Part shown: piece by piece, positions 1 through 64,000 of the stretch | How positions within the stretch are numbered: position 1 is the first letter of the stretch | How the letters are laid out: every line of letters starts with the position of its first letter | From: Planctomycetota bacterium | GTDB lineage: Bacteria > Planctomycetota > UBA1135 > UBA2386 | Length of the DNA stretch: 64,000 bases | Direction: 5' to 3' | NCBI GenBank assembly: GCA_046290465.1 | Contig: JBKAGP010000001.1 | Location: 1,344,001 to 1,408,000, forward strand | Made by a program: the position numbers and the translations under genes | Notes under the pieces: model-generated | What the model was told of the DNA's origin: nothing | Databases searched by the model: none | Seen by the model: only the letters and a program-made list of their open reading frames with translations

Positions 1-1
1 T

Positions 2-541
2 ACTTACAGTCAGGTCTCCCGGGGCCTCGGAAATAACATCCACAGGCCACCATGAGTCGGCCGCGCTCAGCGGAACCTGATTCGCATCACCGGCTAACGC
101 AAGGGCGATGCGAACCGCACTCCAGCGATATGCAAACAACGACACCGGATCACTTCCAAATGCACCCCATAATGGAGGCTCAAACTCGGAGTCAATGGAG
201 TCGTTGAGCAACTTGCAGCGGCTTCGAACGACAGAGAACTCCGACGACGTCCCCCGCCACAGCACATACTCTCGCCACCTGGACCGCATGGCAGCATGTA
301 GCCCCATAGCCCAGTCTTCACTCAACAGGGGATGCAGCGCCCTTAGAATGTGCATTTCGCCACTCTCTAAGCGATCCCCCTTGGGCACTTCGACTACCAA
401 CACCTGCACGTCAACAGCACCGAGCCCCCCGACACCCACGCATTCCACGCGAAAACCCAAGCGTCGCAGCCCGTTATGACTTTCCACGAGACGCCGCATC
501 TGGTCGTCTCTCCAGGCCGTAACTAGTGGCAACCAGTCCAT
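2..541 (-). CDS. Hypothetical protein, 3'-truncated by window edge (>=180 aa, MDWLPLVTAWRDDQMRRLVESHNGLRRLGF...)
   Basis: Manually translated: ATG at 541 preceded by GAGAGGGGG, no stop down to base 2; starts 25 nt after the stop of the upstream gene; absent from the ORF track. Confidence 0.7.
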   Translation of the reverse strand, partial: MDWLPLVTAWRDDQMRRLVESHNGLRRLGFRVECVGVGGLGAVDVQVLVVEVPKGDRLESGEMHILRALHPLLSEDWAMGLHAAMRSRWREYVLWRGTSSEFSVVRSRCKLLNDSIDSEFEPPLWGAFGSDPVSLFAYRWSAVRIALALAGDANQVPLSAADSWWPVDVISEAPGDLTVS

Positions 542-565
542 CGTAGCCCCCTCTCTAAGAGCCCC

Positions 566-1690
566 CTATCCAGCCGCACCCAAGATGGCTGGTGGGAAAA
601 CAGGCATCGGAAGGCCCGGCGGCCACATGGGATACCGGGTGATTAAGAACCAAATTACCAAGCCTACCACGATTCCGATTCCGATTGCCCACTTTAACCA
701 GGTGGGCACAGCTGGCTCTGAAGGCTCCCACGGCTGACCGCCGCCTCCACCGCCTCCACCAGGGACAGACTCGGGAGCGGGGTCGGGTGCCGGATCGGGC
801 TCAGGCTCTGGCCACGGGGCCGGCCCGGGACCCGGCTCGGGATGCGGAAGCTCTGGCGGCTCCTCGGGGAGTTCTGCACGCTCCCCTCGCGGCGGCCACG
901 GCACACCCATGGGAATACAGCGACAAAACCACTTCTTCAGATCGAACAGTTTGACGATCTCACAACGCCCTCGAGGGTGGCACGTCTGATTCACACAATA
1001 TACATCTCTGAAGTTAATACGCTCGCCAACACACTGAAACTCGGTGTGGTTATCGTGCTTCCATCCCTTCGGCGGGGTCCATATCTCAGAATCCCCCGGG
1101 CCGCGCATTGGCCCCGGCCCGATTGGTAGCAACACCTTGCCAGCCAACACCTGCGCTAGCCCCGGGCGAAGCAACCGAATCACGGAGGGGCTAACCTCCC
1201 CAGCACGCCCCACGTAGCGACCCAGGTCGGTCCGCTGCCCGCCACCACCAGACATTTGAGCGATAGACCTCAGACTGACACGGTTTGGAATTACAATACG
1301 GCGGCCCGATGCCACCTGTTCTCGCGCAACCCGCACTGCCCTATCAATAATGCTCGGGAGGGCCACATCATGCAGCCCCATAGAGTCGAGCACTTTTGCA
1401 GCTGCCCCGACGATATCCACCCTTGCCTTCGCTCGACGACCAGATTCGCGTGGCTCGGCAGCCCCACCGAATGGACGCCTGCATGCACAATCACTCGAAC
1501 CATCGCAACCACAGGCATCAATGCCGACACAAGATTCACCAAGATGCGACTGCCTGCGCCCCACATTCCACACACTCTTCCCGAACTGCGGATACTCACG
1601 CCCCACAGCCCCAATGTCACTCAGCCCCATGGGCCCAGGCTCCATCGTTGCAGAGCCACCACAACCGCCTTCACCGTGATCGCAATCCAT
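566..1690 (-). CDS. Cys-rich protein with Pro/Glu linker and C-terminal transmembrane helix
   Basis: GGAG SD; Cys clusters CVGIDACGCDGSSDCAC and C-x11-C-x4-C-x5-C-x12-C-x-C; PE/PD repeats; hydrophobic WAIGIGIVVGLVIWFLI near the C-terminus. Confidence 0.75.
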   Translation of the reverse strand: MDCDHGEGGCGGSATMEPGPMGLSDIGAVGREYPQFGKSVWNVGRRQSHLGESCVGIDACGCDGSSDCACRRPFGGAAEPRESGRRAKARVDIVGAAAKVLDSMGLHDVALPSIIDRAVRVAREQVASGRRIVIPNRVSLRSIAQMSGGGGQRTDLGRYVGRAGEVSPSVIRLLRPGLAQVLAGKVLLPIGPGPMRGPGDSEIWTPPKGWKHDNHTEFQCVGERINFRDVYCVNQTCHPRGRCEIVKLFDLKKWFCRCIPMGVPWPPRGERAELPEEPPELPHPEPGPGPAPWPEPEPDPAPDPAPESVPGGGGGGGGQPWEPSEPAVPTWLKWAIGIGIVVGLVIWFLITRYPMWPPGLPMPVFPPAILGAAG

Positions 1691-1703
1691 GACTATCGCT
1701 CCA

Positions 1704-1779
1704 GTCTAGTCGATTTCAGGAAACTGAGGGGCACCGGGCCCGAATCGCCCCCGACGCCCCAGGTGAGACACAACTAGAC
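1704..1779 (-). promoter_or_regulatory. Long imperfect intergenic hairpin ending just before the SD of the Cys-rich gene
   Basis: Minus strand GTCTAGTTG...CGACTAGAC outer stem and GGGGCGTCGG/CCGGTGCCCC inner stem. Confidence 0.5.
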
Positions 1780-2139
1780 CTAGCGGTCGGTCCGCCAGGA
1801 CGGCTGGAGTGCCCGGAACATCACGAAATTGGTGGTCCCTTTGGTCCCGCCAGTGCTGAACTTGTAGCGCACCAACTCCTGCATGGTGTTCGTGCTATCG
1901 TCGTTGACGGCGACCTTTACCCCCGACTGCCCCGAGGTGAACGTGACCGCTGTTGCGAGCAGAGTGCTTGGAGTCACGCTCTCCTTGGTGCGCGTCTCGA
2001 CCTGCCACGTCAGGCTGGCCGAGCTGTTCTCCAGCACCTCGACACCGAATGTCGCGAAGTCACCACGCACCGGCATCCACGGTGTGTAGACTGCGGTAAC
2101 GCCGGTATAGAGAATCTGTCCTTGAAGCTGATTTGTCAT
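1780..2139 (-). CDS. Small beta-rich protein, paralog C of tandem triplet (119 aa)
   Basis: Start revised to ATG 2139 after TAG-AGGATCCC; motifs LQGQ, YTPWMPVRGD, EV, ETR, ELVRYK, FRALQPSW. Confidence 0.85.
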   Translation of the reverse strand: MTNQLQGQILYTGVTAVYTPWMPVRGDFATFGVEVLENSSASLTWQVETRTKESVTPSTLLATAVTFTSGQSGVKVAVNDDSTNTMQELVRYKFSTGGTKGTTNFVMFRALQPSWRTDR

Positions 2140-2147
2140 GGGATCCT

Positions 2148-2489
2148 CTAGTTGGGCGACCACAAGGGCTGAGACAGCTGGAAGTGCATGACTGCAGATC
2201 CGGTGCTGTTGACGACGCGATACCGAACAAGGTCTTGGGCATTAACGACCTTGAACTGGAACAGCCCTGGCGTCGTAGAATCTACAACCTGGCTGCCGAT
2301 AGACGATGCACCCGAGTCGTCTTCATCGCTCGACTTGGTGTCCAAGTGGACGGTGTATTGGTTGGCCGCCGACACGTAGAACACCTCAATCGCCGCAACA
2401 CCATCGTTGCCCCCTGCCGGCATCCAGAAACCCTCGTATTTCACGGCCCCGTCTGAGGCCACGGTCTCTCCGAGAAGAAGTGGGTCCAC
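2148..2489 (-). CDS. Small beta-rich protein, paralog B of tandem triplet (113 aa)
   Basis: GTG start after GGAGG SD; motifs LLGE, WMPAGGN, EV, DTK, DLVRYR, FQLSQPLW. Confidence 0.85.
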   Translation of the reverse strand: MDPLLLGETVASDGAVKYEGFWMPAGGNDGVAAIEVFYVSAANQYTVHLDTKSSDEDDSGASSIGSQVVDSTTPGLFQFKVVNAQDLVRYRVVNSTGSAVMHFQLSQPLWSPN

Positions 2490-2498
2490 TTGATCCTC

Positions 2499-2852
2499 CT
2501 AGTTTGGCTGCCAAATTGGCGCGTTTGAACGAAAGTGGATCCACGCCGCAGTGGACTCACCATCTCCTGATGCCGTGAACTTGAAGCGGACAAGCTCCTT
2601 GGCGGCCGAGGGGTTGATTGTGCCCAACTCTGGCCACGCAGTCCCATTGATTGTCACACTTCCCGTCAAACCCGTGGCGGAACTGTCCGCATCCTCGGCG
2701 TTTTTAGTCTCAGCCTCACAAACAAGGCTGTAAGGCGACATCGCCTCGATGACTTCAAAGACCCCCGTAAATGCATCCCCTTGCCGGGGAAACCACGGGG
2801 AATAGTAGGTCGCACCAGGCCCCGGGGCGAATACTGTTTGCCCGATCAGCAT
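2499..2852 (-). CDS. Small beta-rich protein, paralog A of tandem triplet (117 aa)
   Basis: GAGGAG SD; motifs LIGQ, YSPWFPRQGD, EV, ETK, ELVRFK, FRSNAPIW. Confidence 0.85.
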   Translation of the reverse strand: MLIGQTVFAPGPGATYYSPWFPRQGDAFTGVFEVIEAMSPYSLVCEAETKNAEDADSSATGLTGSVTINGTAWPELGTINPSAAKELVRFKFTASGDGESTAAWIHFRSNAPIWQPN

Positions 2853-2907
2853 CGAACTCTCCTCTAACCGATCCTAGCGAGTGCGCACACCTCAGCGTGC
2901 GGTCGGC

Positions 2908-2969
2908 AGCCTCGGCGCCACCGACAAGAGCATCCTAGAGCCTCGGCGCCACCGACAAGAGCATCCTAG
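2908..2969. repeat. Perfect 31-bp tandem duplication AGCCTCGGCGCCACCGACAAGAGCATCCTAG x2
   Basis: Copies read directly at 2908-2938 and 2939-2969. Confidence 0.95.
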
Positions 2970-3028
2970 CCGGCACCGGAACTGCTTTTACACGGCAATA
3001 GTCCCCAGTCCGACCACCGGCCCTACCG

Positions 3029-3048
3029 ACCGGACAGATCTGTCTGGT
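3029..3048. promoter_or_regulatory. 20-bp palindrome, candidate operator upstream of the triplet operon
   Basis: ACCGGACAGA/TCTGTCTGGT, 9 of 10 positions complementary. Confidence 0.45.
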
Positions 3049-3208
3049 TGATCACACAATCTAGCACTGATTGAGCCGTCGCACACAAGCGGCGACGCGA
3101 CTCAGACACGAACCAGACATCCTTGACACAACAGGACTCACGCGGCCCGCCCCCATCGCGCACCAGGGCTGCCGATACAGCAGAACGCATGTCGGAGATG
3201 GACCGGCG

Positions 3209-3643
3209 CTACGCGCCATCATCCACCACAGCGCGCAGCCCAGACAGCATCTCCCGGCGAGCCCTCTCGCTGAGTCGGCCAAGCGCCAGCAGCTGCCTCA
3301 CCGCCCCCAGGACCTCCAAGTGGTCGCTAGGCCCACGGACGCCCGGCACACCTCGGCGCTCGCGATCAAGCTCCTGCGCCACGTCGATGACGTGCGCCGC
3401 CACCTCCTCGGCCGCCTCACGAACCTGCTGACCCAAGCGCACTATCGAGCCCACCACGCCAGCCTGGGCGGCCAGCTCGCTCTCAACTGCAACGTGGGCG
3501 GGCACGGGCGGACGCTGTGAATCGCCGCCGCTGCTCGCTCGGGGCGCGGGCTGGTGGCCAGAATCGACGCTGCCACGCCCCAAGGCACCACGACCATCAT
3601 CCATGGAGGAAGGACAGGAATCGGCAAAGACAGCGACCCTCAT
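3209..3643 (-). CDS. Hypothetical helical protein (144 aa)
   Basis: Start revised to ATG 3643: GGAGGT SD and ATGA overlap with the stop of the upstream gene. Confidence 0.65.
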   Translation of the reverse strand: MRVAVFADSCPSSMDDGRGALGRGSVDSGHQPAPRASSGGDSQRPPVPAHVAVESELAAQAGVVGSIVRLGQQVREAAEEVAAHVIDVAQELDRERRGVPGVRGPSDHLEVLGAVRQLLALGRLSERARREMLSGLRAVVDDGA

Positions 3644-3939
3644 GCCGCACCTCCCGCAGCCGGGCGACAGCTGATGCTGAAGACCGAAGCGCCGCTGGCA
3701 TCTCGCAGGTCGCAGCATGCAGCAACACCGAAGCGACCGGCGATGCTGTGGGCAACCACTCTGCAGTGGCTCTTCGCTTGACCGAGAGCCCCCTCGAAGG
3801 GGCCACGGACTGCTGGCTCCAAACGCCCCGAGCCACCTAGGCGGCTGCACAGAACGTGAAAGATGGACGGCTCTTGGGCCGCCAGATCGCTCGGCGCGGA
3901 TTTGATCCGCAGAGCGCTGGACGTAGTGTCGGCAGTCAT
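3640..3939 (-). CDS. Hypothetical protein (99 aa) with structured leader
   Basis: AGGAGA SD; ends in GGAA-stop with translational coupling typical of phage operons. Confidence 0.65.
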   Translation of the reverse strand: MTADTTSSALRIKSAPSDLAAQEPSIFHVLCSRLGGSGRLEPAVRGPFEGALGQAKSHCRVVAHSIAGRFGVAACCDLRDASGASVFSISCRPAAGGAA

Positions 3940-4010
3940 GACTGTCTCCTGGCTATACAGGGGGTGGTCTAGGGCTCTGGCCGGGCTGCAACCCGGCTGG
4001 AGCCTGCTTC
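3935..4010 (+). ncRNA. Candidate cis-antisense RNA covering the SD/leader of the 3939 gene
   Basis: TAGTGT -10-like box on + strand inside the first codons; 13-bp hairpin 3973-4004 with CTGCAA loop whose G-U pairs favour the + strand; layout resembles symE/symR. Confidence 0.4.
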
Positions 4011-4153
4011 ATCCCGTTGGATGATGGCTCGACCCTTAGCAGGCGTGAGGGGTCGTTGTCAAGGGCTGGTCGGCGCCCCCAACCCCACCGACGCCACCAC
4101 TCGCTGGTGCAGCGGCTGCACCCAACGAGGACGTGTCTGCTCCAGCGATGGCG

Positions 4154-4630
4154 TCAGATGCCCTTGACCAGATGTGAGGTGGCTGCGTCCGCGATCTCCT
4201 TCGCGGTCATCGGCACCATAGCGTGGTCCAGTCCGGCCACCCAGTCCTCGATGTCCTTGCGGCGCCACAGCTGCTTCGAGAGCCGGGTGAAGCGGACGGG
4301 GGCCGGCGCCTCTCCGTAGGTCACCAGCCGCTGCCAGGACTGGATGCCCATTCCACTCAGGTGGGCAGCTGTCTTCGCATCGACCAGGAGCGGAGACTCT
4401 CGCTGGGAGCTGCGCGCACCCCTTGCTGGCGTCCTTGCCGGATCCTGACCGCCCATGTCGCCCCTGGATGCTCGCGCGACGCCTACGCTTGGCAACCTCT
4501 CCCGAATGGCGCCCGCTCCCCCTGCGATCTCAACTGCGTCGCCCAAGATCCGGACGAGCAAACGCAGCCTCCTCGCCAGGACTGCGGTCTCGGCGGGCGG
4601 GCCCTGGGCGGCATGCCGTTCGTTGCTCAT
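4154..4630 (-). CDS. AlpA/excisionase-like HTH protein with N-terminal extension
   Basis: LLVDAKTAAHLSGMGIQSWQRLVTYGEAPAPVRF...LWRRKDIEDWV matches the AlpA/HTH_17 pattern. Confidence 0.75.
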   Translation of the reverse strand: MSNERHAAQGPPAETAVLARRLRLLVRILGDAVEIAGGAGAIRERLPSVGVARASRGDMGGQDPARTPARGARSSQRESPLLVDAKTAAHLSGMGIQSWQRLVTYGEAPAPVRFTRLSKQLWRRKDIEDWVAGLDHAMVPMTAKEIADAATSHLVKGI

Positions 4631-4724
4631 CGGGGCGGAGCCTACAAGCTGAGACGAGGAACACGCCGCCGGAACGAGAACTTCCATACTTCAACTGGCC
4701 GGCGGCTCATGCTATTGCGAAGGA

Positions 4725-5294
4725 ATGAGGAAGAAGACCGCTGCCGACACCGCGGCCAAGCCAGCTACGAGCGTGCTGCGTCCCCTGGTCGCCTTGGGGC
4801 TACTCGGGGCCCTGGGAGCCTGCCATGGACCACTGCGCCAAACCGACGCCGATGGCTGGCACACCTGGGGTGGACCACCACCACCACCGCTCCACCGGCC
4901 AAACCTCGGTGAACAGGTCCTGCTCTACCTGCCGAACAGGCTCGTGGACTTGGCGGAGATCGTCTCGGTCTCGTTCGGGGTGGGAGTCAGCCCCGGGGTA
5001 GATCTGCGGGTAACCCAATGGGGCCAATTCGCCCTCCAGGCAGGAGCAGGAGCAGGGTTCCAGTGGGACGACAGAGCGACCGACCCCAGGATAGCCACCG
5101 CCTATGCAACGGCGGCTGTGGGACCATGGAGAGCCGGAGCCGGCACAGGCCGGGTGGCGAGCGTGGGCGCATGGGAGGTCGCCGTAGGGCTTGGAGGCCA
5201 GAAGTTCGGGGTTGACCTTGCAGAGGCGGCGGACTTTCTGCTGGGGTGGTTCTTCATCGATATCCAAGGGGATGACTATGGTTGGGTCCGATAG
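4725..5294 (+). CDS. Lipoprotein of unknown function
   Basis: Lipobox LGAC after a hydrophobic stretch; PNRLVD...GVG...RVT and C-terminal DFLLGWFFIDIQGDD. Confidence 0.75.
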   Translation: MRKKTAADTAAKPATSVLRPLVALGLLGALGACHGPLRQTDADGWHTWGGPPPPPLHRPNLGEQVLLYLPNRLVDLAEIVSVSFGVGVSPGVDLRVTQWGQFALQAGAGAGFQWDDRATDPRIATAYATAAVGPWRAGAGTGRVASVGAWEVAVGLGGQKFGVDLAEAADFLLGWFFIDIQGDDYGWVR

Positions 5295-6339
5295 CCAGCC
5301 CGAAGGCGCCCCAGACACTGCGAGCAAGGACCGCGACGACACAGCCAGAGCGCCTAACCGGGACTCATCAGAATTCCTGACCAAGGGAGATCCTGAGCAC
5401 TACGAAATAGCGGCGAGAGGCACAGCTGCCCTCAAGGCATGGGCAGCTCGCAACCCTGGATTCCCCCTCTCTCTCCGCTTGACAGGTGCGATGATGCCTT
5501 TGGCCCAACTGCGCGGAGCACCCCTCACGTTGGCGGATCTTTCGCATGCGACCCTGTCACATGCTGACCTGAGCAATGCGAACCTGACAGCCGCAAGCCT
5601 CCAGGGGGCCGATCTTGCGAAGGCAAATCTGAGTGGCGCAAACCTAACGAGGGCAACACTCAGCGGCGCCGACCTATCCTGCACGGATCTGCGCGGAGCG
5701 AATCTGAAGCACGCCGACCTCAGCGAAGCCGACCTGAGGAGACCGCCTATCGGCCTCATCCTCGACTGTCAGGACATTCGCGGCACCCGCTTCTCACCCC
5801 GGGCACCAGATCCATGGTCAGTTCTCCGACGCGAATACACCGGGCCTCGCCTCCTCTTCCACCTGCTCTTGCTGGTCGCGTTTCTGTCTCGCTATCTGAT
5901 ACGTGCCGCGAAGTGGTCGGCCTGGGAGCATGTCCAGCCGCACTTAGAGAATGGCGATTGCCATTGGATCGCATGGCAGTTGACCGGAGGACCGGGGGCA
6001 GGCATGGCTACCGCGTTCGAAATCATGAGCAAGCAGGTGGCGCTGACGAACTCGTGGCCCCGGTGGCAGCTACTCCTCGGGTGGGACCTGGGCAACTTGG
6101 CAGTCGCCACGTCAGCAATACTGATCGCCTACAATGCCACGCGACTGGTCCTGACCTATCGACTGTCGGCAGTCCGCGATGCCGAGGAACGATCCAACTT
6201 CGCCCCGGCGCGAGAGGACTATTGGCGGTGGTGGCTGGCCCACAGGTGGTTCATGCGCTGGGTAGTATGGTTCGCGACCCTATCGGCAGCAGGTCATATT
6301 ATCCCCTGGCTACTGGAGACGATCACCAGACCTCACTGA
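5278..6339 (+). CDS. Pentapeptide-repeat protein with C-terminal membrane domain
   Basis: Run of A(D/N)Lxx repeats (ADLSH ATLSH ADLSN ANLTA...) followed by several hydrophobic segments; start uncertain (5272 or 5278). Confidence 0.85.
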   Translation: MVGSDSQPEGAPDTASKDRDDTARAPNRDSSEFLTKGDPEHYEIAARGTAALKAWAARNPGFPLSLRLTGAMMPLAQLRGAPLTLADLSHATLSHADLSNANLTAASLQGADLAKANLSGANLTRATLSGADLSCTDLRGANLKHADLSEADLRRPPIGLILDCQDIRGTRFSPRAPDPWSVLRREYTGPRLLFHLLLLVAFLSRYLIRAAKWSAWEHVQPHLENGDCHWIAWQLTGGPGAGMATAFEIMSKQVALTNSWPRWQLLLGWDLGNLAVATSAILIAYNATRLVLTYRLSAVRDAEERSNFAPAREDYWRWWLAHRWFMRWVVWFATLSAAGHIIPWLLETITRPH

Positions 6340-6410
6340 TTGTGACAGGGACCGACCCGAAGGAGAGGGCCGCACGAAGCCGAAGTGCGCAGATGCAGAG
6401 CAACGACAGC

Positions 6411-6839
6411 TCATCTCGCCGGCTTGTCGACCCACCTGACTCGGTCCTTCCCCAGGACCAGCACGTCTCCCCGCCTGACGATGACCTCCCGTAGGACCTG
6501 GCGTCGCTGCTGGTCGATGCGGTAGCGAGCACAGTCCGCCTTCGCCCGGACCACGATCCCCTCTGCGACCTCCCCGAGGACCCGCATGCGGAACAGGCCA
6601 TCGTGCCGAACATCGCCATCCAGCCGAACCACGACCACCTCCCCCGCCGCGAACCGCCGAGCACGCGGCTCGGAGGCCGTAGTGGAATGGCCGCAGGTTG
6701 AGACGAGCGTGTAGCTGGCCCGCTCCGGCCTGAACAGGTCCGAGAGGTTGCGGAGCGGAGAGCCCAGGGCCTGGAGCAGGGCGCAGAGGGCTTGCTCGGG
6801 GTTGACAGGACGAGAGAGATCGTTGGCGGGTCGCTTCAT
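6411..6839 (-). CDS. Hypothetical protein (142 aa)
   Basis: GGAGG SD before ATG; beta-rich C-terminal half. Confidence 0.6.
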   Translation of the reverse strand: MKRPANDLSRPVNPEQALCALLQALGSPLRNLSDLFRPERASYTLVSTCGHSTTASEPRARRFAAGEVVVVRLDGDVRHDGLFRMRVLGEVAEGIVVRAKADCARYRIDQQRRQVLREVIVRRGDVLVLGKDRVRWVDKPAR

Positions 6840-7335
6840 GATCCTCCACAGGTAGCCGAAGCCGCCTCAGGACCAGCGAACCCACCTCCTCGAAGAGAAA
6901 CACCAACCCTCGAATCGCCCCCAACTCACCGCCACCCACCACCCACCTCGACCCCCGAGGCCCCAGCATCCAACAAGCGAGTCCTCAGGACCCCGCTCGG
7001 CGGCTCAACCGATGCCCGGCAGGCAACCGGAACCCAGCTCGACCACCTGCTACCGACCACCGCCCAGCCCCGAACGGGGCCGCCGACCTGAGAGGCTCTC
7101 AGACCGCCTGTAATGCCGCGTATTTCGCGCCGCCTCCATGGCACCCGTAGCAAGAGATCGTCAATTCTAGACCCATTCGAGGCGCCCTCACGAGCCGCGG
7201 CCGACAGTGGCCAGACTTCCATCAAGCCACGGTCATCCTGCGGGATATCCCAGGTGGTTATTAGTGGTATTGGATGGGGTGCTCTGGTGGGTAGTGGACG
7301 TGTTTTTGGTGGATGATCTATGGGGCCCGATGGCC

Positions 7336-10300
7336 TTAGGAGCCACTGGCCACCACCGAGTCCATCTCCTCCACGACTTCACTCAGGGCCTGCTGGACCT
7401 TCAGGAAGTTCCTCTTGGAGTCTGCTCGGGTTGTGGTGGGGATTCCCTCGTGATTCCGCAGCCGCCTGAGACACCTCTGGACGGTGGAGCTGGATAGCCT
7501 GGTTCTGGTCTCGATGATCTGCTTGATGGTCTTCCTCTTCCTCTCGTGCCTCCACCCGGGAGCCAGGACATCAGATACGACAGGGTGGTCAACTAGGTCA
7601 GTTAACGACCCCCCATCCCCCATATCCTCTACCCCCTTAGGGTCCCGAGAATAACTGACCCCCCTACCTCTGAAGCTGGAGGAACCAGAGGGAGAGCTAT
7701 CAACACCCCCCAGGCCCCTTAATAGGGATTCAGTAGCCCTGAGGCTCGGAGGATCTCCATCAAGATCCACCACCCAATCCTTGAGGACCTTCTCGTGGAT
7801 CTCGGTGGTGGTCGTGGCGGGGCCTCTATCGAGGACCTGGCGGACCAGATCCCGGTGCCGGAGGGCCCTCGGCCCGCTGGACCACGTCAGCATCAGCCCC
7901 TCCGGGTCCCTCAGCAGATCCAGCCCGACCACCTCTACCTCTTCGGTCGCCTCCACTCCCTCCACCGGGTCGCTGTCGAACAGGACGATGGTCGACGAAG
8001 GGTTGGTCATCGGCCGGCACCGACCCACGGCATTGACCATGAGCTGAGCCTCCAGTGTCCTGTAGACCTGTCGGGCCCTGGGGTCCCGAGGCACCTTGAG
8101 CCCGTAAGAACGCTGAGCAGCCGGGCACCACCGTCGCTCCCAGCGGACCAACGACTCGGCAGCCTCCGACGCCTCCAGCGGACTCATTGGCAGCCCGAGC
8201 ACACCCTCCATGGCAGCGGTCAGCCAAGCACACTCGGCGGGATGGGGTCGATACCGCTGCACCAGCATCACCTCGGCATGATCGAAGGTGTTGGTCCCCG
8301 CGTGGTGCGAGTTGTAGTAGCCAACCCTGCTGCCGTGCTCTTCCAGGGACGGGGCCAGGTGCTCAAAGCTCACCTTCGTGGTCAACACGCCGAGACCGTT
8401 GCCAAAGGACTGAGACAGGCCGCTGGCGACCAGCCGGAACAGCTCGTCGGACTTACTCGGCTCCTGACCAACGGGGGCACCTCGACCCTTGTAACCCCTC
8501 GGCAGCTTGAGCCGGACAATTCGGTTGCTCAGGCTCCACTCGGCGTGCCTTCTCTCGATGCCCAGAGCCTGGACGACGAACTCCATCATGGGCCCGACGC
8601 TGAGCCACAGACACCTGCCCTGCTGGGCCTTGTCGATCACGAGGGTATTGGCCTCGGCCACGATGAGCTTCCCGCTCTTGCCCCGCTTGACGGCTCCCGG
8701 CCGCCCCTCCACGGCCTGACGCAGCAGACCAAACAGCCGCAGGGAGAACGCGGGTTGGTCGGGTTTCGACTCCCAGGGCATAGCGCTTCCAGCGCCAGTC
8801 TCACAATCGGCTACCAAGCCACGCTGCCCCTCGGACATCGAGCCTGCGAAGTGGGCCAGCCGATCGACTCCACCGTCATCGTCCAGCAAGCACCCGACCA
8901 CATCGCGCAGCAGGCCGCCCAACCGCACCAGCTCGGAGCTTGCTGCTGGATGATCTGCCAGCCACCGGCCGATTCGATCCCTGTAGTCGTCCAGCGGACC
9001 ACGGTGGAACTCCGAGTCCGTGAACAGCCCGAACTCGGCCCCCGGATCGTCGAGAATCAGAACGGCGTCATCTCGCCCCGCCTGCTCCAGCGCCGGCCTC
9101 AGGTGCCTGAGGTAGTCGATCGTCGTTACGACCAGCGACGGGCCGTCCTCAGAGATCGCCGCATGAGCGGCCTCCTGGCCCTTCAGGTATTGGCACTCCC
9201 TGGCGTGCTGGCTATCGCCTCGACAGCTTGTCCTGCCCAGCTGTGCCCGCCTCTCGTAGACGCTGCTCGCCGCGAACGAGCAATAGAACGGGCCATCGGG
9301 GTCCTTGCCGCGACCCATGGCCACTGCCAGCCGCGCGCCCGCTGCCAACAGCTGGTCCTCCAATGGCCCCTCCCCCATGTCGCCGCAGACCTCGTTGACC
9401 CGAGCCCGCTTGGCCACAGCCATAATGACCGTGCCGACCCGCCCCTCGCCCAGCAGCTCCACCGCCCAGGCCCTGGCCGTGCGGGTCTTCGAAAGCCCTG
9501 GAGGGCCGGAGAACGCGACCGACCGAGTGCCCGGCTCGAAGCTGACACCTGACCGTGCGATCTCCTGCAGGGCCTCGGGTTGACCAGACCGAGCAACGGG
9601 CAAAGTCGTCTCGATCTTCGGGGGCGCCTCTGCGGCGTGTAGATCGACCATCGGCCAGCCGGCTGCCTTGGCCCACCCCGCGACCGCTTCCAGGGTCAAG
9701 TCGCCATCCTCGTTGAAGCAGTCCCACTGACGCACGATCTCCGCGGAATCGTAGCTGTCCGGGCTCTGCTGGCTCCACTGATCCCATAGCTGCTGCCCGC
9801 CCGAGGATCCTCCGAATCCTTGGTGCAGGCCCATCCCGACATAAAGCCACGTCAGCCGGTCACTGTGACCCGAGAGGTGATCCAGCATTTCCCGCACGAC
9901 CTCGATATTCGGCGACCTTCCATATCGCTCGCTCTTTGGGTTCGGTCGATGATTGCGCCGTTCGACCTGGGGCACGGACAGCATGCTCAACAGAGGCGCT
10001 GGGATCGGCTCGATGCCGACCTCATAGACCGACCGTCCTGCCGCCCACGCGTAGCCCCCGCCGGATTGGTGGGGCGATGGAGGCGCGACGACCGGCTTCT
10101 TCCCCGTCTGAAGGTCGATGCCAGGATACCGCTTGGCGAAGCCACTCGGCTTGATGCCCTGGGCAGACCCCGCGGGCAGCCTCAGGTAGATGTGCATCGC
10201 ACCGTTGGCAGTCATGGCGGTGGCGGTGTTCATAGGAAGATCCACGCCCAGGTCTTTGCAGAGCTGCGCCAGAGAGGCCCGACCATCCTTCCCGTTCTTC

Positions 10301-10611
10301 ATGTCGATGTCGAGCACCAGCAAGCGCCGCCCCGTGACGAGCATCACCAGTGCATCCGGCCACCGAGCCCACCACTGCGACAGCTGCCCCTGATCCAAAG
10401 ACGCACTCTCTACCGCCTTGGTGATTCGGGGCTTTTTCCGCCCGTCTCGATGCTCGCCGGGGACCATGCCGACGCCCAGCCCTGAATTCCTGAGCCATGA
10501 GGCCAGCCGCAACACCTCGGCCACATAGGCACTCGACCCCGGCACCATCTCGGGCTCCGCCGCCACGTTCGTCTCGTCCATCGCCCACCTCCAGACATCG
10601 CCCACGGCCAT
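7336..10611 (-). CDS. Replicase: bifunctional primase/polymerase (Prim-Pol) + PriCT-2 + divergent SF2-like helicase + C-terminal HTH
   Basis: LLVLDIDMKNGKDG, TANGAMHIY, VVAPPSPH (Prim-Pol); WLYVGMGLH...WDQWSQQS...W (PriCT-2); GPPGLSKT, LILDD, AGTN, NAVGRCRP (helicase motifs I, II, V, VI). Confidence 0.85.
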   Translation of the reverse strand: MAVGDVWRWAMDETNVAAEPEMVPGSSAYVAEVLRLASWLRNSGLGVGMVPGEHRDGRKKPRITKAVESASLDQGQLSQWWARWPDALVMLVTGRRLLVLDIDMKNGKDGRASLAQLCKDLGVDLPMNTATAMTANGAMHIYLRLPAGSAQGIKPSGFAKRYPGIDLQTGKKPVVAPPSPHQSGGGYAWAAGRSVYEVGIEPIPAPLLSMLSVPQVERRNHRPNPKSERYGRSPNIEVVREMLDHLSGHSDRLTWLYVGMGLHQGFGGSSGGQQLWDQWSQQSPDSYDSAEIVRQWDCFNEDGDLTLEAVAGWAKAAGWPMVDLHAAEAPPKIETTLPVARSGQPEALQEIARSGVSFEPGTRSVAFSGPPGLSKTRTARAWAVELLGEGRVGTVIMAVAKRARVNEVCGDMGEGPLEDQLLAAGARLAVAMGRGKDPDGPFYCSFAASSVYERRAQLGRTSCRGDSQHARECQYLKGQEAAHAAISEDGPSLVVTTIDYLRHLRPALEQAGRDDAVLILDDPGAEFGLFTDSEFHRGPLDDYRDRIGRWLADHPAASSELVRLGGLLRDVVGCLLDDDGGVDRLAHFAGSMSEGQRGLVADCETGAGSAMPWESKPDQPAFSLRLFGLLRQAVEGRPGAVKRGKSGKLIVAEANTLVIDKAQQGRCLWLSVGPMMEFVVQALGIERRHAEWSLSNRIVRLKLPRGYKGRGAPVGQEPSKSDELFRLVASGLSQSFGNGLGVLTTKVSFEHLAPSLEEHGSRVGYYNSHHAGTNTFDHAEVMLVQRYRPHPAECAWLTAAMEGVLGLPMSPLEASEAAESLVRWERRWCPAAQRSYGLKVPRDPRARQVYRTLEAQLMVNAVGRCRPMTNPSSTIVLFDSDPVEGVEATEEVEVVGLDLLRDPEGLMLTWSSGPRALRHRDLVRQVLDRGPATTTTEIHEKVLKDWVVDLDGDPPSLRATESLLRGLGGVDSSPSGSSSFRGRGVSYSRDPKGVEDMGDGGSLTDLVDHPVVSDVLAPGWRHERKRKTIKQIIETRTRLSSSTVQRCLRRLRNHEGIPTTTRADSKRNFLKVQQALSEVVEEMDSVVASGS

Positions 10612-10718
10612 TGGTCAGCCGCTTCCATCGAACAGCACGCACCCCGGACCACCGGCCCAGACTCGGTGCGCTTGTCGAAGCCACCCCGACAGGGGCAGCC
10701 CCGTAGCCGAGCCGGTCA

Positions 10719-10791
10719 CTCCCGAGAGGGAGCAGATCCGACACCCAGCCATCCACGAAGGTCCCGTCCGCTCCCGAGACGGAGCAGGTCC
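10719..10791. repeat. Two 21-bp direct repeats CTCCCGAGA(G/C)GGAGCAG(A/G)TCC between alpA and replicase
   Basis: 10719-10739 and 10771-10791, 19/21 identical, each containing a short CTCC/GGAG hairpin. Confidence 0.8.
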
Positions 10792-10810
10792 AGAACCCGA
10801 CCAACCCCGC

Positions 10811-11245
10811 CTAGCGGGAGACCGCCTCCAACCAGTTGCGGATGTCTTCCGGCTTCCAGAAGACCCTCCGCCCGATGCGACGCTCGCGGGGGAACTCGCC
10901 TCGATCCCTGAAGCGATTGATCGTGGTCGCCGATAGCCCGGTCACCGCCACCACGTCGGCCAGATCCCACTGCTCCTTCTGGTCCAGCGGGACCTCCACC
11001 TTGCGGCGCTTCTGGCTCGGATTGTAGGTCGCCCGACCCCGCCGGTTGGTGGTTGCGGTGCTGGCCCCCTCGCTTGTCTGCTTGGTGGTCGCAGCTCTGG
11101 GGCCCTGGACTGTCTGCTTGGTCGCGGTGTTGGCCACCTGGCTCTTATGCTGGTTGGTCGCAGGACTGACCGCCTGGCTCCCCTGCCGCTGCTCGCTGCG
11201 CAACTCTCTCTCACTCGTCGAATCGACGCTCATGTCTACCTCCAT
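10811..11245 (-). CDS. alpA: AlpA-family transcriptional regulator/excisionase
   Basis: DLADVVAVTGLSATTINRFRDRGEFPRERRIGRRVFWKPEDIRNWL is a classic AlpA pattern; long low-complexity N-terminus. Confidence 0.85.
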   Translation of the reverse strand: MEVDMSVDSTSERELRSEQRQGSQAVSPATNQHKSQVANTATKQTVQGPRAATTKQTSEGASTATTNRRGRATYNPSQKRRKVEVPLDQKEQWDLADVVAVTGLSATTINRFRDRGEFPRERRIGRRVFWKPEDIRNWLEAVSR

Positions 11246-11881
11246 GCTTCGGACTCTTCAGAGACCACCGGACCAACCGCAGCCCGGCGGCTTGCAGGAG
11301 AGGAACACGAGCTGCCGCCCCCTGTAGGGCCGGCCGGGATGCCACCCCGATCACTCAGTGCCCCGAGATCCTGCGGTCCCGGTCTCGGCTGGTCTTTGCG
11401 GCCCGCCCAGCCCTCTCTCGCCGGTCTGAAACCAACAGGCTCCCGAGGGCCGCTACACCCTCACCGACGAACAGGCCGCGGACTCTCTCAGGAGTTCAGC
11501 ATGCTCTGGCACTCACTCTGGATCACGAGGACCCGACGGGCACCATGGACCTCCTTTAGTCGGGGTGGAGGCGGCGCGCAAATCGACCCGGCGGATTTTG
11601 AGGGGCTGAGGTGGGCCGAGGTAACCGGGGGCAGCCGGGGATCCAGTGGATTACCAGGGCTCCGAGGGCCTCAAGGGCAGCGGTAGTTTCGGCCCAAAAA
11701 TGCGAGAGCCCCAATACGAGGGTGCCGGCCGGGCTTCCCCCCGTGCCCCCGCCGAATCGGCTGGGCTTGTAGAGGAGCGGGACCCCATGCAGACTGATGC
11801 CAACACAAGGCAAAAGGGGCTTGTCCAGCCGCCCCCCGGATCGCCTCAGAGCGCCCGCAGGTAGGGCACCACCAAACTGCC

Positions 11882-13150
11882 TCAGGCTTGCATGGGCAGA
11901 ATCGCGGGGCGATCAAGCCGGGCCACCGCCTCCTTCCCCTGACTGGGCCCCATCCGGGCGTATCGCTGCTGCATGACCGGAGCCGTGGTCGCCGTGAGCA
12001 TCGCAGACACCCGAGGATCCACGTCAGCCTCGTAGAGCCGGGTGGAGGCGTAGGTCTTCAACGCATGAAAGTCGATCCGCTCTCGGCCCGAGCACCGCTC
12101 GATTCCAGCGAACTCCAGGTCCTTATCCATGAGCCGCTTGATGTTCTTCGGGACCGGCAGCAAGCAGAACACCCGCTCAGAGGCGAGGGGCTCACGCCGC
12201 AGGTGACCAGCCATCCGAGATCTCCACGCCACGAACTGGTCCCGGAGCCACTCGGGCATGTCGGGCCGTGCCTCCCGACGGTTCTTCGCGTAGGCGGCCT
12301 GGAGCCGCAGGACCGATGCCTCTAGATCCAGGTCGCCCCATTGAATCGACCACAGCGCCTTCTGGCGGACTCCGAGTGTCCCCGCCAGCACGTAGGCCAG
12401 GGCACGCGCCTCCCCACGAATCCGCAGCTCCTGGAGGACGTGCACAGGAGTCCTCGGGTTGGCCTGCAGCTTGTTCTCTACCCCTCGCCGCACCGCAGCA
12501 TCCACGAGCCGAGCAAACTCGTCGGTGGTCATCGCCCGACGGACGAAGGTGGCCGTTGCCTCTGGATGGCTCGGAGAACAGAGCTTGGAGATCGAGGCCA
12601 GCGGGTTGGCATGCAGCCGACCGTGGATCACCAGCCAGCGGCAGAAGTGCCTGAGGCTGTCAAGGTAGTCGTCCCGGGTCTTGCTGCTCTTCGCGCGCAG
12701 CCGGCGCTGCCGTGCAGACTCAGACTCTCCCGCCAGCTCGTCCGCCGATAGACACCGATCCGGAATGCCCGAAGCACAGAACTCGATGAGCAGCGCCTCG
12801 GTGGCGGTGACGTTGATGTCCGTGATCCTCTGCACCCGCAGCCCCCTCAGCATCCGACCAAGCCGCATCGCGACCTGAGCCCGGTAGCCCGGAGTCGTCT
12901 GCCGTGCCTTCAAGTGTTGGAGGAAGTCCCCGACATGCTTGGGGACTGGCTGAGCGGCGAACTCGATCGACTTGTCCACCAGCCCGAACTTGCGGCGGGC
13001 GACCTCAGACTCCAGCTCGTAGGCGACCCGCTCGGCATCTCGCCGGCCGTTACCGTTCGCACGAAACGCTGTAGCCTTCCAACGTTCCTTGCCGTTCTCG
13101 TCCCTGTAGCGGATGGTCCAACGACCCCCGCGATCTACCAAACTCGACAT
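11882..13150 (-). CDS. Tyrosine recombinase/integrase
   Basis: Arm-binding-like N-terminus (WTIRYRDENGKERW), GVRQKAL...WGDLDL, AKNRR, DFHALK, QRY. Confidence 0.92.
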   Translation of the reverse strand: MSSLVDRGGRWTIRYRDENGKERWKATAFRANGNGRRDAERVAYELESEVARRKFGLVDKSIEFAAQPVPKHVGDFLQHLKARQTTPGYRAQVAMRLGRMLRGLRVQRITDINVTATEALLIEFCASGIPDRCLSADELAGESESARQRRLRAKSSKTRDDYLDSLRHFCRWLVIHGRLHANPLASISKLCSPSHPEATATFVRRAMTTDEFARLVDAAVRRGVENKLQANPRTPVHVLQELRIRGEARALAYVLAGTLGVRQKALWSIQWGDLDLEASVLRLQAAYAKNRREARPDMPEWLRDQFVAWRSRMAGHLRREPLASERVFCLLPVPKNIKRLMDKDLEFAGIERCSGRERIDFHALKTYASTRLYEADVDPRVSAMLTATTAPVMQQRYARMGPSQGKEAVARLDRPAILPMQA

Positions 13151-13281
13151 CGATTAGACCCCTTCTTGTTGACCTGCCCGCCCACCGGAAACGCCTCCGA
13201 TGTAGCAAATCAGGTAGCAGTAGGCGTCGCCGGCACCGTAACCCGTGCGCAGGTCACGCGCAAACGCAGGCGACGGGAGGA

Positions 13282-13304
13282 TTCGACTCCCCTACTCTCC
13301 ACCA
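13282..13304 (+). other. Attachment site: 3' fragment of tRNA-Ala-like (or tmRNA) gene
   Basis: TTCGACT T-loop, CCCCT stem arm, ACTCTCC-A-CCA acceptor arm (U70, A73); upstream half missing; GTAGCA repeats at 13202-13219; hairpin at 13338-13355. Confidence 0.75.
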
Positions 13305-13518
13305 TCTCGCACTGCGTTGGGAAGAGCATCAGGAGCGGCTTCAGGCCCCTGAAGCACCCACAGGCGCGAGTTGCAGCGACTCTGCCTCCTTGCGCCCAGA
13401 CACGCACGACACCCAGCTGAATAGGTAGTGCAGCATGCGCTCTGCGCTACCCCGCATCGCCCCTCCAGTTGCTAACAAGCTCCCAGGCTGCGTAGCATCC
13501 CTGCCAAAGGAGGTCGAG

Positions 13519-13968
13519 ATGGAAGAAGCGGAGACGTTGCGCATGGTGATCGGGGAGAGGCATGAATACTACCGCATGACGATGCGCCAGCTCGTCGTGT
13601 GGTTCACTGCATTCACCTCGCTGAACATGGCAGCGATGGGTGCGTTCGCCTACGCCGTCAAGAGCAAGGACTGGCATACGTCGCAGACGATTCCGTTCGC
13701 GCTCGTTGGATGCTTCCTACTTTCTCAGAGCGTACTCGGCGAACGGGCCTGCGCGAACGTCGCCAGGCTACTCAGAGAGTCCGCTGAGCAAATCGCGTCA
13801 GACACTGCCATCCTAGTGGAGACGACTCAGTCACCGCTCGCTAACGCTACGCCGTCGACACCCAGCTTCTGCAAGTCCATCGCACAGATGCGAATGGCCT
13901 TGCTCGGAGGGGCGGTGGCCTGGGTGGGGTTGATCGCCTACCTCCTCGTAGCGGCGTACGGATCGTAG
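13519..13968 (+). CDS. Small membrane protein, 3 predicted TM segments (149 aa)
   Basis: AAAGGAGGT SD before ATG 13519; hydrophobic hairpin plus C-terminal helix; codon style unlike host. Confidence 0.7.
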   Translation: MEEAETLRMVIGERHEYYRMTMRQLVVWFTAFTSLNMAAMGAFAYAVKSKDWHTSQTIPFALVGCFLLSQSVLGERACANVARLLRESAEQIASDTAILVETTQSPLANATPSTPSFCKSIAQMRMALLGGAVAWVGLIAYLLVAAYGS

Positions 13969-14235
13969 CCACGCCGCCGCCGTCCACCGCGCTGTGCCCT
14001 CTTGACCAGCTGCGCCATCGCTTCCCGCGCCGGCGTGTCGCCCACTCGAAGGACGGAGGGCGTCCAGTCGGGTAAGCGCCCGATCTGCTTGATGATCAGC
14101 TCGCGAAGACTCTCCCCTCTCGGGGACATCGCACCGCGGACAACGAGCTCAAGGTCCCGCCGCAGGCCAAGCGCACAGGGCGTCACCACTCCCAGCGAGC
14201 GCCGCCCCCCCCCGATCAGCCAGCTTCCACCAGCC

Positions 14236-14670
14236 TCAAGCCACGAACGCCAACGCGTCGTCCAGCAGCGCCCCCGGATACTCCCCCACCTCGCGCAACG
14301 TGTACGCGACATGATCGACGATCGGCCAGCAGCGCTCCATCAGCGCCGCCACGTCATCGCCTCCGAGTTCGAACGAGTCGCCGCCGGGCTCCGTCGACAG
14401 CCGATGCAGCCCGCTCTGCATCGCCTCGAAGCTGCTCTGCTCGAGCGTGCGGTTGTCGCCCGTCTGCATCAGGCGAACGTGCGCCAGGTATCCGGCCAGC
14501 GTGATGACGAGGTGATCGGCCGGGGTCGGCTCGATCGCGAAGCCGAAGTCCGGGCGGATGGCGGTTCCGCGGTCCGCGTGCACGGACTGGGGTCGGTATC
14601 CCAGTTGGCAGGCGGCCACGGCGCGTGCGGCTTGCACGAAGGCGGTGGTGACCGTCGATTCGGGGTTCAT
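14236..14670 (-). CDS. Peptidase M41-like fold protein lacking HExxH
   Basis: TAFVQAARAVAACQLG, ITLAGYLA and WPIVDHVAYTL parallel TAYHEAGHA, LAG and W..V..VA..L of M41-like domains. Confidence 0.55.
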   Translation of the reverse strand: MNPESTVTTAFVQAARAVAACQLGYRPQSVHADRGTAIRPDFGFAIEPTPADHLVITLAGYLAHVRLMQTGDNRTLEQSSFEAMQSGLHRLSTEPGGDSFELGGDDVAALMERCWPIVDHVAYTLREVGEYPGALLDDALAFVA

Positions 14671-15006
14671 GGTTGGCGAGTCGCTCTCTCCTCGAGCAGC
14701 TGACGGCCGCGGCACCCCGGAGAGAGTTCGGGTGCTGCGCGCCGGCCGATCCGATCCTTCCCCCTTGCCCGCTACCAACTTCGGCCCTGGCAACAACCCG
14801 CTCGATGGGCCGGGTGGCGTACGGGAACCCGCCTACGCGCAGCCCCCCTGCAGGAAGTCCCTACGCCGATCCGGCGACCACGAGCGATCGCTTGCGGGAC
14901 AACCCGCGTGGTTGCGGGAGATCCCGCAGCCCGCGCTCCGGTTTCCGGTCGCGAGCGCGAGACGAGGGTGCGGACATTCCCAGGTCCGCGAACGCCCGGA
15001 AAGCGG

Positions 15007-15636
15007 TCAGTTGCCGACGATCGTGTGCAGCACCGGGGAAACCAGGAAGCCGCCGGCGTTGACGCCGGGCGCGTAGCACAGCATCTGCGAGTAGAAGTAC
15101 TGGCCGAGCACGCCGGGCTTCGGCGTCCAGTCGAGCCGCAGCCGGCCGCCGGACTGCGTCAGGATCGTGCCGGCCTGCGGCGTCATGATGTACTCGGGTT
15201 CGAGCATCAGGTAGCAGCCCGGTGCCCCCATCGGCGCCAGCGACGTCGGTGAAGTCAGCTCGAACGAGATCAGCAGCATCGCCGGCCACGCGGGCGGTTC
15301 GCCCGGCACGGTCGGCTTGGTCGTCCACTCGACGTGGAACGGCTGGCCGACGTGCGGCACCCCCTCGGCGACGACGTAGGGCGCCCCGGGCCCGCCCTCG
15401 GAGAACGGCGACACGTCGCACGGCGTCGGCGGGTGGATCCGGCGCGCGAGCCCGTAGACGTGCTGCGGCGGAGGCGGCGCGTTCGGGGCCGGGGCGGGTG
15501 CCATGTCGGTCGGCAGTGCCCACGACGGCGCGCCCGCCGACGGCCCGGCGGCGTGTACGTCCGATGTGCCGAGCTGCGCGGCGGACAGGAACAGGGACCA
15601 GGCTACGAGGCGAGACGGAACGAACGAGCGGAGCAT
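15007..15636 (-). CDS. Secreted protein consisting mostly of a lineage-typical C-terminal domain
   Basis: Signal-peptide-like start MLRSFVPSRLVAWSLFLSAAQL; GAPGCYL...PKPGVLGQYFYSQ...FLVS. Confidence 0.7.
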   Translation of the reverse strand: MLRSFVPSRLVAWSLFLSAAQLGTSDVHAAGPSAGAPSWALPTDMAPAPAPNAPPPPQHVYGLARRIHPPTPCDVSPFSEGGPGAPYVVAEGVPHVGQPFHVEWTTKPTVPGEPPAWPAMLLISFELTSPTSLAPMGAPGCYLMLEPEYIMTPQAGTILTQSGGRLRLDWTPKPGVLGQYFYSQMLCYAPGVNAGGFLVSPVLHTIVGN

Positions 15637-15826
15637 GGACTGGCGAGCGGCAAGCGTCGCGGGGGCGAGCTTCGCCGTGCCTACGCAGGGATGCGTCGCG
15701 GCGGCTCGCCTGGATTGCAGATCGCCGCTCGGACCGTGGTGCATGATGCCCGACCCGCCTGCGGTGTTCGGCGCAGCGTGCGACCCGCCGGTCGGTTGCA
15801 TGCGCGGGGGCCGGGTCGGCGATTGG

Positions 15827-17545
15827 CTAGCGGCGCTGGAGCTCGTGCGGCACCCAGGCGCGGTGCGGCCGCACGCCGAGCGGTCCCGGCACGCAGTCCT
15901 CGATGTCCTTGCGGAACAGCATCGACGCCATCGGGTGCACGATCAGCGCCGCTGGCTGCTCCTGGTGCGCCAGCTTGTGCAGCTGCTGCCACAGCTCGTT
16001 GCGCCGTTCCGGATCGAACTCCTGCTGGGCTGCGGCCGCGAGCCGGTCGGCCTCCTCGTGCTGCCAACGGCCCTCGCCGCGGTTCTCGAGACCTTCGCTG
16101 TGCAGCAGCGTGTAGGCGCCGCCCCACGGCTCGAATGCCTTCAGGCCGTAGATGCCGTGCCACTGCCGCGCCTTCTTGACCGCCAGGAACTGCGCGTGCT
16201 TCAGCTCGCGAAACTCGAACTGCACGCCAGCGCGGGACGCGGCGTCGGTGATGAGGTCCATCGTGCGCCGCACCGCCGGCGGCGACGGAAACGTCAGGAT
16301 CGTCACCTTCAGCGGCTTGCCCTCGGCGGGGTCGTAGCCGCACTCCCGCAGCAGCGCGCGCGCCGCCTTGGGGTCGTACGGCAGCGGCTGCAGGTCCGGA
16401 TACTCGTCCGAGCCGTAGCGCGCGTGCGCCGCCGCCGGGTGCGCCGCGCCCGACCAGACCTCGACGATGTCCTTGCGCGGGATCAGCATGCCGAGCGCGC
16501 GCCGCACCTTCGGGTCGTTGGTCGGCGCGATCTCGCAGTTCCACGCGATGCGCAGCACGCCGAGCTTGATGTAGTCGTAAACGAGCTTCTCGTAGTCCTG
16601 CTCGAGTTCGGGGCGCGACGCCAGCAGCTGGTCGAGCTGCTGGTCCATGTACCAGTCGACCTCGCCGCGCAGCAGCGCGTTCTTGGCGCCGGCCTGGTCG
16701 CGGAACATGATGCGCACGCCGCCGAGGTTCCAGGTACCCGGCTGCGCGCGGCGCCGCCAGCAGCCCTCGTTGCGGACCAGCAGCAGCTCCTGGCGGCGCT
16801 GCCAGTTCTGCTCGCCGGCCGGGTCGTTGCGCAGTTCATACGGGCCGGTGCCCGGGCCGCATTCTTCGTCGATCCGGTCGACCAGCTCGGCGAAGCGCGC
16901 GCTCGAGACCGGCGGCATCGGCTCGCCGTCGTCGAGCGCCTTCTGCACGCGCTGCTCGAAGAACCGTCGCTGCACCACCGTCCAGCGTTCGCCGACCTGG
17001 TCCAGCGCCGCGTAGTGGCGGCCGTCGAAGTGCACGCGGAAGCGCCGGTCGTCGAGCTCGTCGACCGCCCGCACCCGCTGGAACGCGAGGCCGACGTAGC
17101 CGAGGTTGAGGTGGCCGGCCTGCGCCAGCTCCCAGCCGAACAGCACGTCCTTCATCGTCATCGCACTGCCGTCCGCGAACGTCACGCCGTCGCGCAGCGT
17201 GAACACGCAGGTCGAACCGTCGGCCGACAGCTCGTAGCTCTCGGCCAGGGCCGGTCGCAGCTCCCCGCTCTCCGGGTCGCGGTCGAGCAGCGCTTCGTGC
17301 GTGTAGGCCAGCACCAGGCCGTTGGCGACCGGGTGGTAGGTCGTCAGCGGATTGACGTCGGACGGCTCGCCGCCCGGCAGCGCCCCGGAGTCGACGTGGC
17401 CCTGCGGCTTGCCGGCGAGCGTGCGCGGCATCGTGCCCGTCGTCGTCGGCGTCGAGCCGCTGCCCCACATCACCGTCAGCGCGAGGCCGCCGCCGAACAG
17501 CACGAGCAGCAGGAGCAACAGGAGTGGCAGGGTGCGCATCGGCAT
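15827..17545 (-). CDS. ABC transporter substrate-binding protein, family 5 (peptide/nickel type)
   Basis: LRPALAESYELSADG...FTLRDGVTFADG, GTGPY, DPKVRRAL, YDPKAARALL. Confidence 0.92.
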   Translation of the reverse strand: MPMRTLPLLLLLLLVLFGGGLALTVMWGSGSTPTTTGTMPRTLAGKPQGHVDSGALPGGEPSDVNPLTTYHPVANGLVLAYTHEALLDRDPESGELRPALAESYELSADGSTCVFTLRDGVTFADGSAMTMKDVLFGWELAQAGHLNLGYVGLAFQRVRAVDELDDRRFRVHFDGRHYAALDQVGERWTVVQRRFFEQRVQKALDDGEPMPPVSSARFAELVDRIDEECGPGTGPYELRNDPAGEQNWQRRQELLLVRNEGCWRRRAQPGTWNLGGVRIMFRDQAGAKNALLRGEVDWYMDQQLDQLLASRPELEQDYEKLVYDYIKLGVLRIAWNCEIAPTNDPKVRRALGMLIPRKDIVEVWSGAAHPAAAHARYGSDEYPDLQPLPYDPKAARALLRECGYDPAEGKPLKVTILTFPSPPAVRRTMDLITDAASRAGVQFEFRELKHAQFLAVKKARQWHGIYGLKAFEPWGGAYTLLHSEGLENRGEGRWQHEEADRLAAAAQQEFDPERRNELWQQLHKLAHQEQPAALIVHPMASMLFRKDIEDCVPGPLGVRPHRAWVPHELQRR

Positions 17546-17591
17546 TTTCGCTCCGCCCGGCATGGTAGCACGCGCCGCGCGCCGCGGTGTC

Positions 17592-17963
17592 TCAAGAACG
17601 CGACGCGAGCGTCATGCCGAGCCACAGGGCGGCGACCCCGAGCACGTTCTGCAGCAGCACGTTGAGGGCAAAGCTCGCGACGCGGCGTTCGTCGAGCAGC
17701 TGGTGGCCGTCGAACGCAAACGCCGAGAACGTCGTGAAGGCGCCGAAGAAGCCGGCCAACACGGCCACCGAGACGGTCTGCGAGACGCGTTCGTGCAGCA
17801 GCGCCCAGCACAGGCCGAAGCCGAAGCAGCCGACGACGTTGACCACGGCGACCGGCCACGGCCCTTCGCCGAGCAGCGAGCGCAGCAGGACCGTCGCGAC
17901 GTAGCGGCAGAGGGCGCCGAGCGCGCCGGCCGCCGCCACCGACAACACGACCGTCAGCTGCAT
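17592..17963 (-). CDS. crcB: Fluoride efflux channel CrcB/FluC
   Basis: GALCRY, VNVVGCF, GFFGAFTTFSAF signature. Confidence 0.93.
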   Translation of the reverse strand: MQLTVVLSVAAAGALGALCRYVATVLLRSLLGEGPWPVAVVNVVGCFGFGLCWALLHERVSQTVSVAVLAGFFGAFTTFSAFAFDGHQLLDERRVASFALNVLLQNVLGVAALWLGMTLASRS

Positions 17964-17976
17964 CGCGAGCGCCTCG

Positions 17977-18023
17977 GGATCACTTCCGCTTGGATCACTT
18001 CCGCTTGGATCACTTCCGCTTGG
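17977..18023. repeat. 15-bp tandem repeat GGATCACTTCCGCTT x3 containing the stop codon of the upstream gene
   Basis: Units at 17977, 17992, 18007. Confidence 0.95.
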
Positions 18024-19239
18024 GGTAGTTCTTGAGCACCCACTGCCGCCACTCGGCGTCGAACGTCGCGCCGTCCAGTTCGAACGCCTCGTAGAGCAGC
18101 TTCGGCATCATCTTGCGCAGCCGCGCGCCGTCCGCCTCCCAGTCGCCGCTGCCGGGCACCTGCTTGAGCTTGTCGAGCATCAGGCCGACCTTCTGCGAGT
18201 CGCGCTCCATCAAGAACTGCATGCGCGACCACGACTGCGTGTGCGCGTGGAAGCCGAACTTCTCCCAGTCGTGCATCTCGCACAGCTTGTCGAACGCGAT
18301 CGTCGCGCCCTCGTGCCGCGAACGCTTGTAGATCTTCTCGTACCACTTGTTCTGCGAGTCCTGGTCGACCGACTCGCTGTCGCCGATGCGCGCGCTGATG
18401 AACTCGGACTCGATCTGACGCGAGTAGTAGTGCGCGAGGCCGGTCGAGAACCACAGCGGCAGCGGGTAGTAGAAGCCGCGATAGATGTTCATCAGGTTCT
18501 GCCACATCGCGAACACCATGTGGCTGTGCAGGCCTTCGCTGTCGAAGCCCTCCATGCCCTCGGCCGAGATGCACAGCAGCGGCTGGTGGGTCTGCTTGTG
18601 CACGAACCGGAACGAGTCCTCGGCCTGCGTGTCGCAGAAGCGCTGCATGTAGCGCGCCATGTCGGACTTCTTCTGGAACATCAGCAGCAGGTGCTTGTCC
18701 GGCGCGCCGAGGAACGGCCCCTTGCCGTTCTGCTTCGAGGTCTTGTCGAACGTGCCCTCGGGCGGCTGCACCAGCTCCTCGAACTGCCGGTAGGCCCGCT
18801 CGCAGCGCGCCGCGTACAGGTGCATCTGGGTCCACGGACCGAGCTTGCGCGGCTTGGACGGGAACTTGCGCCACCGCTGGTGCAGCGCCTTGCACTCGGC
18901 GTAGACGGCCTTCTTCTGCTGGTTGTCCTCGGGCAGCCGCGTGGTGGTCATGTTGAAGCCGATGCGGAAGTGCTCGGTCTCCATCCACAGCACGCGTCCG
19001 GGACCGAGCACCTTGTCGACGTCGGTGGTGCTGAAGTGATCCGCCCACGGAAACGGCCCGTAGCGCACCACGCCGAGCGCCTTCATCGCCTCCGGGTCCT
19101 GCTTGGTGAACGGGTCGCCCTTCTCGCTGAGCTTCTGGACCTCGTCGTCCTTCTGGGCGTGCACCGGGACCGTCGCCAGCAGGGCGAACAGCGAGAACGA
19201 CAGGACGGAGAGCAGCGGGCGGTGGTGCGGCGACGGCAT
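18010..19239 (-). CDS. Secreted hypothetical protein, zincin-like but lacking metal ligands
   Basis: Signal peptide ending VHA-Q; PLWFSTGLAHYY resembles PxWxxEGLAxY. Confidence 0.8.
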   Translation of the reverse strand: MPSPHHRPLLSVLSFSLFALLATVPVHAQKDDEVQKLSEKGDPFTKQDPEAMKALGVVRYGPFPWADHFSTTDVDKVLGPGRVLWMETEHFRIGFNMTTTRLPEDNQQKKAVYAECKALHQRWRKFPSKPRKLGPWTQMHLYAARCERAYRQFEELVQPPEGTFDKTSKQNGKGPFLGAPDKHLLLMFQKKSDMARYMQRFCDTQAEDSFRFVHKQTHQPLLCISAEGMEGFDSEGLHSHMVFAMWQNLMNIYRGFYYPLPLWFSTGLAHYYSRQIESEFISARIGDSESVDQDSQNKWYEKIYKRSRHEGATIAFDKLCEMHDWEKFGFHAHTQSWSRMQFLMERDSQKVGLMLDKLKQVPGSGDWEADGARLRKMMPKLLYEAFELDGATFDAEWRQWVLKNYPKRK

Positions 19240-19375
19240 CGTGGCGGCGGGGTGGGTTCGCGAACCAGGGGCCATCGCATCGTCGCGGTGCCCCAGGATC
19301 GCAGCAAGGGGTGGGTACGCGACGCGGGGGCGTGAGCCGAAGCCCACGCCCCCGCGTCGGATCGAGACCGGCGGG

Positions 19376-20305
19376 CTACTTGGCGTCGCCAGCGCCGACC
19401 GTCTCTTCTTCTGCGGCCTTCAGGGCGAGGTCGCGCAGCTCCTTCTCCTTCTTGCGCAGCTTCTCGCGCTCCTTGTCGACCTTGTCGAGATCCTTGTCGA
19501 ACTTCTTCAGCTTCTTCGACTTGGGACCGTTCTTCTCGACCTCCTTGTCGATGCGGCTGCGGATCAGGTCCTCCTTGGCGTCGAGCTTGTCGTACTGGCC
19601 GAGCAGCTTGCGCAGCTGCTTGATCGCCGACTTGGCGTTCTCGTCGTAGCAGCGATCGAGGTACTTGAACATCACCTTCCACAGGTCCGACTGCGACTGG
19701 TCGCCAGGCAGCGCCAGCTTGTGGTCGCCGTTCGGATCCGCGAAGAACAGGTGCGGCACCTTCTTCTCGCCCTCGCCCTTCTTGAACAGGTTGTAGAAGG
19801 GATGCTTCTCGGTGAGCACGTTCGGCGGCAGCTTGACGCACCGGAACCAGTGCGTCAGCAGGACCGTCTGCTCGTTGTCGAGCGTGCGGCTCAGCACCGC
19901 ATGGTCCGTGCCCTTGCACAGCTCACACTCGCGCAGGATCAGCAGCGGACGCTTGTCGCCGTCGGCGACCAGTTCGTACGCCTTCTCGAGCGGGAGCGCG
20001 CGATCGACTTCCTTCGCGACGGTGCGCTCACCCGGCTTGCGGGCAGGCGTCGTCGGCTTGTAGACCGGGTAGGTCCAGTCGATCTTGAGCATCTCCTTCG
20101 CCGTGCGGCCACGACGGAAGTCGAGCGGAATGCCGCCGCCACGGCCACCACCACCCGGAGCGGGAGCAGCACCACGACCCGGAGCAGAACCACGTGGGGT
20201 CCAACTGGACCCGCCACCGCCACTTCATCACTGAGGGGCTGCGGGGCGCGCCAGGATCATGGCGGCCACCGCGCAGAGAGCGCCGGTTGCGATCGTACGA
20301 AGCAT
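19376..20305 (-). CDS. Secreted thioredoxin-like protein, candidate selenoprotein with two consecutive UGA codons (309 aa with readthrough)
   Basis: GGAGGA SD, ATG 20305, signal peptide MLRTIATGALCAVAAMILARPAAPQ, TGA TGA at 20230-20225, then an open frame into the 238-aa ORF containing CELC; SECIS-like hairpin follows. Confidence 0.72.
20194..20217 (-). promoter_or_regulatory. Candidate bacterial SECIS element
   Basis: GTG-GC-GGGTCC-AGTT-GGACCC-CAC; apical loop 18 and 21 nt after the two UGAs, with G at loop position 2 followed by U. Confidence 0.6.
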
Positions 20306-20526
20306 GTTTCGGATTCCTCCAGGTGGTGCCGGGTGTGAGTGGCACCTGGCTGTCTCGGGCAGGCAGCCTTATCTGATCAGTGTATCGGCCTGCCGCCCCC
20401 AGGCAACCCAAGCCGCAAAACGACCTTCGAGCGACCCGCACGATCGGCGCGTGGCCCGTTGACTCGATGCCGTCGGCAGGACACGCTGCCGCGCTTCTCC
20501 GACCCCCACCGCGACGCTGCGCCACC

Positions 20527-21018
20527 GTGAACGCCTCCGACACCCCCGACGACCCGACCCCGGCCCCCGATTCCTGGTCGGCGACACTGGAAGAACTCCG
20601 CACCCGCTACCCCGGCCAGAAGGACAGCGTGCTGTTCTGCGTGCACAAGCTGCAGCAGGACCCGGCCGTCGGGCTGCCCGACCTGCGCGACGAGGCCGCC
20701 GACCGCGGCATCCCGATGGCCGGTCGCGCGCTGCATTCGGCCAAGGTGCTGCTCGGCATGGCCGAGGCCAGGCCGCGACGGCCGGCGGCGCCGCGCGACG
20801 AGCGCGCCGCCGCCGGCCAACGTGCCTCGCGAGCCGAAGGACGCGCGGAGCGCAGCCGTTCCGAGCGGGGCCGCAGCGACGAGCCCGCCGGCGCCATCGA
20901 GGACCAGGTGCTCGCGGCCGTTCGCCAGATCCAGTCCGCCGCTGGCGCCGAAGCCGAACGCATGCGCACCGCGATCCGGCAGGCGATCGCGATCCTGCAG
21001 GACGCGTTGGAAGAGTAG
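20527..21018 (+). CDS. Hypothetical protein
   Basis: Host-like codon usage; helical ends with a basic linker; GTG start assumed. Confidence 0.7.
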   Translation: MNASDTPDDPTPAPDSWSATLEELRTRYPGQKDSVLFCVHKLQQDPAVGLPDLRDEAADRGIPMAGRALHSAKVLLGMAEARPRRPAAPRDERAAAGQRASRAEGRAERSRSERGRSDEPAGAIEDQVLAAVRQIQSAAGAEAERMRTAIRQAIAILQDALEE

Positions 21019-21107
21019 CCGTCGGTCGCGAGGCAGGGACGCCAGCTGGGTCGATCAGCCGGGTCAGCCAGCAGGGTCAAACCGCCGGGTCGAACCGCCG
21101 GGTTCGA

Positions 21108-22009
<902 letters not shown>

Positions 22010-22010
<1 letters not shown>

Positions 22011-24214
22011 TAGAACTCCATGTCCTCGAGCAGCTGCAGGCCCGCGTACTCGAGCACGAACTCGCGCTCGATGCCGTCGTCGAAGCGCACGATCGCGCGC
22101 GCGTTCATGCCGCGGCCGGCGATCCGGCGCACGACGCCGGAGCCGTAGAGGTCGTGGCGCACGCGCACGCCCTTCTGCAGGCCGGCCAGCGCCTCGGGAT
22201 CGGGCGTGACGCTCCACCCGGTCGAGTGCGAGCCCTCGTCGTCGAGGTCGTAGCGGCGCCAGGACGGCGCGTAGTTGTCGAGCAGGTCCTGCGGGATCTC
22301 GCGCAGGAACCGCGACGGCCGCATCGTCTCCATGCTGCCGTTGACCATCCGGTCGCGCGCCGAGCTGAGCATCAGCGTCTTGCGCGCGCGCGTCAGCGCC
22401 ACGTACATCAGGCGCCGCTCCTCCTCGAGGCCTTCGGGATCGTCGGCCGTGCGCATGCTCGGGAACGTGCCCTCCTCGAGGCCGCACACGAACACGTGGT
22501 CGAACTCGAGGCCCTTGGCGGCGTGCACCGTCATCATGCGCACCGCCGGTCCGTCGTCGCCGCGATCCGCCGACGTCAGCAGCGCGACGTGCTGCAGGTA
22601 GCCGGGCAGGCCGTTGGCCGGCGGGCCGTCCTCGTCGTCGACGACGTCCGGCGCCGCGTCGAACTGCACCGTGTCGCTGACCAGTTCGGCGATGTTGTCC
22701 TCGCGCGTGCTGTCCTCGGCGTCGCCGTACGAGGTCGCGTGCTTGACGTAGCCGACGCCCTCGAGGACCACCTTGAGCGCCGCGTGCGCGCCGTGCTCGG
22801 CGGCCGCCTGCGCCTTGTCGAGCGTCTCGGCAAGGTCGCGCAGGCCGCTCTGCGCCTTCTTGCCGAGCACGCCGTGCAGGCTGCGCTCGCCGACCGCCTC
22901 GCGCAGCGACATGCCCTCGTGCAGCGCGGCGTCGCGCAGCTTCTCGAGCGAGACCTTGCCGAGTCCGCGCGGCGGAACGTTGATGATGCGGCTCATGCTG
23001 ACGTCGTCGAGCGGGTTGATCAGCACGCGCAGGTAGGCCAGCAGGTCCTTGATCTCCCGCCGTTCGAAGAACGTCTGGCCACCGACGATCTCGTACGGCA
23101 CGCCCTTGTCCTTGAGCGCCTGCTCGAGGCCGCGCGACAGCCAGTGCGCGCGGTAGAAGATCGCGATCTCCTCGAGCGCGACGTCCTCGTCGACCAGCGC
23201 CTGCACCCGATCGACGACCGTCTGCGCCTCCTCGGTCGAGCCCGACGCCTTCAACCGCAGGATCGACGCGCCGGCCTCGGCATCGGTGCGCAGCCGCTTG
23301 TCCTTGCGCATCGTGTTGTTGGCGATGACGGTCTCGGCCGCGCGCAGGATGTTGGCGGTGCTGCGGTAGTTCTGCTCGAGGCGGACCACCGTGCACGGCT
23401 CGTAGTCGCTCTCGAAGTCGAGGATGTTGCGCACCTCGGCGCCGCGGAAGCCGTAGATCGACTGGTCCGGGTCGCCGACGACGCACATGTTGCCCGAGCC
23501 ACCCGCCTCGGCCGGCGGACACAGCAGCTTGAGCAGGTCGTACTGCACGCGGTTGGTGTCCTGGAACTCGTCGACCAGCAGCCACGGAAACCGCTGCTGG
23601 TAGCGCTCGGCCACCGCCGGATGCTCGCGCAGGATCTGCAGGAAGTTCAGCATCAGGTCGTCGAAGTCCATCGCCGACGCCTTCTTCATGCGCTCCTGGT
23701 ACGGGGTCCACAGCCGCTCGACCAGCCGCATCACGTCGCTGGAGCCGAGCATGCCGTCCTCGGGCGTCATCGCCGCGTTCTTGAGCTTGCTGATCCAGTT
23801 GCCGATCAGCGACGGCTTGGCCTCCTTGGTGGAGATGTGGTGGTCCGCCATCAGCTCCTTGATGAGCGTATCGCGGTCCTGGGTGTCGTAGATCGAGTAG
23901 TCGGGCGCGTAGCCGATCAGGTGCGCCTCGCTGCGCAGGAACCGCGCGCAGGCCGAGTGGAACGTCGCGACCCGCACGTAGTCGCCGCCGAGCTGTTCGA
24001 CGCGGCGCGCCATCTCGCCGGCGGCCTTGTTGGTGAACGTCAGTGCCAGGATCTGGTGCGAGCGCACCCCGTCCCGCATCAACCGGGCGATCCGCCGCGT
24101 CACCACGCGCGTCTTGCCGGAGCCGGCGCCCGCCAGCACCATCAAGGGACCTTCGCCGTGCGCGACGGCAGCGGCCTGTTGTTCGTTGAGGTCCTGGTAG
24201 ATCGAATCGTGCAT
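22010..24214 (-). CDS. pcrA: ATP-dependent DNA helicase UvrD/PcrA
   Basis: [46 protein letters not shown]-terminal Tudor-like domain. Confidence 0.95.
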
Positions 24215-24305
24215 CGGCCGCGCAGAGCATAGTGCACGAACGGGACGCAGCAACAGCGACGATGACGCTGGATCTGCGCGGTGCGGCGCGGTTCGCTAGG
24301 CCGCC

Positions 24306-24446
24306 ATGACGCCCTCGCCGCACGAGTCGCGCGCGCCCCTCGGCAGCTGGCCGCTGCTCTACGTCCTCTGCTGCGTGCTCGCGGTCGTGGTGATGGCGCT
24401 GCTCTATTGGTTCACGTCGCAGTTCAACGTGCGCGTGGGAGCCTGA
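24306..24446 (+). CDS. 46-aa single-TM protein upstream of sodium:solute symporter
   Basis: [46 protein letters not shown]; ends 3 nt before the SSS start; below ORF-track cutoff. Confidence 0.75.
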
Positions 24447-24449
24447 GCC

Positions 24450-26207
24450 ATGGGTGCACTCGACTGGATCGTCTTCTTCGCGTTCCTCGGCTACGTGGTC
24501 TGGGACGGCGTGCGTCGGCGCAGCAACGCCAACGACCTCGAGGGCTACTACGCCGGCGGCCGCCGGATCCCCTGGTGGGCCGCCGGCCTCTCGATCATGG
24601 CGACCCAGGCGAGCGCCATCACCGTGATCGGCACCACCGGCCAGGGCCACGACGGCGGCATGGAGTTCGTGCAGAGCTACTTCGGCCTGCCGTTCGCGAT
24701 GGTGCTGCTGTGCATCTTCCTGGTGCCGTACTACCGCAGCCGCAACGTGCTGACGCCGTACGAACTGCTCGAGGAGCGCTTCGGCCCGATGTCGCGTTCG
24801 CTGGCGAGCCTGATCTTCCTGTGCTCGCGCTGCCTTGCGCTCGGCGCGGTGATCTACGCGCCATCGGTCGCGCTCAGCGCGATCCTCGGCATCGACACCA
24901 GCATCGCGGTGTTCCTGATCGGCGGGCTGACCACCGCCTACACGATGCTCGGCGGCGTGTCCGCGGTGATCTGGACCGACGTCAAGCAGATGAGCGTCAT
25001 CCTGATCGGCCTGTGCATCGTGTTCGTGATGCTGCTCACGGACCTGATGCCGCAGTTCGGTTCGTTCGGCGCGATGCTCGACGTCGCCGGTGCCGCCGAC
25101 AAGCTCGGCGCGCTCGAGGTCGAACCGGCGCACGATGCGATGACGCCGCGCACGCACGCCGAGATCGCCGCCGGCGAGGGCGTCCCGAGCTTCTGGGAGG
25201 AGAAGTACAACGTCTGGGCCGGCCTGTTCGGCGGCCTGTTCCTCCACCTCAGCTACTTCGGCTGCGACAACAGCCAGGCGCAGCGGCTGCTGACCAGCGC
25301 CGACGCCGCGCAGTCGAAGAAGAGCCTGCTGATGTCGGCGTTCGCCAAGGTCCCGATGCAGGGCTTCATCCTGCTGATCGGCGTGCTGATGTGGCTGTTC
25401 TACGCCACCAACCAGCAGCCGATGCTGTTCAAGCCCGACCACGTGGTCGCGGCCGAGAGCCAGGAACTGGCGCCGCAGGTCGAGCAACTGCAGCAGCGCT
25501 TCGACGCGGCGCACGCCGAACGCAAGGCCGCGATGCTGGCGCTCGCCGAGATCGACGGCCCGGTCACCGACGCGCCGGAGGCGCTGCAGCGCTACCAGCA
25601 GGCCGTGCAGCAGGTCGACGCGGTGCGCGTCGAGGCGCGCACGCTCGTCGGCGGAGCGACCGACGACGCCGGCAACAAGCAGGACGACAAGGACACCAAC
25701 AACATCTTCTGCCGCTACATCCTCGACCAGATGCCACCGATCCTGCTCGGCCTGATCATCGCGGCGATCTTCGCGGCGGCGATGTCGAGCATCGACTCGG
25801 TGCTCAACGCCCTCAGCGGCGCCACGGTCATCGACTTCTACCGGCGCTGGGTCCGCCCCGATGCCAGCGACGCGCAGTCGCTGCGCGTCGGTCGCTACGT
25901 GACGCTGCTGTGGGGCGTGGTCGCGACCTTCACCGCGCTGTTCTTCGCCGGCGGCGGCTCGATCATCGAGATGATCAACCGGGTCGGGTCGTGGTTCTAC
26001 GGCAGCCTGCTCGGCATCTTCGTGATGGCGCTGTTCTTCCGGCGCGCCGGCGACCTGGCCGGCGCGCTCGGGCTGTGCGGCGGCATGGGCGCCGTCGTGC
26101 TGGTCCACAACGTCTGGAAGGTGCAGTTCCTCTGGTACAACGTCGTCGGCCTGGTCGGGGTGCTGGTCGTCGGCGGCGTGACGGCGCTGCTGGTCCGGCG
26201 ACGGTGA
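24450..26207 (+). CDS. Sodium:solute symporter family transporter
   Basis: [31 protein letters not shown], many TM helices. Confidence 0.93.
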
Positions 26208-26322
26208 CGCCGCGGCCGCGGGTCCGGCCCGACCCCGTGTTACCGCCGGGGCCGAGCGAAATAGCTCAGGCACCGGACTGGCCGGCCTCTCGGCGGTCTG
26301 CACCCCTTCCCGGAAGAAGGTC

Positions 26323-28833
26323 ATGAACCCCAACTCGTCCCGTGCGGCCGCCTCGATCGGCGCCGCGTTCCTGGCCACCAGCCTGTGCGCACCGTTCGCC
26401 GCGGCGCAGTGCCCCACCGTGCCCGCCCCCGGCCTCGGCATGCCGGGCGTCAACGACATCGTGCACGTGGTGCACCGCTGGGACCCGGACGGCCCCGGCC
26501 CGCAGCCCGAGCTGGTCGTGCTCGGCGGCCGCTTCGACGTCGCCGGCAGCCGGCCCTCGCCGCTGCTCGCAGCACTCGACCCGGCGACCGGCCAGCTGTC
26601 CACCCTGCCCAACACGTCGTTCTACGGCGTCGAGATCAACGCGGCGGTGACGATGCCGAACGGCGACCTGGTCGTCGCCGGCTACTTCGGCAACACCGGC
26701 CAGACGCTGGCCTTCGGCATCGCGCGCTTCGACGGCCAGAACTGGTCGCCGATCGGCAACGGCGTCGGCCAGAACGTGCGGGCGCTGGCGGTGCTGCCAA
26801 ACGGCGACCTGATCGCGGCGGGAGGCTTCCAGCTGACCGGGACCCCGGGACAGACCGCGATCGCGCGCTGGGACGGTTCGCAGTGGAGCGCGCTCGGCAT
26901 CGCCGACGGCACCCTGCAGACGTCGATCGAGACCACCTTCGTCGCCGCCAACGGCGACCTGATCGTCGGCGGCCTGTTCGACACCGTCGACGGCGTGCCG
27001 GCGCGCAACATCGCCCGCTGGAACGGCAGCCAGTGGCAGGCGTTCGGCGCCGGTGCCGATGCGACCGTGCGCGACGTGAGCCAGGACACCGCCGGCAACC
27101 TGATCGTCGCCGGCCAGTTCGTCTCGTTCGACGGCGTGCCGTGCGGCTTCCTGGTGCGCCAGAACGGCGCCACCTGGACGCCGCTGTTCCCGCCGCCGGC
27201 GGTCACGTTCGGCGCGGTGCTGGACGTGCAGCCGCTGCCCGACGGTCGCCTGGTCGCGTGCGGTTCGACCAACTCCTTCAGCGGCGCCGCGGTCGGCATC
27301 TACGCCGGCGGCAGTTGGACGAGCCCGCCGGCACTCGGCTCGGTCACGACCGGCGCCGGCATCCCACGTTCGCTGTGCGCGCTGCCCGACGGCAGCGTCG
27401 TCTGCGGCGGCCTGTTCCGCATGGCCGGCGACCAGCCGTGCAACCACGTCGCCCGACTCGACCTGCTGTCGGCGACGCCGTCGTGGTCGACGTTCGGTGC
27501 CGGCAGCAACGGCCAGGTGCGGGTGGTCCTGCGGGCCCGCGACGACACCGTCTACGCCGGTGGCGACTTCACGATGCTCGAGAACGTGCCGGCACAGCAC
27601 CTGGCGCGGCGGACGGCGGGCGGCAGCTGGCAGCCGTTCGGCGCGCCGATCAACGGCAGCGTGCACCGCATCGTCGAGCGGCCGGACGGCGAGGTCTTCG
27701 TCAGCGGTAGCTTCACCACCATCGGTGGCGTCGCGGCGGACCGCGTCGCGCGCTGGGACGGCAGCCAGTGGCACGCGATGGGCAGCGGCTCCTCGTTCGA
27801 GGTCAACCGCATGGAACTCGACCGCAGCGGCGACGTGATCGCCCAGGGCTCGTTCCCGACCGGCAACACGTTCTTGCCGACGGCACGCTGGGACGGCACC
27901 GCGTGGCAGCCGTTCGGCAGCAACGCGCCGCTGGTCGGCGGCGGCTCGATCACCCAGCTCGGCGGCCTGATCGCCGCGACGCCGGCCGGCGACCTGCTGG
28001 CGACCGCGTTCACGACGACCGGCCCGGCGCTGGTGCGCTGGGACGGCTCGGCGTGGCACCCGTTCGCGCCGATGCCGCCGACGCTCGGCGCGCGCCTGCT
28101 GCCGCTGCCCGGCGGCCAGCTGGTGTTCGGCGACATGATCTGGGACGGCGCCAGCTGGCAGCCGCACGGCCTCGCCGGTGACGGCGGCGCGACCGCCCCC
28201 CGCCCCGACGGCAGCAGCTGGCTCGCCACCAACACCGCCAACTCCGACACCAACCTCTACGCCGGCACGCCGCAGGGCTGGCAACTGGTCGCCGAGGGCG
28301 TCGACTTCATCACCACGCTCGCGACCGAACGCGACGGCACGCTGTGGGTCGGCGGCAGCCTGCTCGACTTCGGCGGGGTCGGCGGCGCCTTCCTGGCGCG
28401 GCTCGAACCGACCTGCCCGGCCGCCGTCAGCGGCGCCGGCACCGGCTGCCTCGGCGCCGCCGGACCGTTGGTGCAGCAGGCCGACGCGTTCGCCTTCGCC
28501 GGTGGAACGGCCAGCGCAGCCTTGTCCGGTGCACCGGCCGGCGCGCTGGTGCTGCACACGATCGGCTTCGCACCGCAGGTGTTGCCGCTCGCCAACGTGC
28601 TGCCGCAGGCGCTGCCCAACTGCACGCTGTGGCACACCGGAGACGTGGTGCTCGGGCCGGCGGTGGCCACGACGGCGCCGACGACGCTGGCCCTGACGAT
28701 CCCCAACGCGGCCGCGCTGGCCGGAGCGGACTACCGAACCCAGGCGGCGGTGCTCGAACTGCTGCCGGTCGGTGGGCTCGCGTCCCTGGCGACCAGCAAC
28801 GCGCTGCGCTGGACCATCGGCTCGCTGCAGTAG
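26323..28833 (+). CDS. Secreted beta-propeller repeat protein with lineage-typical C-terminal domain
   Basis: Signal peptide; repeated PNGDLxxxGxF...IARWDGxxW units; IPNAAALAG...Q...TSNAL tail. Confidence 0.88.
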
Positions 28834-28840
28834 CGCCGGT

Positions 28841-29623
28841 TCAGCACGAGCGCGGCCGGGCGAAGCCGCGCTCGCCGCCGACGAAGAAGTGCAGGAAGTC
28901 GCGCCCGGCCGGCTCGAGCCCGCACTGCCGCGCATCGATCGCCGCCGCCGCGCGGGTCCGGAAGTCACCCGGGCCGGCATAGACGGCGTGGTAGGCGCGC
29001 TTGAGATCGCGCAGCACGTCGGCGTCCATGCGGGCGCGGCGCAGGCCGACGAAGTTCAGGCCGCGCACCTCGTTGCGTTCGGCAGCCATCGAGAACGGCG
29101 GCACGTCGTACGACATCGACGCGTTGCCGCCGACCATCGCCCGCGCGCCGACGCGCACGAACTGGTGGATGCCGGCACCACCACCGAGGAACGTGCCGTT
29201 GCCGACCAGCACGTGTCCGGCCAGCATCACGTTGTTGGCCAGCGTGACCTCGTCGCCGACCACACAGTCGTGGCCGACGTGGCTGTTGGCCATCAACAGG
29301 CAGTCCTCGCCGACGTGCGTCAAGCCGTTCTCGCGGGTCGGCCGGCTGATCGTCACGCCCTCCCGCAGCACCGTGCGCGCGCCGACGCGCACGCAGCCCG
29401 TCGGCGTCGCGTCGACGCGCATCTGCGGGCGGCCACCGACCGTGCAGAAGCTGTCGACCCGGCAGCCGGCTCCCAGGCGCGAGCCCGAACGCACGACGCA
29501 GTGCTCGGCCAATTCGGTGCCGGGTTCGATGGTGACCCCCGCCTCGACGATCGAGAAGGCGCCCACAAGGACGTCGGCCGCGAGCACGGCCGAGGGGTCG
29601 ACGACAGCTGTCGGGTGGATCAT
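28841..29623 (-). CDS. lpxA: Acyl-ACP--UDP-N-acetylglucosamine O-acyltransferase
   Basis: IHPTAVVD, hexapeptide repeats, MANSHVGHDC, LAGHV, IHQFVRVG, DVPPF, GLNFVGLRR. Confidence 0.9.
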   Translation of the reverse strand: MIHPTAVVDPSAVLAADVLVGAFSIVEAGVTIEPGTELAEHCVVRSGSRLGAGCRVDSFCTVGGRPQMRVDATPTGCVRVGARTVLREGVTISRPTRENGLTHVGEDCLLMANSHVGHDCVVGDEVTLANNVMLAGHVLVGNGTFLGGGAGIHQFVRVGARAMVGGNASMSYDVPPFSMAAERNEVRGLNFVGLRRARMDADVLRDLKRAYHAVYAGPGDFRTRAAAAIDARQCGLEPAGRDFLHFFVGGERGFARPRSC

Positions 29624-30834
29624 GCGTTCCCGTCAGCGTAGCGGCCATCGCGGCCGACACCTACTGCCGCGGTCTGCCCGGCCGCCGCGACCCGGTCGAA
29701 AGCGCGGTCGAGGTCGCCGATCAGGTCGTCGACGTGCTCGATGCCGACGCTCAGCCGCACCAGCCCGTCGCCGATGCCCGCGGTCCGCCGCGCCTCGGCC
29801 GACATCGCCGCGTGCGTCATCGTCGCCGGGTGCGCGACCAGGCTCTCGACGCCGCCGAGCGACTCCGCCAGCGTGAAGCAACCCAGCCCGGCGAACAGCG
29901 CGCGCACCTCGGCCTCCCCGGCCAGTTCGAACGCCAGCATGCCGCCGAAGCCGTGCTGCTGGCGCTTGGCCAGCTCGTGGTCCGGGTGGCTCGCGAGGCC
30001 CGGGTAGTGCACGGCCAGCACCTCGGGCCGCTGCTGCAGCCAGACGGCGATCGCCTGCGCGTTCTGCTCGTGCTGCCGCATCCGGACCGCCAGCGTGCGC
30101 AGGCCGCGCAGGGACAGCCAGCTGTCGAACGGCGCACCGGTGATGCCGAGCGCGTTGGCCCACCAGACCAGCTGCTCGTGCAGCGCCGCCGCGCGCGCGA
30201 CCACGGCGCCGCCGACCACGTCGCTGTGGCCGTTGACGTACTTGGTCGTCGAGTGCACGACGAAGTCCGCACCGAGCTGCAGCGGGCTTTGGCCGACCGG
30301 CGAACAGAACGTGTTGTCGACCACGAACCACGCCCCGACCTCACGGCACTTCGCGGCGAGCGCGCGCAGGTCGACCAGCCGCAGCAGCGGATTGGACGGC
30401 GACTCGGCCCAGACGATGCGCGGCCGCCGCGCCAGCGCCGCAGCGAGCGCGCGCTCGTCGCGCTGGTCGACGAACAGCACCTCGAAGTGGCCCTTGCGCG
30501 CCAGCGCGTCGACCAGCCGCCAGGTGCCGCCGTAGCCGTCGTGCGGCACGACCAGCAGGTCCTGCGGTTCGAGCTGGTGCAGCAGCAGCGTGATCGCCGA
30601 CATGCCGGTCGAGGTCACCACCGCGCCGGCCCCGCCCTCGAGCTCGGCCAGCGCCTGCGCGAACTCGTCGCGGGTCGGGTTGCCCGAGCGCGTGTAGTCG
30701 TAGGGCCGCTTCTGGTCGAAGCCGGCGAACGAGTAGTTGGCCGACAGGTACAGCGGCGGCGCCACCGAACCGTGGGTCGGGTCGCCGTTGATGCCGCACT
30801 GCACGGCGGCCGTATGCGGGTGGCGGCGGCTCAT
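29620..30834 (-). CDS. metB: Cystathionine gamma-synthase
   Basis: YDYTRSGNPTR, ESPSNP, VDNTF, HSTTKYVNGHSD, LAESLGGVESL; ATGA-coupled start. Confidence 0.92.
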   Translation of the reverse strand: MSRRHPHTAAVQCGINGDPTHGSVAPPLYLSANYSFAGFDQKRPYDYTRSGNPTRDEFAQALAELEGGAGAVVTSTGMSAITLLLHQLEPQDLLVVPHDGYGGTWRLVDALARKGHFEVLFVDQRDERALAAALARRPRIVWAESPSNPLLRLVDLRALAAKCREVGAWFVVDNTFCSPVGQSPLQLGADFVVHSTTKYVNGHSDVVGGAVVARAAALHEQLVWWANALGITGAPFDSWLSLRGLRTLAVRMRQHEQNAQAIAVWLQQRPEVLAVHYPGLASHPDHELAKRQQHGFGGMLAFELAGEAEVRALFAGLGCFTLAESLGGVESLVAHPATMTHAAMSAEARRTAGIGDGLVRLSVGIEHVDDLIGDLDRAFDRVAAAGQTAAVGVGRDGRYADGNA

Positions 30835-31805
30835 CGCAGCGCCTCCCGGACGAACGCCGACACGGCCTTGGTCTCCTTCAGGAAGCCGTCGTGGCCATAC
30901 AGCGTGCGCAGCTCGCGGTGGCCGCGCAGGTCCGGCAGCGCCAGCGCGAGTTCGCGCACGTCGGCCGGCGGCACCAGCTGGTCGCTGTCGAACGCACACA
31001 CGAACGTCGGCACGCGCAGCTCGCGCGGATCGACGCGGTGCGCATCGATCGAGCGGTTGCAGCACAAGAACTGCTCGGCGTTCCACGCGTCGGCGAAGCT
31101 GCTGCCACGCGCGTCGAGCCAGCCGGCCAGCCGGTCGTCGTCGAGGCCGCCGTCGAAGCGCTCGCGAAGCTCGTCCGGCGAGCGGTAGGTGGTCATCGCC
31201 AACGCCCGCGCCAGTTCGAGCTCGCGCCCGCCGTCGCCGCGCCGCAGGCCGAGTTCGACGAGCTGCCGCTGCACGTGACGCCACGCGCTCGCCTGCGCGT
31301 GGCTGCGGTGCGCGGCCGCGATCGAGACCAGCCGGCCGCAGCGCCGGGGCTGCTGCGCCGCCGCCTGTTGCGCGACCATGCCGCCGTAGCTGCACCCGAC
31401 GATCGCGTGCACCTGGTCGACGCGGAGCGCGTCACAGAGCGCCCACAGCGCGCGCGCCTGGTCGCGCACGTCGACGAACGGGAACGCCTCGCCGCGGTCC
31501 GGCGTCGTCGAGTTGCCGGCACCGCCGAGCCAGTCGAACGACAGCACCTGGAAGCGCGACGTGTCGACGCCGAGGCCCGGGCCGGCGACCCCCTCCCACC
31601 AGCCGCGCTCGGGCAGGGCCGCGTGCGCGCTGACGTGGCGGTGCGCGGAGATGCCGCCGAGCACGACCACCACCGGCGCGTGCTGCGGCCCCTGCCGTTC
31701 GTAGGCCAGCACCGCTCCGTCGAGCGTGCCGCCACGGACCAGCGGGAACGGCGACGGCAGGTGGCACAGCTCGACGCCCCACGGCAACGTGATCGCGGCG
31801 CTCAT
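30831..31805 (-). CDS. metX: Homoserine O-acyltransferase (MetX family)
   Basis: GGISA, GCSYGGMV nucleophile elbow, YGHDGFLKE; ATGA-coupled start. Confidence 0.9.
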   Translation of the reverse strand: MSAAITLPWGVELCHLPSPFPLVRGGTLDGAVLAYERQGPQHAPVVVVLGGISAHRHVSAHAALPERGWWEGVAGPGLGVDTSRFQVLSFDWLGGAGNSTTPDRGEAFPFVDVRDQARALWALCDALRVDQVHAIVGCSYGGMVAQQAAAQQPRRCGRLVSIAAAHRSHAQASAWRHVQRQLVELGLRRGDGGRELELARALAMTTYRSPDELRERFDGGLDDDRLAGWLDARGSSFADAWNAEQFLCCNRSIDAHRVDPRELRVPTFVCAFDSDQLVPPADVRELALALPDLRGHRELRTLYGHDGFLKETKAVSAFVREALR

Positions 31806-32899
31806 CGCGACACCTCCCGCAGCTGCGCGGCCACGTCGACCCACAGCGCTTCGGCGGTGCGTTGGTAGCCGACCCCGAGGCCGGTGTGCACGCGCAGGCC
31901 CGATGGCAGTTCGTAGCCGTAGACGACCCGGTCGGCCGGCGCCGCCAGCGGCGAGCCCAGCACCACCTCCTCGAAGCCGACGCGCAGGTCGCGACCGTCG
32001 CGACCGGCGCGCGCGACCAGGCGGGTGGTCGCACCGCGACGGGCGCGCTCCTGCAGCTGCCCGCTGTCGAGTTCGCGCACGTCCTGCCGCACCACCGCGT
32101 CGAACGACGGCGCTTCGCAGAAGGTCTCGCCGAACACCGCCGACCAGACGCACAGCAGCTTGACCGCGGCGTCGCTGCCGTCGAGGTCGAGGTCCGCGTC
32201 CGGCTCGAGGAAGCCAAGTCGCTCGGCCTCCGCGATGCCCGCCGCGATCGTGGCGCCCTGCTCGACGGCGCTGACGATCGCCGTCGTGGTCACGTTGCCG
32301 ACCAGCGCCAGGCCGCGCGCGTCCCGGCGCAGCTCGTCGAGCTCTTCGACCAGCTGGGCGCCGGTGCCCCCGAGCACGGCGTTGATGCCGAGGCGCGCCC
32401 GCGTCGCCGGCGCCAGCCAGTCGGCGGCCCGGCGCGCCAGCGCGTTCTTGCTGCACAGCAGCAGCGACGCACCGCTCTGCAGCGCCGCGCGACCGCGCTG
32501 GATCGCGGCATCGGTGCCCTCGGCGCCCGATGGCGTCGCGTCGACGACGAGGTCGGCCGCGACCACGCGGATCGCCAGCTCGGTCGGGATCGCCTCGGCG
32601 CCCGGCCACGCTGCGATCGCCGAACCCTCGGCCTTGTGCGCCAGCAGCGCATCGACCGGCAGCCCGTCGCGCGAGTAGGTCGTGCCCGAGCTGTCGCTGA
32701 TCGCGACGACGCGGACCCCGGCGTCCCGTTCGCGGAGCTGGCGCAGGAACGCGCGGCCGACCTGGCCGGGCCCGATCAGGTGCACGGTCGAACGCCCCGG
32801 CGACTGGCCGGACGACAGGAACGCGTCCTGCGAACCGGCGGCGGTCGCTGACGTCGGAGAGGAAGGGCCACCGGCGGTGGCGGGAATCGAATCGCTCAT
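31802..32899 (-). CDS. hom: Homoserine dehydrogenase
   Basis: IGPGQVG Rossmann motif, GFLEPDADLDLDGSDAAVKL; met operon context. Confidence 0.85.
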   Translation of the reverse strand: MSDSIPATAGGPSSPTSATAAGSQDAFLSSGQSPGRSTVHLIGPGQVGRAFLRQLRERDAGVRVVAISDSSGTTYSRDGLPVDALLAHKAEGSAIAAWPGAEAIPTELAIRVVAADLVVDATPSGAEGTDAAIQRGRAALQSGASLLLCSKNALARRAADWLAPATRARLGINAVLGGTGAQLVEELDELRRDARGLALVGNVTTTAIVSAVEQGATIAAGIAEAERLGFLEPDADLDLDGSDAAVKLLCVWSAVFGETFCEAPSFDAVVRQDVRELDSGQLQERARRGATTRLVARAGRDGRDLRVGFEEVVLGSPLAAPADRVVYGYELPSGLRVHTGLGVGYQRTAEALWVDVAAQLREVSR

Positions 32900-33010
32900 C
32901 GGAACACGGCTCTCTCGGGCCCGTTCGCCAGGATTCGCGCGGCCGATGGGCCCGCGGGCCAGACCGACGGTGCGCCCGCAGGCGCAACCGGATGCCGGTT
33001 GGCTCACAAG

Positions 33011-33139
33011 CTCATCTTTCGACCACCTTGCCCTCCGTTGGGCACGGCGACGGCCGCGGGAATTGGCACCTGCTCGCAGCGTGGCTGCGCGTGGTTGCCC
33101 CAGCGTCGTCGGGCCCGTCCCTCGGCTGGTCTGGATGAG
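33011..33139 (-). promoter_or_regulatory. SAM-I (S-box) riboswitch
   Basis: CTCATCCAGA...GAGGGACGGGCCCGACGA...GGCAACC...GGTGCCAATTCC...GAAAGATGAG upstream of met genes. Confidence 0.93.
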
Positions 33140-33197
33140 TTGTCGAGCGATTCGTATCGACAGACCGACGGGCCGTCAAGAGGGCGATCCCGGACCG

Positions 33198-34802
33198 TCA
33201 GCGATTCTTGCGCCGCTGAACTGCCTGCAACAGCTTCGGAGCGGCCCAGTCGTCGGGCCGCTCGGCGAGCACTTCGAGCAGCAGCGTCTCGGCTTCGTCG
33301 AGGCGGTTGCGGCGAGCGAAGTAATTGGCGAGCGCCATCTTCGCCTGCGGAAAGAACAGCTCGCCCGAGCTCTCGTAGACCTCGGTCAACTCGGCCTCGG
33401 CATCGCCGTGTCGCCCGACCGTGCCGCGGATCAGGGCGCGAACCTCGCGCAGCGGTGGATCCACCATCAGCACCCAGGACGCCGCGCGTTCCACCTGCGC
33501 CAAGGCACGATCGGCCCGCGCAGGATCGAACGATTGCGCCGCATACATCTTGGTCTTGATCGGCTGCTGCGCCGCCTCCATCGCACCCGCGCGCAGGCGC
33601 TGGCCGACGAACGTGTGCGCGGTGAACGCGAGCCACGCACCGAGCAGCACCAGCGCCACGTTGCCGGCACGGGTGCGCCTGCCACCCTGCTTGAGCACGG
33701 TGTGTTGGAAGCGGACGTCGCCCTGCCACCACAAGCGCGCGAACAGCATCGCGAACACCGCGGTGATCACGCCGAGGCCCACCGACATCAAAAACGGCAC
33801 GCCCTCGCCGAACCAGGCACCGCGAAAGGTCCACTGCACGGCGACGACGGCCACCACGGCCATCAGCACCTCCTCGGCCCAGACGAAGTCGGCCCGCTGC
33901 CGGATGCGCTGCTGGCTGGTCGCAAGCGGCTTGGGCTTGGCGATGCCGATCGACAGCGCGTTGGTCGGACAGACCGAGACGCAGTCGAGGCACTTCATGC
34001 AGCCCGGGTCGACGATCTGCTTGTGGCGGGCGACCTCCTCGTGCACCCGCACGTTCGACGTGCAGACGCTGGTGCAGTGACCGCACGCATTGCACGCGTC
34101 GTTGACCTTGACGCGCACCGGCGCGACCCGGTCGGCGAGCGTGAAGAACGCGCCGTACGGGCAGCCGTAGGTGCAGAAGCCCTTGGCGCCGAGCCACCAG
34201 ACGATCAGGAACCCGACCACCAGGAAGGTGCCGATCCCCATGATCGGTCCCGGAAAGGTCTGCCACAGATCCTGCGTGGTCAGCTCCCACCGCCACCCCG
34301 ACGGCCGCGGCCCCTCATCGGAAGAGATCCAGCGCTCGATGTGGGGCCAGCCGAACATGAAGAACGCCACCACCCATGGCGCCAGCACCAGCAACCGCGA
34401 GCGCAGCGGCCGCGGCTTCAGGCCCAGTTTGTGCAGCAACCAGGCACACAGGTCCTGCAGCGCCACGACGTGGCAGGCCCAGCCGCAGAACCACCGCCCG
34501 AAGATCAGCGTCGTCGCGATCAGGCCGGCGAACAGCAGGAAGCCGGCGTTGATCTCGCCTTGCTCGAAGGTCTGCATCGCCTCCGACGGCTCGACCGGGG
34601 TCACCGACTCGCCGGTCGCAAGCCAGTGCCAGATGTGCACGCCGATCAGCACGTGCACCAGGACCAGCACCCACGCGCGCAGCCTCGAAACCCTCGATCG
34701 GCGCACGCCCTGGCCCTTGGGCTTGTGGCGGTCCTGCCGCGGCAGCGCGGCGAGCGGGTCGTGGGTCGGAGGCTGCGTGGCCGTCATCGGGGCGAGCAGC
34801 AT
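33198..34802 (-). CDS. Membrane 4Fe-4S binding (NapH/polyferredoxin-like) protein with C-terminal TPR
   Basis: GRWFCGWAC, FCTYGCPYG, CNACGHCTSVC, CMKCLDCVSVCP. Confidence 0.88.
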   Translation of the reverse strand: MLLAPMTATQPPTHDPLAALPRQDRHKPKGQGVRRSRVSRLRAWVLVLVHVLIGVHIWHWLATGESVTPVEPSEAMQTFEQGEINAGFLLFAGLIATTLIFGRWFCGWACHVVALQDLCAWLLHKLGLKPRPLRSRLLVLAPWVVAFFMFGWPHIERWISSDEGPRPSGWRWELTTQDLWQTFPGPIMGIGTFLVVGFLIVWWLGAKGFCTYGCPYGAFFTLADRVAPVRVKVNDACNACGHCTSVCTSNVRVHEEVARHKQIVDPGCMKCLDCVSVCPTNALSIGIAKPKPLATSQQRIRQRADFVWAEEVLMAVVAVVAVQWTFRGAWFGEGVPFLMSVGLGVITAVFAMLFARLWWQGDVRFQHTVLKQGGRRTRAGNVALVLLGAWLAFTAHTFVGQRLRAGAMEAAQQPIKTKMYAAQSFDPARADRALAQVERAASWVLMVDPPLREVRALIRGTVGRHGDAEAELTEVYESSGELFFPQAKMALANYFARRNRLDEAETLLLEVLAERPDDWAAPKLLQAVQRRKNR

Positions 34803-34870
34803 ACCGGACGCCGGCAGCGCCGTCCGATTGCATTCGCAGCGCCCGGGCGCGATCGTCTGCGGCCAGAACG

Positions 34871-36556
<1,686 letters not shown>

Positions 36557-36585
36557 GCGGCGCGGCGCGGAACGGAGCTGTCCGC

Positions 36586-36641
36586 GCCACACCCAGCGGG
36601 CCACTTCCAGCAGGCCACGTCCAGCAGGCCACGTCCAGCGG
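36586..36641. repeat. 14-bp imperfect tandem repeat GCCACGTCCAGCAG x4
   Basis: Units at 36586, 36600, 36614, 36628. Confidence 0.85.
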
Positions 36642-36711
36642 GGACGCAGCCGAGCGCGCGGACCCGACAGTCCAGACTCGACAGCGCAAACCCGACAGCG
36701 CAGGCCCCGCA

Positions 36712-36774
36712 GCGCCGCCAACCGTGATCGCGGAAGCGGCGTGTACGCGGGCGGGCGGGGCTTTGCCCCGCTAG
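36712..36774 (-). repeat. Partial inverted copy of CTAG-bounded 83-bp dispersed element
   Basis: Reverse complement matches CTAGCGGGCAAAGCCCCG...CGCGTACACGCCGCTTCCGCGATCACGGT. Confidence 0.88.
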
Positions 36775-38210
36775 CCGCGGATGACCAGCTCCGACGGGTT
36801 GGTCATCGACAGCTGCTGCTGCTGGTCGAGCATGATCGCCTGGCAGTGCACCGACGAGCCCAGGAAGCTGGGCAGGTTGGGGATCTCGATCGGGTGGTAG
36901 ACGCGGTTGTCGGCGTTGATGTAGATCGTCTGCAGACCGGCGTCGGTCGGCACCCACCAGTTGCCCAGCGGCGTCGAGACCGGCGTCGGGAAGCGGTTGA
37001 ACGACAGCCACGGGACCGCAACCGCGCCGTTCTGGCCGCGCACGCAGATCGTCACCGACGCGCCCAGCGTCTTGTTGGAGACCGACGAGATCTGCGCCGA
37101 CGGGTAGGCCTCGCTCTGGTGCACGTAGCGGCCCAGCTCGTCGGCACCGTAGTCGCCGGTGTCGTGCGTCAGGTAGTAGAGGTTGCCGTCCGGACCGGTC
37201 AGCACGTCGAAGCCCTGGCCCGGCAGGTCGTCGAAGATCGCCTGGTTGACGACGTGGTCACCGGTCGCATCGAGCCACAGCACGCGCAGCTCGTTGGCGT
37301 TGTAGTTGGTGAAGAACCACGCGTTCTTGTAGAGCGCCGGGTAGTGGTCGCCGGTGTAGAAGCAGGTACCGGTCGGCGCCGAGGTCGGATGGTAGAACGC
37401 CAGCGGGTCGACCAGCGTCGGGTCGGGCGTGCTCTCCTGCCCTTCGTGGATCGGCCAGCCGTAGTTGCCGCCACCGACGATGTGGTTGATCTCGTCCATC
37501 CACGAACCGCCGTTCTCGGTCTGGTAGAGATCCCCGCTGACCGGGTGCACCGTCAGGCCGAACGTGTTGCGGTGGCCGTACGACCACACCGCGTTGCCGA
37601 ACGGGTTGCTCGCCGGCACGGTCAGGTTCGGCACCTCGTAGCGCAGGATCTTGCCGCGCAGGCTGCCGGTGTTCTGCGCCCAGGCCGCGCCCAGCGCGTC
37701 GCCGGTCGCGACGTAGAGGTGGCCGTCGTGGCCGAACACCATCGAGCCGGCGTTGTGGTAGAGCGCCGCGTCGATGTCCCCCGTCTGGGTCAGCACCGTC
37801 AGGTTGGTGCCGACGCCGCCCTGGTCGCGCAGCCGCGCGATCCGGTTCTCGCTGCCACCGGGAGCGGTGTAGTAGACGTAGACGTAGCCGTTGCTGACGA
37901 AGCCGGGGTCGACCGCGATGCCGAGCAGGCCCGCTTCGGCCCACTGGCCGCCCGAGTGCACGCTGATCGTCGCCCAGGGGGCTGCCTGCAGCTGGCCGTC
38001 CTGGAACACGCGGACGTTGCCGGTGGCGCGTTCGGTGATCAGCAGGCGACCGTCCGGCGTGAACGCCATCGCGGTCGCGCGATCGAGCGGACCGTCGACG
38101 AGGGTCTCATAGGTGAAGCCCGCCGGCGGGTTCTGCGCAGCGAGCTCACCCGAGAGGGTCAGCGCGGCTGCAACGGTGGCGGATCCGAGGAGGTTGCGGA
38201 GCGAGAGCAT
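36771..38210 (-). CDS. PQQ-dependent sugar dehydrogenase (GSDH-like propeller) with lineage-typical C-terminal domain
   Basis: EAGLLGIAVDP, HNAGSMVFG, GKILR, YGHRNTFG, DEIN, NYGWP. Confidence 0.9.
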   Translation of the reverse strand: MLSLRNLLGSATVAAALTLSGELAAQNPPAGFTYETLVDGPLDRATAMAFTPDGRLLITERATGNVRVFQDGQLQAAPWATISVHSGGQWAEAGLLGIAVDPGFVSNGYVYVYYTAPGGSENRIARLRDQGGVGTNLTVLTQTGDIDAALYHNAGSMVFGHDGHLYVATGDALGAAWAQNTGSLRGKILRYEVPNLTVPASNPFGNAVWSYGHRNTFGLTVHPVSGDLYQTENGGSWMDEINHIVGGGNYGWPIHEGQESTPDPTLVDPLAFYHPTSAPTGTCFYTGDHYPALYKNAWFFTNYNANELRVLWLDATGDHVVNQAIFDDLPGQGFDVLTGPDGNLYYLTHDTGDYGADELGRYVHQSEAYPSAQISSVSNKTLGASVTICVRGQNGAVAVPWLSFNRFPTPVSTPLGNWWVPTDAGLQTIYINADNRVYHPIEIPNLPSFLGSSVHCQAIMLDQQQQLSMTNPSELVIRG

Positions 38211-38344
38211 CAGGGAGAATGGCGAGGCCGGCCTTCAGGGGTGGTGTGGCCGTTGGGTCGCATCGCGAGGCGAGGGAACCTACGGACAAGGCCGCCCTAC
38301 GCAAGCATGACACGCTACGGCCACGGCGATTACGGTTTCCCTTT

Positions 38345-38473
38345 GCGGCACTCCGGATGACCCTGGAGCGCATCTCAGGGGCCTCCCGGTCGTGGTCGGG
38401 AAGCGCCGTTGTTATCGAGTGTACGGCGCCCGTGCTTGAGGCCGAGCGCGAGCATTCCGACGCACTTCGCCGT
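38345..38473. ncRNA. Candidate structured non-coding RNA
   Basis: Nested pairings CGGATG/CATTCCG and CTCAGG/CTTGAG enclosing hairpins TCCCGG/TCGGGA and GCGCCGT/ACGGCGC in a ~420-nt intergenic gap. Confidence 0.3.
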
Positions 38474-38630
38474 GCGTTTTCGTGAAGAAAAGCGGCGCGC
38501 GACCCGGCCCCGAAAACTCGCGCTCGCAGTCGACGGGGCGCTGCGAGCGCCCGCCGTCCGGACCAGCGAAACGGCCGGCTGGAGTGGCCAGCCGAATGGG
38601 TCTGCGGGATGGAGCAGCTAGAACGGCCTG

Positions 38631-39077
<447 letters not shown>

Positions 39078-39336
39078 GAGGTGTTGCTCTCTCTGTCGTT
39101 TCTGGCTGCTTGGGAGGGCGCGCCGCGCCGCCGCGGATCGCGCGATCCGGGCATCCTAGCGGGCCTGCACGCCGGGTTCCATCGAGAGCCTCGGCGGCTG
39201 CCCGGCGGGGCGGCATCGCCGGGCCACCGCGCAGGGCCACCGCGCGGGGCCACCGCGCGGGGAGCACGCGCCGGGGCTGCGGTCGGCGGGTTTGCCTGGC
39301 TGGCGGCCAAACCGGGCATTGGCTACGCTCTGCGCC

Positions 39337-39693
39337 GTGACACAGCCGACTCCGCAATCCGAACGCCGCCGCGCGCCCCGCGCCGCCGCCTCGTTTCCGG
39401 TCAACCTGTCCTCCGACACGCTCGCCGAACCGGCGCTGCTGCGCGACATCTCGGAGATCGGCATGGCCTGCGACGCCCCGGCTCCGATCGACGAGATGAC
39501 CATGGTCGGCATCAACTTCTCGCTGCCCGGCCAGACCGAGAAGCACCAGGTCACCGGCGCCGTGGTCCGCTGCGACCGCGTCGAGGACCGCGACGGCAAG
39601 CCGCAGTGGGACATCGCGGTCTACTTCACCGAGATCAAGCCCGTGACCAAGGCGGCGCTGAAGGGCTACGTCGGCAAGGGCAAGCTGGTCTAG
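39337..39693 (+). CDS. PilZ domain protein
   Basis: ERRRAPR and DISEIG motifs; GTG start 7 nt after TACGCT. Confidence 0.85.
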   Translation: MTQPTPQSERRRAPRAAASFPVNLSSDTLAEPALLRDISEIGMACDAPAPIDEMTMVGINFSLPGQTEKHQVTGAVVRCDRVEDRDGKPQWDIAVYFTEIKPVTKAALKGYVGKGKLV

Positions 39694-39755
39694 CGCTGCG
39701 GTCGGCGACCGCGACGGTCGACTGCTCGGCCATAGCGACGCGGCCAGGATCGACC

Positions 39756-39809
39756 CAGGCCCCGATCAACTCAGGCCCCGATCAACTCAGGCCCGGATCC
39801 ACTCAGGCC
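39756..39809. repeat. 16-bp tandem repeat CAGGCCCCGATCAACT x3.4 overlapping the prmC stop
   Basis: Units at 39756, 39772, 39788. Confidence 0.9.
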
Positions 39810-40693
39810 TGGCGCCGCGCCAGCACGAACCGCGGCTTGCCGGCAGCGTCGCTGCGCAGTTCGACCGCCTCGAGGAACGGCAGCGCCGCCAGCACGTCGC
39901 GCGACGGCTCGGCAGCTCCGAGACCGGTCTCCGCGACGAACCACGCGCCCGGCTTCAGGTGGCGCTCGAGACCTTCGCCGATCTCGCGGTAGCACGACGC
40001 GGGATCCCCGGGCGCCGAGAACAGCGCGAGCGGCGGCTCGAAGCGCTTGACGTCGTCGGCCAACCCCTCGGGATCGTGCGGATCGATGTAGGGCGGGTTG
40101 CTGACGACGAGGTCGAAGCTGCGGCCCTCTTCGACCGGCTGCCACCACGAACCGTGCGCGAACGTGACGCGCTCCCCCACCTCGTTGCCGGCCGCATTGC
40201 TGCGGGCCACGGCGAGGGCGTTCTGGCTGGCGTCGACGGCGAGCACCCTGGCGTCGGGACGCTCAGCTGCGATCGCGATCGCGATCGCACCGCTGCCGGT
40301 GCCGAGGTCGACCACTTCGGGTTGCTGACGATCGCCGAGCAGCTCGAGCGCGACGTCGACCAGCTCTTCGGTCTCCGGCCGCGGGATCAACACCGCCGGC
40401 CCGACCTCGAGTTCGAGTTCGCGGAAGCTCCAGGTGCCGAGCAGGTGCGCGACCGGCTCGCCGTCGCCACGGCGGACCAGCAGCGCGCGCATCGCGGCGC
40501 GCTCCCGTTCGTCGAGCGGACGGTCGTGGTCGAGGTAGAGCTGCAGGCGGTCCAGCTTCAGGACCTTGCCCAGCAGCAGCTCGGCGGAGCGCTTGGGCGC
40601 TTCGACGCCGCGCTTGTCGAGCCAGCCCTCGGACGCGCGCAGCACACTCATGACGGTGTGCTGCACGTCGCCGGCTGGCGTCGGCTCGCTCAC
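39803..40693 (-). CDS. prmC: Release factor glutamine methyltransferase
   Basis: LIPRPETE, DLGTGSGAIA, SNPPY; GTGA-coupled start. Confidence 0.95.
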   Translation of the reverse strand: MSEPTPAGDVQHTVMSVLRASEGWLDKRGVEAPKRSAELLLGKVLKLDRLQLYLDHDRPLDERERAAMRALLVRRGDGEPVAHLLGTWSFRELELEVGPAVLIPRPETEELVDVALELLGDRQQPEVVDLGTGSGAIAIAIAAERPDARVLAVDASQNALAVARSNAAGNEVGERVTFAHGSWWQPVEEGRSFDLVVSNPPYIDPHDPEGLADDVKRFEPPLALFSAPGDPASCYREIGEGLERHLKPGAWFVAETGLGAAEPSRDVLAALPFLEAVELRSDAAGKPRFVLARRQA

Positions 40694-41376
40694 TTGTTGC
40701 GCTTGCGCTCGGCGGCCTTCATGCGCTTCTCTTGGGTCGCCTGCTTGTTCTGCTTCATGCCGCCGGCGACCCCCATGATCAGGCCGGCCTCGGCCAGCAG
40801 GCCGCCCAGCATGATCAGCAGGTTGCCCGGGCCGAACAGGCGCCAGAAGCCTTCGCAGCGCACGCCGGCCTCGGCGTCCTTGCCGATCGTCGACGCCATG
40901 TCGGCGAACAGGTCCCCGAGCGACGCCGAGTAGGTGATGTCGGCCGTCAGCCAGCCGTTGGCACGCGCCACTTCGTGCGCCTTGACCGGATCGAACGCGA
41001 CCAGGTACCAGATGCCGCCGATCAGCGGGATCGACGCGGCCAGCACCCACTTCACGCCGGTGGCGCGGTTGTTGGCGATCGAGCCCCACCACGACCAGAT
41101 CATCGCAATCGCGATCAGCAGGTAGAAGCCACCCGCCATCGTCTGGTAGCCCGCGCGCGACACCTCGGCCGAGACCGGCATCATGCAGCCGACGAAGATC
41201 ATGACGCCCGCGAACAGGAAGCGGTACATCGACTTGTCGGTGCAGTACATGTTGAACGCCGGCGCGCCGAGGCCAGCGCGCTGGGCGGCCATCGGATCTT
41301 GCGGCGCGGCGGCCGCGGGGGCGGCGCCTTCCAGCGGCTCGAGGGGTTCGAGGGACGCGAGGTCGGTGTCGGTCAT
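40690..41376 (-). CDS. Hypothetical membrane protein (about 4 TM)
   Basis: Hydrophobic segments, basic C-terminus, host codon usage. Confidence 0.8.
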   Translation of the reverse strand: MTDTDLASLEPLEPLEGAAPAAAAPQDPMAAQRAGLGAPAFNMYCTDKSMYRFLFAGVMIFVGCMMPVSAEVSRAGYQTMAGGFYLLIAIAMIWSWWGSIANNRATGVKWVLAASIPLIGGIWYLVAFDPVKAHEVARANGWLTADITYSASLGDLFADMASTIGKDAEAGVRCEGFWRLFGPGNLLIMLGGLLAEAGLIMGVAGGMKQNKQATQEKRMKAAERKRNK

Positions 41377-41520
41377 CTGTTCTGGCTCCGGGGAGAACGG
41401 GCGGGAGAGGGGTTGTGGGGCGAAGATCGTGGCGGATGCCGGTCCGTCAGTCACGCAAGAATCCGCTACGCACGCATCATTGCGGGCCGCGGTTCAGTGC
41501 AAATGGCGAACGGTCGGCGG

Positions 41521-42600
41521 TCACAGGTCGGCGATGCGCCGCTCCCGCAGGTCCAGCTGCAGGGCGGCGATGATCGGCTCGAGCTTGCCCTCCATGACCT
41601 GCGCCAGGGCGAAGTTCTTGCCGAGGCGGTGGTCGGTCAGGCGGTCCTGCGGGAAGTTGTAGGTGCGCACGCGGTCGCTGCGGTCGCCGGTGCCGACCTG
41701 CTCCTTGCGCTCGGCGGCGCGCTCGGCGGCGACGCGGCGCTGTTCGGCCTCGTAGATGCGGCTGCGCAGCAGTGTCATCGCCTTGGCGCGGTTCTTGATC
41801 TGGCTGCGCTCGTCCTGGCAGGCCACCACCGTGCCCGTCGGCAGGTGCGTGATGCGCACCGCGGAGTCGGTCTTGTTGACGTGCTGGCCACCGGCGCCCG
41901 ACGCGCGGTAGGTGTCGATGCGCAGATCGCCGGAGTCGATGTGCACGTCGACCTCCTCGACCTCGGGCAGCACCGCGACCGTCGCCGCCGACGTGTGCAC
42001 GCGGCCCTTGGCCTCGGTCTCGGGCACGCGCTGCACGCGGTGGCCGCCGGACTCGAACTGCATGTAGTGGAAGACGTTCTTGCCCTTGATGCCGATCGTC
42101 GCCTCCTTGAAGCCGCCGGTCTCGGTCGGCACCGAGTTCATCGGCTCGATCGTCCAGCCCATGCGGCCGCCGTAGCGCTGGTAGAGCGTCAGCAGGTCGC
42201 GAACGAACAGCGCCGCCTCGTCGCCACCGGTGCCGGCGCGGATCTCGACGATGCAGTTGCGGCGGTCGTCGCCGGCCTCGGCGAGCATCAGGTCGAGCAG
42301 CTCGGTGGCCTCGCTGGCCAGCTGCTCCTCGAGCTCGGGGATCTCCATCTCCGCCAGCTCGGCCAGCTCCTTGTCGTCGCCGGCCGCGAGCCCGCGGTTG
42401 TCCTCGAGCTGCTGGCTCTTCTTCTGGAAGTCCTGGTAGCGCTGGACCACCGGCGTGGCCTCACCGAGTTCGCGGTGGATTGCCGAAAGCTTTTCGGGCT
42501 TGTCGGCGAACTCCGGCGACGACGACTGCGCCATCAGCTCGTTGGCGCGCGCGACCATGCGGTCCAGGCGCGCGCGGACCTTGGGATGCAACCCGGTCAT
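41521..42600 (-). CDS. prfA: Peptide chain release factor 1
   Basis: [11 protein letters not shown] anticodon-mimic motif, RTYNFPQ. Confidence 0.97.
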
Positions 42601-42734
42601 CTGGTGCGACTCCTTGGCGTCGGCGAAACGAACGTCGTCCCCGGGATGCCCGCCACAGAAGGAGGGATGCCGTCCGCGAGACGACTGGGGTCGCGGGGAT
42701 CAAGCGGCCTCGTCACGAGCGGACGAGGATCCAG

Positions 42735-42962
42735 CTAGCCCTTCTTGGCTTCCTTCGCGGCGTTCGCGCGAGCGTAGCGCTTGCGGAACTTGTCGACGCG
42801 GCCCGCGGTGTCCACGAACTTCTGCGCGCCCGTGTAGAACGGGTGGCACTCGGCGCAGATGTCGGTGCGGATCTCCGACTTGACGGACTTGGTGGTGAAG
42901 GTGGCGCCGCACGCGCAGCTCACCTTGCATTCGATGTACTTCGGGTGGATATCGGCTTTCAT
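42735..42962 (-). CDS. rpmE: 50S ribosomal protein L31 (Zn-binding type)
   Basis: [28 protein letters not shown]. Confidence 0.97.
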
Positions 42963-43058
42963 GACGCACCAACGGCGCCGCTTCGGCGCATCTGTGGGGC
43001 GAAGCAGTTTAGGGCCGGATGCCGCGAGGTCAACACCTTCGCAGGGCCGAACCCGCGC

Positions 43059-43637
43059 CTAGGGCAACCAGCGCACCAGCCGTTCGAGTTCGGCCGTGGA
43101 CAGCTCGAAGCCGACCGGCCGCAGCCGCGCCCGCGGGAACGGCCGCTGCGGGAACCAGCGCAGCAGCAGGCCGCCGAGAGCCCCGCGCGCCTGCGGCGTC
43201 AGCGCGTCGAGGCGCTCGGCCGGCAGCACCAGGCCGGCGCCATGGCCGTCACGGGACCGGGGCGCAGCCGCAGCGGGGCCCTCGGCCAGCGGCCGCGGCC
43301 GTCGCAGCGCCAGGGTGCCGTCGCCCAGCACCTCCACCACCGGTGCGATGTCCGGCGGCAGCGCCGAGGCCCGGGCAGCGACGGCCAGCGTGCCGGCGAG
43401 CGGTCCGAGTTCGAAGCCGAGCGCGTCCTGGTGGCGCGGCTCCAGCAGTTCGTACTCGTAGGACGGCGCGCGCTGCGCCGCCTCGGCAGCCGCGTCCGGC
43501 TCGACCGGCTGCGCCCGCAGCGTGCGCTTGGGACCGTCGTCGAACGCCTCGACGACGAATGCCAGCACCACGATCGCGACCAGCGCGAAGCCGAGCGCCA
43601 GCAGCAGCCGCGCAAACAGGTTCGACGGCAGGTTCAC
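43059..43637 (-). CDS. Hypothetical membrane-anchored protein
   Basis: N-terminal TM helix; GTGA overlap with the maf stop. Confidence 0.65.
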   Translation of the reverse strand: MNLPSNLFARLLLALGFALVAIVVLAFVVEAFDDGPKRTLRAQPVEPDAAAEAAQRAPSYEYELLEPRHQDALGFELGPLAGTLAVAARASALPPDIAPVVEVLGDGTLALRRPRPLAEGPAAAAPRSRDGHGAGLVLPAERLDALTPQARGALGGLLLRWFPQRPFPRARLRPVGFELSTAELERLVRWLP

Positions 43638-44233
43638 GCCCCCTCCCGTTCGGCGGCCAGCCGCAGCAGGCGACGGACCGCGTCGACGTGCAGGCCGACG
43701 ACGTTGTCGAACGCACCGTGCTCGAGCCGCAGGAAGTCCTGCGCATCGTCCTGGATGCCGTAGGCGCCGGCCTTGCCGCGGTACTGGCCCGAGTCCAGGT
43801 AGGCCTGCAGCCGCGCGTCGTCGACCGCGTCGCAGCGCACCGCCGACGTCACCAGCTCGCAGAACGCTTCGCTGCCGACGAACAGGCAGTGCGCCGTGTG
43901 CACCTCGTGCTTGCGCCCGGAGAGCCGGCGCAGCATCGCCGCCGCCGCCTCGCGATCGGCGGCCTTGCCGAGTTCGCGGCCGGCCAGGTCGACGACCGTG
44001 TCGACCGCGAGCACCGGCACCCGCGGGTCGGGCGGGACCGCGCCGAGCGCCTTGCGCCGCGCCCGGGCCACGGCGAGTTCGCGCGGCTCGCCGAGTTCGC
44101 TGTCGTGCTCGGTCGCCGCACCGACATACTCGTCACCGGGCTCGCAGAGCGCGAACCGCACGCCCGCGTCCGCCAGCAGCTGGCGACGGCGCGGCGACTT
44201 CGAGGCGAGGTAGAGGTCCAGGTCGGCGACCAC
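43634..44233 (-). CDS. maf: Maf-family nucleoside triphosphate pyrophosphatase
   Basis: LASKSPRRRQLL, DTVV, LGK, KAGAYGIQ, NVVGL. Confidence 0.93.
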   Translation of the reverse strand: MVADLDLYLASKSPRRRQLLADAGVRFALCEPGDEYVGAATEHDSELGEPRELAVARARRKALGAVPPDPRVPVLAVDTVVDLAGRELGKAADREAAAAMLRRLSGRKHEVHTAHCLFVGSEAFCELVTSAVRCDAVDDARLQAYLDSGQYRGKAGAYGIQDDAQDFLRLEHGAFDNVVGLHVDAVRRLLRLAAEREGA

Positions 44234-44291
44234 GAGGCCATCGTCGACATCCGCCCCGGCGCCCGCAAGCACGGTTCCGGTCGCCGAGCTC

Positions 44292-44379
44292 GGATCAGCG
44301 CGTCAGATCAGCGCGTCGGATCAACGCGTCGGATCAGCGCGTCGGATCAGCGCGTCGGATCAGCGCGTCGGATCAGCGC
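44292..44379. repeat. 13-bp tandem repeat GGATCAGCGCGTC x6.8 overlapping the stop of the upstream gene
   Basis: Units every 13 nt from 44292; two carry single substitutions. Confidence 0.95.
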
Positions 44380-45257
44380 TTCTTGCCCTTCGGGGCCGGC
44401 GCCAGACGCGCCAGCAGACAGGCCGGCGACAGCTCGTGCCTGGCGCTCGGCTTGCCGTCCTTGCCGTGCGGACCGACCGACAGCGGCAGGTGGCCGTACG
44501 GCTTCAGCAGCGCACGCACCTCGTCGACCCACTTGCTGACCGCGCTGTTCTTCGGGTCGAGGCCGAGGCGCTGCTGCGCGCGCAGGGTCGACTTCTCCGA
44601 GAAGCAGATCTCCTCGAGCGTCAGCAGGTTGGTCAGGAACGCCTGCACGTGCGGCTGGACCGCCGGCACGCGCTGGAAGAACATGTTGCGGTCGCTGATC
44701 GACGCCTCCCGCAGGAACGTCATGTGCACGCCGTTCTGGTCGTTGTAGACCTGCGCGATCGACTCGCGCACGGCCAGACAACGGTCGAACAGATCCGGGA
44801 TGTCGAGGTCGCGCATCAACTCCTCTACCTCGAAGGCCTCGGTGACGCGGAACTCGTTGCGATCGACGAAGCTCTCCTCGATCCGGCGGCGCGCCTCCTG
44901 GCCGTAGCCGCACGGCAATCCGTGCGCGAAGTAGAGGTGCAGCAGCGCGTCGACGAAGTCGAGTTCCGGCAGCCGGACGATCGGCTCCTTCTTCTTGCGC
45001 TTCGACTCCGCGGGCTTGTCGCCGTCGGCGGCCTCGCCCTCGGTCGACCCGGTGGCGGCTTCCGCCTCGGGCTCCTCGGGCTCGGGCTCTTCGATGATCG
45101 GCTCGGGCTCGGGGATGTCCGCGAGCACCGCCTTGAGCTGCTTGAGGGTGGCCGTCAGGTTGGCCGGCGTCGGCTCCAGTGGCTCGCGCGGATCGGGTAG
45201 TCCGGCGTCCTCTTTGGCCTTCTTGGCAGCAGCTTTGGTCTTCTTCTTCGTCGGCAC
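44373..45257 (-). CDS. Hypothetical protein, possibly degenerate HhH-GPD/endonuclease III-like fold
   Basis: FVDRNEFRVT and helical C-terminal region; acidic linker; fold call is tentative. Confidence 0.7.
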   Translation of the reverse strand: MPTKKKTKAAAKKAKEDAGLPDPREPLEPTPANLTATLKQLKAVLADIPEPEPIIEEPEPEEPEAEAATGSTEGEAADGDKPAESKRKKKEPIVRLPELDFVDALLHLYFAHGLPCGYGQEARRRIEESFVDRNEFRVTEAFEVEELMRDLDIPDLFDRCLAVRESIAQVYNDQNGVHMTFLREASISDRNMFFQRVPAVQPHVQAFLTNLLTLEEICFSEKSTLRAQQRLGLDPKNSAVSKWVDEVRALLKPYGHLPLSVGPHGKDGKPSARHELSPACLLARLAPAPKGKKR

Positions 45258-45352
45258 GACGAGCCTTGGGGGAAGGATCGGGCAGCAGGCCGGGCGGGAA
45301 GCGCCCGGCCAGGGTCACCGCGACGGACGCGCCGCGGTCCTCAGCAGGCCGA

Positions 45353-45817
45353 CTAGGACTCGGCTTCGGGCGTGTCGCCGCCTTCGGCAGCGGCAGCTTC
45401 GGCTTCGGCCTTGGCCTTCGCCTCGTTGTGCTTGGCGAGCGCCGCGGCGCGCTCTTCCATGGCCTTGGCCTTGGCGATCGCACGCTGGTTGCTGTGGCGA
45501 CCCTTCGGCGGCGCGAACGGCTTCGGCTCCGCCTTGCTCTTGCCGCGCTTGCGCTTCTTCTTGACCGGCAACTCGACGCCCGAGCGCTCGATCATCGCAG
45601 CGACCGTCTCCGACGGCTTGGCGCCGACCGACAGCCAGTACTCGACCCGCTCGGTGTTGAGCTTGACCTGCTCGCCCTCGCGGGGGAACAGGGGCAGGTA
45701 GTAACCGAGGGACTCGATGATGCGACCATCGCGCGGGAAGCGCGGATCGGTAGCCACCACGCGGTAGGTCGGGTGGTTCAGGCGTCCAAAGCGTTTCAGA
45801 CGAAGCGTGACTGCCAA
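45353..45817 (-). CDS. rpsP: 30S ribosomal protein S16 with C-terminal extension
   Basis: TTG start after GGAG; LRLKRFGR...PTYRVV...PRDGRIIE.LGYY...YWLSVGAKPSETV. Confidence 0.95.
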   Translation of the reverse strand: MAVTLRLKRFGRLNHPTYRVVATDPRFPRDGRIIESLGYYLPLFPREGEQVKLNTERVEYWLSVGAKPSETVAAMIERSGVELPVKKKRKRGKSKAEPKPFAPPKGRHSNQRAIAKAKAMEERAAALAKHNEAKAKAEAEAAAAEGGDTPEAES

Positions 45818-45960
45818 GGGAATTGGTCTCCGTGCGTCGGGGTGCCGGCGAAAGGGCCGAACAGTGAAGCAGATTCGGCCGCGCGTTGCCAGTTGTTTTT
45901 GACCGGGCCGGGACGGTCGTGGTCCCGGGCGGGCACGGCCGCCAGCCCGGGCAACGGCGG

Positions 45961-46047
45961 CTAGCGGGCAAAGCCCCGTCCGCACGCGTACACGCCGCTT
46001 CCGCGATCACGGTCGGCAGCGCGTCCACTACATGGACGCGCTCCTAG
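45961..46047 (+). repeat. CTAG-bounded 83-bp dispersed element (REP/MITE-like)
   Basis: CTAG at both ends; hairpins CGGGCAAAGCCCCG and GCGCGTCCA-CTACA-TGGACGCGC; right CTAG is the ffh stop. Confidence 0.92.
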
Positions 46048-47579
46048 CGGCGCTTGCCGCCCGGGAAGCCACGCCCCCCGCCGGGAAAGCCGCGGCCCTT
46101 GCCACGGCCCTTTCCGCCCATGCCGGGCATGCCGCCGAGGCCACCTAGCCCACCGAGGCCGCCGCCGCCGCCGCCGCCCCCGCCCCCGCCCAGCATGCCG
46201 CCCAGGCCGCCGCCGCCCCCGCCGCCGAGCATGCCGCCGAGGCCACCGCCTCCGCCGCCGCCCATCATGCCGCCGAGGCCGCCCATGCCGCCCTTGCCGA
46301 GCTTCTTCATCATGTCCTGCATCGCCTTGAACTGCTTGATCAGCCCGTTCACGGCGTCGAGCTGGTTGCCCGACCCGGCGGCGATGCGACGGCGCCGCTG
46401 CACGTCGATCAGCGACGGTTGCCGGCGCTCCCGCGGCGTCATCGACTGGATCATCGCCTCGATGCGCTTGAAGTGGTTGTCGTCCAGATCGATGTTCTTC
46501 AGCGCCGCGCCGACGCCCGGCAGCATGCCGAGCACCTTCTTCAGCGGGCCCATCGAACGGATCATGTTCAGCTGGCTGAGGAAGTCCTCGAAGTTGAAGC
46601 TGCCCTTCTGCAGCTTCTTGGCCTGCTTCTGCGCCTCGCGCTCGTCGATGACCTTCTCGGCCTTCTCCACCAGGCCGACGACGTCGCCCATGCCCAGGAT
46701 GCGGCCGGCCATGCGGCCCGGATCGAACGCCTCGAAGTCGTCCGGCTTCTCGCCGACGCCCTGGAACAGGATCGGCCGGCCGGTCACCTTGACGATCGAC
46801 AGCGCCGCGCCGCCGCGCGAATCGCCATCGGTCTTGGTCAGGATCAGGCCGTGCAGCGGCAGACGCTCGTGGAACTCCTTGGCCGAGTTGACCGCGTCCT
46901 GACCGAGCATCGCGTCGTTGACCAGCAGCACCGCGTGCGGCTGCGTCACCGCGTGCACCTGCTGCACCTCCTGCATCAGGTCCTCGTCGATGTGCAGGCG
47001 GCCGGCGGTGTCGAGCACGACGACGTCGTGGCCGTGCTTCTGCGCGTACTGCAGGCCCTGCAGGCAGACCTCGGGCGGCGACAGCTTCTCGGTCGCCGCG
47101 AACACGTCGACGCCCAGCTGCTTGCCGAGCGTCTTGAGCTGGTCGACCGCCGCCGGGCGCTGCAGGTCGGCCGCGACCAGCAGCGTGCGCTTCTTCTTCT
47201 CCTTGCGGAGGTAGAGCGCCAGCTTGCCGCAGGTGGTCGTCTTGCCGCTGCCCTGCAGGCCGCACATCATCAGGATCAGCGGCTTCTTGTCGGCGATCGG
47301 CAGGCCGACGGCCTGGCCTCCGAGCAGTTCGGTCAGCGCGTCGTGGAAGCACTTGATGAACTGCTGGCCCGGATCGACCGACTCGATCACCTTCTGGCCG
47401 ACCACGCGACTGCGCACGTCGGCGACGAACTCCTTGGCGACCTGGAAGTTGACGTCGGCCTCGAGCAGGGCCTGGCGGACGGCGCGGATGCCGTCCTCGA
47501 CGTTCTTCTCGGTCAGTTTCTTCTGACCGACGATGCTGTTGAAGGCGTTGCCGAAGGCAGTGGCGAGCGTATCGAACAT
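46044..47579 (-). CDS. ffh: Signal recognition particle protein
   Basis: GLQGSGKTT, DTAGR, TKTDGDSRGGAALS, M domain, Gly/Met tail. Confidence 0.97.
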   Translation of the reverse strand: MFDTLATAFGNAFNSIVGQKKLTEKNVEDGIRAVRQALLEADVNFQVAKEFVADVRSRVVGQKVIESVDPGQQFIKCFHDALTELLGGQAVGLPIADKKPLILMMCGLQGSGKTTTCGKLALYLRKEKKKRTLLVAADLQRPAAVDQLKTLGKQLGVDVFAATEKLSPPEVCLQGLQYAQKHGHDVVVLDTAGRLHIDEDLMQEVQQVHAVTQPHAVLLVNDAMLGQDAVNSAKEFHERLPLHGLILTKTDGDSRGGAALSIVKVTGRPILFQGVGEKPDDFEAFDPGRMAGRILGMGDVVGLVEKAEKVIDEREAQKQAKKLQKGSFNFEDFLSQLNMIRSMGPLKKVLGMLPGVGAALKNIDLDDNHFKRIEAMIQSMTPRERRQPSLIDVQRRRRIAAGSGNQLDAVNGLIKQFKAMQDMMKKLGKGGMGGLGGMMGGGGGGGLGGMLGGGGGGGLGGMLGGGGGGGGGGGLGGLGGLGGMPGMGGKGRGKGRGFPGGGRGFPGGKRR

Positions 47580-47715
47580 GAGCCGGCCCAGGATGTTGGC
47601 CCCGGGCGGAGCGGTCAAAGGAAAACGTGGACGCGTCGCCTCCGGAGGAAGGTCCGCGAGCGAACGGCGTCGTAGACCTGGCCCGGTAGTTGCACAAGCC
47701 GGGCAGAGGAACCCC

Positions 47716-48303
47716 ATGAACGCACGCCACACGCTGACCGCACTCCCCCTCCTGCTGCTGGCCACCGCCTGCGCAACCCCCGTTGCCGTGGAGACTCACG
47801 GCGCGGAGCACGAGCTCGAGGCCGAGCTGCGTGTGTTCCAGGACGCACAGCAGGTGTTTCGCGAGAAGAACATGGGCACCCACCAGTTCGACTTCGAAGG
47901 ACACGGCCGGGTGACCGTTCGCGAAATCCTGCTCGAGGGCTTCCCGGGCAACGGCTACCTGAAGTGCCGCTTCCACTACCAGAACCGCACGGCCAAGCCG
48001 GTCGTGCAGAGCTGGGTCAGCCTGGACGTGCTCGACGCCGAGGGCCGCATCCGCTCGACCCAGAGCTGCCACCTGATCATGCCGACGGCCGGCGCGATCG
48101 GCCGCGGCAGCTACTACGCGGACGAGCTGCGCACGCCGACCTACAACGTGCACCTCAAGGAGGGCTGGACCTGGCGGATCCGCTGCGAGTCGGACCTCCA
48201 ACAGCCCGAGGAGCCGCTCGACCCGCCGGTGAAGGAGCCCAAGACCGGCGCCAACCTGCGCGCCCCGGTCATCATCCGGAACCGCGGCCAGAACGACTGG
48301 TAG
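47716..48303 (+). CDS. Lipoprotein of unknown function
   Basis: GAGGA SD; lipobox ATAC. Confidence 0.8.
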   Translation: MNARHTLTALPLLLLATACATPVAVETHGAEHELEAELRVFQDAQQVFREKNMGTHQFDFEGHGRVTVREILLEGFPGNGYLKCRFHYQNRTAKPVVQSWVSLDVLDAEGRIRSTQSCHLIMPTAGAIGRGSYYADELRTPTYNVHLKEGWTWRIRCESDLQQPEEPLDPPVKEPKTGANLRAPVIIRNRGQNDW

Positions 48304-48318
48304 GCCGCACGACCGACA

Positions 48319-48451
48319 GCAGGAGCACCGGGAGGGGCTTCGTGTCCGCGCTTGGGAGAGAGCGCGCTGCACCTCGAGGCGGTGCATTCCGGACGGCGAG
48401 CATGGATGGCGCCGGCCGGAGCCGACACGGATCCCCTCCCGGTGCTCCTGC
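48319..48451. repeat. Long inverted repeat between convergent genes
   Basis: GCAGGAGCACCGGGAGGGG / CCCCTCCCGGTGCTCCTGC perfect 19 bp, extending imperfectly to about 28 bp. Confidence 0.85.
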
Positions 48452-48483
48452 CGTTGTCGATGCCGTTGGTCCCGCCGTCGCGG

Positions 48484-49851
48484 TTAGCGGCGGCGGCGCT
48501 GCATGCGCTCGAGGATCTTCTCGCCCTGCTCGTTCCAGACCGGCGGCTCGGCGCGGTTGGCGAGTTCCTGGGTGACGTCGTAGAGGCCGCGGATGATCGC
48601 GGTCATATGCGGCAGGTCGAGCTTCTCGACCTCGTCACCGGGCTGGTGGTAGTCGCCGTGCAGCGAACCGGCGCTGACCGAGTGCGCGACGATGCCCTTG
48701 CGCACGAACGACGCGTTGTCGCTGGCGCCGAACAGCTGGTTGCCCATGCGGAAGTCGACCACGCCGATCTGCTCGCCGGCCAGCGCCAGCTCGCAGATCG
48801 ACGCGAAGTCGCTGTAGCCGGCGCCGGTGAACCAGCACTTCTTCTCGTTGCCCGCCTCGGGCCGGCCGATCATCTCGATGTTGAGGTTGGCGACCACGCG
48901 CTCGAGCGGCACCGGCGGACGCTCGCAGAAGCCGCGCGAACCGAGCAGGCCGCGCTCCTCGGCGGCGAAGCAGACGAACAGCACGTTGCGGCGCAGCTTC
49001 TGGCCGGCGAACGCCTCGGCGAGCAGCACCACGGCGGTGGTGCCGGTCGCGTTGTCGTCGGCGCCATTGTAGATCATGTCGCCGTCCTTCGGGTTGCCGA
49101 CGCCGACGTGGTCGTAGTGGGCACTGACGACGATGTACTCGTCCTTGGTCGGGCTGCTCGGGTCCGCCGGCAGCAGCGCCATCACGTTGCGCTGCGTGAG
49201 CTCGGTCCGCTCGGGCGCGGCCACCGACCAATTGGCCGACCACTCGGCTTCGCGGCCGTCGGTCGGGGCCGGCGGCAGCAGGCCCTGGCGCACCAGCAGC
49301 ATCGGCCGCGCGGCCGCACGGCGCCGGGTGACCACCGCGTGCACGCCCTTGCTCTGTTCCCAGAACGCGTGCGTCTCCGGCACCTCGATGATGATCGGTC
49401 GCCGCGCCGAGCGCGCGGTCATCAGCCGCTGCAGCACCGGATCCTCGACCTTGGCGACCGTGCACGGCTCGTCGCCCTCGAGGCCGTCGGACGGCTTCAG
49501 CTGGCGCACGTCCTTGCCCCCCTCGAGCACGAACTCTTTGCTGTCGTCCCCGTGCTTGCGCGTCAGCGTCAGCTTGACGGCATCGGAGTCGACGCGCACA
49601 CCCGGCAGCGTGAACTCGTGGAACCAGGTGCCTTCGCGGACCTGCTTCAGCCCGGCCTTCTCGAAGCGCGCCGCCAGCCACTGGCCGGCCTGCTCGATCT
49701 CCTTGCTGCCGGTGTCGCGCCCCTTGCGCTCGTCGCTGGCCAGCCACGTCACCGTCTCGCGCACGCGGGGCTCGGTGACGTGCGCCTTCTGCGCGGTCAA
49801 GGAAGCGGTCGCCAGCAGCAGCGCCGTCACGATCGGGGAGCGTCGGTTCAT
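48484..49851 (-). CDS. M28 family aminopeptidase, secreted
   Basis: SAHYDHVG, NGADDNATG, AEERGLLGS, NIEMIG, SDN, YHQPGD. Confidence 0.93.
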   Translation of the reverse strand: MNRRSPIVTALLLATASLTAQKAHVTEPRVRETVTWLASDERKGRDTGSKEIEQAGQWLAARFEKAGLKQVREGTWFHEFTLPGVRVDSDAVKLTLTRKHGDDSKEFVLEGGKDVRQLKPSDGLEGDEPCTVAKVEDPVLQRLMTARSARRPIIIEVPETHAFWEQSKGVHAVVTRRRAAARPMLLVRQGLLPPAPTDGREAEWSANWSVAAPERTELTQRNVMALLPADPSSPTKDEYIVVSAHYDHVGVGNPKDGDMIYNGADDNATGTTAVVLLAEAFAGQKLRRNVLFVCFAAEERGLLGSRGFCERPPVPLERVVANLNIEMIGRPEAGNEKKCWFTGAGYSDFASICELALAGEQIGVVDFRMGNQLFGASDNASFVRKGIVAHSVSAGSLHGDYHQPGDEVEKLDLPHMTAIIRGLYDVTQELANRAEPPVWNEQGEKILERMQRRRR

Positions 49852-50720
49852 CGTTGGTCCTCTTGCAGCATCTGGTTCATCGTGCCGGTGCGGTAGCCGA
49901 ACACGTCGAGCGCGACGAACGTGTAGCCACACGCCTGCAGGTCGCGGCCGATCACGTCGCGCATCGCGAAGGCGCGCTCGAGCTCGCCGGGCGCGAACTC
50001 GACGCGCGCCAGCTGGTCGTGGTGGCGAACCCGGAACTGGCCGAAGCCGTGCGCGCGCAGCACCGCCTCGGCGCGTTCGATCTGCGCCAGCATCTCGCGG
50101 TCGATCGCGGTGCCGTAGGGCACTCGCGACGACAGGCACGCGAAGCTCGGCTTGTCGGCGACCGACAGGCCGACGTCGCGGGCGTAGCGGCGCACGTCGT
50201 CCTTGGCGAAGCCGCAGTCGACCAGCGGCGCCCGCACGCCGTGCTCGGCGGCGGCGACCTGGCCCGGGCGGTGGTCGCCGAGGTCGTCGGTGATCGCGCC
50301 GTAGACCACCACCCACTGGTCGGGCGCGATCTCGGCGCGGCGCTCCGCGACCGTCACGAACAGCTCCTTCTTGCAGTGGTAGCAGCGGTCGCCGGCGTTC
50401 TCGCGGTAGCCGTCGCGCGACAGCTCGTCGGTCTCGAGCACGACGTGCCGCACGCCGATCGCGGTCGCCAAGGCGCCCGCCTCCTGCAGTTCGCTGCGCG
50501 GCAGCGACGGCGAGTCGGCGGTCACCGCGACGACCCGTTCGCCGAGCGCGTCTCGGCACGCGTGCAGCAGCGCCGTCGAGTCGACGCCGGCCGAGAACGC
50601 CACCACCGCGCCGGGCAACGACGCCAGCTGCTCGCGCAGCATGGTCAGCTTCTGCTCGAATGGGAGGCTCGCGGTCGCCGGCAACATCGCGGGCCGTTCT
50701 ACGCGCGGGACGTTCGCCAT
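49848..50720 (-). CDS. larE: ATP-dependent sulfur transferase LarE family
   Basis: FSAGVDS PP-loop, RCYHCK, DHRPG, KPSFACLSSRVPYG, RVRHH. Confidence 0.92.
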   Translation of the reverse strand: MANVPRVERPAMLPATASLPFEQKLTMLREQLASLPGAVVAFSAGVDSTALLHACRDALGERVVAVTADSPSLPRSELQEAGALATAIGVRHVVLETDELSRDGYRENAGDRCYHCKKELFVTVAERRAEIAPDQWVVVYGAITDDLGDHRPGQVAAAEHGVRAPLVDCGFAKDDVRRYARDVGLSVADKPSFACLSSRVPYGTAIDREMLAQIERAEAVLRAHGFGQFRVRHHDQLARVEFAPGELERAFAMRDVIGRDLQACGYTFVALDVFGYRTGTMNQMLQEDQR

Positions 50721-50739
50721 GCCAACAGGGATCGCCGGG

Positions 50740-52386
50740 TCACTTGCCCCGACCGTCGTAGACGATGCGCCCGCCGACGATCGTCAGCAGCACCTTGGCC
50801 TCGAGCAGCTCCTCGTCGGAACACGTCAACAGGTTGCGGTCGAACACGGTCACGTCGGCAAACTTGCGGACCTCGATCGAGCCGAGGTGGTTCTCGCGCA
50901 GCATCCCGTACGCCGCGTCGAACGTGAACCCGCGCAGCGCGCGTTCGCGGCTGAGCTTCTGGTCGGGCCGCAGCTCGCGGTCGGTGCCGGGCGCCTTGGT
51001 GGTCACCGCCGCGTAGATGCCCTTGCGCGGATCGACCGACTCGACCGGGAAGTCGCTGCCGAACGGCACCACGACGCCGAGTTCGTGGAAGCGTCGCCAC
51101 GCGTAGGCGCGCAGCGTGCGCTGCGGGCCGAGCCGATCCGGCGCCCACGGCATGTCCGAGGTAAGGTGTGTCGGCTGCATCGACGGCAGCACGCCGAGGT
51201 CGCGGAACCGTTCGAAGTCGTCCGCCGCGATCACCTGGGCGTGCTCGACCCGGAAGCGCCGGCCGGCGAGCCCGCCGTCGACCTTCACCGCGGCGTAGGC
51301 ATCGAGCACCGTCTTGTTGGCGCGGTCGCCGATCGCGTGGGTGACCAGCTGCATGTCGTGGTCGGCGCAGAACTGCGCCAGCGCCAGCACCGCGCCCTTC
51401 GGCAGCGACACCAGGCCGCGGGTGCCGGGACGATCGGTGTACGGCTCGAGCAGCGCGGCGCCGCGCGAACCGAGCGCGCCGTCGGCGTAGGCCTTGACGC
51501 CGCGCACCACGATCACGCTGTCCGGCGTCTGCCACGGCCCGCGCGCGATCAGTTCGCGTTCGGACTGCGCCAGCATCACGCACGTGCGCAGGAACCACTT
51601 CTTCTCCCTGTGCAGCTGGACCAGCTGGTCGAGCACGCGCCGGCTGACGCCCATGTCGTGCACGCACGTCAGACCGTGCTGCAGGCACGCGCGCTGCGCG
51701 AACAGCAGGCGGCGCCGGATCTCCGCGTCGCCGAGGCGCGGCTCCGGCACCGCCCCCATCGCCGCGTCGACCAGCACGCCGGTCGGCTGGCCGTCGTCGT
51801 CGAACAGGATCTCGCCGCCGCTCGGCGCGACGCTGCCGCGCTCGATGCCGGCGGCCGCCAGCGCCAGCCGGTTGGCCAGGCCGGCGTGGCCGTCGACGCG
51901 CGTCAACCAGACCGGATGCTCCGGCACCGCTTCGCTGAGTGCGCGGTGGTTCGGCATGCGCCGGTCTCTCCAGTCGTTCTGGTCCCAGCCGCGGCCGACC
52001 ACCCACGCACCCTTGGGCAGCTTCGCCGCGGCGGCGCGCGCCTTGGCGACGACCTCCGCGTAGCTGGTCGTGCCGACCAGGTCGACCTCGACCAACGAGC
52101 TGCCGAGTCCGAGCAGGTGGCCGTGCGCGTCCTGCAGGCCGGGCATCACGAACGCACCGTCGGGCAGGTCGACGACCACGTGGCCGCGGTGGCGCGCCGA
52201 CGGATACTCGAAGACCTCGTAGCGCATGCTCAGATCGAGCTGCTCGCGCCACGGCGCCGCGCCGGTCCAGATCGTGCCGCCGTGCAGGATCAGTTCGGAC
52301 CACGGGTGCTTCGGCGACGGCGCCGGAACCGGTTCCTGCGGCGCCTGGACGAACAGCGACGCCGCGAGTGCGAGAACAGGGAGCAT
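50740..52386 (-). CDS. Amidohydrolase family 3 (YtcJ-like)
   Basis: PGLQDAHGH, KAYADGALGSRGA, HAIGD, RVEHAQ, FGSDFPVE. Confidence 0.92.
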   Translation of the reverse strand: MLPVLALAASLFVQAPQEPVPAPSPKHPWSELILHGGTIWTGAAPWREQLDLSMRYEVFEYPSARHRGHVVVDLPDGAFVMPGLQDAHGHLLGLGSSLVEVDLVGTTSYAEVVAKARAAAAKLPKGAWVVGRGWDQNDWRDRRMPNHRALSEAVPEHPVWLTRVDGHAGLANRLALAAAGIERGSVAPSGGEILFDDDGQPTGVLVDAAMGAVPEPRLGDAEIRRRLLFAQRACLQHGLTCVHDMGVSRRVLDQLVQLHREKKWFLRTCVMLAQSERELIARGPWQTPDSVIVVRGVKAYADGALGSRGAALLEPYTDRPGTRGLVSLPKGAVLALAQFCADHDMQLVTHAIGDRANKTVLDAYAAVKVDGGLAGRRFRVEHAQVIAADDFERFRDLGVLPSMQPTHLTSDMPWAPDRLGPQRTLRAYAWRRFHELGVVVPFGSDFPVESVDPRKGIYAAVTTKAPGTDRELRPDQKLSRERALRGFTFDAAYGMLRENHLGSIEVRKFADVTVFDRNLLTCSDEELLEAKVLLTIVGGRIVYDGRGK

Positions 52387-52413
52387 GCCGGGAATGGTAT
52401 CGTCGTGCCTGCC

Positions 52414-53589
52414 ATGCGATCCCTCTCCGTGTCGTTTGCGGGTACATTGCTCGTAACGGGTGCGCTCGCGCAGACGTCGTCGAGGCTCGACACGGTCGCC
52501 GCGCAGCTGCTGGACGAACGACGCGCAGCGGCCGCGCTGCACGACCTGCGGGTCGCGGGCGCGCCCGGCGCCCGCGCGCTGTTCGCGGCCTACGCCGGCA
52601 GCGACGACGCCGACCGGCTCCGGTTCGCCGAAGCGCTGGCGGAGCTCGGCACCACGACCCGGGTGCTGGTCGAACCGCTGGTCGCCGAGATCCCGCGGCG
52701 CGACGAGCCGCTGCGCAGCCTGCTGCTGCGCGCGCTCGCCAACGGCGCGCTGCTCGCGGACGACGCCGACCGCGCGCGCATCAACCCGGCGCTGCGTGCC
52801 TGGGCCAGGCAGGGCCTGGTCTACAGCCCGTCCCAGGACCGGCCGACCTACGCGTGGTACGAGTACGTGCGCACGGTGCGGCGCCTGCAGCTGTCGGTGC
52901 TGCCGCGCGACCCCCACGGCCTCGACACCGCGATGTCCCTGCTGCGCAAGGAGCGCGGCAGCCCGATCGTGCTGTTCCTGGGCAACCAGCAGAAGCCGCA
53001 GGCCAACGACGAGTTCGGCCACTGCGCGATCGAGTCGTACGGCGCGCACGGCCAGCGCGAGCTGCTCGAGGCCATCGCCGAGCTGACCCTGCGCTGCGAG
53101 GCGCCGTCGAAGCAGCTGGTCGCCGAGCTCGCCGCCTACCTGCGCCACTCGCCGCCGCGGCCACCGCGCGTGCAGGTCGAGCACTGCGCCGGCATCGGCG
53201 AGCCGGCGCCCAACCAGCTGCCGGGCGTCAAGTTCCCGACCAGGTGGCGCTACGACCACTGGCACTTCCCCCTCGCGCGCGCCGTGCTCGCCCACAGCGA
53301 GGTCGCCGCCGAACGCGCGCTCGCGCTGCGCCACCTGCTGCACGCCGACGTCGACGCGACCCGGCTGCGCGCGATCGAGCAGCTGCGGCTGTGGCCGCAG
53401 CCGTGGCAGCCGTTCTTCGCCGACCTCGCCACCGGCCTGACCAGCAGTTCGCGCAGCATCCGCCGCGCCACGCTGGTGACGCTGGGCATGGCCGACGAGT
53501 TGCCGGACGCCGTCCGCGAACAGCTGCAGGCCCTGGCGAAGTTCGGCGATGCCGAGCTGCGCGCGCTGGCCGGGCGCGCGCTGCGTTGA
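52414..53589 (+). CDS. Secreted HEAT-repeat-like helical protein
   Basis: Signal peptide ending ALA-Q; Leu/Ala-rich helical repeats. Confidence 0.7.
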   Translation: MRSLSVSFAGTLLVTGALAQTSSRLDTVAAQLLDERRAAAALHDLRVAGAPGARALFAAYAGSDDADRLRFAEALAELGTTTRVLVEPLVAEIPRRDEPLRSLLLRALANGALLADDADRARINPALRAWARQGLVYSPSQDRPTYAWYEYVRTVRRLQLSVLPRDPHGLDTAMSLLRKERGSPIVLFLGNQQKPQANDEFGHCAIESYGAHGQRELLEAIAELTLRCEAPSKQLVAELAAYLRHSPPRPPRVQVEHCAGIGEPAPNQLPGVKFPTRWRYDHWHFPLARAVLAHSEVAAERALALRHLLHADVDATRLRAIEQLRLWPQPWQPFFADLATGLTSSSRSIRRATLVTLGMADELPDAVREQLQALAKFGDAELRALAGRALR

Positions 53590-53683
53590 GGGCGCTCCGA
53601 TGTGATGGGCTGCAGGTCGCAGCGACGCCCCGCGCCGCAGGTCGCAGCGACGGTGCCGTGCGGGGACGCGGGGATGCGCCGGA

Positions 53684-54631
53684 CTAGTTGTCCGGCTCGC
53701 AGCGGATCTCGCTGTCCGCCGTGAAGATCGTGCGTCGCCGCACGCGGCCGGCCGGCACGTTGGCACCGGGGAAGCACAGGCACTGCTCGAGCCGCGCACC
53801 GGCGCCGATCGTCGAGCCCTTCATCACCACCGAACGCGTCAGCTCGGCGTCGTCCGCTCGCCGCACGTCGTCGGCGATCCAGTTGGCCTCGGCATGCTGC
53901 TCGAGCAGGAGCAGGTTCAGCTCCAGCAGGTCCTTGGGGTAGCTGACGTTCATGTCGGCCTTGACCACCTCGGCCGCGGCGACCGGATAGCCGTCGTCGA
54001 GGAAGATCTGGATCGAGTCGGTGATCTCGTACTCGTTGCGCAACGCGGTGCGCGGCGTGCGACGCACGGCGTCGAAGAACGTCTGGTCGAACAGGTAGAT
54101 GCCGCAGCCCTTCAGGTCGGTGCGCGGGAACCGCGGCTTCTCGACGACCCTGGTGACGATGCCGTCGTCGCCCGCCATCACCGCGAAGTTGCGCTTCATC
54201 GCCTCGAGATCGGGCTCGCGCTTGCAGGCGAGCACGCCGCCGAGCTGCTCGCTGCGGAACCGCGCCAGCATCTCGTCGAGGTTCTCGGTGACGAAGAAGA
54301 TGTCGCCCAGGAACAGGAAGAACGGCCGGTCGACGTGCGCCTCGAGCCGCGACACCGCGTGCGCGATGCCGAGCATCTCCTCCTGTTCGACGTACTGGAT
54401 CGACACGCCCCACCGGCCGCCGTCCCCGAGCGCGCGCACCACTTCGTGGCCGAGGTGGCCGACGACGACGACGACCTTGCGGATGCCCATGCCCGCCATC
54501 ATCTCGAGCTGGTAGGCCATCAGCGGCTTGTCGAGCACCGGCAGGATCGGCTTCGGCCAGTGCTCGGAGAACGGGCGCATCCGGGTGCCCTTGCCCGCGG
54601 CAAGGATCACCCCCATCAGGTCGTCGGTCAC
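53684..54631 (-). CDS. Sugar-phosphate nucleotidyltransferase
   Basis: ILAAGKGTRMRP...PKP, YVEQ...LGIAHA, LGD, EKP, EYEITD. Confidence 0.92.
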   Translation of the reverse strand: MTDDLMGVILAAGKGTRMRPFSEHWPKPILPVLDKPLMAYQLEMMAGMGIRKVVVVVGHLGHEVVRALGDGGRWGVSIQYVEQEEMLGIAHAVSRLEAHVDRPFFLFLGDIFFVTENLDEMLARFRSEQLGGVLACKREPDLEAMKRNFAVMAGDDGIVTRVVEKPRFPRTDLKGCGIYLFDQTFFDAVRRTPRTALRNEYEITDSIQIFLDDGYPVAAAEVVKADMNVSYPKDLLELNLLLLEQHAEANWIADDVRRADDAELTRSVVMKGSTIGAGARLEQCLCFPGANVPAGRVRRRTIFTADSEIRCEPDN

Positions 54632-54694
54632 GTCAGGAGCCTGGGGTTGCGAGGTGGCGGGACCGGCGCAGCGTGCCGCAAGCCCGCCGCCGAA

Positions 54695-56923
54695 TCACTG
54701 ACGAATGTTGCGCACCAGCGAGACGCGATCGGTGATCAGGCTCGAGATCAGCAGCTCGGGCAGGCCGTCGCCGGTCATGTCCTGCAGCACCGCGTCGCTC
54801 GCCCCGAGCGTGCCCGGGAAGCTCGGCAGCAGCGGGAAGCTGCCGTTGCCGTCGCCGACCAGCACGCGGAAGTCGCCGCTCTGCAGCGACGCGACCAGGA
54901 TGTCCTCGATGCCGTCCCCGGTCAGGTCCTGCGCCATCAGCGCGGTCGGCGCCGCGCCGGCCGCGTAGTCGCTGCCGGTGAAGCCGGTCGGGCCGCCGAA
55001 CAGCACCGTGACCGTGCCCGACGCCGCGTTGCTGACCACCAGGTCGGCGCGGCCGTCGCGGTTGAAGTCCGAGGTCACCAGGTAGTTCGGCGACAGGCCG
55101 ACCGGCACGGCCAGCACTTCGACGAACGACGTGCCGCCCTCGTTGCGCAGGATCGCGATGTCCGACTGGTTGGCGCGCGAGACCGCGAGGTCCTGCAGGC
55201 CGTCACCGGTGAAGTCGGCCGCGACCACGTCGACCGGGCCGCCGCCGACGTTGACGATCACCTCGGGGTCGAACGTGAACGGCACCGGCGTGCCCGGGAT
55301 CAGGTGCACGCCCCCGCCGGTGTAGTCGCAGACGACCACGTCCAGGTCGCCGTCCCGGTCGAAGTCGACGACCTCGATGCCGAACGGGTAGTTGCCCGAG
55401 CCGATCGTGGTCGGCGTGACCGGCAGCAGGTCGAAGCTGTAGGCGCCGGGAGTCGACGTGTTGCGCAGGATCTTGATGCCGCCGACGACGCCGACGACCA
55501 GGTCCTGCTTGCCGTCGAAGTCGAGGTCCGCGGCCTGCAGCTGGTGCACGCCGAAGCCGGTGTCGAACATCGTCTCGACCTCGAGCTGCTCGTTGCCGCC
55601 CATGATCACGAGGTTGGAGTCGTTGTTGCTGCCGGTGACGACCTCGAAGTCGCCGTCGCCGTCGAAGTCGGCCCCCTCGAGCCACGACGCGGTCGGCAGC
55701 GTCGAGCCGTAGCTGCGCGCACCGGCCAGCGTGCCCGAGTCGCGGGCGAGCCACAGGTTGACGCGGTTGCCGAGGCCGGACAGCGCGAACACGTCGTTGC
55801 GACCGTTCTGGTCGAAGTCGCCGATGAACGGGCGCAGCGGCAGGCCGGTCGAATCGAGCACGAACGGCTCGGCGACCTGGCCGCCGGGCAGCCCCGGCAC
55901 GACCGCGATGGTCGCGTTGAACGCGAGGCAGCCGACCAGGTCGTTGAGGCCGTCGCCGGTGACGTCGGCGACCTTGGCCAGGCCCGGGCGCGCCGGCACC
56001 GGGATGTCGAACGACAGGTAGGGACAGATCGGCACGCCCACTCCGCCGCCGCCGAGCGCCGACGGCTGGTTCGGCGGCAGGATCTCGGTGATCACGACGT
56101 AGCGCTCGTTGGCGAACGCCGACACGACCAGGTCCTGCAGGCCGTCGCCGCTCATGTCGCCGAGCGTCACGGCACCGGGCGTGCCGGGCACCTCCAGCAC
56201 GCAGAACTCGTTGCCGAAGTCCTTGCCGCCCTGCGTGCCGGTGTAGAGCACCAGGCGCGAGAAGCCGGTGTCGGCGACGACCAGGTCGTTCTGGCCGTTG
56301 CGGTTGGCGTCGCCGACGGTGAGGTTGAACGCGGTGCCGCCGCCCGGCAGCGTCAGCTGCGTCTGGCTGGCGAAGCCGAGCTGGCCGTCGCTGAAGCCGA
56401 CCACGATCTCGGGCGCCGACGGGCGCGAGACCGCTACGTCGAGCAGGCCGTCGTCGTTGAGGTCGCCGACCGAGACCGCCAGCGCGTCCGAGCCCGCCTC
56501 CAGCGTGCCGGCCAGCGTGAAGCCGCCGTTGCCGTCGTTGGCGAGCACGTTGGTCTCGTCCGCGTCGCTGCGCACGATCACCAGGTCCTGGTCGCCATCC
56601 TGGTCGAAGTCACCGCCCGACATCCAGATCGGCAGGCCACCGAGCTGCAGTTCCTGGGTCAGCGTGAACGACGCGCCGTTGCCGATCAGCACGCGCAGCT
56701 CCCCGGTCAGGCTGATGACCGCCATGTCGAGCACGTTGTCGCCGTTGAGGTCGGCGACGAAGTAGTCGGAGTGCGTCGCAGAACCGGTCTCGATCTCGAT
56801 GCGGGTCTCGAAGGCCGGGGGCGAGCCGATGCCGAGCCCGGCGACATCGCCGGAGTGGCGGGCGCACGCAGCGGCGAGGGCGGCCAGGAGGATGGCGGAC
56901 GAACGAGTGACGAGCTTGCTCAT
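54695..56923 (-). CDS. FG-GAP/VCBS repeat lipoprotein
   Basis: Lipobox AAAC; many DxxGDGxxDL repeats. Confidence 0.92.
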   Translation of the reverse strand: MSKLVTRSSAILLAALAAACARHSGDVAGLGIGSPPAFETRIEIETGSATHSDYFVADLNGDNVLDMAVISLTGELRVLIGNGASFTLTQELQLGGLPIWMSGGDFDQDGDQDLVIVRSDADETNVLANDGNGGFTLAGTLEAGSDALAVSVGDLNDDGLLDVAVSRPSAPEIVVGFSDGQLGFASQTQLTLPGGGTAFNLTVGDANRNGQNDLVVADTGFSRLVLYTGTQGGKDFGNEFCVLEVPGTPGAVTLGDMSGDGLQDLVVSAFANERYVVITEILPPNQPSALGGGGVGVPICPYLSFDIPVPARPGLAKVADVTGDGLNDLVGCLAFNATIAVVPGLPGGQVAEPFVLDSTGLPLRPFIGDFDQNGRNDVFALSGLGNRVNLWLARDSGTLAGARSYGSTLPTASWLEGADFDGDGDFEVVTGSNNDSNLVIMGGNEQLEVETMFDTGFGVHQLQAADLDFDGKQDLVVGVVGGIKILRNTSTPGAYSFDLLPVTPTTIGSGNYPFGIEVVDFDRDGDLDVVVCDYTGGGVHLIPGTPVPFTFDPEVIVNVGGGPVDVVAADFTGDGLQDLAVSRANQSDIAILRNEGGTSFVEVLAVPVGLSPNYLVTSDFNRDGRADLVVSNAASGTVTVLFGGPTGFTGSDYAAGAAPTALMAQDLTGDGIEDILVASLQSGDFRVLVGDGNGSFPLLPSFPGTLGASDAVLQDMTGDGLPELLISSLITDRVSLVRNIRQ

Positions 56924-57172
56924 GAGGATGAAAGGGAGCCCCGGGAGGGACCCACTGTGGAAAGGTTAGCACAGCGCGGCCGATCCGCGCTCCGCCGCAA
57001 TCCCGATCCGGGATCCGAACGTTCCCCAGGGGCGAGGTTTCGGTGCCATCGGAACATCGGGGAGAGCTCGGCGGGGCAGCAGCACGGGCGACGCGGGGGC
57101 GCACGCCGGCCTCGAACGGACCGACAACGAACCGGAGGCGGCCGCGTTGCGACGATCTGCAATCCGGAACCG

Positions 57173-57343
57173 CTAGTGGGCAAAGCCCCGTCCGCACGCG
57201 TACACGCCCGCTTCCGCGATCACGGTCGGCAGCGCGTCCACTACATGGACGCGCTCCTAGCGGGCAAAGCCCCGTCCACACGCGTACACGCCGCTTCCGC
57301 GATCAAGGTTGGCAGCGCGTCCACTACATGGACGCGCTCCTAG
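57173..57343 (+). repeat. Two head-to-tail copies of the CTAG-bounded element sharing one CTAG
   Basis: CTAG at 57173, 57257, 57340; near-identical to 45961-46047. Confidence 0.93.
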
Positions 57344-57912
57344 CCGCCGTAGTCGGCGAGGTAGGTGCGCGCCCGTTCGACGTAGTGCTCGGCGCGCCAG
57401 CGCATGCCCTCCATCTCCTCGTCGCTCACCTGCCGCACGACCTTGCCGGGCATGCCGAGCACGACCGAACGCGGCGGGATCACCGCGTTCTCCTTGATCA
57501 GCGCGCCGGCGCCGATGATCGAGTACTCGCCGATCCGGGCGCCGCCGAGGATCACCGAGCCCATGCCGATCAGAGCAAAGTCGCCCACTTCGACGCCGTG
57601 CAGCGTGACGCTGTGGCCGATCGTGACGCCACGCCCCACCACCAGCGGCGCGCCGACGTCGACGTGGATGCAGCTGTTGTCCTGCACGTTGGTGCCTTCG
57701 CCGATCGTGATCGAGGCGTCGTCGCCGCGGATCGTCACGCCGAACCAGACGCCGACGTCCTTGGCCAGCCGCACGTCGCCGACCACCGTCGCGTTGTCGG
57801 CGACCATCGCGTCGCCGCGGCGGACGAACCGGCCGACCATGTCGGGGTGGACCTGGAACTCGCGGAGCGCGGGATCCTCGGGCGGGTAGCGGCTGGGCTT
57901 GTCGTTGCTCAT
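57340..57912 (-). CDS. Gamma carbonic anhydrase family protein
   Basis: RGD, NVQDNSCIH, TIGHSVTLHG, hexapeptide repeats. Confidence 0.92.
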   Translation of the reverse strand: MSNDKPSRYPPEDPALREFQVHPDMVGRFVRRGDAMVADNATVVGDVRLAKDVGVWFGVTIRGDDASITIGEGTNVQDNSCIHVDVGAPLVVGRGVTIGHSVTLHGVEVGDFALIGMGSVILGGARIGEYSIIGAGALIKENAVIPPRSVVLGMPGKVVRQVSDEEMEGMRWRAEHYVERARTYLADYGG

Positions 57913-57921
57913 GGTCGGAGG

Positions 57922-58536
57922 TCAGCGAGCATAGAGCAGGTCGAGCAGCCCGGGCCAGCACACGATCGCCGCGACCGTCAGGCCGTTGTGCAGCGCGTGC
58001 GCACAGATCGACGGCAGCAGCGAGCCTTGCCGCTGCCGCAGGTAGCCGAACACCAGCGCCAGCACGGCGATCGGCAGCGCGTGGTCGAGACCGTGCGCGA
58101 GGCCGAACAACGACGCGACCAGCAGGTGCGCGCCCCACTTCGGCAGCGTGTTCTCGACCGCCGCGAACAGGTAGCCGCGGAAGATGATCTCCTCGACCAA
58201 CGGCGCGACGCCGACGATCACCAGCACGTGCAGCCAGAACGCCGGCAGGCCGGCGCCGTGGGTCGCCAGTTCGAGCAGCTGCGGCTGCGGCTCGACGCGG
58301 TGGCCGAGCGCGACCATCACGCGCAGGTAGGCGGCGGCGAACGCCACCCACAGCAGCAGCCACACGCCGTACGACGCCAGCACGCGCGGCCAGCCGATCG
58401 GCCGCCACGGCGCCGGCGGGAACACCATCACGCAGGTGACCGCCATCAAGCAGCCCACGCGCCAATCGGCGCCGAGCAACACGGCCAGCACGAACGCGAG
58501 GCCGACCTGCAGCAGCGAACGGGGCAGCTGGCTCAT
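57922..58536 (-). CDS. CPBP (CAAX/Abi) intramembrane metalloprotease
   Basis: EEIIFRG, FGLAH, HALHN. Confidence 0.92.
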
Positions 58537-59321
58537 TCGCCGGCGATCACGCCGCTGGTCGGCGACGACGCGCTGGCGTAGAGCTTCTTCGGGATGCGGC
58601 CGGCGAGGAACGCGTCGCGGCCGGCTTCGGCGGCGGCCTTCATCGCGCGGGCCATGCGCACCGGCTCCTTGGCGAGCGCGACGCCGGTGTTCAGCAGCAC
58701 GCCTTCGGCACCGAGCTCGAACGCGAACGTCACGTCACTGGCGGTGCCGACGCCGGCGTCGACGATCACCGGCACGGTGGCGCGCTCGAGGATGATGCGG
58801 ATGTTGTTGGGGTTCTGGATGCCCTGACCGGAGCCGATCGGCGCTCCCGCCGGCATCACGCTGGTCACCCCGACGTCCTCGAGGCGCCTGGCGAGCACCG
58901 GGTCGTCGCTGGTGTAGCACAGCACCGTGAACCCCTCCTTGACCAGCGTCGCCGCGGCCTCGAGCGTGCCGACCGGATCGGGCAGCAGCGTCTGCGGGTC
59001 GGCGAGCACCTCGAGCTTGACCAGATCACCGATGCCGAGCTCGCGACCGAGCCGCGCCGTGCGCACCGCGTGCTCGGCATCGAAGCAGCCGGCCGTGTTG
59101 GGCAGCAGCGTGTACCGGTCCTTCGGCAGGTAGTCGAGCAACGTCTTGCCCTCGGGCACCCCCATCTGCATGCGGCGCACGGCGACCGTCACGCACTGCG
59201 TGCCGGAGACCTCCAGCGCCTCGACCATCGACTCCATGGTCGGATACTTGCCCGTGCCCAGGAACAGTCGGGAGGTGAAGCTGTGCGGTCCGAGGACCAG
59301 CGGTTCGTCGACGATCGTCAC
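58533..59321 (-). CDS. thiG: Thiazole synthase
   Basis: [38 protein letters not shown] start. Confidence 0.96.
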
Positions 59322-59373
59322 GGCGTCGATCGTGCGACCCGACGCCCCCCGACACAAGCGAACTCCGCCCCCC

Positions 59374-59444
59374 GAACACCGCATACCGAACCGGGTTCAT
59401 CGGCATGCGGCGCAGGCTGCAGCCCGGTTCGGTATGCGGTGTTC
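59374..59444. repeat. Perfect 22-bp inverted repeat with 27-nt spacer between thiS and thiG
   Basis: GAACACCGCATACCGAACCGGG (59374-59395) / CCCGGTTCGGTATGCGGTGTTC (59423-59444). Confidence 0.92.
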
Positions 59445-59472
59445 TGCTTGCGGGCACCTCCGGCGCCGTCGC

Positions 59473-59688
59473 CTAGCCGCCGCCGAAGAACGTCACGATC
59501 TCGAGCTGGTCGCCGGCCGCGAGCCGGGTGTCGGCGTGGTCGGCGCGGCGCACGATCTGCTTGTTGCGTTCGACCGCGACCTGCGTCGGCTGGAAGCCGA
59601 GCGCCGCGACCAGGTCGGCGACCGAACTGTGCTGCGGCACCGCGCGCGGTTCGCCGTTCACCGAGATGTCGATCGTCGCCTCGCTCAT
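59473..59688 (-). CDS. thiS: Sulfur carrier protein ThiS
   Basis: VNGE, VAVERN, C-terminal EIVTFFGGG; ATGA-coupled start. Confidence 0.95.
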   Translation of the reverse strand: MSEATIDISVNGEPRAVPQHSSVADLVAALGFQPTQVAVERNKQIVRRADHADTRLAAGDQLEIVTFFGGG

Positions 59689-60887
59689 GCGCCCTCCATC
59701 CGCTGCAGCCGCAGCACCTTCAGGTACTCGCTCTCCGGATGCGTGACCAGCGCCGGATGATCGTCGCCGGCCTGCAGCCGCTGCCGCAACGCCACGCGGA
59801 ACGGCAGCCCGGCCGCCGCCTGTCGCACCAGCTCCTCGAAGCGCGGCAGCTGCACGTGGTGGCTGCACGTGCACGTCACCAGCTGGCCGTGCGGCGCCAG
59901 CAGCCGCATCGCCTGCCGGTTGAGGTCGCGGTAGCCGCGTTCGGCCCCGGGCAGCTCGCGCTTCGACTTGGCGAACGCCGGCGGGTCGAGCACGATCAGG
60001 TCGAAGGTCTTGTTGCGCTCGCGCAGTTCGCGCAGCACGTCGAACGCGTTGCCACAACGCGTCTCGAGGCCGTCCAGCTGGTTGCGTTCGGCGTCGTGCC
60101 GCGCCTGCTGCAGCGCCTCCTCGGACTGGTCGACGGCCAGCGCCGAGACCGCGCCGCCACGCAGCGCGTGCATCGAGAAGCCCCCCTGGTAGCAGAACAG
60201 GTCGAGCACCCGCCGGCCCTTGGCCAGCGTCCGGACCAGCGCGCGCGCCGGCCGCTGGTCGAGATAGAAGCCGGTCTTGTGGCCCGCCAGCGGCCGCACC
60301 GTGTGGCGCACGTCGCCCTCGACGATCTCGACCTCCGCCTTGCGCCCGCCGTGCAGCAGCTCGACGTGCTCGTCGAGCCCCTCACGCTTGCGCGTCGGCA
60401 CGTCGTTGCGCGCGACCACCGAGGTCGCGTTCAGCTTGTCGGCCAGCCACGGCACGATCGCGTCGAGCGAGCGTTCGACGAACGCGCTGGTCACCTGCAG
60501 CACCAGCACGTCCGCATAGCGATCGACGACCAGACCCGGCAGCCAGTCGGCCTCGCCGTGCACCAGCCGGGCGCCGTGTTCGGGTCCGAGCAGGCCGGCG
60601 CGCGCGTCGATCGCGGCGTCGAGCCGCGCCGAGAAGAACGCCTCGCGCCCCGGCACGTCGTCACCCGGCCACGGACCGCACAGCCGCAGCGCCAGCTTGC
60701 TGTCGGCGGTGACGCCGAGGCCGAGATCGCGGCCGTCCTCGTCGCGCACGCGCACCAGCCGCGCCGGGCCGGGCGAGCCCTGCAGCAGGTCGTCGCGGAA
60801 GAACCACGGCCGGCCGCGCCGCGCGAAGCCACTGGCCCGCGCGTTCAGCTGCACGACCGCCGTCGTCTCGTCGGAGGCGGCGCTCAC
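59685..60887 (-). CDS. rlmI: RlmI-like class I SAM-dependent rRNA methyltransferase
   Basis: GEADWLPGLVVDRY, GHKTGFYLDQR, LDLFCYQGGF, LDPPAFAK, EYLK. Confidence 0.88.
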   Translation of the reverse strand: MSAASDETTAVVQLNARASGFARRGRPWFFRDDLLQGSPGPARLVRVRDEDGRDLGLGVTADSKLALRLCGPWPGDDVPGREAFFSARLDAAIDARAGLLGPEHGARLVHGEADWLPGLVVDRYADVLVLQVTSAFVERSLDAIVPWLADKLNATSVVARNDVPTRKREGLDEHVELLHGGRKAEVEIVEGDVRHTVRPLAGHKTGFYLDQRPARALVRTLAKGRRVLDLFCYQGGFSMHALRGGAVSALAVDQSEEALQQARHDAERNQLDGLETRCGNAFDVLRELRERNKTFDLIVLDPPAFAKSKRELPGAERGYRDLNRQAMRLLAPHGQLVTCTCSHHVQLPRFEELVRQAAAGLPFRVALRQRLQAGDDHPALVTHPESEYLKVLRLQRMEGA

Positions 60888-61441
60888 TTGGCCGGCAGCT
60901 CGATCAGGCAGCGCGCGAGCATCGTGTCGAAGCGAACGTCCAGGAACAGCTGGGTGCTCTTCTTGTCGCCGCCCGGCTGGATGTCGCAGCTGAGGTGCTC
61001 GAACTCGGCGCTGTCCGCGACGAACTCGGTCTTCAGGTCCATCAGGCCTTCGACCAGCGTGCCGTCCTTCTTCTTGAAGCGGCTGAAGCCGACACCCTTG
61101 TGCAGCGTCAGCGCCCAACCCTTGGCGGTCTTGCGCGCGCTGAGCGCGTACTTGCCCGGCGCCACGTCGTGGCCGCCGATCTTGAGCGCGAGGTCGGTCT
61201 CGAGCTCGGCACCGCCGAGGTGCCAACCGTCGCCGACCGCCATCTTCTTGGCGCCCGCCTTGTCGAGCGTGACGGTGATGTGGCTGACCTTGAGGTGCTC
61301 GTTGCGCTTCAGCTCACAGTCGATCACCTTGCGGAAGTGCGGGTGCGGCAGCGGCTGCTCGGGCGAGCCGACGAACGCGAGCGACAGCGGGATCAGGCAG
61401 AGCGCGGCGGCGGCCGTGGCGCAGGTTCGGAACGGGATCAT
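60884..61441 (-). CDS. Secreted protein, DUF2911-like
   Basis: Signal peptide; WHLG...LKIGGHDVAPGKYAL...W pattern. Confidence 0.65.
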   Translation of the reverse strand: MIPFRTCATAAAALCLIPLSLAFVGSPEQPLPHPHFRKVIDCELKRNEHLKVSHITVTLDKAGAKKMAVGDGWHLGGAELETDLALKIGGHDVAPGKYALSARKTAKGWALTLHKGVGFSRFKKKDGTLVEGLMDLKTEFVADSAEFEHLSCDIQPGGDKKSTQLFLDVRFDTMLARCLIELPAK

Positions 61442-61481
61442 CGGGGACTCCGGGTTGCTGGGGCTAGGCTTCGGTGCGCCG

Positions 61482-61841
61482 CTAGCGATCGACCGGCGCG
61501 CTCGCCCGGACGGCGAAGCCGCGGCGGTCGAGCAGGTCGCGCAGCGCGTCGACATTCTGCCGGTTCGGGTCGTGGCGGACGACGACCTTGCCGTTCTTCT
61601 GGTCGAGGACTTCGACCTCGGCGCCGTCGAGGCGGTCGATGCTCTCGGTCAACCGCACCGCGCACCACACCGGACAATCGAGCCCGTCGACCTCGAACGC
61701 GACGCGCGGCGCATCGGCGGCCGGCGTGCGCAGCGCCCTGTGCGCAACCCGCCAGCCATACAGCACGGCGACCGCCAGCAGCCCGACCAGCACGATCCGC
61801 GGCGCGACGGACCTCGATCGGCTGCGGGCAGGGGCGGGCAT
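61482..61841 (-). CDS. Membrane-anchored heavy-metal-associated (HMA) domain protein
   Basis: VDGLDCPVWC metal-binding loop after a TM helix. Confidence 0.8.
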   Translation of the reverse strand: MPAPARSRSRSVAPRIVLVGLLAVAVLYGWRVAHRALRTPAADAPRVAFEVDGLDCPVWCAVRLTESIDRLDGAEVEVLDQKNGKVVVRHDPNRQNVDALRDLLDRRGFAVRASAPVDR

Positions 61842-61923
61842 GCCGCGATCCTACGCGCGAACACCGACAGGTTCCGTCGAGTTCTGCAGCGGCATTGCGG
61901 CCGACGGCGGATACGTTCGGCGC

Positions 61924-62697
61924 ATGCCATCGCCGCCTCCGCAGCGCCGCTTCGCGGTTCTCATCGACGCCGACAACGTCTCCGCCAAGGCCCTCGAAGG
62001 CATCTTGGCCGAGGTCGCCAACTACGGCACCGCCATGGTCAAGCGCATCTACGGCGACTGGACCACCCCGTCGCTCAATTCGTGGAAGCCGATGCTGCTC
62101 GAACACGCGATCCAGCCGATCCAGCAGTTCCGCTACACGACGGGCAAGAACGCGACCGACAGCGCGCTGATCATCGACGCGATGGACCTGCTCTACGAGG
62201 GCAAGCTCGACGGCTTCTGCCTGGTCAGCAGCGACAGCGACTTCACCCGGCTGGCCTCGCGGATCCGCGAGGAGGGGCTGATGGTGATCGGCTTCGGCGA
62301 ACGCAAGACACCGCGCGCGTTCGTGACCGCGTGCGACCGCTTCGTGCACACCGACATCCTGCGCGGCGCACGGCGGCCCGACGAGGACGAGGAGGACGAC
62401 CCGCGCACCCGCGGCGAGACGCTGCCGATCGACGACAAGCTGGTCGAACTGCTGCGCTGGGCGGTCGGAGCCAGCGACGACGAGGAGGGCTGGGCCGACC
62501 TCGGCACGGTCGGCGCCAAGGTGATGGCGCAGCAGCCGGACTTCGACGCGCGCAGCTACGGCCACGGCAAGCTGTCGAGCCTGGTCGAGGCGACCGAGGC
62601 GTTCGAGATCGCGCGCGAGACCAGCAAGAACGGCCGCGTCGACGTGCTGATCAAGAGCAAGCCGAAGAAGAAGCGCCGCTCGCGCGCGCGCCGCTGA
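61924..62697 (+). CDS. NYN domain protein with OST-HTH/LOTUS domain
   Basis: LIDADN, GKNATD...IDAMDLL, VSSDSDF, PDFDARSYG..KLS.L. Confidence 0.93.
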   Translation: MPSPPPQRRFAVLIDADNVSAKALEGILAEVANYGTAMVKRIYGDWTTPSLNSWKPMLLEHAIQPIQQFRYTTGKNATDSALIIDAMDLLYEGKLDGFCLVSSDSDFTRLASRIREEGLMVIGFGERKTPRAFVTACDRFVHTDILRGARRPDEDEEDDPRTRGETLPIDDKLVELLRWAVGASDDEEGWADLGTVGAKVMAQQPDFDARSYGHGKLSSLVEATEAFEIARETSKNGRVDVLIKSKPKKKRRSRARR

Positions 62698-62715
62698 GCG
62701 GCGGCCGTCGCTTCA

Positions 62716-63099
62716 TCAGGGCTCGAACCGGATGACCGTGCCCTGCACGGTCCGGTCGACGTCGATGCCGCAGCCGTCGGGGCCGCCGGCGGAGACCAAA
62801 AGCCCACCGCCGGTCAGCACCAGCGCGTCGCCGCCGAACTGCCGCGCGCGTTCCTTCATGCGCTCGACGATCGCCGCGAAGCCGTGCAGGTCGCTGCCCT
62901 CGCCGACCACCTTGCCGACCTTGCGGTAGCCCGCGAGGCCGTCGAACGCGTCGTAGACGACGATCGGGTGGTCGGCTGCGCGCGGCTCGAAGGTGTCTCG
63001 TCCGAGACGCACTCCGGACGCCGAGACGCAGGAGAACAGGAACAACGCCAGGACCGCCAACGCGGCACTGGCGCGGCGACGCGACAGATGCATGGGCAT
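62716..63099 (-). CDS. Small lipoprotein, YbjQ-like pattern
   Basis: Lipobox LFSC; MKERARQFGGDALV. Confidence 0.7.
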   Translation of the reverse strand: MPMHLSRRRASAALAVLALFLFSCVSASGVRLGRDTFEPRAADHPIVVYDAFDGLAGYRKVGKVVGEGSDLHGFAAIVERMKERARQFGGDALVLTGGGLLVSAGGPDGCGIDVDRTVQGTVIRFEP

Positions 63100-63143
63100 G
63101 CCCTCGCCGTGGCAACCACCATGCCGGCCGGTAGCCTTCCCGC

Positions 63144-63869
63144 ATGAGCGAGCCCGACCAGATCCAGGCCGTTCGCGCGCTGTTCGCGCGCGAGACCGAC
63201 GGCGTCCTGTGCACCGCCCACGCGCGTTCGTCCGCCTGGCCCTACGGCTCGGTGGTGCCGTTCGCGCTGCTCGAACAGGGGGACGCGGTGATCTTCGTGT
63301 CCGACATCGCCGAGCACACCGCCAACCTGCGCGCCGACCCGCGCGCGACCCTGCTGGTGCGCGACTCCGCCAGCGACGACGCGCAGGCCGATGCGCGGCA
63401 CGCGATGATGGTGCGCGCCCGCCGACCCGACGGCGACGAGCAAGACCAGCTCGAACGCGTCTACTTCGCGCGGTTCCCCGGCGCCGCGCGCATGCGCGAG
63501 GCGCACGGCTTCTCGGCGTGGCGGCTCGAGTGCGAGCGCATCCGCTGGATCGCCGGGTTCGGCTCGATGGGTTGGATCGACCGGCCGACCTGGACCGGCG
63601 AACCCGACCCGATCGCGCCGCACGCCGACCGCATCGTCGCGCACCTCGACGACGACCACGCCGACGCGATGCGCGAACTCGCGGTCGCGTTCGGCGTGCC
63701 CGACGCCACCGCCGCGCGCGCCGTGGCCGTCGATCGCGGCGGCCTCGACCTGGTGGCCGAAGTCGCCGGCGGCGGCGACCGGCCGGCGCGGGCCCCGTTC
63801 CGGTCGATCGCGACGACCGCCGACGAGGTGCGCCAACAGGTCATCGCTCTGCTGCGCGAGATCCGCTGA
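63144..63869 (+). CDS. HugZ-like pyridoxamine 5'-phosphate oxidase family protein with DUF2470-like domain
   Basis: PYGSVV, SDIAEHTANLRADPRATL, IAGFG, IVAHLDDDH, VDRGGLD. Confidence 0.88.
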   Translation: MSEPDQIQAVRALFARETDGVLCTAHARSSAWPYGSVVPFALLEQGDAVIFVSDIAEHTANLRADPRATLLVRDSASDDAQADARHAMMVRARRPDGDEQDQLERVYFARFPGAARMREAHGFSAWRLECERIRWIAGFGSMGWIDRPTWTGEPDPIAPHADRIVAHLDDDHADAMRELAVAFGVPDATAARAVAVDRGGLDLVAEVAGGGDRPARAPFRSIATTADEVRQQVIALLREIR

Positions 63870-64000
63870 GCCCCCAGGGTCCTGGCCCGGCGCCAGAACG
63901 CTTCGGCGGCGCCGCCCGGTCTGCTACGCTGCTCCCCCGAAATCCCCCTACCCGCCGCACGACGAAGCGAAGACGCCCGAGATGAACGCCTACGACAGCT

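Follow-up and report, generated by a model that had tools for sequence, protein, structure and literature searches.

What could three small, related genes in tandem do inside an integrative element of a bacterium of the Planctomycetota? They lie on the minus strand near the left end of the window, the 64,000-nt stretch of contig JBKAGP010000001.1 that was analysed in this study, and a preliminary description had read them as jelly-roll subunits of a particle or delivery module. In the explanation that we prefer, with a probability of roughly 0.58, the triplet forms the invariant leading part of a polymorphic toxin-immunity cassette found in Planctomycetota, and the jelly rolls would act as a carrier that binds the leader of the toxin.

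The jelly-roll genes and their island

The features on which the argument is based are as follows (window coordinates, strand, description and basis).

1..541, minus: gene after the cargo, 303 aa, cut off by the left window edge; candidate immunity gene solely on the basis of its position
566..1690, minus: cargo gene, 374 aa, putative toxin with leader, Cys-rich patch and variable C-terminal region (no Pfam/PHROG family)
641..697, minus: hydrophobic helix close to the C-terminal end of the cargo, residues 332-350 (19-residue Kyte-Doolittle value 2.33)
1481..1531, minus: Cys-rich patch of the cargo, residues 54-70 (sequence)
1553..1630, minus: triplet-specific leader of the cargo, residues 21-46, with an FPQFG-type motif, here YPQFG (sequence and profile)
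1780..2139, minus: P3, jelly-roll protein 3, 119 aa (ORF, ESM Atlas match, tree)
2148..2489, minus: P2, jelly-roll protein 2, 113 aa, GTG start (ORF, alignment, tree)
2499..2852, minus: P1, jelly-roll protein 1, 117 aa (model and fold search; P1 subfamily in tree)
4154..4687, minus: AlpA/excisionase-like gene of the island (phrog_66, E 4e-4)
7336..10611, minus: Prim-Pol and PriCT_2 replication protein of the island (Pfam/PHROG matches)
10811..11245, minus: AlpA regulator of the island (PF05930, phrog_66)
11882..13150, minus: tyrosine integrase of the island (PF00589, phrog_1)
13279..13417, plus: right attachment repeat, a copy of the tRNA-Ala 3' end and the DNA following it (repeat comparison)

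The minus-strand ORFs of the three related 113-119-aa proteins were verified, the six motifs named in the preliminary description are all present in P1, P2 and P3, and both junctions read AAC-TAG-(G)AGGATC-NN-start as described there. The P1-P2 and P2-P3 gaps are 8-9 nt long, with ribosome-binding sites. Pairwise identity among the three proteins is 28-31%, and the local alignment scores of the pairs (123, 115 and 63) were not reached in any of 2000 shuffles each. No fourth copy of the family was found in the rest of the 6.6-Mb genome. The family had been called unrecognised, which agrees with the fact that no Pfam or PHROG family reached the cut-off for P1, P2 or P3. An exact 31-bp tandem duplication (window 2908-2969) lies about 55 bp upstream of P1, and the matches in a promoter and terminator scan were at chance level.

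About eight beta-strands in a jelly-roll-like arrangement had been anticipated, with structure prediction proposed as the check, and the AlphaFold2 model of P1 is indeed an eight-strand sandwich (pLDDT 92.4, pTM 0.85) that matches jelly rolls. Its best structural matches were PirA (Z 10.2, rmsd 2.4 A, 95 aligned), IBDV VP2 (Z 10.0) and XepA (Z 9.6), followed by GOLD domains, carbohydrate-binding modules (Z 8-8.5), Ena fibre subunits (Z 7.5-9.1) and the BPP-1 cement protein (Z 7.7); satellite-virus capsids were also found in the fold searches (Z 7.3-7.9). PirA was matched again by a second model, that of a natural two-domain fusion of the family (Z 10.8). The identity to the top matches is 10-13%, PirA, the viral capsid domain and XepA are tied (Z 9-10), and tied scores of predicted models reveal no function. 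The nearest ESM Atlas clusters are small phage proteins (TM 0.66-0.78), some of which carry Bbp16 (11-39% of members), XepA (23%) or DUF6385. Foldseek against PDB and BFVD returned generic jelly rolls only, the best with E values of about 1e-3 to 1e-4. When PDB, Pfam and PHROGs were searched with profiles, the matches were few, scattered and weak. For 137 family members, Pfam and PHROGs gave no consistent family, and XepA/YomS, Bbp16 and DUF6385 were not among the families matched. Because the AlphaFold2 sandwich and its fold matches point to a jelly roll and neither Pfam nor PHROG provides a name, the predicted fold of P1-P3 is that of a single jelly roll of no named family. In the fusion model both domains fold, with no confident packing between them (pTM 0.54), and a fold search of this model added nothing on geometry.

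The triplet lies in a 15-kb island with a GC content of 64% vs 70% in the flanks and the genome. A tRNA-Ala gene is located about 1.7 kb left of the window. A 142-bp att repeat (115/142 identical, 81%), which includes a 23-bp perfect core from the tRNA-Ala 3' end, has one copy there and the other at window 13279-13417. Together with the tyrosine integrase, the two AlpA-like genes, the Prim-Pol gene and the GC shift, this bears out the earlier statement that the element is integrative and, as judged from its gene content, satellite-like. The integrase, AlpA, primase, tRNA attachment site and 15-kb size resemble those of PICI-like elements and phage satellites. However, no small terminase or capsid gene was recognised in the island, and the triplet is accessory cargo; neither a capsid nor a terminase was recognised by PHROGs among the 34 window ORFs. 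In tblastn searches, no homolog of the island primase, AlpA or integrase was found beside any other array of the family. Because these core genes were not found near the other arrays, the triplet is regarded as a passenger of the tRNA-Ala island and not as its capsid. Further cargo of the island on the plus strand comprises a 189-aa ORF with a lipoprotein-like N-terminus (window 4725-5294) and a pentapeptide-repeat protein with hydrophobic C-terminal segments (window 5191-6339). At the left end of the island, a 197-bp repeat (L001:16467-16657 and 17284-17472, 73% identical) sits between the tRNA and the gene after the cargo.

The family is much larger than this island, comprising 61 close homologs and 849 clusters at 50% identity. 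It is present in 32 of 401 genomes of the phylum, and 5 of the 8 named records are titled Planctomycetota. A broader profile detected it in 10 of 61 related genomes, in only 1 of 14 from the same genus, and with up to 22 matches per genome. The genes form arrays of one to five (86 arrays, some of them duplicates), and natural two-domain fusions exist. The order P1-P2-P3 was found in 16 of the 86 arrays, in one more with a frameshifted P1 and in another that continues with P2-P2, and one array is rearranged; the labels were assigned by similarity to the window proteins and agree with gene position. Identity within a position is 52-56% vs 28-31% between positions, and each position forms one side of a well-supported branch in a tree with 14 rows per group. 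The triplet is old and fixed in order. The conserved triplet synteny with variable downstream genes that had been proposed as a gene-neighbourhood check was therefore recovered, with three position-specific subfamilies; however, the family is not always a triplet.

Integrases and IS elements recur next to the arrays, as does an ECF-sigma-like gene, which is upstream of the array in 10 other loci and absent from the window. Among 131 neighbouring ORFs scanned, no capsid, portal, terminase, packaging, other virion or secretion family was detected. Two scans of IMG/VR found no relative, although these used exact peptide patterns and distant viral relatives may be missed, and none was found in isolated phages or plasmids. 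The suggestion that the triplet is a structural module of a satellite-like element was not borne out by these neighbourhoods or by IMG/VR. Two genomes contain expansions of several cassettes of different array types, with 22 (G435; L127-L129, L135, L136) and 16 (G416; L130-L132) family matches, and many of these arrays are at contig ends or interrupted by IS elements and frameshifts. L053:2993-8628 and L005:5262-12505 each contain a tandem pair of complete cassettes, in which the jelly-roll genes are near-identical while the cargo and partner genes differ.

The leader-bearing cargo and the gene after it

Of the 64 arrays whose downstream DNA is long enough, counted after removal of six duplicate loci, 62 are followed by a long same-strand ORF. 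An early Cys cluster was present in this ORF in 41 of the 64 arrays vs 102 of 2339 control ORFs; the 23 arrays without it count against a toxin cassette. The FPQFG leader was intact behind 13 of the 15 triplets with downstream DNA, decayed behind one and absent behind one; the last case also counts against the cassette. A profile built from the 13 triplet-downstream sequences matched no non-triplet array among the 86, and other array types carry other common leaders (two clusters of four). In these sequences the leader is tied to the triplet type. In 60 related genomes all six leader matches were 64-116 bp behind a jelly-roll gene, one of them, by coordinates, probably being a locus used in building the profile. 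A database search yielded 57 leader-bearing proteins with the leader at residue 9-32 in all of them, a median length of 323 aa, 6% Cys and no hydrophobic N-terminus or signal peptide. The GC3 of the jelly-roll genes was higher than that of their own cargo in 11 of 11 cassettes. Gene calls for the cargo and the next gene were heuristic.

The genome studied here has two leader matches, one of which is an orphan (G000:C1:2809579-2810448, L106). The orphan cargo has the same leader, with its start apparently missing and short direct repeats before it; after it come a small membrane gene and the remnant of a tyrosine recombinase, and no jelly-roll genes are nearby. In L042:2164-2300 the leader motif is duplicated in tandem.

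The 56 C-termini of leader-bearing proteins fell into 23 clusters, and the same C-terminal family was found behind different leaders, which shows that C-terminal domains are exchanged behind a constant leader. Three leader-bearing proteins have a PLA2-like motif and one an HExxH motif. An Ntox44-like domain is present in 13 of the 57, two of which had been used for training, and also forms the tip of two RHS proteins among four longer matches; in this genome, no copy fused to RHS was detected with the cargo-domain profiles. The Pfam match to Ntox44 is just under the cut-off, and the Ntox44 motifs listed in the available text of PMC3482391 are visible in the alignment of these cargos. DUF3750, a papain-like family according to the part of PMC10318531 at hand, was above the Pfam cut-off in 5 of 69 downstream ORFs, and eleven leader-bearing proteins have an NSN-type motif like that of DUF3750. 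At E 0.05, Pfam gave no match for 61 of the 69 downstream ORFs and 55 of the 57 leader proteins. In the window cargo, the C-terminal region closes with a Pro/Gly linker and a single transmembrane-like helix; it matched no family and forms a cluster of its own. Both results count against toxin cassettes; known toxin-type domains could be discerned by sequence in relatives only, with the window cargo being unrecognised. The idea that the Ntox44-like cargos are Lipocone enzymes was unsupported, and the term does not occur in the text of PMC12419801 at hand.

In most cassettes a small, tightly linked and variable gene of membrane or lipoprotein-like type comes after the cargo. An early hydrophobic segment was found in 30 of 49 genes after the cargo vs 719 of 2339 control ORFs (31%), in a set of heuristic gene calls with one ORF chosen by hand and one locus dropped. 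For toxins that act on membranes, immunity proteins located in the envelope are known (PMC12419801, text available in part). Three points count against the cassette here: the gene in the window is not hydrophobic, 41 genes after the cargo matched no named immunity family (one HEAT-repeat match), and Ntox44, a predicted RNase, fits poorly with membrane-type partners.

The proposed layout is thus three jelly rolls, a leader with a Cys/Gly spacer and an exchangeable toxin domain, and an immunity gene. For assembly, binding, export route and toxicity we infer the following. P1-P3 would be made together, given their 8-9 nt gaps and ribosome-binding sites, and may assemble into a hetero-oligomer, to which the fixed order, position-specific conservation and two-domain fusions point. 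The hetero-oligomer would recognise the leader of roughly 25 residues, by analogy with Lap1/Lap2 or PirA with PirB, and the jelly rolls could carry the toxin out of the cell onto the target envelope without a Sec signal, T6SS, eCIS or T7SS. The delivery module of the preliminary description finds support to the extent that the triplet precedes a gene with a leader and a swapped C-terminal domain. A bolder version, which is tentative, makes the jelly rolls a complete device for toxin delivery in themselves: a ring, shell or fibre of hetero-oligomers that descends from cement- or penton-like proteins of phages, independent of known secretion systems and loaded with interchangeable toxins through the leader code.

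Alternative functions of the jelly rolls

The jelly rolls could instead form a large particle of their own, either an encapsulin-like shell that packs cargo by the leader or an Ena-like fibre with the cargo at its tip. The matches to satellite-virus capsids, Ena subunits and pentameric XepA/YomS (PMC6834076, PMC8812541, as far as the available text goes), the one to five paralogs per array and the fact that no external secretion machine co-occurs are consistent with this. However, each array has about one cargo gene, with no gene for a scaffold, an anchor or maturation in its neighbourhood, and the capsid and Ena matches do not rise above unrelated carbohydrate-binding modules. Moreover, the family proteins are nearly Cys-free (median 0.9%), whereas Ena pili are titled disulfide-linked. 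Such a particle is considered unlikely.

We also think it quite improbable that the system is no weapon at all, with the Cys-rich protein and its membrane partner forming a surface recognition or signalling pair and the jelly rolls being lectin-like or chaperones. Most cargos indeed have no recognised toxin domain, an ECF-sigma-like gene is upstream in the 10 loci mentioned above, and carbohydrate-binding modules are among the better fold matches. Nevertheless, RHS-tip domains, swapping behind a constant leader, and tandem and orphan cassettes are hallmarks of polymorphic toxins, according to the text of PMC3482391 at hand.

The prospects are slim for the jelly rolls as adaptors or cement that hang the cargo on a helper phage head, a T6SS or an eCIS. 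The nearest Atlas clusters being small phage proteins, some with Bbp16, XepA or DUF6385, would suit such a role, as would the integrases near several arrays. This genome also has two gp19/VgrG-containing (eCIS-like) loci and one T6SS locus (C1 about 993-996 kb, 1.59-1.60 Mb and 2.11-2.12 Mb). However, 4 of 31 carriers and 66 of 369 other genomes had the gp19 (eCIS) tube gene, and for the T6SS sheath the counts were 3 of 31 and 92 of 369, in a comparison of incomplete, related MAGs whose non-carrier set may hide weak members. Among five further carriers, gp19 was present in one and the T6SS sheath in three; the genome with 16 family matches has neither, and WXG100 was above the cut-off in 1 of 41 carriers. 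Carriers were thus not enriched for T6SS, eCIS or WXG100 genes, the cargos have no signal peptide and no export route was found; an obligate link of the cassette to these machines is unlikely.

Finally, a strict capsid or penton reading, in which the triplet encodes virion proteins of an integrative element that packages its own DNA, is very improbable. It is favoured by the jelly-roll fold and by the content of the 15-kb island, which has integrase, AlpA and primase genes while none of the 34 ORFs was recognised as a capsid gene, but these points are outweighed by other triplets without island genes, by the lack of a packaging ATPase or other virion family nearby and of relatives in IMG/VR (exact peptide patterns), isolated phages or plasmids, and by a constant partner that is the leader-cargo gene.

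Relation to known systems and significance

The preferred toxin-immunity cassette shares with polymorphic toxin systems, as described in the available text of PMC3482391, a constant 5' part, an exchangeable C-terminal domain, the order of toxin then putative immunity gene, orphan cassettes and Ntox44-like tips common to RHS proteins. It differs in that the cargos have no signal peptide and no RHS, PAAR/VgrG, WXG/LXG, MuF or PrsW matches; one to five upstream jelly-roll genes and a short leader are found instead. LXG toxins likewise have small upstream genes and a toxin with a conserved N-terminus and a variable C-terminus, and the Laps bind the conserved part of the toxin (PMC9600955, from the text at hand). 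However, Lap1 and Lap2 are WXG100-like helical proteins of T7SSb, whereas all-beta jelly rolls are found here, and WXG100 is rare in the carriers.

In PirA/PirB, too, a small jelly-roll gene is located beside a toxin gene, and PirA, the best fold match, is the binding partner in that binary toxin (PMC10159206, available in part). The differences are the 12% identity with no PDB or Pfam sequence match, the three paralogs, a variable cassette partner with no Cry-like PirB match in Pfam, and the immunity-type gene that follows. XepA/YomS (PMC6834076, as far as its text was available), the Bbp16 cement protein and DUF6385 match the triplet in size and fold, and small phage jelly rolls of this kind are likely the evolutionary source of the family, but the triplet is not in phage lysis or head modules and no viral contig was found. 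Ena pili are similar in fold and differ in the Cys content noted above.

A search of the main texts of openly available papers found no description of this cassette, and we regard it as most probably a polymorphic toxin system with a new variant of trafficking. It would add an unannotated protein family, with its 849 clusters, to these systems and is a candidate for a new trafficking mode in a phylum of which few members have been cultured. The pairing of leader types with jelly-roll types would be a directly testable recognition code, and with the leader as bait, dozens of uncharacterised Cys-rich effector domains could be collected. Should the jelly rolls prove to be the vehicle, they would represent another virion-type fold recruited for interbacterial conflict.

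Follow-up and report, generated by a model that had tools for sequence, protein, structure and literature searches.

A conserved gene of uncultured Planctomycetota with two adjacent in-frame UGA codons and one bSECIS-type hairpin probably encodes an exported Sec-Sec protein with a thioredoxin-like fold

Background

In bacteria, selenocysteine (Sec, U in sequence motifs) is inserted at UGA with the help of a hairpin whose short distance from the codon is fixed, and each event uses one SelB-GTP-Sec-tRNA complex. Since the spacing of the SECIS is tight in E. coli and Sec insertion is inefficient, two successive insertions are expected to be costly. In mammalian thioredoxin reductase, a C-terminal Gly-Cys-Sec-Gly arm connects a buried dithiol with the substrate as a shuttle for redox equivalents. 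The product of the gene described here would resemble this enzyme in that a flexible extension at one terminus bears two vicinal chalcogens, and orthologs with a UC or CU pair would share the chemistry of neighboring Cys and Sec. However, the reductase is a flavoprotein with the pair at its C-terminus, whereas the present protein would be an exported one of thioredoxin fold with a pair, mostly Sec-Sec, at its N-terminus, and there is no homology between the two. In MerA, a C-terminal Cys-Cys tail hands over from the vicinal pair to a buried CxxxxC.

A table of 119 prokaryotic selenoprotein families published in 2026 contains CU, UC-type, UxxU and UxxxxU motifs, while UU is absent, so that the adjacent Sec-Sec arrangement is not listed there for bacteria (PMC13188914). 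Neighboring chalcogens with Sec among them are also found, frequently at the end of the protein, in SaoC, SaoL, HgcA, MbdU and KCU-star (PMC13188914, Table 1), but these belong to other families, possess one Sec per motif and stand in metal or organometal contexts. Bacterial selenoprotein genes of the type of E. coli fdhF have a UGA directly followed by a small hairpin within the open reading frame, with a G and then a U early in the loop, and employ SelA, SelB, SelC and SelD (model in PMC13188914, section 5). The present gene is alike in these respects, but here two adjacent UGAs share a single hairpin. A literature search for a bacterial UU protein found none, and the sole Sec-Sec case that it found in print is an algal PDI. 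This protein, PDI_e, has a GUGUU motif and is termed by its authors the first selenoprotein with two consecutive Sec (PMC7539508). It also is a redox protein of thioredoxin fold. However, it is eukaryotic and depends on a SECIS in the 3'-UTR that can serve many UGAs at any distance, and its Sec-Sec lies within the domain, whereas the gene described here has a bacterial SECIS 18-21 nt downstream and the pair would be at the mature N-terminus.

Results

Layout of the gene

The gene lies on the minus strand of the window, i.e. the whole stretch of 64,000 nucleotides that was analysed (Table 1). A first-pass annotation had proposed a Shine-Dalgarno sequence, an ATG at 20305, a signal peptide, TGA TGA at 20230-20225 and a CELC motif, and each of them was re-read in place on the minus strand. 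The hairpin GGGTCC-AGTT-GGACCC, which it had described with the loop 18 and 21 nt past the UGAs, was likewise located at 20212-20197. The putative signal peptide consists of the n-region MLR, a hydrophobic core of 16 residues and the conserved c-region A-R-P-A-A-P-Q. The UGA pair is followed by 44 sense codons (residues 28-71), in agreement with the count given before, and then by the ATG at 20092, which opens a 238-aa ORF in translation table 11; from there the frame is open as far as the TAG at 19378-19376. The predicted product therefore has the order signal peptide, AAPQ-UU, disordered Gly/Pro-rich arm, thioredoxin-fold domain with CxxC (C127-E-L-C130, at 19927-19916 on the minus strand) and helical hairpin. 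The first 12 codons of the arm double as SECIS-coding sequence. A scan of 19100-20600 for consensus promoters and terminators gave no match, and a tRNA search of the window found none.

Table 1 Features of the selenoprotein gene and its neighbor (positions within the window)
Feature	Positions	Strand	Remarks
Whole selenoprotein CDS	19376..20305	(-)	309 residues and TAG stop at 19378-19376
Shine-Dalgarno-like GGAGGA	20315..20320	(-)	9 nt upstream of the start codon; read directly
ATG (20305-20303) and 25-codon putative signal peptide MLRTIATGALCAVAAMILARPAAPQ	20231..20305	(-)	in frame in 30/30 related loci
Adjacent in-frame UGA pair, probably read as Sec26-Sec27	20225..20230	(-)	conservation and Sec/Cys exchange
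bSECIS-type hairpin	20197..20212	(-)	stem GGGUCC 20212-20207, loop AGUU 20206-20203, stem GGACCC 20202-20197
Flexible Gly/Pro/Ala/Ser-rich arm, residues 28-58	20132..20224	(-)	pLDDT <50 for residues 13-60
Conserved N-terminal extension and thioredoxin-fold domain, residues 59-222	19640..20131	(-)	alignment, AF2 model, fold matches
C-terminal Lys/Glu-rich antiparallel helical hairpin, residues 223-297	19415..19639	(-)	AF2 helices
Neighbor gene, predicted exported 411-aa protein of collagenase (M9)/MA-clan-like fold, without HExxH	18010..19245	(-)	adjoins in 27/30 loci

Conservation of the UGA pair and exchange with Cys

Two in-frame TGA codons are present in each of the 15 genomes from the genus, among them the one that contains the window, and the in-frame pair recurs in other genera and families. 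Among 30 related loci, none of which lacks a TGA at this place, the pair is UU in 22, UC in 6, UG in one and CU in one; a census of 78 species-level loci yielded 55 UU, 9 UC, one CU and one UG. Cys thus occupies the second position in six of the 30 loci, and it is found at the first position in L039 (CU) and L096. The TGA-free homologs, which belong to a family that comprises roughly 400 clusters when grouped at 50% identity, have a Cys at the first position in the context ...A-Q-C-[P/S], mostly as one N-terminal Cys rather than a pair. Judged from this conservation, the locus is a real and widely conserved gene of uncultured Planctomycetota. The first-pass annotation had put forward a secreted selenoprotein with Sec-Sec directly after the signal peptide, and had recommended to look whether the UGAs are conserved or aligned to Cys; a lack of conservation of the upstream signal peptide would have spoken against it. 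UU predominates over a minority of UC, CU and UG, with Cys in the TGA-free homologs, and the signal peptide is in frame throughout the 30 loci. Given the conserved in-frame TGAs and the Sec/Cys exchange at both positions, we consider it highly probable that the back-to-back UGAs encode two neighboring selenocysteines in an exported thioredoxin-like protein. This degree of confidence applies to the identity and the decoding of the gene, the redox function lying outside it.

An assembly error or a pseudogene was rejected on the grounds of this conservation and of a contig from an independent run (X2) that is identical across 20041-20450. For a relative, a 319-nt contig from an RNA library (X17) covers 20046-20306 with no change listed at the TGAs; like X16, it may derive from DNA present in the library, and is thus no proof of transcription and silent on translation.

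The bSECIS-type hairpin

The model for bSECIS elements comprises a loop of 3-9 nt, a stem of 4-16 bp, a G within the first two loop positions, a distance of 16-37 nt from the UGA and an MFE ≤ -7.5 kcal/mol (PMC13188914, section 5). With a 6-bp stem, the loop AGUU, a loop start 21 nt beyond the first UGA and 18 nt beyond the second (counted from the last nucleotide of each codon), and -10.4 kcal/mol for the hairpin alone (z -3.2), the element agrees with this model in every point. The first-pass annotation had assumed a single downstream SECIS and had suggested a covariation analysis, which indeed revealed compensatory changes in a hairpin conserved in position (in 27 of 30 loci, its loop starts 21-28 nt past the pair). 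The covariation score was 0.357 vs 0.111 in shuffles, 82.9% vs 69.2% of the cells were paired, and 16 vs 4.4 cells had changes on both sides, each value being reached by none of 500 shuffles; slid controls scored below the hairpin. Five of the seven pairs had changes on both sides, a count equalled by 53 of the 500 shuffles.

In a strict test (perfect stem, 6 bp or longer; loop of 3-5 nt that starts 21-28 nt past the pair and has a G as its first or second nucleotide), 79 of 103 TGA-bearing locus entries passed, compared to none of three Cys forms and, among 5000 60-mers drawn at random from the window, 338, the 103 entries being two locus sets that overlap in some genomes. The 24 TGA-form entries that failed mostly have an internal stem mismatch. 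In the G+C-rich context, the folding energy of single sequences is indistinguishable from that of shuffles (z -0.66 for 46 nt, +0.35 for 60 nt). RNAalifold found only four pairs in the alignment (-3.96 kcal/mol), because the sequences with 5-nt loops sit one column off. An Rfam search of 20050-20400 gave no family match, with one irrelevant match at E 7.4.

Sec machinery

The presence of the Sec machinery in the genome, another point to be checked according to the first-pass annotation, is evident from a tRNA-Sec (72.8 bits, anticodon TCA, i.e. UCA) and from SelA, SelB (wing matched) and SelD, the SelD gene having an in-frame TGA of its own. SelA was found in 40 of 41 relatives. A reassignment of TGA was rejected, since family genes terminate with TGA (9 of the 28 that are complete in their locus) and the SECIS is present. 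Translation would start at the ATG at 20305, and SelB with Sec-tRNA(Sec) would recode both UGAs to Sec under the guidance of the one in-frame hairpin, each UGA lying at an allowed distance.

The protein body

According to the AF2 model, the body domain has a thioredoxin-like fold with the CxxC after the first strand; the first-pass annotation had named a thioredoxin-like body with CELC. The best matches for residues 74-222 were the DsbD C-terminal domain 2fwe (Z 8.3, rmsd 3.2, 114 aligned), 7tkv_A (Z 8.1, rmsd 3.6, 117 aligned) and 1sen (Z 7.5, rmsd 3.4, 109 aligned). The Foldseek rows are all thioredoxin folds as well, the best one being 1sen (E 6.5e-3). The C-terminal helices comprise residues 224-259 and 265-291 (pLDDT 91-98). 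Searches of 27 members against Pfam and NCBIfam gave neither a thioredoxin family nor any other model at E ≤ 0.1, with matches at chance level only; by sequence the protein does not match PF13899 and its relatives, and in fold and CxxC it is thioredoxin-like. The nearest named Atlas clusters, those with PF13899, PF13098 and PF03190, have scores of 0.80-0.82 and serve as leads only. The protein shares with Thioredoxin_7, the DsbD C-terminal domain, DsbH and ERp18/AGR2 the fold and the position of the CxxC, but differs from them by the residues C156, H168 and H185, which are invariant in the alignment along with C127 and C130, by the N-terminal Sec arm and by the C-terminal helical hairpin.

The conserved neighbor gene

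The gene of the collagenase-fold protein adjoins the selenoprotein gene in either gene order, and a paralogous pair of both genes is also adjacent. The 411-aa neighbor has no match in Pfam. Its AF2 model (pLDDT 88.4) gave nine Foldseek matches at E ≤ 0.001, all of them collagenases (E 4.1e-4 to 8.4e-4). However, the zinc-binding motif HExxH, by which an M9 collagenase or gluzincin peptidase is recognized, is absent from 23 of 25 aligned neighbors, including that of the window.

A complex prediction for the paralogous pair in its Cys form, which stood in for the window's own pair, scored 0.57, and the best of three controls scored 0.00. The runs share at least 17% of the contacts, with a partner pLDDT of at least 64. 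Of 157 solved complexes, 116 attain the mark for such predictions, as do 2 of 215 mismatched pairs, and scores ≤ 0.60 comprise 18 of the 157 solved complexes and both mismatches that passed; since the alignments were self-made, these calibration counts are only rough. The prediction lends weak support to a partnership; if the selenoprotein works with a partner, the collagenase-fold protein is the likely candidate. The other genes nearby encode CrcB, an SBP_bac_5 protein and a sigma-54 activator.

Discussion

Possible functions of the Sec pair

Export and removal of the signal peptide would place the vicinal Sec-Sec at or very near the mature N-terminus (...A-A-P-Q-U-U), the signal-peptidase site being ambiguous due to the Pro at -2 of the Sec in the c-region A-A-P-Q. 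The pair would then lie at the tip of an arm, some 30-70 residues long, disordered and rich in Gly and Pro, that is tethered to the CxxC domain. Sec-Sec, or Sec-Cys in the UC and CU orthologs, might form a strained vicinal diselenide or selenenylsulfide, and it is conceivable, if tentative, that this works as a mobile redox center in exchange with the cysteines of the domain and with a substrate or partner, on the principle of the thioredoxin reductase tail. A relay of electrons from UU to the CxxC, as proposed in the first-pass annotation, would be plausible. However, such a relay cannot be the whole story, because relatives without the CxxC retain the N-terminal Cys: several CxxC-less representatives still have the N-terminal Q-C (e.g. 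P0201 and P0208). Twenty of the 23 cluster representatives that lack the CxxC at its position also retain the Cys of F-[RH]-C-V-K, as determined by regular expression.

With the same gene and the same decoding, the Sec-Sec tip might instead be a ligand for a soft metal or metalloid (e.g. Cu(I), Hg(II), As or Ni), catch the ion at the end of the flexible arm and hand it over to Cys and His residues of the domain or to the neighbor. Although unlikely, this is the most serious alternative to the redox function. The invariant C127, C130, C156, H168 and H185 could make up a metal site, the Cys-Cys tail of MerA provides a precedent, and the published vicinal CU and UC motifs mostly occur in metal or organometal proteins, namely SaoC, SaoL, HgcA, MbdU and CopZ-like proteins (PMC13188914, Table 1). 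In contrast, no metal-handling genes were seen among the adjoining ones, and the best fold matches (DsbD-gamma, DsbH, ERp18/AGR2) are thioredoxin folds of the redox type. Copper chaperones of the Sco type are absent among the best 50 fold matches listed, from which their exclusion does not follow.

A more elaborate scheme would combine the observations on both genes: the one SECIS hairpin would load SelB twice and thus give rise to a vicinal diselenide N-terminus, the collagenase-fold protein, as a pseudo-peptidase, would grip the collagen-like Gly/Pro arm, and the tip, as on a tethered fishing line, would supply the thioredoxin-fold domain with electrons or a soft metal or take them from it. 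Neither this chemistry nor this way of decoding is known to be described for bacteria. In this full form, the scheme is speculative and somewhat less probable still than metal binding.

If the Sec-Sec reading is true, a vicinal Sec pair at the mobile end of a protein would add a new kind to the natural redox or metal-binding groups of bacteria. The gene is also of interest as a natural test bed, since in dozens of species two UGAs share one hairpin: the tolerance of the spacing, the speed of SelB reloading and the efficiency of tandem Sec insertion could be addressed with it, and these questions also bear on designed diselenide proteins.

One or two selenocysteines

It might be assumed that only a single UGA is read as Sec, whereas a near-cognate tRNA (Trp, Cys or Arg) decodes the other one or termination frequently occurs there, so that the product has one Sec. 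Paired SelB-dependent events are indeed mechanistically demanding, and there are UC, CU and UG orthologs with the hairpin at the same position, which indicates that one Sec is enough in some lineages. Nevertheless, we regard a one-Sec product as very improbable for the UU genes. UU is the majority form (22 of the 30 loci, 55 of the 78 in the census) across several families, whereas a merely leaky codon would be expected to drift into a sense codon, and the exchange between Sec and Cys is independent at the two positions. Moreover, both distances, 21 and 18 nt, are inside the bSECIS range of 16-37 nt, and each of them is used singly by the single-Sec orthologs L029 and L039.

Anchoring as a lipoprotein

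The succession of signal peptide, invariant Cys or Sec, long low-complexity linker and globular domain is also the layout of a lipoprotein, in which the first Sec or Cys would be the acylation site, the arm a tether and the chalcogen an anchor rather than a catalyst. However, the lipobox L-[AS]-[GAS]-C is not matched by the preceding residues, which are A-P-Q or A-Q. When signal-like N-termini that end in Cys were collected from the genome, they had A, G or S at -1 in 178 of 251 cases and Q in 10 of 251, L-A-[AGS] being the commonest triplets. Sec would also be a costly replacement of an acylated Cys with no known benefit. On the basis of the lipobox comparison, lipoprotein anchoring was rejected as extremely unlikely.

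One continuous frame

In the databases, the locus appears as a gene for a separate cytoplasmic protein with an internal start, which would turn the upstream part into a 25-codon leader ORF with a tandem stop. This is the output of gene callers, and long stop-free stretches are common in every frame of G+C-rich DNA, but the interval behaves like coding sequence and there is hardly any probability left for two separate units. In all 30 loci, the body is in the same frame as the signal peptide, and this frame is always kept while the spacing from the pair to W-x-Y-P varies from 39 to 71 residues, all indels being whole codons. Differences at codon positions 1, 2 and 3 amount to 1414, 856 and 2436 in the signal peptide and to 1468, 1339 and 2634 in the arm, so that the third position dominates in both. 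The alignment contains no conserved start codon 3' of the TGAs, M72 of the window being I, L or A in orthologs. From the shared frame, the third-position bias and the lack of such a start, both parts are read as one frame. In addition, GGIPLDFRRGRTAKE, which lies upstream of the annotated start, is conserved at the protein level, the TGA-free homologs are continuous and have the signal peptide and a Cys at the corresponding place, and the hairpin covaries. The assumption of two units is thereby largely refuted.

The first-pass annotation had predicted that standard gene callers truncate the gene, and the best 120 database relatives listed are all N-truncated, covering 66-87% of the query. The public entries are "hypothetical proteins" without the N-terminus. 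Since the TGA-bearing members are thus stored without the signal peptide and the Sec pair, predictions of their localization and function are wrong.

Decoding of the TGA pair

The 309-residue gene on the minus strand (19376-20305) is a real selenoprotein gene with a candidate Sec26-Sec27 pair, and both its identity and its decoding are well supported. The first-pass annotation had outlined it from Shine-Dalgarno sequence to hairpin, and all of these coordinates proved correct on the minus strand.

Features of the selenoprotein gene, its product, its neighbour and the paralogous gene pair
Feature	Position	Strand	Remarks
Shine-Dalgarno-like GGAGGA	20320-20315	minus	read from sequence; 9 nt, then ATG
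Start codon ATG and typical 25-codon signal peptide, MLRTIATGALCAVAAMILARPAAPQ	from 20305	minus	read from sequence
TGA TGA pair	20230-20225	minus	in frame, directly after signal-peptide codons
44 sense codons after the pair, to ATG of 238-aa table-11 ORF	ATG 20092	minus	
Hairpin GGGTCC-AGTT-GGACCC	20212-20197	minus	read from sequence
Stop TAG of the selenoprotein frame	19376	minus	no other stop after TGA pair
Neighbour gene, 411 aa, exported	18010-19245	minus	next gene, same strand; no Pfam hit
Paralogous pair, own genome (locus L122)	G000:C1:4242300-4246100		collagenase-fold 804-2060, TGA-free arm-thioredoxin protein 2124-3176, 63 nt apart
Signal helix	N-terminus		AF2
Disordered stretch	residues 13-60		AF2
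Conserved extension	residues 59-118		AF2
Thioredoxin fold	to residue 222		AF2; CELC after first strand
Two long antiparallel helices	residues 224-291		AF2

A six-frame search matched the read-through protein in 34 of 41 related genomes. Two in-frame TGAs are present in each of the 15 genus genomes, own genome counted, and in members of other genera of the family and of another family in the order. The N-terminal codons bear out the earlier selenocysteine claim, since across related genomes the UGA positions are conserved or Cys and the signal peptide is kept, sharing one frame with the body in 30 of 30 loci translated across the site. Stops occur only at this conserved site (UU 22, UC 6, UG 1, CU 1; residues at the two codons, with U for TGA read as Sec). 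In 19 sequences measured, the linker from the pair to the W-x-Y-P motif comprises 39-71 residues and always differs by whole codons, and third codon positions dominate the substitutions on both sides of the TGAs (codon positions 1/2/3: signal peptide 1414/856/2436, Gly/Pro-rich arm 1468/1339/2634, Trx domain 3086/1961/5672). Orthologues have I, L or A in place of M72, the database start of the window protein, and in the family alignment (A2) the segment GGIPLDFRRGRTAKE that precedes this residue is conserved at the protein level. TGA terminates nine of 28 family genes complete in their locus and is therefore still a stop codon here.

An assembly artefact at the TGA pair is ruled out by public sequencing runs: the stretch, whole or in part, is present in 20 runs from 11 studies, and a contig from run X2 is identical to the window over 20041-20450. 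From X17, an RNA library that may contain DNA, a relative's contig of 319 nt covers 20046-20306 with 34 differences, none of those listed being at the TGAs.

The Sec machinery, for which the first-pass annotation had proposed to look, is represented by all four genes (selA, selB, selC and selD) in the own genome, which is one contig of 6.59 Mb. The tRNA-Sec scores 72.8 bits, above the Rfam cut-off, and is called by ARAGORN as tRNA-SeC with anticodon TCA; SelA and the SelB winged-helix domain were found, and SelD carries an in-frame TGA of its own, making it a selenoprotein itself. SelA is present in 40 of 41 relatives, the sole miss being an 81% complete genome (G005). The selD gene directly adjoins selA at G000:C1:1309619-1311717, approximately 32-34 kb before the window start.

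The SECIS hairpin

Section 5 of PMC13188914 models bacterial SECIS elements with a loop of 3-9 nt, a stem of 4-16 bp, a UGA-loop distance of 16-37 nt and an MFE ≤ -7.5 kcal/mol; one of the first two loop positions is G, usually followed by G or U. The window hairpin has a 6-bp stem, an AGUU loop and spacings of 21 and 18 nt from the two UGAs, and alone it folds at -10.4 kcal/mol (z -3.2). In the nucleotide alignment of 25 sequences (A1), 82.9% of the cells are paired (69.2 +/- 1.9% in 500 shuffles), 16 cells are changed on both sides (4.4 in shuffles) and the covariation score is 0.357 (0.111 in shuffles), values that none of the 500 shuffles reached; sliding the partner by one column lowers the score to 0.201 (+1) or 0.112 (-1). 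Compensatory stems include GGGUCC/GGACCC, GGGGCA/UGCUCC and GGUGCCC/GGGCACC. The SECIS covariation that the first-pass annotation had proposed to test is therefore present in the score, although the count of pairs changed on both sides (5 of 7) is unremarkable, as 53 of 500 shuffles reach it. This count speaks against the SECIS reading, as does the recovery of only four pairs by RNAalifold and a folding energy not better than that of shuffles in 46- and 60-nt contexts. An Rfam search of the hairpin region, which gave no match, also counts against it.

Counted from the first base of the pair, the loop of the best perfect hairpin begins 21-28 nt downstream in 27 of 30 loci, at 24 nt in 20 of those. 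A strict hairpin test was passed by 79 of 103 TGA-form entries (two overlapping locus sets) and by 338 of 5000 random window 60-mers; all three Cys forms with DNA failed it. The idea that one SECIS decodes both UGAs is also supported: both spacings fit the model, and the CU orthologue (L039) has the second-codon spacing and UC orthologues the first-codon spacing, the hairpin keeping its place in the protein frame. Each spacing is thus used alone somewhere in the family, the strongest argument at hand that a single hairpin could serve both codons.

Family range and the Sec/Cys exchange

A pattern scan with one genome per species found 220 relatives, and 78 distinct loci were kept. The site reads UU in 55 (and, by eye, in L118), UC in nine (and, by eye, in L111), CU in one and UG in one; the rest are nine loci without a pattern-found motif (including L111 and L118, some of the nine being cut by a contig end), two without the body and one spurious hit. 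The records are labelled Planctomycetota or unclassified, bar a few odd MAG labels. Titles such as Luminiphilus sp., Candidatus Kuenenia and uncultured Brocadiaceae (on records such as L045, L046 and L061) probably stem from short contigs that were misbinned or misnamed. Of 301 genomes sampled evenly across the phylum, at least 24 gave a match, a lower bound given the stricter first screen, and forms with one or two TGAs are spread over five families. Against 1.84 billion cluster representatives, a profile search returned 402 clusters at E ≤ 0.001, of which 153 lie at E ≤ 1e-30.

In full-length TGA-free members the signal peptide ends in ...A-Q-C-[P/S...], and the own-genome TGA-free paralogue reads ...LAAQ-C-PSYQ at the same place. 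Sec/Cys pairing is established for position 1 by this Cys and for position 2 by the UC forms. At G017:C29 (L028) a TGA-free paralogue (4894-5685) stands in tandem with a UU gene (5936-6826). Public protein entries of TGA forms are all named "hypothetical protein", and the query coverage is at most 87% for each of the 120 best database relatives listed, which agrees with the earlier expectation that gene callers truncate the protein.

Signal peptidase I follows a -3/-1 rule, and the TGA-free homologues fit a putative site of this enzyme just before Gln (L-D-A|Q-C, L-S-A|Q-C etc.), as judged from sequence; A-A-P-Q forms are ambiguous. Cleavage there would make Sec residue 2 of the mature protein. 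The signal-peptide end is a misfit to the lipobox of the own genome, where position -1 of signal-like N-termini before Cys is A, G or S in 178 of 251 cases and Q in 10.

Protein fold and possible function

The AF2 model from 27 full-length sequences (mean pLDDT 76.4, pTM 0.71) agrees with the thioredoxin-like CELC body on a flexible arm that had been proposed, with weak structural matches. Foldseek gave no match at E ≤ 0.001; all its matches are thioredoxin folds, the best being 1sen (E 6.5e-3). VIA-align found likeness to the DsbD C-terminal domain (2fwe; Z 8.3, rmsd 3.2, 114 aligned), DsbH-type 7tkv_A (Z 8.1, rmsd 3.6, 117 aligned) and ERp18 (1sen; Z 7.5, rmsd 3.4, 109 aligned), where a Z near 8 may reflect merely a common arrangement; matches to the helical hairpin (Z up to 9.6) lie under the level meaningful for helices. 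Invariant residues in A2 include U/C26, U/C27, W77, P80, P120, R125, C127, C130, C156, H168 and H185.

After export, the vicinal Sec-Sec (or Sec-Cys) would sit at the end of a flexible arm of 30-70 residues, where it might serve as a mobile redox centre in exchange with the domain cysteines and a substrate, a reading by analogy that we offer only tentatively. The GCUG tail of thioredoxin reductase works as such a mobile redox shuttle, and the shuttle disulfides of sulfhydryl oxidases follow the same principle. The main rival, soft-metal handling by the Sec pair, appears unlikely to us; its precedent is the tail of MerA. A second analogy in its favour comes from the many CU-motif metal selenoproteins in Table 1 of PMC13188914.

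Both readings poorly explain the relatives without CxxC. Among 23 cluster representatives with another sequence at this position (regex-based), the C156-equivalent Cys is kept in 20 and the N-terminal Q-C in several. P0201, P0208 and P0215 have GxxY or AxxG there and retain the Cys of F-[RH]-C-V-[KR] and, at the N-terminus, Q-C or a Cys close by. This retention suggests that the arm chalcogen may work with C156 or the partner rather than with CxxC.

The 2026 review of prokaryotic selenoproteomes lists 119 families in Table 1, with CU, GxUC, UxxU and UxxxxU motifs and a few proteins with two or three Sec; neither UU nor a family like the present one is in this table, and "Planctomyc", "diselenide" and "signal peptide" are absent from its text (PMC13188914). 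Full-text literature searches found no bacterial Sec-Sec protein; the primary papers cited as references 59-66 of PMC13188914, or supplements, may nevertheless include the family. The excerpted text of the GOS paper has UxxU forms only (PMC2398784). An algal PDI_e with GUGUU is reported, in the excerpt of PMC7539508, as the first selenoprotein with consecutive Sec; it is eukaryotic with a 3'-UTR SECIS, whereas the window gene has a bacterial in-ORF hairpin. The gene is of a known type, a bacterial in-ORF-SECIS selenoprotein with a thioredoxin fold, but it differs by the tandem Sec-Sec, which one hairpin serves and which lies at the mature N-terminus.

The conserved neighbour gene

The neighbour gene adjoins the selenoprotein gene in 27 of 30 loci, mostly downstream (upstream in L035 and L036). 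Its AF2 model (pLDDT 88.4) gave nine Foldseek matches at E ≤ 0.001, all bacterial collagenases, among them 7esi_A (E 4.5e-4, TMq 0.44, 351 columns, 10% identity). Since HExxH is absent in 23 of 25 aligned sequences, the predicted structure points to a protein of collagenase fold that probably does not act as a zinc peptidase. The fold is collagenase/MA-clan-like, with invariant W87, E89, T90, H92, F93, H142, R147, E149 and Y152.

Three further copies exist in the own genome, one directly upstream of the TGA-free selenoprotein paralogue, so the pairing is kept in the paralogous pair too. For this paralogous pair, not the window's own, complex prediction scored 0.57 (best of three controls 0.00), with at least 17% of contacts agreeing between runs and a partner pLDDT of at least 64, which weakly supports a predicted complex. 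Among solved complexes 116 of 157 attained the mark, as did 2 of 215 mismatched pairs; only 18 of the 157 did so with a score ≤ 0.60, and so did both passing mismatches. These counts hold only roughly, as own alignments were fed to the prediction. At G039:C39 (L034) a UU gene has copies of the collagenase-fold neighbour to either side.

Upstream, a divergent 212-aa ORF without Pfam hit (20380-21018, plus strand) adjoins the selenoprotein gene in 15 of 30 loci, window included, all from the genus and the closest genera. Between selenoprotein and neighbour gene, an inverted repeat of 17 bp (19321-19358, minus strand), which has a TTCG loop and a single G-T pair, starts 17 nt past the selenoprotein stop codon. 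The consensus terminator scan did not list it because it has no T-run; possible roles of this intergenic hairpin are termination without a U-tract and stabilisation or processing of the mRNA.
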